Positions 1 through 20,000 of a stretch of 20,000 nucleotides of DNA are shown here, one piece after another. Position 1 is the first letter of the stretch, and each line of letters starts with the position of its first letter. Source of the stretch: an uncultured virus (IMG/VR IMGVR_UViG_3300030098_005439) (Duplodnaviria; Heunggongvirae; Uroviricota; Caudoviricetes); IMG/VR virus record IMGVR_UViG_3300030098_005439, one strand, 5' to 3'. The position numbers were made by a program, and so were the translations under genes. The notes under the pieces were generated by a model. That model made no database searches. It was not told where the DNA came from and saw nothing but the letters and a program-made list of their open reading frames with translations.

Positions 1-38
1 TAATCAAACAATTGGTGCCCGATAAGGGCGGTGAAATA

Positions 39-305
39 ATGTTTCACCACGGCGAAAGTCATAACATATGGCGATATTGTTTACACTTAGGCCCTTGGAC
101 ATACGAAGGTCAAAACTTTGACCTTGGAATATTGCACAATCCAGGCCGGTCTGAACACCTTTCTCTTGCGGTAGTTTATGGTCCAGAAAACCATCAATAT
201 ATTTCTGGACCTACATACATAGAGTGTAGGGACGACAATATTCACAAGGCAATCAGAAACGAAGTAATCAAACGCTATGAAGCATACATAAAGGAAGGTG
301 AGTAA
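39..305 (+). CDS. hypothetical phage protein
   Basis: ORF 12..305. ATG at 39, preceded by GGCGGTGA, is a likelier start than TTG at 12. Stop overlaps the next ATG (TAATG). Confidence 0.7.
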   Translation: MFHHGESHNIWRYCLHLGPWTYEGQNFDLGILHNPGRSEHLSLAVVYGPENHQYISGPTYIECRDDNIHKAIRNEVIKRYEAYIKEGE

Positions 306-757
306 TGCTTATCTATGTACTGGATGATGGAGAAACTTGGACATTAACTGAACCGACTCCTGTTCCTGTCACGGCTGAGCAACTGGCTCGTATCGAAGGC
401 GGTGAAAAGGTTTATCGAGTTGTTCCAGATTGGGATGAACAACAGAGTGACGAGTGGGACCGGGAATCCATCGAAGCATTTTTCCGTGCTCATCCCATAA
501 CTCCCGAAGAACAAGCCTCTTTTGATCGCGCACGCATTCGACTGGCACAACAGCTTGGAGCCAGTGCAGACGATATTGCAGAAATCAAATCAGAGATTGA
601 AGCTGATGATCCCGCCCTGTTCATGGACCCGGTTGAATATGCCGAGGTATATGACAAAGCCGAGTATGACTTTATTCAAGCTGGCATCGCTGCCCGAGAA
701 AGATTGAAGAAGACTGCGATGGAATCTGCCCAAGAATATATCGACAGTGAGGAATAG
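305..757 (+). CDS. hypothetical acidic protein
   Basis: 150-aa ORF, SD AAGGTGAG, translationally coupled to the upstream gene. Confidence 0.75.
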   Translation: MLIYVLDDGETWTLTEPTPVPVTAEQLARIEGGEKVYRVVPDWDEQQSDEWDRESIEAFFRAHPITPEEQASFDRARIRLAQQLGASADDIAEIKSEIEADDPALFMDPVEYAEVYDKAEYDFIQAGIAARERLKKTAMESAQEYIDSEE

Positions 758-771
758 TAAAAGCTTATTGG

Positions 772-804
772 AAAAAGCATCGGCCTTTGTGGTCGGTGCT
801 TTTT
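772..804 (+). terminator. intrinsic terminator-like hairpin
   Basis: AAAAAGCATCGGCC-tttgt-GGTCGGTGCTTTTT, stem with two G-U pairs and a U tract. Confidence 0.75.
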
Positions 805-806
805 AC

Positions 807-840
807 TGTGCGCTTTTGCACAAACGAGAGGTAAAACATG
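807..840 (+). repeat. intergenic leader module copy (TGTGC-N6-GCACA hairpin + GAGAGGTAAAA SD)
   Basis: tgtgcgcttttgcacaaacgagaggtaaaacATG, nearly identical to 1185-1222. Confidence 0.8.
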
Positions 841-1128
841 AAAGAGAGTATTGATTCTGGTCAGGCCAAAGAAGAACTGACAGAAGAAGAAGTGAAGAAC
901 GGGAACCTTGTTCTTCACACTATAAAGGTTTGGGTAGACCACCGGGGCGAGACATCTTTGGCGGTAGACAAGAGTAAGAAAACAATCCTTGACCTCGTTC
1001 ATCGAGGTGAAGTTGTTGGACACAGACTGGATGGCGCTTCTGTTTGGGACAGAGATTCAGTAGGTCGAAGTATTTGTACTGACCCTGACCCTCCCAAAGC
1101 TTTAGAAAAGCTTCAAGAAGAATACTAA
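838..1128 (+). CDS. hypothetical protein
   Basis: 96-aa ORF with strong SD GAGAGGT. Confidence 0.75.
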   Translation: MKESIDSGQAKEELTEEEVKNGNLVLHTIKVWVDHRGETSLAVDKSKKTILDLVHRGEVVGHRLDGASVWDRDSVGRSICTDPDPPKALEKLQEEY

Positions 1129-1151
1129 GAAAGGTAGATGCTCATTGGTTT

Positions 1152-1185
1152 AGGTACCAGTTTATTGTAACTGGTGCCTTTTCTT
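1152..1185 (+). terminator. intrinsic terminator-like hairpin
   Basis: AGGTACCAGTT-tattgt-AACTGGTGCCT followed by TTTCTT. Confidence 0.7.
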
Positions 1186-1222
1186 GTGCGCTTCTGCACA
1201 AATGAGAGAGGTAAAAACAATG
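1185..1222 (+). repeat. intergenic leader module copy (TGTGC-N6-GCACA hairpin + GAGAGAGGTAAAAACA SD)
   Basis: tgtgcgcttctgcacaaatgagagaggtaaaaacaATG. Confidence 0.8.
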
Positions 1223-1825
1223 AAAGGTATAGAAGAATACTGGAAAACTGTTCGGGAAAACATCAAGGATATTGGTGGCCTGAGTATAGTGAAGCCGAAG
1301 TTATCTGTTGATGACTTAGATTCTCTGCTCTGGTTCACCGATGCTTTCAATGCCGATTGGGACTTGGAAGAAACCAGCCTTGAATCAAGAGAGTTTCACA
1401 AAACTCTTGGATGCTTGCATCCTCAAGCACAAAGGGACATGGAAACTGCTCACGATTATGTTGAGAAGTTAATCATGTATAACCTTGCCCAAGGTGGGCT
1501 GAGTTTGAAGATGAAAGACCTGACCATTAAAGAAGTTAGCTTTGATAAGCCTATCTTCTATGATGCTGAACAGTATGTAGAGTGGCATAAGAAGCTACCA
1601 ACAAGAGAGCCGAGGCTTACTCGTAAGAGAGCCAATGGTTTGTGGTGGTTGCTTACTTTTGCTGATGAGATGGAAGCTACCGCAGAACATCTTGGAATCG
1701 GAGAAGTTTACCGTGTCCTTGTAGACGGTGAACCTGGCAAGTGGGATCGTGGCAAGGCAGTTATTGCTGGCCTCGCTCGATACCATGAGAGTAGGTTCCC
1801 TACTGCGCCGAGAGGTGCAGCATGA
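1220..1825 (+). CDS. hypothetical protein
   Basis: ORF 1184..1825; start reassigned to ATG 1220 right after the GAGGT SD. Confidence 0.8.
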   Translation: MKGIEEYWKTVRENIKDIGGLSIVKPKLSVDDLDSLLWFTDAFNADWDLEETSLESREFHKTLGCLHPQAQRDMETAHDYVEKLIMYNLAQGGLSLKMKDLTIKEVSFDKPIFYDAEQYVEWHKKLPTREPRLTRKRANGLWWLLTFADEMEATAEHLGIGEVYRVLVDGEPGKWDRGKAVIAGLARYHESRFPTAPRGAA

Positions 1826-2259
1826 GAAAGATTACTAAGCAAGCTGCCGAAGCATTCTCTAATCATAGAAACTTTAGTAAGGACAATACTAAAGTAACTA
1901 CTGATGGCGGTTATGTTCGTCTGTTCCTATTCGGTAATAACATAGCCAGATTGAACACTCGCACTGGCCAACGTGAAATCACAACTTGTGGTTGGAATAC
2001 TATAACTACAAAACAAAGATTGAACGGCCTGCCTGGTGTGTCTATTCACAGCGAAGACGGTAGCGTAATCCTGAACAATAGAAAATGGGACGGCGACTGG
2101 ATAGTTGTGAACCATTGGGAAGAAACGTATGCCGCTATGTATACGCCTACGTGTGATGTATGCGGACACTGTGACAATGGCTGGTTCTATATACTGAATG
2201 GAAGACATGACTATGGAACTAAATGTCCCGCTTGTCATAGGAAAGATGTTTCCCCTTAG
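1822..2259 (+). CDS. phage hypothetical protein with C-terminal CxxC..CxxC zinc ribbon
   Basis: ATGA overlap with the upstream gene; CDVC...CPAC. The N-terminal 'LFGNNIA...GWNTITTKQRLNGL' resembles a common phage hypothetical family (recollection only). Confidence 0.75.
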   Translation: MRKITKQAAEAFSNHRNFSKDNTKVTTDGGYVRLFLFGNNIARLNTRTGQREITTCGWNTITTKQRLNGLPGVSIHSEDGSVILNNRKWDGDWIVVNHWEETYAAMYTPTCDVCGHCDNGWFYILNGRHDYGTKCPACHRKDVSP

Positions 2260-2299
2260 TTTAAGGAAAATGTTTCACTGGGTTTCAGCCCAAAGTATC

Positions 2300-2338
2300 G
2301 GACATTTTCTGTCCTTGGTTGGATGGAAAGTGTCCTTT
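2300..2338 (+). terminator. terminator-like hairpin
   Basis: GGACATTTTCTGTCC-ttggtt-GGATGGAAAGTGTCC (15 bp with 3 G-U) then TTT; followed by two more hairpins (2341-2365, 2365-2388). Confidence 0.6.
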
Positions 2339-2407
2339 ACTGTGTGCTGATGCAATCGGTATACACGCCAGGTGTTTTTGCCTGGTGTTCTATGAGGTAA
2401 AAAAACA

Positions 2408-3490
2408 ATGAGTAACAATATAGATATTGCTTATACGCTATGTATCCAAGCCGGTATCCCCGTATGTTTATGGGGGCCTCCTGGTATCGGGAAGACTGCG
2501 CGGACACATGCAATCGGCAGAGAGTTAAACAAGAAAGTTGTTGAACTTATCTGTTCTACTATGGACCCAACAGATACGGGCTTGCCCATCATTAAAGATG
2601 GTAGGTTCGAACGTGTTGCTCCGCAGTGGGCTTACGATTGTGATGACAATACAATCCTATACTTGGATGAGTTTTCTTGTACTCCCCCTGCTGTTCAGGC
2701 TGCTGCCTTGAAGATTGTAGGAGAACGGAAGTGCGGAGACTTTGCCTTGCCCAAGGGATTGTCTATTGCTTTGTCTGCTAACCCTGTCGAACAGGCTGCT
2801 GGTGGGTGGGACTTGGCTCCACCTATGGCGAACCGTATGGTTCATCTGGATTGTTCTCTATCTACCGAAGACTGGTGCGATGGTATGGTTTCCGGCTGGC
2901 CTGACATGGAAGTTACTAAGCTTCCTAAAGGTTGGAGGAAGTTGATCCCATCGAAGCGTGCTCTGGTGACGGCTTATATTAGACGTTTCCCTTCTCATCT
3001 TTTGGATCTTCCAAAGGAAGAAGAAGCCCAAGGTAAAGCATGGAGTTCTCCCCGTTCGTGGGACAACTTTTGTACTCTACTCGCTGCGGCTGAGTGCTCT
3101 GGCGTTGACGATACAGTGATTCATTATCTCGCAAAAGGTACAGTTGGTCATGCGGCTACGTCTTTTATGACGTTCCGAGAGCAACTAGATTTACCTGACC
3201 CTGAGACTCTGATCGCTGACCCGTCTTTGTATGAACACTTTGAACGTGGTGATAAGGTTCACGCAACACTAGCTAGTGTGGCTGCTGCTGTACTCGCAAA
3301 GAATACAGCGAAGCGTTGGGAAAATGGTGTCCAAGTAATGATTAATGCTGCTGAAAAAGGTGGTACTGACATCGCAGCTATTGCCTGTCGGTCCCTACTT
3401 TTGGGCGGTATGCCTTCTGGCGCCACTATCCCTGTTCAAGTGGATCGATTCTTCCCTATGTACGCTGCCGCTGGCATCGTGAAGGGGTAA
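2408..3490 (+). CDS. MoxR-like AAA+ ATPase (AAA_5 type)
   Basis: Walker A GPPGIGKT, Walker B ILYLDE, 'LSANP', 'PPMANRM' Arg finger, 'SPRSW' sensor; lies upstream of a VWA gene. Confidence 0.9.
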   Translation: MSNNIDIAYTLCIQAGIPVCLWGPPGIGKTARTHAIGRELNKKVVELICSTMDPTDTGLPIIKDGRFERVAPQWAYDCDDNTILYLDEFSCTPPAVQAAALKIVGERKCGDFALPKGLSIALSANPVEQAAGGWDLAPPMANRMVHLDCSLSTEDWCDGMVSGWPDMEVTKLPKGWRKLIPSKRALVTAYIRRFPSHLLDLPKEEEAQGKAWSSPRSWDNFCTLLAAAECSGVDDTVIHYLAKGTVGHAATSFMTFREQLDLPDPETLIADPSLYEHFERGDKVHATLASVAAAVLAKNTAKRWENGVQVMINAAEKGGTDIAAIACRSLLLGGMPSGATIPVQVDRFFPMYAAAGIVKG

Positions 3491-3492
3491 GT

Positions 3493-4356
3493 ATGAAGAC
3501 CAAGTTTACTCACGTCACTAGTGGTACTGAAAGATGGATAAGAGAACTACCTAATGAGGCTCTGCGAAAGCAGGGCCTCGACCATCATAGCTTTCAAACA
3601 TCTGTTCCTTACTATGCTTTTCCAGATAAGTCTTTGGACTTTGGAAAGCCTGGTATGCCCATACTACAAACGTCTGTTCGATGCTGTAGAAAGCATCATA
3701 AGATTGTAGTGTGGCCCGATGGTCGATTAACTTTGACCGCCCATCAGGGTAAGCGGAATCAGAGAGCGATGAAAGTAGCCCGTGCTATGGGACAGAAGTA
3801 TCGCTGTATGGATGTCTTAGAAAACTATCGACTCGTTTGTGAAGGTAGTTATCTGGCTGACAGAAAAGCTTTACCGAAAGAGTTGAGAGAAATAGCGGAC
3901 CAATGCTTTTCGATAAGGCAGACAAGGAGTAGGGTATCTCAATCGAGTAGATTCCCTAGAACCTATGACCTTAGCGAACGTATGGAGTCTCGAAGGAGAG
4001 CCATAATAAAAGAGTATAAGGAACGTATGACTGACGGTGATTATAGTATGTACTCGCCACTCCGTAATATCGAAGACGGTAGATGCGAGCACAGATCAAG
4101 GCACTATAACAAACGTTGGTTTCGTAAAGCTCTCTTGTCTGGAATCTTAGGCTCAACGCTGGTCAGGGATGGGATAAGTTTCTTCCCAACTATAATCCCT
4201 GATCACGTTCTCGAAGCTGGGCATGGATACATTCCGGCGAATGATAGTAAGGGCAAACCTTATTGGGTTCTGATTGAAAGGGCCGAAGAACACAACAGCC
4301 TACGCAAAGGTAAGAAACCTAAGTGGGAAGTGTCGTCCTTCTACCAAGATTCTTGA
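3493..4356 (+). CDS. hypothetical basic protein
   Basis: 287-aa ORF starting 2 nt after the ATPase stop, SD AAGGGG. Confidence 0.75.
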   Translation: MKTKFTHVTSGTERWIRELPNEALRKQGLDHHSFQTSVPYYAFPDKSLDFGKPGMPILQTSVRCCRKHHKIVVWPDGRLTLTAHQGKRNQRAMKVARAMGQKYRCMDVLENYRLVCEGSYLADRKALPKELREIADQCFSIRQTRSRVSQSSRFPRTYDLSERMESRRRAIIKEYKERMTDGDYSMYSPLRNIEDGRCEHRSRHYNKRWFRKALLSGILGSTLVRDGISFFPTIIPDHVLEAGHGYIPANDSKGKPYWVLIERAEEHNSLRKGKKPKWEVSSFYQDS

Positions 4357-4373
4357 ATCAGGTACAAAGAATC

Positions 4374-4404
4374 GAACACCGTTCTTCGGACCGGTGTTCC
4401 TTTC
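4374..4404 (+). terminator. cUUCGg tetraloop hairpin, terminator/processing-like
   Basis: GAACACCGTTC-TTCG-GACCGGTGTTC then CTTTC; followed by a TGTGTA...TACACA hairpin (4405-4428) and AGAGGTAAAAA SD. Confidence 0.65.
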
Positions 4405-4444
4405 TGTGTATGTGATTTTCGCTACACAAAACAAGAGGTAAAAA

Positions 4445-5665
4445 ATGCAAGTAATGAATCGTGAGATCGTCGAAGATTCTCTCCAAATAAGAGAGAAAGT
4501 CATGGCGGCTAGACTCATAGCGCAGACTAGGTGGAAATACTTTTCTTCCCAACTGCTGTCTATGGTTCTGGTCGCTAAACCTGGCAGTTCTTTTGGAACG
4601 TGTGCGACAGACTGCAAGGGTCGTTTCTATTATGACCCTGCGTTCGTCCAAAATGTTTCCGTAGAAGAACTTGCAACCATCTGGTTGCATGAATGTCTAC
4701 ACTGCTGGCTCGACCATGCGAATAGGAGGGACGGTAGGGATTCTTCCCGCTGGAATAAAGCCGTTGATCGTGAGATCAATGACGATCTAGTGGGAGAAGG
4801 TTTCCCTTTTCCTCTAAACTATCCACCTCTCTTGCCCTTTGACATCGGCCAAGAAAACGGACAACTCGCTGAGTTTTATTACGAGTGCGAGGAAGAAGAA
4901 GATGGCGAAGACGAAGGTGAGGGTGATGGCAAAGGCAAAGGCGGCGGCTCATCTATGGATGGTGAGCCTCGTGACTGGGAAGATGGGGATGAAACTCCAT
5001 CGGTACCGGAAGCCGTACAGGAATGTATCAGGCATGATGTATCTAATAAGATTGTCGAACACTCTAAAACCAGGGGGCGTGTGCCCGGTGGTTTATTACA
5101 AGAAGCTATGCGGCAGATTGAACCGCCTAAAGTTTCTTGGCAAAAAGAGTTAGCTTCTGCTGTTCGAGCGTGTGCTGCTGACGTAGCTGGCGCGGTAGAC
5201 TTTACGTACCGCCGTCCATCACGTAGGCAATCTATCTATGGTGACATAATCATGCCCGCTGTTCGTAGGCCCGTGCCCGAGACTGTGATTGTCTTGGATA
5301 CATCTGGTTCTATGTATGGTGGTGACTTAGATTCTGCCTTGAGAGAAACTCAGGGTGTTCTAAAGTCATTGGGTGGTCGCGGTATCCGCGTACTGTCCAC
5401 TGATTCTCAGGTACATTCTCGCCAAAGAGTGAGTCATACATCTAAGATTAAAGCTTTAGGTGGTGGCGGTACTGATATGAGAGTTGGGATAGTGGAAGCT
5501 AGAAAGCTGAAACCTTCCCCTGACTTATGTATCGTACTTACTGATGGGTACACTCCCTGGCCTGACAATGCCCCGAAAGGAATGAAAGTCATTGTCGGTG
5601 TGACAGGTAGGCATGGAAGGGACGGCCCGAGTTGGGCTCGAAACATTCGCATCGATGCCGAATGA
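4445..5665 (+). CDS. HExxH metallopeptidase-like + VWA domain protein (DUF2201-like)
   Basis: 'WLHECLH', 'WNKAVDREIN', acidic linker, 'YRRPSRR', MIDAS 'LDTSGSM', 'GGGTD', 'LTDG'. Confidence 0.88.
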   Translation: MQVMNREIVEDSLQIREKVMAARLIAQTRWKYFSSQLLSMVLVAKPGSSFGTCATDCKGRFYYDPAFVQNVSVEELATIWLHECLHCWLDHANRRDGRDSSRWNKAVDREINDDLVGEGFPFPLNYPPLLPFDIGQENGQLAEFYYECEEEEDGEDEGEGDGKGKGGGSSMDGEPRDWEDGDETPSVPEAVQECIRHDVSNKIVEHSKTRGRVPGGLLQEAMRQIEPPKVSWQKELASAVRACAADVAGAVDFTYRRPSRRQSIYGDIIMPAVRRPVPETVIVLDTSGSMYGGDLDSALRETQGVLKSLGGRGIRVLSTDSQVHSRQRVSHTSKIKALGGGGTDMRVGIVEARKLKPSPDLCIVLTDGYTPWPDNAPKGMKVIVGVTGRHGRDGPSWARNIRIDAE

Positions 5666-5669
5666 TGAA

Positions 5670-5732
5670 TGACGAAACGATTCCCTGGTTTCAGGGAGTC
5701 GTCTGCGGATAGCTACCGCACTGATGAGATCA
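5670..5732 (+). ncRNA. type II hammerhead ribozyme
   Basis: C-GAAAC (5673-5678), stem III hairpin (GATTCCCTG-gttt-CAGGGAGTC), GUC cleavage triplet (5701-5703), stem I hairpin (TGCGG-atagcta-CCGCA), CTGATGA-G (5721-5728). Stem II is TGAC / G(A)TCA with a 1-nt bulge. Confidence 0.85.
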
Positions 5733-5734
5733 AC

Positions 5735-5756
5735 GTTGGGTCGCTCCCAACTTTTT
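5735..5756 (+). terminator. short hairpin plus U tract downstream of the ribozyme
   Basis: GTTGGG-tcgct-CCCAAC-TTTTT. Confidence 0.5.
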
Positions 5757-5773
5757 AATAGAGGTAAGAAACA

Positions 5774-6631
5774 ATGGAAGAAAAAGAAATCTCAATTGGC
5801 GGCGCTGTTACCGTGTGGAAATCAGCACCGGCAGTAAGAAGCTACGTACAAAAGAAACTAATCACCATCGGTGTTGGTGACTTTTGCCCTGAGCCTACAA
5901 CCAGGCATGTCGCTCTCCGTAATGCTCTTAAAAGCCAATACGGAAGTGAGTCTGTCAAGACGCTGCCTGGTTTCGCAAACTTTGCTGTGATTAACGCATC
6001 TGTTTCCAGCAAAAACTGGGAGGGCCAAGCAAAAGTCATCGTTAAATCTGAGCACGATGGGCTTACATTTCACAGTCCGAATGATGAATACGATGATAAA
6101 GGTGGCCTTGAACAAGTGACTATCGATAACATCAATGAGTTGTTCGAAGCTGAGTTGAGTTGCATCCCGGCCAATGATGTGTCGAAGATGCTAGTCAAGT
6201 TGGCTCACCATGTAGGCGGTATGGCCTGTGCTTCTGGCGCGGGTGGCGCTTACTGGATTCCAAAAGATTCTTTGAGTCTTTGGAAAGAGATTGCGGATAC
6301 TGTTGAAGGTTCTTCGCGGGGCAGGTCATCGTCCAAAGTATTCATGTTCACTACAGCTATGGACGATGAAGCTGTCCGCGCTGTTGTCGGTTCTTTGGAG
6401 AACAATATCTTCAAAGAGTTGAAGGACATGGAAGACGAGATTGCTTCTGGCAAGTTGAAGAAACGTGCCTTGGAATCTCGACAGCGTGCCCTTGGTGAGA
6501 AGCGAGAAACGATTCGAGAGTATGAAAGTATGCTCGGAGTTACTCTCAAGAAACTTCACAAGGCAGTTGAGCAGACAAAGAAGAACAGTGTTCTTGCTGC
6601 TATGCTCTCTTTGGGAGGCGATGAGTCATAG
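5774..6631 (+). CDS. DUF6744/DUF3150-like helical phage protein
   Basis: 285 aa, 'GGAYWIP' motif then a long coiled-coil C-terminus; this family type often accompanies AAA+/VWA cassettes. Family call is from memory. Confidence 0.65.
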   Translation: MEEKEISIGGAVTVWKSAPAVRSYVQKKLITIGVGDFCPEPTTRHVALRNALKSQYGSESVKTLPGFANFAVINASVSSKNWEGQAKVIVKSEHDGLTFHSPNDEYDDKGGLEQVTIDNINELFEAELSCIPANDVSKMLVKLAHHVGGMACASGAGGAYWIPKDSLSLWKEIADTVEGSSRGRSSSKVFMFTTAMDDEAVRAVVGSLENNIFKELKDMEDEIASGKLKKRALESRQRALGEKRETIREYESMLGVTLKKLHKAVEQTKKNSVLAAMLSLGGDES

Positions 6632-6641
6632 ATACTCCATT

Positions 6642-6676
6642 ACCCCTGAGCACCTGAACGGGTGTTCAGGGGTTTT
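6642..6676 (+). terminator. strong intrinsic terminator ending the early region
   Basis: ACCCCTGAGCACCT-gaac-GGGTGTTCAGGGGT-TTT. Confidence 0.85.
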
Positions 6677-6698
6677 GGTGTGCTTATGAAGCATAAAA

Positions 6699-6871
6699 GG
6701 CTAGTGGGGTAATAGACACCCTACCGATAATCACCCTATGTGAAACAACCAACCAACTAACATGGGTCATTAGACAGTAGACAGTGTTAGCGTCATTAGT
6801 TGAAGGAAGAATATAGTATATAGAGTTTGGTGTGGTGTGGAAAACAACCCACTAGTCACCCCTACTAGTCA
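6699..6871. other. candidate replication origin
   Basis: Longest non-coding gap. GGCTAGTGGG (6699-6708) is inverted against CCCACTAGTC (6848-6857); ACTAGTCA occurs twice (6851, 6864); AT-rich AATATAGTATATAG at 6810-6823; lies upstream of the primase-helicase. Confidence 0.4.
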
Positions 6872-6933
6872 GGTTGTGAACCACCCTTGACAGGTATGAT
6901 CTACTCAGTTACCCCATACGAAGGAGGTTCGAA

Positions 6934-7353
6934 ATGGGAAAGGGAGAATTGCAGAAGCTACTAGAAGCGGCACAAACCGCTTCTGGTTTTTCTAAAGAAC
7001 AGATCCTAGAAGAAAGTCTAGCCCTGTTCTTAGCGAATCACGGGAACGCTTCTGGTCCAGTCAATAGCAGGGCCAGCAAGTATGATACCCTGGATGCCGC
7101 TAAACTATTGTCCGCCGCTCATACGTTGGCGGCATCGGATGACGGTATCCGTATCTGCTCATTCACTATGGATGAGTTGTTGGATACAGCATTTCCAGAA
7201 AAGGTTTTACTAGCCGAACATGACGTGAAGGTTTGGGCTGGTAGGCTCTTAGCTGCGGCAGGTTTTGAGCGTCGTCAGGTGCGGCGACGTGGTGGCTTGC
7301 GCCCCCTGGTATGGGAGCGTAGTTACATGGTAGAAAATGGCACTAATACTTAA
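6934..7353 (+). CDS. putative DNA-binding protein (RHH-like N-terminus, winged-helix-like C-terminus)
   Basis: SD AAGGAGG; 'LLEAAQTASGFSKEQILEESL' is RHH-like; 'AGRLLAAAGFERRQVRRRGGLRPLVWER' resembles the wHTH wing of phage primase C-termini. Confidence 0.6.
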   Translation: MGKGELQKLLEAAQTASGFSKEQILEESLALFLANHGNASGPVNSRASKYDTLDAAKLLSAAHTLAASDDGIRICSFTMDELLDTAFPEKVLLAEHDVKVWAGRLLAAAGFERRQVRRRGGLRPLVWERSYMVENGTNT

Positions 7354-7365
7354 CCCTAAAAAGAT

Positions 7366-7398
7366 GTCCCGAAGCCGGGGAGCAACCGACTTCGGGAC
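7366..7398 (+). promoter_or_regulatory. stable hairpin just upstream of the primase start
   Basis: GTCCCGAAG-c-CGG-ggagcaa-CCG-a-CTTCGGGAC; no long U tract. Confidence 0.5.
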
Positions 7399-7412
7399 TT
7401 GCGGAGATCAGA

Positions 7413-9647
7413 GTGGAGAGCAAGGACTTCCAAACTGGAGCAATATACAATTGGCAAATTTCTCTTTTCTTATCAGGCTTTACTAGTGTAAGGCCGCAAC
7501 AGGTCGTTGTCAAATGTCAGTCTCAGGTAGATAAACTATTCCTAAGACCCCCGACTAAGATAAACGAGTTTCCAAAGCGTAAGCTACCATGCTGGTCTCC
7601 CGCTCTCTATCAGCCTGGGAAGACTAGGAAGAACGGAAACGTTTCTAGTTTGTCAGCACTGGTATACGATTTTGATTCTGGTAATACCTCACCAGGTCTC
7701 ATGGCATCGGACCTCCGCAAAGCTGGGCACGCCTTTGTCATCTATACAACGTGGAGTCACACAAAAGCTAACCCCCGATTCCGGTTAGTCTTTTTCCTTA
7801 ATAGACCTATTCTTCCACATGAGTTTGTTCGCGTATGGGACAATGGCCTTTCCCTCATCAGTTATGTTGATGGGGTTGACCGGCAGTGTCGGGACATAGC
7901 GAGGCATTATGCTATGCCGGTTAGGAGATTGGGAGCAGAGGAATACGTGAGCGAGATAAATGTTTTTGGGAATCCACTTGATGTAGATAAACTATCATCA
8001 GCAAAATCAGGCAGTGGGGAAGGGGGAGAAGTAAAGCTGACCCCTGACATGCAGCTTGTTTTAGATGATGGCAAGTCCTTACCTGTGTGTGAGGTAGTAG
8101 AAAAGGGTCCAGGTAAGTACAGGTGTACTTGCCCTTTTCAGGATGGAGCATCCCCTGGTTCCGCTTTCTTGCGTGTAATGGATGATGGCCGAGCGTTCTT
8201 GCAGTGTACTAGTTCAAGGCACACGCATGAAGGGAAACAGTTCTGGTTAAAGAAGGGTGATGGGGATGGAAAGAAAAGCAAACGTTCCGCGCCCCGAAGT
8301 GTAGAGACAAGAGAGAAACTGTTGGGTGAGATTCCCGATGAGTTGATTGAGTATGCAGAAGATAAGATAGTCTACTGCGCTCCGCAGGGAGTCTTCTATA
8401 GACGTGAGAAAGGTTCCTGGGCAATCTCTCACCCTTGGCAGAAGAGCCATTTAGTAGATCACTTAGTTGGACTACTGCCCAAGGGAACAGATGTTCGACA
8501 TGCTCAAGCCCTGGTAGACCACACACTATCTAGGCAAGCATACGGTTTTGATTGCTCTCCCCGTGGCGGTTCAATTTTATGGGGTGATGTCGGTAGAATG
8601 ATTAACCTCTACTCTAAGCCCAAGGTTAGCCCGGTTCAGGGCGATTGGCCTAGGATTCTAAGAGTTATCCGTGTTCTTTGTGCCCATGATAAGGTAGCTA
8701 TGAAGTGGCTTATCCACTGGTCTGCTGCCCTGGCACAGTTTCCTGAACGAAGGTCGATGGTCGCTACAATATCTATCTCACCGCATCAGGGTATTGGTAA
8801 GAGTCTTTACGGTAGAATCTTATCTGAGATAATCGGCCCAGGGAATACAGCCGTGGTGTCGAATAGAGCATTGAGAGATAAATTCAATTCGAGTTACGTC
8901 GCAGCGTTGTTGGTTCTAGCCGATGAAGTTGGTGTAGATCCGCGAATGACTGACGTAGTAAGTGAGTTGAAGAGTTACATTACAGATGAAGAGGTACACT
9001 GTGCCGCCCCTTACGCAGCACGGACCAAGATTCAAAATAGAATGTCTTGGTGGATGACCTCTAATAACAGAAGACCCCTTGTACTAGACGAAAACGATAG
9101 ACGCATAACCATACTAGCAGCCGCTGAACCTACGCCCGAACACCGAAAGATGTTGAGATCATGTTTTGATTCTAAGCGTGGAACCTTTGAACCGATGTTT
9201 CGTGATGAGATTTCATCCTATGCCCATTACCTAAAAGCCTTAAAGGTTGACTGGAAACTGATTGCCTACCCCTTGGATACGAAAGCTAGACGACAAGTAC
9301 AATCCGCTAGCCTCTCATCAATCGATGCGTTCTTAGACGACATTAAGAAGTTGGGAGTCGTTTCTATTCTAGAAATGTATAAGCCTAGAATGGGAGTGCG
9401 GATCTCAGAATCTGTTCTGCAAAACTGCATACCCTGCGAACGTCTGTACGCATCATTCCGAGAGTGGTGCGAGAGTCACGGCCACAACTACATTCCGCCC
9501 GAGGCTGAGTTGGGGCTGGCCGTTGTCTCATTGAAAGGTGTAGAGAAGACGAACGCTAGGATCGCAGGGTCCAAAGTCAAAGTCTATGTGGGCTTGACAC
9601 GTAAAGAAAAGACTTCTGGACAAGTAGTAGAATTCCCCAAAAACTAA
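7413..9647 (+). CDS. primase-helicase (AEP-like primase + SF3/DUF5906-type helicase)
   Basis: 'ALVYDFD', 'YTTWSH', 'PRFRLV' primase motifs; CTCP...C...H zinc site; Walker A 'QGIGKS', Walker B 'VLADE', 'TSNN', 'DRR'. Confidence 0.88.
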   Translation: MESKDFQTGAIYNWQISLFLSGFTSVRPQQVVVKCQSQVDKLFLRPPTKINEFPKRKLPCWSPALYQPGKTRKNGNVSSLSALVYDFDSGNTSPGLMASDLRKAGHAFVIYTTWSHTKANPRFRLVFFLNRPILPHEFVRVWDNGLSLISYVDGVDRQCRDIARHYAMPVRRLGAEEYVSEINVFGNPLDVDKLSSAKSGSGEGGEVKLTPDMQLVLDDGKSLPVCEVVEKGPGKYRCTCPFQDGASPGSAFLRVMDDGRAFLQCTSSRHTHEGKQFWLKKGDGDGKKSKRSAPRSVETREKLLGEIPDELIEYAEDKIVYCAPQGVFYRREKGSWAISHPWQKSHLVDHLVGLLPKGTDVRHAQALVDHTLSRQAYGFDCSPRGGSILWGDVGRMINLYSKPKVSPVQGDWPRILRVIRVLCAHDKVAMKWLIHWSAALAQFPERRSMVATISISPHQGIGKSLYGRILSEIIGPGNTAVVSNRALRDKFNSSYVAALLVLADEVGVDPRMTDVVSELKSYITDEEVHCAAPYAARTKIQNRMSWWMTSNNRRPLVLDENDRRITILAAAEPTPEHRKMLRSCFDSKRGTFEPMFRDEISSYAHYLKALKVDWKLIAYPLDTKARRQVQSASLSSIDAFLDDIKKLGVVSILEMYKPRMGVRISESVLQNCIPCERLYASFREWCESHGHNYIPPEAELGLAVVSLKGVEKTNARIAGSKVKVYVGLTRKEKTSGQVVEFPKN

Positions 9648-9659
9648 ACGAGAAATAAA

Positions 9660-11264
9660 ATGCCTGACCTATTTTCATGGGCAGACTCTGTTCCTGTGTG
9701 GGCAGAGGATTTGCCTGGAGTGTGGAAGAACAAGAAGAACAATGGTTATCGAGTACCTCACAATGCGTGTGGGATTCTTGAGTGGGACCAACATCAAAGG
9801 GATGGAGCCAAGATACTTGAAGGTGCTCTGGGATCACCCGCCTTACAGCCCTGGGTAAAAGGGTTCCTTATGCCGCATCAAATGAAAGCGGTTTCCCATT
9901 CACTTAAACGGCCTGCCTCTAATGTGTGGGCACCTCCCGGTTCTGGAAAAACGCTTTGCGGAATCGTGTGGCTGTGCGCCGCTGGCTCTAAGTTTAAGTT
10001 GGTAGTCACTAGAGCGATTGCCCGAGGTACATGGAGAGAAGAGATACGCAAGTACACTACTCTGAGAACCAAGTTACTGACTGGTCAATCCGCAGAAACG
10101 TTTGTCCCTGAACCTGATACTATTTACGTTACAGCCTGGGAGACTCTGATACATTGGGGTCCGGTGCTCACCAAGATGCACCCCGACAGTATAGTGTTCG
10201 ATGAGATCCACTGCGCTAAGAACCCCAAGCGTGTATTTGCTGTCATGTCTGCGTCCGGGGAAAAGCAGTGGAAATCTAGAGAAAACATTTCGGCAAACGC
10301 CAGCGAACTTTCCAAGAACTCCAATCGGAGATTGGGGCTAACCGCTACGCCAATACCTAATAGGCCCAGAGATTTGTGGGCACAGTTGGATTTGGTAGAG
10401 CCGTGGCAGTGGGGCACCTTCCACCAATTCGGTGTCCGTTATTGCGGAGGGTTCGAGGATACTTATGGGTGGAAGTACGATGGCCTTAGTAACTCTGATG
10501 AGTTGAATAGCCGACTAAAGCTGGTCAAACATAAGACCTCCCAAAAAGCGATGGCGGCTAACCTCCCGCCCAAGCGTCGGCAGGTAGTACACCTATCACA
10601 AGAAGAACAAAACAGGCCCGCAGGAGGATTCAAACGAGAGATACAAAAAGCATCGAAGATGGGTAACCATGAGGGTTTGTTTGAGTTGTACCTACAAGAA
10701 GCTGCCACACGTAAGCAGAAGTACGTCATTGAACGTGTGACTGAGGCTGCTCGATGCGGTCAAAGGGTCGCAGTCTTTACAGGCAGACGCAAAGATAGTG
10801 AGGAGATAGCTGACAAAGTACAGAAACATTTCTCTAAAGAAGGCGTCACTGCCCAGGTGTGGTGGGCACACGGAGGGCTGAGCACTGAGAAACGCGATGA
10901 GATTCGCGGAGAGTATATGTCTTCTAAAGGTGCCGCTGTTCTTATTGCGACGGGGGACTCGATGGGTGAGTCCATCAACTTACAGAAAACAGATTTGGCA
11001 TTGATCGTAATGTTGCCTTGGACACCTCGGCAGATTCGACAATGGGAAGGTCGATTCATTCGATTGGGTGGAGATAGGCCGGTGCTGATTTCATACGTGA
11101 TTGCCGAAGGGACTGTGGACGAGGACGTGACCGAGGTTTTGTTGGACAAGCTACCGGCAGTTGGCGCGGTCGCTCAGGATGAAATGATCACAGAATTCGA
11201 AGATTCGTTTTCGGCATCAGAGGGTGACCTACTGGCACGCATAATATCTGCAACAAATGCTTGA
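9660..11264 (+). CDS. SNF2-family (SF2) helicase
   Basis: PPGSGKT, DEIH, GLTATP, 'GESINLQ', 'QWEGRFIR'. Confidence 0.9.
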   Translation: MPDLFSWADSVPVWAEDLPGVWKNKKNNGYRVPHNACGILEWDQHQRDGAKILEGALGSPALQPWVKGFLMPHQMKAVSHSLKRPASNVWAPPGSGKTLCGIVWLCAAGSKFKLVVTRAIARGTWREEIRKYTTLRTKLLTGQSAETFVPEPDTIYVTAWETLIHWGPVLTKMHPDSIVFDEIHCAKNPKRVFAVMSASGEKQWKSRENISANASELSKNSNRRLGLTATPIPNRPRDLWAQLDLVEPWQWGTFHQFGVRYCGGFEDTYGWKYDGLSNSDELNSRLKLVKHKTSQKAMAANLPPKRRQVVHLSQEEQNRPAGGFKREIQKASKMGNHEGLFELYLQEAATRKQKYVIERVTEAARCGQRVAVFTGRRKDSEEIADKVQKHFSKEGVTAQVWWAHGGLSTEKRDEIRGEYMSSKGAAVLIATGDSMGESINLQKTDLALIVMLPWTPRQIRQWEGRFIRLGGDRPVLISYVIAEGTVDEDVTEVLLDKLPAVGAVAQDEMITEFEDSFSASEGDLLARIISATNA

Positions 11265-11290
11265 CAGCCGTATTGCAACTATATAAGAAT
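11261..11290 (+). promoter_or_regulatory. possible sigma70-type promoter
   Basis: Perfect TTGACA at 11261-11266, AT-rich TATATAAGAAT 14-24 nt downstream, then SD AAGGAG. Confidence 0.45.
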
Positions 11291-11306
11291 AGAAGGAGAG
11301 AGATCA

Positions 11307-12122
11307 ATGAGCAAGATACTACTGGACGCAGGGCCATCCGAGAGGGGGTGGCACCGCATTGAGACTGCCGCACGGTGCCTGCGCTTCTTCGCGCTGCGCG
11401 AGAGTGGGGCTGTGCCCTTCCCTGAGAGCGAGCCTCTCATACGGGGCTCCCTGGTCCACATCGGATTGGCGCACATATACGCCCGCAAGCAGGCGGCAGA
11501 CTCTGGAAACGATCCAGAGAAATACTACAGCCCGATGGATGCAATCCTGAAGTTAGCAGAAAAGAATGGCCCCACATGGGAAGGGTTGGTTGACCACTGT
11601 TGCGACATGGTGAACGCATACCGCCTGCGATGGGGCGACGATAAGAAGTGGAAAGTCATTTCTGTGGAAGAAGAGTTGCGTGCTACGCTTAGAGGTAAGT
11701 GGTTGTATACACAACGAGCAGACCTAATCGTCGAAGATGAGCACGGTAAGGTTTGGATTGTAGACCACAAGACTGCTTATAGGATTGCGTCGGTAACACT
11801 CAGTCCACATATTCTAGATGGTCAAATGCTTGGCTATCAGATGTTTGGCAGAAAGAGATTCGGTAAAAGATTCGGTGGAGTTATCATCAACCGCATCACA
11901 ACACGCGCACCGTTTGCTTTCGACAGGTCTTTACTTGAGCCTGCACCAGATGCGTTGTCGAGGTTTGTCGGAAACCTTTGCGACGTAGAAGAAATGATTG
12001 AGAGGTACGAAGGTCGTCCACCTATGGAATGGCCCGGTACATATTCGAATATGATTTGCACACACAAGTATGGAAAGTGTGATGCGTTTGAACAATGTCA
12101 GTGGGGAGTAAGTAGTGAGTAA
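11307..12122 (+). CDS. PD-(D/E)XK exonuclease, Cas4/RecB-like with Fe-S cysteines
   Basis: N-terminal Cys, 'RGSLVH', 'ADLIV...IVDHKT', 'QMLGY', C-terminal C..C..C. Confidence 0.85.
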   Translation: MSKILLDAGPSERGWHRIETAARCLRFFALRESGAVPFPESEPLIRGSLVHIGLAHIYARKQAADSGNDPEKYYSPMDAILKLAEKNGPTWEGLVDHCCDMVNAYRLRWGDDKKWKVISVEEELRATLRGKWLYTQRADLIVEDEHGKVWIVDHKTAYRIASVTLSPHILDGQMLGYQMFGRKRFGKRFGGVIINRITTRAPFAFDRSLLEPAPDALSRFVGNLCDVEEMIERYEGRPPMEWPGTYSNMICTHKYGKCDAFEQCQWGVSSE

Positions 12123-13020
12123 ACAGAAGGTAGAAGAGTCAGGAGTATTCGCAGTGGTCTACGGACCATCGAAGACAGGTAAGAGCACGGCGACGGGAGC
12201 AGCAGGGGCGGCGGGATTATTCATCGCGCAACCGGGGGGGCTGCTTCCGATTACCAACTATCTTGGTTTGAGTGGAGTCGAATACTTGGCGCCGACCAAT
12301 GTTCAGGAGGCTTCCAAGATCGTTCGAGACAATGCGGGTAAGCATCCAACAATCGTAGTTGATGACTTTTCTCTATTGGTCGAGCAGACAATCCAACAAC
12401 TTGAGAAGAAACATTCCTTCGGAGATATGTGGCGAGCACTCCGACACCAAGTTTTAGAAATGCGTGACGCAGCTAGAACTGCAACAGCCAAGAAAACCCA
12501 TGTCATATTCAACTGTCATCAATCACCGCCTAAGACTTCCTCTGGTAAGTACGTTAGGGGCGGGCCGCAATTGCCCGGTCAATTACCAGAACAGTTTTCA
12601 GCATTCGCAGATGTCGTTGCCCGAGTCAAGTACGATGCGACGGCAGCACCCTGGAAGTACATACTACGCACCGGCCCTGACGCTGAGTATATCAGCGGCG
12701 ATAGGCTCGACATTTTCCCTGACCCTGCTCCGATAAATGTAGGAGAAGCACTGCGATGCGCTGGCTACGATATTCCTAGAGCCAAGGGATTAGAGTGGAT
12801 GGAAGGCGTAGTGAATGACTTATCTTCATTGGTATTAAAGAATGACATACTCGAATGGAGAACAACATTGAAGCCAGCAGCAGAAAAGCTGCGAAAGAAA
12901 TACGAATTACCTCATGTTCGCTGGGCGATACAGGACTCTCTACATAGAGCCGTCTTGCTTAATGCGAAAAACAATCTTCTCGACAACTTGTTTGCCGAGG
13001 AAAACCTGGAAGAGTGGTAG
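12115..13020 (+). CDS. AAA_24 / Sak4-like recombination ATPase
   Basis: 'YGPSKTGKST', 'TIVVDDFS', 'GPQLPG', 'FADVV'; sits between the exonuclease and the SSB-like gene. Confidence 0.8.
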   Translation: MSKQKVEESGVFAVVYGPSKTGKSTATGAAGAAGLFIAQPGGLLPITNYLGLSGVEYLAPTNVQEASKIVRDNAGKHPTIVVDDFSLLVEQTIQQLEKKHSFGDMWRALRHQVLEMRDAARTATAKKTHVIFNCHQSPPKTSSGKYVRGGPQLPGQLPEQFSAFADVVARVKYDATAAPWKYILRTGPDAEYISGDRLDIFPDPAPINVGEALRCAGYDIPRAKGLEWMEGVVNDLSSLVLKNDILEWRTTLKPAAEKLRKKYELPHVRWAIQDSLHRAVLLNAKNNLLDNLFAEENLEEW

Positions 13021-13085
13021 TCCGAGGTGGGATAATTTTTTTATTGTTTTTACCTCTCTCACTTAGGGCTACTGCTCTTCCTTTT
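13008..13085 (+). ncRNA. long hairpin presenting an anti-RBS sequence (candidate antisense RNA)
   Basis: 13008-13032 pairs with 13057-13081 (24 pairs including G-U, one mismatch). 13043-13061 is the exact reverse complement of 1203-1221. Confidence 0.6.
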
Positions 13086-13125
13086 ACCCAAAACACAACA
13101 ACATATGAAACGAGGTCCATTTATT

Positions 13126-13680
13126 ATGGAAAATCTTAGTATTGAACTGAACTTTGAAGGAGTAAACGCGGCTGGAGGATTGGGTTCTTTGCCCGCTGGC
13201 CTTCACGCAGCATCGATTGCGGAGTTTAAGCACTTCCCTGATACAAACCGGCTGTACGCTTACATGGTTACGAATGGTATTCGTCACCGCGAAAGCTTTG
13301 GTTTGGATAATCCCAACAGCCTTCCTTTCGTGAAAGCATTTCTCTTGTCCGCTGGCGTTCCAGAAGACAAGGTGGCTGGAAAGAACAAGGTTCCCTTTCA
13401 CAAGCTGTGTGGCCGTGATGTATTCTTCCAATACACTCCTGCTGATACAGACGATAGTGGGAACCGCATCGATGGTAGTTACGCTCGATACGTTTTCTAC
13501 CAACAAGGTCAGTGGGAACAGATGGTTGCGTACAGCAACAACGCACCATCAAACTCTGATGTCGTAGTTGAAGAGCCGACATCGAATGGCGCATCCTCAA
13601 CTGCACCCGTTGAAGCTGTGGGAGCAGCGGACGACGATGGGGATGACTTCGACTTCTTGCTCAACGATAGTGATGAGTAA
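13126..13680 (+). CDS. putative single-stranded DNA-binding protein (DUF669-like)
   Basis: SD GAGGT at 13112 favours ATG 13126; 'LPAG' N-terminal motif; acidic/aromatic tail DDDGDDFDFLLNDSDE; follows the Sak4-like gene. Confidence 0.7.
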   Translation: MENLSIELNFEGVNAAGGLGSLPAGLHAASIAEFKHFPDTNRLYAYMVTNGIRHRESFGLDNPNSLPFVKAFLLSAGVPEDKVAGKNKVPFHKLCGRDVFFQYTPADTDDSGNRIDGSYARYVFYQQGQWEQMVAYSNNAPSNSDVVVEEPTSNGASSTAPVEAVGAADDDGDDFDFLLNDSDE

Positions 13681-16222
13681 GGCGATCGAATCCTTTAACG
13701 GAGCCCTTTGCAGGTCGTGTCCTCTTGGATGCGACCTGCATCGCTCCGGTGAAATGTTTCCAGTAGGAGCGGAAACCCATGATGGCGATAAGATTGCCAT
13801 TATAGGTACGGCCCCTGGTAACCGAGAGATAGAAGAGGGTCGCCCTTTCGTCGGCCCGAGTGGGATGGAGTTACAAGCTGCCTTGGATGCAGTGGGGATC
13901 TCCCGCACAGATTGTCACCTTACGAATACGATTGCCTGTAGACCGAAGGCCGATGACCTATCCGGCTATATGCTCAGACTAGGTAGGCGTAACAGAAAAC
14001 GCAGATCAAAAGATGAGCCTGAATGGTCTACCCCACACTCTTGCTGCAAGCCCAGGCTGCACAAAGAGTTGGAAAGTTTTACTAAATTCATTTGCCTTGG
14101 CGCCACCGCAGCGGCTGCGCTTAGAGGCGGCAACCCTTCCATTATGAAGCTGAGAGGTTCATGTGAAACGATTCCCGCACCTTGGGATAGGACTAAGAAC
14201 ATTCTCGTTGCATACACTCTGCACCCCGATTTTGTAATCCAAAGACCTAAGTGGCGATCTACTTATCAACATGACATAGCCAAAGCTGCTAGGTTTTTTG
14301 ATGGAAACCTTTTGTGGAAAGACCCGCTAATCTTGCGGCCCCAGTCAATCAGAGAGGTTCAGTCCGCATTGGCTGCTCTACGGGCAGCGGGTAAGCCGAT
14401 TGCGTATGACGTTGAGACTGATGCTAAGAATCCGCTAGATGCCCGACTGAGGTGTGTCGCTTTCTCTAATGAGAAGACTGCGGTAGTTGTGCCCATCTTA
14501 TCTATCGACGGCGCTACTCGTAGTTTCAACCCGCAAGAAGAGAAAATCCTATTGGAGATTCTTAGAAACTTTCTCAAGAATCCTGGGGTACCCCTTCTCG
14601 GACACAACGCAGGCCAATACGATAGAATCGTTTGTGAAGAACAGTTGGGTGTAACCCCTAAGTTATCCGCAGATACTTTGTTGATGCACCTACTCGCAGA
14701 TAACGAAATGCCTCACAACCTAGGCTTTGTGGGCTCTAGGTATACAGACTTTACGGAAGCCTGGAAAGCTGACCATACAGCTACGCAAGCACGCACTGAC
14801 CACGAACTACATACCTACTGCGCCAAAGACTCTTGCGTAACTATACGTGCGATGAAGCCTCTGACAGAAGTGATTAAGAAGAGAGAGCAGTGGCCCCTAT
14901 TAAAGCTGGAGCATCAACTACAAGACATTGGCTGCAAGATGCAGCGTCTTGGAATGTTTGTAGACCAAGCGAAGCTATTGGAACATGAGTTTAGATTTGA
15001 GACTGAGGGCAAGAAGTATCGAGATATATGCCTAGAGATAGGGCCGACAGACTTTAATCCCAACTCTACTACTCAACTCAGGAAAATACTTTTCGATGAA
15101 TGGGGATTGTCGCCAGTCAAATACAACGAGAAAAGCGGTGACCCTAGTACAGATGATGACTCTCTACGAAGGATGCTTACGGAGTATGGGCTAGACGAAG
15201 AAAAGAATACCTTTATTCAAGCTATTCGTTTGGTCAGACGAAATACAAAACTACTGAGCACATACATCAAACCTCTACGCTCGGGCTTGGTACTGCCTGA
15301 TGGTCGAGTACACCCAGCGTACAATCGATTACCCGCTACAGGTCGGTACTCATCTTCGGAGCCGAATGCTCAAAACATTCCTTACGATCTTAGGGACTTG
15401 TTTATTCCCCAGCCCGGTCATGTGTTTGTTGGCGCTGATGCTGACCAGTTGGAGTTGCGGTACATCGCAGAAGAAGCGAACGCTGAAAGACTTATTGAAG
15501 TTATTAATTCGGGCCTAGACCCACATAACGAGACAATGGAGATTGTTTATGGAAAAAGCATATGGTCGCTCAAAGGAGCGCCAGAAGAGAGAACGCAAAA
15601 AGGCAAAGACGCTTTCAAAGCTACGCGAGGCGTTACCAAGAATGTCCGATACGCATGGCAGTACGCAGCCAGCGTCCCGAGAATATGGGAAGCAGTCGTC
15701 AGTGTTGAGGATGATGAGGGTAAACTCATCTACTCGCACCTTACGAAAAGGGACATTCGCGATGTTGTCCGAGGATTGGAGAGGGCAGATCCCGAGATCC
15801 CCCAATGGTGGCAGCAGACGCGGAACAGTTACAGAAGAAATGGATACGTAGCAGATTCTCTTTGGGGTAGGCGTCGAGACTTTAAAGATGAAGAGAAGCT
15901 AAATGAGTTGGTGAACCACCCAATACAAACAGGTGGAGCAGTTGTGGTGCATGAATCTATGCTGCAACTAACTACGGGCCACCCAGGTAGAGCGACAGAA
16001 ACTGTAGAGCAAAGTGATGTTGGCGTCATACCATTCGACTTTGAGAATAAGACAGGTCTAGTGAACCAGTGTCACGATTCTCTATTGTTCGAAGTGCCCG
16101 AGGATGATGGAGAGAAAGTAAAGGAGTGGCTTCAAACTGCGATGACTCGTCGCCGTAGGGATGGAGCCCGAGTCAACTATACAGCCGAAGCGGAGATCGG
16201 CATGAATTGGAAGGAGGTGTGA
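13673..16222 (+). CDS. polA: family A DNA polymerase with N-terminal uracil-DNA glycosylase (family 4-like) and 3'-5' exonuclease domains
   Basis: UDG: CxxC, GTAPG, PFVGPSG, TN..CRP, LHP. Exonuclease: YDVET, HNAGQYD, YCAKD. Polymerase: TGRYSSSEPNAQNIP, DADQLELR, RxxxKxxxYxxxY, NHPIQ, HDS. Start reassigned to ATG 13673, overlapping the SSB end. Confidence 0.93.
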   Translation: MSKAIESFNGALCRSCPLGCDLHRSGEMFPVGAETHDGDKIAIIGTAPGNREIEEGRPFVGPSGMELQAALDAVGISRTDCHLTNTIACRPKADDLSGYMLRLGRRNRKRRSKDEPEWSTPHSCCKPRLHKELESFTKFICLGATAAAALRGGNPSIMKLRGSCETIPAPWDRTKNILVAYTLHPDFVIQRPKWRSTYQHDIAKAARFFDGNLLWKDPLILRPQSIREVQSALAALRAAGKPIAYDVETDAKNPLDARLRCVAFSNEKTAVVVPILSIDGATRSFNPQEEKILLEILRNFLKNPGVPLLGHNAGQYDRIVCEEQLGVTPKLSADTLLMHLLADNEMPHNLGFVGSRYTDFTEAWKADHTATQARTDHELHTYCAKDSCVTIRAMKPLTEVIKKREQWPLLKLEHQLQDIGCKMQRLGMFVDQAKLLEHEFRFETEGKKYRDICLEIGPTDFNPNSTTQLRKILFDEWGLSPVKYNEKSGDPSTDDDSLRRMLTEYGLDEEKNTFIQAIRLVRRNTKLLSTYIKPLRSGLVLPDGRVHPAYNRLPATGRYSSSEPNAQNIPYDLRDLFIPQPGHVFVGADADQLELRYIAEEANAERLIEVINSGLDPHNETMEIVYGKSIWSLKGAPEERTQKGKDAFKATRGVTKNVRYAWQYAASVPRIWEAVVSVEDDEGKLIYSHLTKRDIRDVVRGLERADPEIPQWWQQTRNSYRRNGYVADSLWGRRRDFKDEEKLNELVNHPIQTGGAVVVHESMLQLTTGHPGRATETVEQSDVGVIPFDFENKTGLVNQCHDSLLFEVPEDDGEKVKEWLQTAMTRRRRDGARVNYTAEAEIGMNWKEV

Positions 16223-16392
16223 TGTATAAATCGGAAAAGGTATTCGACATAGCAAATAGAAAACCTTGGACATTGAGAATACTTTTTAACGGAGAACCTG
16301 TGTTTACAGGGACTTATACAGCCTTGGATGGAGCAAACCGGGCTGAGAAAAAAGCGATAAAAAGATTATCATTAGAGGGAAAAAATGGCTGA
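16222..16392 (+). CDS. small AP2-like DNA-binding protein
   Basis: SD AAGGAGG, TGATG overlap; 'WTLRILFNGEPVFTGTYTALDGANRA' follows the AP2 WxxxIxxxGxxxxxGxY...A pattern. Confidence 0.55.
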   Translation: MYKSEKVFDIANRKPWTLRILFNGEPVFTGTYTALDGANRAEKKAIKRLSLEGKNG

Positions 16393-16837
16393 CCCAAGAA
16401 AGATTAAACATTTGAGGGTGTTCTACGCCCACCCGTCAGGGCACGGCCTAGATAAAATCGAGAAAGATCGTTTAGATTTGCAGGAACTTCTGACGAAACG
16501 ATTCCACAAAAAGATAGGGGCTTATATGTCTCCTAACATTAGGGTCGTTTCTGGAAGAAGGGAGCATCAACAATCATTTTCTGGTGATTGGGAACAGTGG
16601 CAGAAGAGGGTTGTAGCTAAGAAACATTCTATGACTGGAGATATTTGCTATCGGATATTCGTCGTACCTGATGAGGTATGCGGACGTTCTACTGCGGCAA
16701 TCATACAGCACGCAAAGAATGCAAAGCGAACAGTCTATTTGTGGGAAAAGGATTCAGGAAAACTGAAACCAGTGAGAGGGATTGAAACTTTTGATGCGGA
16801 GGATTGGACTTCCGGTTTCCGCATCTTGACCAATTAG
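16385..16837 (+). CDS. hypothetical protein, possible nucleoside deoxyribosyltransferase-like fold
   Basis: 'RVFYAHP' first strand and 'GRSTAAIIQHAKNAKRTVY' segment; SD GAGGGA. The CDS is well supported, the fold call is weak. Confidence 0.6.
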   Translation: MADPRKIKHLRVFYAHPSGHGLDKIEKDRLDLQELLTKRFHKKIGAYMSPNIRVVSGRREHQQSFSGDWEQWQKRVVAKKHSMTGDICYRIFVVPDEVCGRSTAAIIQHAKNAKRTVYLWEKDSGKLKPVRGIETFDAEDWTSGFRILTN

Positions 16838-16845
16838 GAGAGAAG

Positions 16846-17070
16846 ATGAAAGTCGATATAGAGAAAGTGAAAGAAATCCTAAACCGTTTAAGGGAAAAGG
16901 GTTTCACTGATGAGCAGATAGCTATTGCTATCGGAAAGCAAATGCCTGGGGAGGTACACCCGAGTTCTGTGAGTGTTTATCGCTGGCGAGCGGGTAGAAA
17001 TAAGCCGGGGAGAGCCTTTAGTTGGGCGATTCTAGAATTAGGAAAAATGGATGAAAGGAGTGCAAAATGA
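16846..17070 (+). CDS. Cro/XRE-like HTH protein
   Basis: SD AGGAG before ATG 16846; 'LREKGFTDEQIAIAIG...SVSVYRWRAGRNKP'. Confidence 0.75.
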   Translation: MKVDIEKVKEILNRLREKGFTDEQIAIAIGKQMPGEVHPSSVSVYRWRAGRNKPGRAFSWAILELGKMDERSAK

Positions 17071-18389
17071 GTTTTGTTAAAGAGATCACGACAAATATCA
17101 AGAGTAAAGATGGTAACTCTAAGACGTTTAATCTTGGAAAGCATACGCTTTTGATTGGACCTAATGAGAGTGGGAAATCTTCTATCGCAGAAGCGGTTCA
17201 GTTGGCGCTAACAGGGTCAGCTTTCGGTATGCTGTATAGAAATAAACCAATTAAAAGTGGCGATCAGTTGTCCACACTTCGGCCCGAAGGGTCTGAGGTT
17301 GTCTATGCCCAGGCTGTACTGGACAGCGGCGAGTCGGCTGATTGGGTATTGGAAGAAGGTAAGCGCCCCAAAAGGCATGGTGTGCAGGGTTATGCTTTGC
17401 CGATGAATGACCTAAAAGCGGTCATGGCTGGGAGTGATGCGACTATTCGAAGCTTCTTCTATGACAATCTCATCGGACAGAGTTTGAATGAAGACGTGTT
17501 GGCTAACTTGCCCGAGGGGTTGTGGAATTCGTTTGAAGAGATTGCCGGTGTAGAATCCGTGTCTGTCACTTCTCTCATCACAGCCTTGGGCAAGCGTAAG
17601 CGGGAAGAGTCTTCTAAATCTAAGGCTGCTCAACAGATGCTTGAATTGCTGAATCCTGAAATTGTCAGTGATACTCAATTGTCTACCTTGTGGCTCCAAC
17701 TTGCCGAAGCTGAACGACTAGAACGTTTAAAGGAAATGTATCGGACATACCGAGATTCCGAAGGGCAAGTCGATGAGAGTAATCCGATTCTAGAAAAGAT
17801 AAAGGCTTCGCTCAAGTCGTTCGGACCTAAAGAAAAGATTCAGAATATGATGACTCCTGACGATGCTCGAAAGAAGTTGGAAGAAGCTTACGCGAAAAAG
17901 GGCGAGTATCAAGCTGCTCTCAGCGCCAAGCAAGTAGTCGAAGACTCCAAGAAGTATGCCCAGGAGATCGCTGAGTTAGAAAAGGCTTTGATTAATACGA
18001 TCCCAGCCCTTCTTAAAGACCAAGGTGCTTGGAATAAATACCAGAAATCGGTCAATGAGTTTCTACCTTCGGGCGATACATTCAAAGTCATCGACAATGG
18101 TTCTGTAAAGATGGGCCTTGCCCGAGATAATGGCCTACACATAGCCCTATCGGGCAGCACTGAGGCTCGAATCCTTGCGGCCATGTCAGCGGGGTTGCTC
18201 GAAAATCTCAGAGAGAACGGGGATTATCCAGCTTTGATTGTGTTGGATGATCGTATGTGGGACACCTCGACGTTAGCGAAGACGATGAAAGAGTTAGAAA
18301 AGGTAGACTGCCAAGTCATCGTTATGAGCACTCAGAAACCAAGAGGCCGGGAACGTGAAGCCTGGACCTACATCGAGTTAGAAAAATGA
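17067..18389 (+). CDS. Rad50/SbcC-like ABC ATPase with short coiled coil
   Basis: Walker A GPNESGKS, central helical region, signature LSGS, Walker B LIVLDD. Confidence 0.82.
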   Translation: MSFVKEITTNIKSKDGNSKTFNLGKHTLLIGPNESGKSSIAEAVQLALTGSAFGMLYRNKPIKSGDQLSTLRPEGSEVVYAQAVLDSGESADWVLEEGKRPKRHGVQGYALPMNDLKAVMAGSDATIRSFFYDNLIGQSLNEDVLANLPEGLWNSFEEIAGVESVSVTSLITALGKRKREESSKSKAAQQMLELLNPEIVSDTQLSTLWLQLAEAERLERLKEMYRTYRDSEGQVDESNPILEKIKASLKSFGPKEKIQNMMTPDDARKKLEEAYAKKGEYQAALSAKQVVEDSKKYAQEIAELEKALINTIPALLKDQGAWNKYQKSVNEFLPSGDTFKVIDNGSVKMGLARDNGLHIALSGSTEARILAAMSAGLLENLRENGDYPALIVLDDRMWDTSTLAKTMKELEKVDCQVIVMSTQKPRGREREAWTYIELEK

Positions 18390-18598
18390 TACGAATGTTT
18401 AGTTGTGATCGCCACGATAAAATGTTGATCATCCATCAAGAGTTGGTTTGTCCGTTGTGTAAATACATAACGGACACCGCAGAAGCGCGAGAGCACGCGG
18501 AAGAAGCCTTGTCCTGTTTGCAGGACGACGACTTAGTGATGGAATTATCTGACGTAGCTGATAAACTAGTGTCATCAATGGAGAAGCTTAGTCAGTAA
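18386..18598 (+). CDS. small hypothetical protein, CxxH..CxxC putative zinc site
   Basis: ATGA overlap; CDRH...CPLC. Confidence 0.65.
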   Translation: MIRMFSCDRHDKMLIIHQELVCPLCKYITDTAEAREHAEEALSCLQDDDLVMELSDVADKLVSSMEKLSQ

Positions 18599-18873
18599 TG
18601 TCTTTTTCAGAACTGTTTCCAATGATAAAAGAGTCGGTAAGCGATTATGAATGGCATTACACACTTCATTTAATGGACATGCTCGAAGAGAAGACTGGTG
18701 GAGAAGTTATCCCTGTCACTAATTTTGATAATTTTATTGGGTTTGCTCTCATGGCAAATGATAGAATTGTTTCTATGGTAGAGCATCAAGAGGATGACTC
18801 TCTATCTGACACCATCGATGCTCTTGGATATATGTTTTTCCATGTGTACGGAAGTAACCGGGCAGAAGCCTAA
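18598..18873 (+). CDS. hypothetical acidic protein
   Basis: TAATG overlap, 91 aa. Confidence 0.7.
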   Translation: MSFSELFPMIKESVSDYEWHYTLHLMDMLEEKTGGEVIPVTNFDNFIGFALMANDRIVSMVEHQEDDSLSDTIDALGYMFFHVYGSNRAEA

Positions 18874-18891
18874 ATAGGGGAGTTAAGTCTT

Positions 18892-19143
18892 GTGCCGGTT
18901 CGTTTGGGACAAAGATTTCTATTAAAAGGTAGTCTGCCCCAAGTCGTTATGAGTTATGCCGTTTCCGAACCTGGAGAGTGGACGGCGGCTTCTATTGCTC
19001 AAGACATAGAAGTCACTATCTACTCTGTTAATGAGAGTATCGGATCTCTAAGACGTAGAGGTTTGATATTGATTCGGGAAAGGTCCATTCTTCCTACTGA
19101 AACTGGAAAAACATTACTGCTCCGTTCGATGGAACGACAGTAA
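18892..19143 (+). CDS. winged helix-turn-helix protein
   Basis: SD GGGGAG; 'TAASIAQDIEVTIYSVNESIGSLRRRGLI...PTETGK' is a MarR-like wHTH pattern. Confidence 0.72.
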   Translation: MPVRLGQRFLLKGSLPQVVMSYAVSEPGEWTAASIAQDIEVTIYSVNESIGSLRRRGLILIRERSILPTETGKTLLLRSMERQ

Positions 19144-19151
19144 CCATCCCC

Positions 19152-19239
19152 CCAACCCCTTTGCCTATATCTTTGATTGTTTTTTAGTAAAAGCAGGGCT
19201 GTTTAACTTTCAGAGATTCCTACCAGGCAAGGGGGTTGG
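19152..19239. repeat. 15-bp inverted repeat with 58-nt spacer
   Basis: CCAACCCCTTTGCCT (19152-19166) versus AGGCAAGGGGGTTGG (19225-19239); the single difference is a G-U pair in + strand RNA. Confidence 0.7.
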
Positions 19240-19277
19240 TTTTATTTTTATGTTACTATGTACTGCCAGGAGTGATT

Positions 19278-19535
19278 ATGCCTACACCTAAAAAGAAAGC
19301 GCCCGCTAAAAAGAAAGCACCAGCAAAGAAGAAGCCTTCACCGAAGTACAAACTATCTGTGACCGCTAAAGGGGTAGAGTCTACTCTGAAGTTTTCTGCG
19401 AAGGCGGATATGGAATCTGCTCTCAGCCAACTAGAACAGCATGTTGGACTACAGAGTAAGGGGCTTGCATACTGCGTTATTACTGCTGATGGCGAATTCC
19501 GATATACAACAATCGAATCCGTTAAGTCCGTATAA
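19278..19535 (+). CDS. small basic protein with histone H1-like KKKAPA repeats
   Basis: SD AGGAG before ATG 19278; PKKKAPAKKKAPAKKKP; possible extended -10 TGnTACTAT at 19251-19259. Confidence 0.72.
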   Translation: MPTPKKKAPAKKKAPAKKKPSPKYKLSVTAKGVESTLKFSAKADMESALSQLEQHVGLQSKGLAYCVITADGEFRYTTIESVKSV

Positions 19536-19538
19536 ACG

Positions 19539-19850
19539 TTATTGTTTTTTGCTCTCTAAGATACGGTCTAGTTTTGAGACAATATCGTTGTGGACTTTTG
19601 TGCGTGTGATCAAGAAGTCTTTTGACTGCACATCTATCTGGCCCCGGTACTCATCAATTACACGGTCGTATCGTTCACGCATTTTTTCAGATCGAGCATC
19701 ATATTCCTTGCGGATCTCATCAAGCTGTTCCTGAAAACCTTCTACAAGTTTATCCAACCTCTTTTGCATAGCCATAAACTGATACACAAGAAAAGCCGCA
19801 AAGAGCCCAAGGTGTCCGCCTGCCAGCAGTGTGTCTATCAGGGCTTCCAT
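19539..19850 (-). CDS. putative holin (single N-terminal TM helix + coiled coil, BhlA/UviB-like architecture)
   Basis: Hydrophobic 'LLAGGHLGLFAAFLVYQF' then a charged coiled coil; ATG 19850 overlaps the stop of the upstream lysin-like gene; SD GGAG. Confidence 0.6.
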   Translation of the reverse strand: MEALIDTLLAGGHLGLFAAFLVYQFMAMQKRLDKLVEGFQEQLDEIRKEYDARSEKMRERYDRVIDEYRGQIDVQSKDFLITRTKVHNDIVSKLDRILESKKQ

Positions 19851-19999
19851 CAAAACTCCGGTTCGTCGATTAGTGTATAGCTAAAGCTATTGCCCCACTT
19901 TTCCCGTGCGGCGTAACAAATAGACATGAATTCTTCGAAGTCTTTGCTATGACTAAACACTTGGCAACCAGCAGACCACTTATCTACTTGCGTCGATGC
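19850..19999 (-). CDS. 3' end of putative endolysin (L,D-transpeptidase-like SxGC motif), truncated by the window edge
   Basis: Not in the ORF track. Manual translation: ASTQVDKWSAGCQVFSHSKDFEEFMSICYAAREKWGNSFSYTLIDEPEF*, with TGATG coupling to the holin. Confidence 0.6.
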   Translation of the reverse strand, partial: ASTQVDKWSAGCQVFSHSKDFEEFMSICYAAREKWGNSFSYTLIDEPEF

Positions 20000-20000
20000 T

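Follow-up and report, generated by a model that had tools for sequence, protein, structure and literature searches.

The window, a stretch of 20,000 nucleotides, corresponds to bases 3043 to 23042 of a 56,747-nt IMG/VR virus record judged to be complete. Its left arm is transcribed from the plus strand, with small genes of unassigned function followed by replication and recombination genes, and its right arm lies on the minus strand, with the portal gene and further large genes, mostly without assignment. Comparison of positions 12500 to 13700 with cultured phages by megablast gave no match, and the top tblastn match of the UDG-PolA protein in cultured phages displayed only 24.7% identity, indicating that the virus has no close cultured relative. 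Related contigs originate from marine metagenomes. Among public RNA runs, none was listed that covers positions 12600 to 13500. Loci were collected with the Sak4-like protein in two viral-contig scans (24 and 37 loci) and in a metagenome-contig scan (67 loci). The genome of the window is designated G000; relatives are designated G001 to G010 (genomes) or by L numbers (loci and contigs). The main features of the left arm are as follows.

2408 to 3490, plus strand: MoxR-like ATPase gene
4445 to 5665, plus strand: gene for a DUF2201/VWA protein
6642 to 6673, plus strand: strongest terminator-like hairpin, just 3' of the last gene with an early-type RBS
7413 to 9647, plus strand: primase gene
9660 to 11264, plus strand: SNF2 helicase gene
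11307 to 12122, plus strand: PD-(D/E)XK nuclease gene
12115 to 13020, plus strand: Sak4-like AAA_24 gene (PHROG 124, PF13479), the 3' end of which is the 5' arm of the hairpin described below
13126 to 13680, plus strand: gene for a 184-residue OB-fold, SSB-like protein
up to 16222, plus strand: UDG-PolA fusion gene

Ten plus strand genes located upstream of the primase gene share an RBS composed of AGGT and, between it and the ATG, an A-rich spacer with ACA as its last bases (early type), and the replication genes use RBSs of another type. Terminator-like plus strand hairpins were detected after early genes at 1152 to 1179, 2300 to 2335, 5735 to 5751, and 6642 to 6673; an early-type RBS comes next after the first three, and the fourth possibly marks the end of an early unit. 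These hairpins fit separate early and replication transcripts, without proving them. A small GTGC...GCAC hairpin is present immediately 5' of the RBSs of the genes starting at 838 and 1220.

The protein encoded at 13126 to 13680 had no sequence match in Pfam or in the PDB. An AlphaFold2 model of this 184-residue protein, built with 17 homologues, displayed an OB fold (pLDDT of 77.7), for which the top PDB match by Foldseek was PrgE of pCF10 (E value of 3e-6); RPA as well as SSBs of phages and bacteria ranked lower. Alignment of the family revealed an acidic C-terminal tail. The OB-fold model, the Foldseek matches, and the acidic tail together make the SSB label given to this gene by the first-pass annotation a reasonable one, and the predicted structure designates the protein as a candidate PrgE-like single-strand-binding protein. 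Its own RBS (GAGGU, 13112 to 13116) is not of the early type. The CA-rich unstructured leader that precedes the gene (13086 to 13104) is kept in the hairpin-bearing relatives and looks like a translation enhancer.

Between the Sak4-like and SSB-like genes, the first-pass annotation had described a stem of about 24 bp closed by a 24-nt loop and followed by UUUU. This description was borne out by RNAfold analysis of positions 13000 to 13130 (-40.1 kcal/mol; z = -4.1; none of 200 shuffled sequences equally stable), which returned 24 pairs (13008-13023/13066-13081 and 13025-13032/13057-13064) separated by a 1x1 internal loop. The element comprises the following parts.

13008 to 13032, plus strand: 5' arm (RNAfold, RNAalifold, and anchored pair table of 12 hairpins)
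13033 to 13056, plus strand: apical loop of 24 nt, 79% pyrimidine, with the anti-SD UUACCUC at its 3' end (RNAfold)
13057 to 13081, plus strand: 3' arm, followed by UUUU at 13082 to 13085 (RNAfold, RNAalifold)
13037 to 13061, plus strand: anti-RBS tract, with 19 nt perfectly matched (13043 to 13061) and, including G-U pairs, 25 contiguous pairs with 1203 to 1227

Positions 13008 to 13020 of the 5' arm are still coding, since they contain the last codons of the Sak4-like gene and its TAG stop codon (13018 to 13020). In the centroid fold, ACCUC (13052 to 13056) pairs inside the hairpin with GAGGU (13024 to 13028), and the anti-SD of G000 is therefore not always free. Analysis of both strands of the window by cmscan against 4,227 Rfam families, including the C4 antisense RNA (RF01695), revealed no match at the gathering scores. 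The loop sequence recurs in part (79% over 28 nt) at 19539 to 19566, where the two arms of the genome converge; this second copy lies inside the end of a minus strand ORF, its anti-SD is broken, and its fold is not significant (z = -0.14).

The hairpin is conserved in related phages. All 12 relatives examined that have an intergenic spacer of this type carry a hairpin of 22 to 30 pairs, at the same place down to about 47% identity of the Sak4-like protein; in many other relatives, the Sak4-like gene and the next gene abut or overlap without a spacer. Pairs were compared in tables anchored on the stop codon shared by the 12 distinct hairpins, the apical loops of which are of 6 to 24 nt, and the six alignable sequences were submitted to RNAalifold, which returned 25 pairs, including 7 with compensatory changes. 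Pair types vary on both sides at anchored positions, as exemplified by position -1 (GC, CG, UA, and UG). With the addition of 4 hairpins from more distant lineages, the plus strand fold was more stable than the minus strand fold in 16 of 16 cases, with 1 to 8 G-U pairs per hairpin. The greater stability on the plus strand and the G-U pairs agree with a sense-strand RNA, in which the hairpin forms a conserved structure.

Read on the minus strand, the loop resembles an SD with its spacer, and an ATG is present at the right distance in L035 and L037, as expected if the reverse strand carried the genuine RBS of a small antisense gene. We consider this highly improbable. An SD-preceded start with an ORF of at least 15 codons was found in just 2 of the 12 hairpins, in different frames, indicating that a reverse-strand gene is not the reason for the hairpin; moreover, 3 of the 12 have no such ORF, the window has ATA in place of ATG, and the hairpin is much weaker on the minus strand.

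The conserved stem could also be a purely structural element of the mRNA, namely, an RNase III-type site, a stabilizer of the 3' end of the Sak4 message, or a leaky terminator, in which case the complementarity to RBSs presented below would be a by-product of base composition. This is the main rival to the interpretation that we favor, although we regard it as rather unlikely. Stems of 22 to 30 bp, found in 12 of 12 hairpins, reach the length of about two turns of double-stranded RNA that is sufficient for RNase III-type enzymes, and a short U tract follows the hairpin in the window, L035, L074, L078, and L081. For a terminator role, the evidence is unfavorable, since the U tract is absent from G002, G003, and G004, and loops of 12 to 24 nt are not terminator-like. 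In the window, the loop of 24 nt and the run of just 4 U residues are not those of an intrinsic terminator, and a terminator scan marked only an inner 5-bp fragment of the hairpin (13065 to 13078).

The first-pass annotation had also proposed that 13043 to 13061 is the exact 19-nt reverse complement of 1203 to 1221, a segment that comprises the SD, the spacer, and the AT of the start codon of the gene at 1220. Direct reading of the sequence established this identity, although 5 of the 19 perfectly matched bases fall in the stem rather than in the loop. An inverted-repeat search identified the same pair as the longest of the window (arms 1200-1225 and 13039-13064; 26 nt; 92%). The claimed extension to about 25 nt by G-U pairs was recovered by RNA.duplexfold as 25 contiguous pairs (-33.3 kcal/mol). 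Pairing had similarly been claimed for four other RBSs (826 to 836, 2394 to 2409, 4434 to 4444, and 5760 to 5775), all of which were retrieved by duplex prediction, leading to the following list of candidate target sites.

826 to 840, plus strand: early-type RBS and start of gene 838-1128 (predicted duplex, -21.0 kcal/mol)
1203 to 1227, plus strand: SD, spacer, AUG, and first codons of gene 1220-1825, the best predicted target
2393 to 2410, plus strand: early-type RBS and start of the MoxR-like ATPase gene 2408-3490 (-16.6 kcal/mol)
4433 to 4447, plus strand: early-type RBS and start of the DUF2201/VWA gene 4445-5665 (-13.8 kcal/mol)
5759 to 5776, plus strand: early-type RBS and start of gene 5774-6631 (DUF6744), the second-best predicted target (-22.3 kcal/mol)

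Gene 1220-1825 encodes a protein of 201 residues with a weak match to DUF3153, and its stop codon is overlapped (ATGA) by the next gene (1822-2259). For the ranking of targets, a 29-nt probe (13033 to 13061) was compared with the start region of each of the 68 genes called by a simple custom script that picks starts by SD words. Predicted energies of -14 kcal/mol or lower were obtained for 10 of 15 start sites of the early zone, 3 of 16 later plus strand start sites, and 4 of 37 minus strand start sites, i.e., 10 of 15 versus 7 of 53 (Mann-Whitney, P = 6e-5), the early class being assigned from gene position and RBS type. The early RBSs thus rank as preferred targets, as the first-pass annotation had anticipated. 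The predicted order was gene 1220, gene 5774, a late gene (genome positions 50605 to 52422), gene 838, and a gene located upstream of the window; the third rank of the late gene counts against early specificity.

The early-type RBS is a lineage-specific tag, which consists of AGGT followed by aaaaaca in G000, by aaagaga in G003, and by aagag in G002, of GGAGGT followed by aa in G004, and of ACAACGGAGAUAAC in G006. In each of these lineages, the complement of the loop reads as a member of the lineage's own tag family, and the spacer positions of the loop and the tag change jointly in G000, G002, G003, and G006. Scans of both strands of whole genomes for exact complementarity to upstream plus strand RBSs identified the hairpin as the top plus strand peak in five of five genomes (z = 7.7, 5.7, 4.6, 6.4, and 4.6), in which 7 of 20, 5 of 17, 3 of 15, 9 of 20, and 2 of 10 RBSs, respectively, were matched over at least 9 nt, the first values being those of the 56,747-nt G000. 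When G-U pairs were allowed, the hairpin ranked first in G000 (z = 7.8), third in G006, after two sites located outside the plus strand gene block that resemble RBSs of minus strand genes, and third in G004, of which the loop is only 6 nt, after two coding sites.

In a permutation test, the whole spacer of nine lineages, with no chosen loop, was scored against all upstream plus strand RBSs of each lineage. The pairing of own spacers with own RBSs exceeded the permuted pairings (P = 1e-5), with values ranging from 4.2e-4 to 0 of 50,000 permutations (P below 2e-5) for six scorings; for own loops and own RBSs in four lineages, the observed assignment ranked 1 of 24. None of 150 sets of random plus strand segments of the same length from the same genomes reached the observed value of 12.44 (control mean of -0.01; standard deviation of 1.92). 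A duplex-energy version of the cross-lineage test over the whole spacer was not significant (P = 0.11), as G+C-rich stems may pair with anything. The lineage-specific signal was carried by G000, G003, G006, G002, and G004 and all but vanished in L125, L126, L128, and L096 (excess of own over other pairings of 0.1, -0.2, 0.8, and 0.3), for which about 10 kb of upstream sequence with mutually similar tags was covered. The permutation and random-segment controls indicate that, where relatives have retained the stem, the complementarity persists and co-varies, as the first-pass annotation would predict.

These results bear on the purely structural interpretation. Pyrimidine-rich loops and purine-rich RBSs do pair to some degree by composition alone, the loops are 71 to 100% pyrimidine in 16 of 16 hairpins, and distant lineages give generic matches only. 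Composition nevertheless fails to explain the joint changes of loop and tag spacers in G000, G002, G003, and G006, and it leaves the permutation test, the random-segment controls, and the perfect 19-mer unexplained. A structural role is in any case compatible with an anti-RBS role and not exclusive of it.

The nearest relative, G001 (about 95% identical), lacks positions 837 to 1821 of the window, i.e., genes 838-1128 and 1220-1825. Compared with G000, G001 has a 4-nt indel and two stem-preserving transitions in its loop, which matches the RBS present at the same junction over 15 nt. The protein encoded by gene 1220 had no match in five relatives, which for G001 results from this indel of 985 nt. 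The joint of the indel falls exactly between an early-type RBS and an ATG, and the tags therefore seem to be the points at which gene cassettes are joined by recombination. This raises the question of a relic at the DNA level, in which an inverted copy of the RBS linker devoid of any function as RNA would be kept similar to the tags by gene conversion or recombination among repeats. Both the use of the tags as recombination joints and their homogeneity, even in genomes without the hairpin, would be accounted for in this manner. We consider such a relic unlikely, because the inverted copy invariably occupies the loop of a hairpin that is conserved and strand-specific and that keeps its position in lineages with Sak4-like proteins as distant as about 47% identity, because repeated conversion of an inverted tract of 15 to 20 nt in each lineage is less economical than selection, and because crossing over between inverted repeats would invert 7 to 15 kb.

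The hairpin is not universal. Five complete relatives without it (G005 and G007 to G010) retain private RBS tags, and genome scans revealed no clear intergenic anti-RBS outlier in any of them. Only a short hairpin without the loop is left in L109. The retention of the tags in the hairpin-less relatives and the loss of the loop in L109 indicate that the element is dispensable and that the tags are independent of the hairpin. In L059, and identically in L099, the top plus strand peak is a small hairpin located 3' of the SSB-like gene (around 11470 to 11510), of which the 14-nt loop is complementary to the AAGGAAAAACAAAA tag of that lineage, which differs from those of the other lineages. Judged by its sequence, this candidate element is a second, independently placed instance. 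In G005 and G009 (rotated positions around 25860 to 25900), a weak 9-nt complement of the CAACAGGAA tag was found after a conserved hairpin located 3' of the SSB-like gene; the same conserved hairpin was found again upstream of PolA in G006 and G007. Three other anti-RBS candidates, all in genomes without the hairpin (L055, position 10153; L066, position 3984; and G009, position 18433), were rejected as coding, unstructured, or not conserved.

The location of the hairpin directly upstream of the OB-fold SSB-like gene, the conserved unstructured CA-rich leader at 13086 to 13104, and the capacity of GAGGU at 13112 to 13116 to pair with ACCUC are also what would be expected of a cis regulator, in which the anti-SD would mask the SD of the SSB-like gene or the hairpin and the leader would form an autoregulatory operator akin to that of T4 gene 32. 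We consider this role quite improbable. The SD of the SSB-like gene offers just 5 bp, and its start is not among the 22 best predicted targets, an observation that gives no support to the cis switch on this SD offered as an alternative in the first-pass annotation. A switch acting on GAGGT at 13024 to 13028, the other cis alternative, finds no support in the 5' arms of G002, G003, and G004, from which this motif is missing. In the same three genomes, the SSB-like gene has an RBS of another type, yet the loops track the early tag. An autogenous operator of the T4 gene 32 type agrees poorly with a start site that is not a preferred partner of the loop and with the absence of the element where the two genes abut without a spacer. 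Finally, the element of L059 sits 3' of the SSB-like gene.

A strand-specific conserved hairpin that mirrors its own tag and follows it through evolution is most simply accounted for by RNA-RNA pairing with early mRNAs. We therefore propose, with a confidence slightly better than even, that the hairpin would be an anti-RBS RNA element of the replication operon, dampening the translation of early mRNAs by pairing with them. Of the original trans-acting proposal, the assignment of the loop as an anti-RBS element for a class of early start sites is retained and the cis-switch alternative is not supported. According to this proposal, the long stem of 22 to 30 bp would present a pyrimidine-rich loop complementary to the early RBS tag of the lineage, covering the SD and the A-rich spacer and, in some lineages, extending up to the AUG. 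After transcription of the replication operon, the loop would become available within the mRNA or in a nuclease-resistant 3' fragment ending in the hairpin. At the starts of about ten early mRNAs, its pairing would block the binding of 30S subunits, and the longest duplexes may form a substrate for double-strand RNases. The outcome would be a coordinated lowering of early protein synthesis in mid-infection. Processing, RNA accumulation, trans action, repression, and the early timing of the tagged genes are what we infer from the arrangement of the sites.

The hairpin belongs to none of the families discussed below, with the members of which its kinship is in concept. The P4 CI RNA is a structured phage RNA of the c4 kind, and the specificity of c4 differs between related phages through matched changes of regulator and target, leading to heteroimmunity. 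The loops of the c4 RNAs of P1 and P7 pair around the RBS of the phage's own message (PMC12197685). The element described here similarly combines a phage-encoded structured RNA, a loop complementary to the phage's own RBS region, as deduced from sequence comparison, and matched divergence among relatives. It differs from c4, a processed stand-alone RNA that controls one operon (antirepressor) and lysogenic immunity, in that a single loop is directed at about ten scattered starts of early genes, is located inside the replication operon, overlaps a coding end, and has no match in Rfam.

In the 3' UTR of Staphylococcus aureus icaR, an anti-SD motif pairs with the SD in the 5' UTR, blocks the initiation complex, and yields an RNase III substrate (PMC3868564). 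In both cases, an anti-SD motif able to pair with an SD is located downstream of a coding region, but icaR acts on its own mRNA, whereas the complementary sites are here in other genes, 7 to 15 kb upstream, and probably in other transcripts. Phage T4 RegB inactivates early mRNAs at the extended SD motif GGAGRAYARAA during the early-to-middle transition (PMC3014915). The early start sites studied here likewise contain an extended SD and A-rich motif comparable to that recognized by RegB. RegB and RegA are proteins, whereas the recognizer would here be an RNA, the specificity of which can follow the tag through simple base changes.

The start-associated sequence (SAS) of Cluster K mycobacteriophages is a private 13-nt tag with an SD core found 3 to 7 nt before the starts of many nonstructural genes, for which the authors leave open whether the reader is an RNA or a protein; four Cluster K genomes each hold a single copy on the complementary strand (PMC3203893). 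Like the SAS, the tags studied here are private to a lineage, include an SD core, and precede many nonstructural starts in one orientation. They were found before 10 genes in G000, 8 in G003, and 4 to 6 in G006, with further families in G005 to G010. To our knowledge, no reader of the SAS is known. By analogy, the lone inverted copy of the SAS in these Cluster K genomes may represent the arrangement described here for the hairpin.

The enterobacterial 3' UTR small RNAs CpxQ, SroC, and DapZ are bounded by a terminator, need Hfq and RNase E, and have their seed at the 3' end of a coding transcript. The candidate regulatory seed reported here is also present at the 3' end of a coding transcript, with the difference that the operon continues downstream. 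A search of the full-text literature, with subscription journals outside its coverage, retrieved no published description of a natural phage hairpin with a loop complementary to an RBS shared by early genes.

Promoters, sigma factors, nucleases, and RNA-binding proteins are the main means by which lytic phages are known to time their gene expression. If our proposal is correct, a sense-strand hairpin within a replication operon, acting by base pairing on an entire class of early start sites, would provide a cheap and evolvable switch, and it would explain the private RBS tags on the early genes of many phages, an open question since the SAS of Cluster K. A tentative extension, which we hold to be possible rather than probable, is that the tag and its loop co-evolve as a private addressing system, in which early genes are marked by their own RBS tag and later all read by one loop. 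Since a superinfecting close relative shares the tag, the loop could silence its early genes too, and tag and loop would diverge in an arms race, as did c4 of P1 and P7 for immunity. Under the main proposal, swapping loop and tag between two lineages should swap specificity, and loop/tag pairs would provide orthogonal parts for synthetic translation control.

The proposal also leads to expected early tags of the GAGGUAAGGAUCAU type in L073 and L074 and of the ACAAAGGAAAAA type in L061, L102, and L105, and to a shared AAAAUGACAA start region in L078 and L081. In the search for longer contigs of the L073/L074 lineage, the hairpin context was found at none of the 80 loci examined among at least 119 unrelated matches to a 14-nt pattern, and a 19-nt degenerate pattern gave no match. 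The hairpins of L078 (1397 to 1466) and L081 (1492 to 1561) are located at the same place as that of the window, and their loops are devoid of an anti-SD but complementary to AAAAUGACAA, which would cover the start codon and the first codons.
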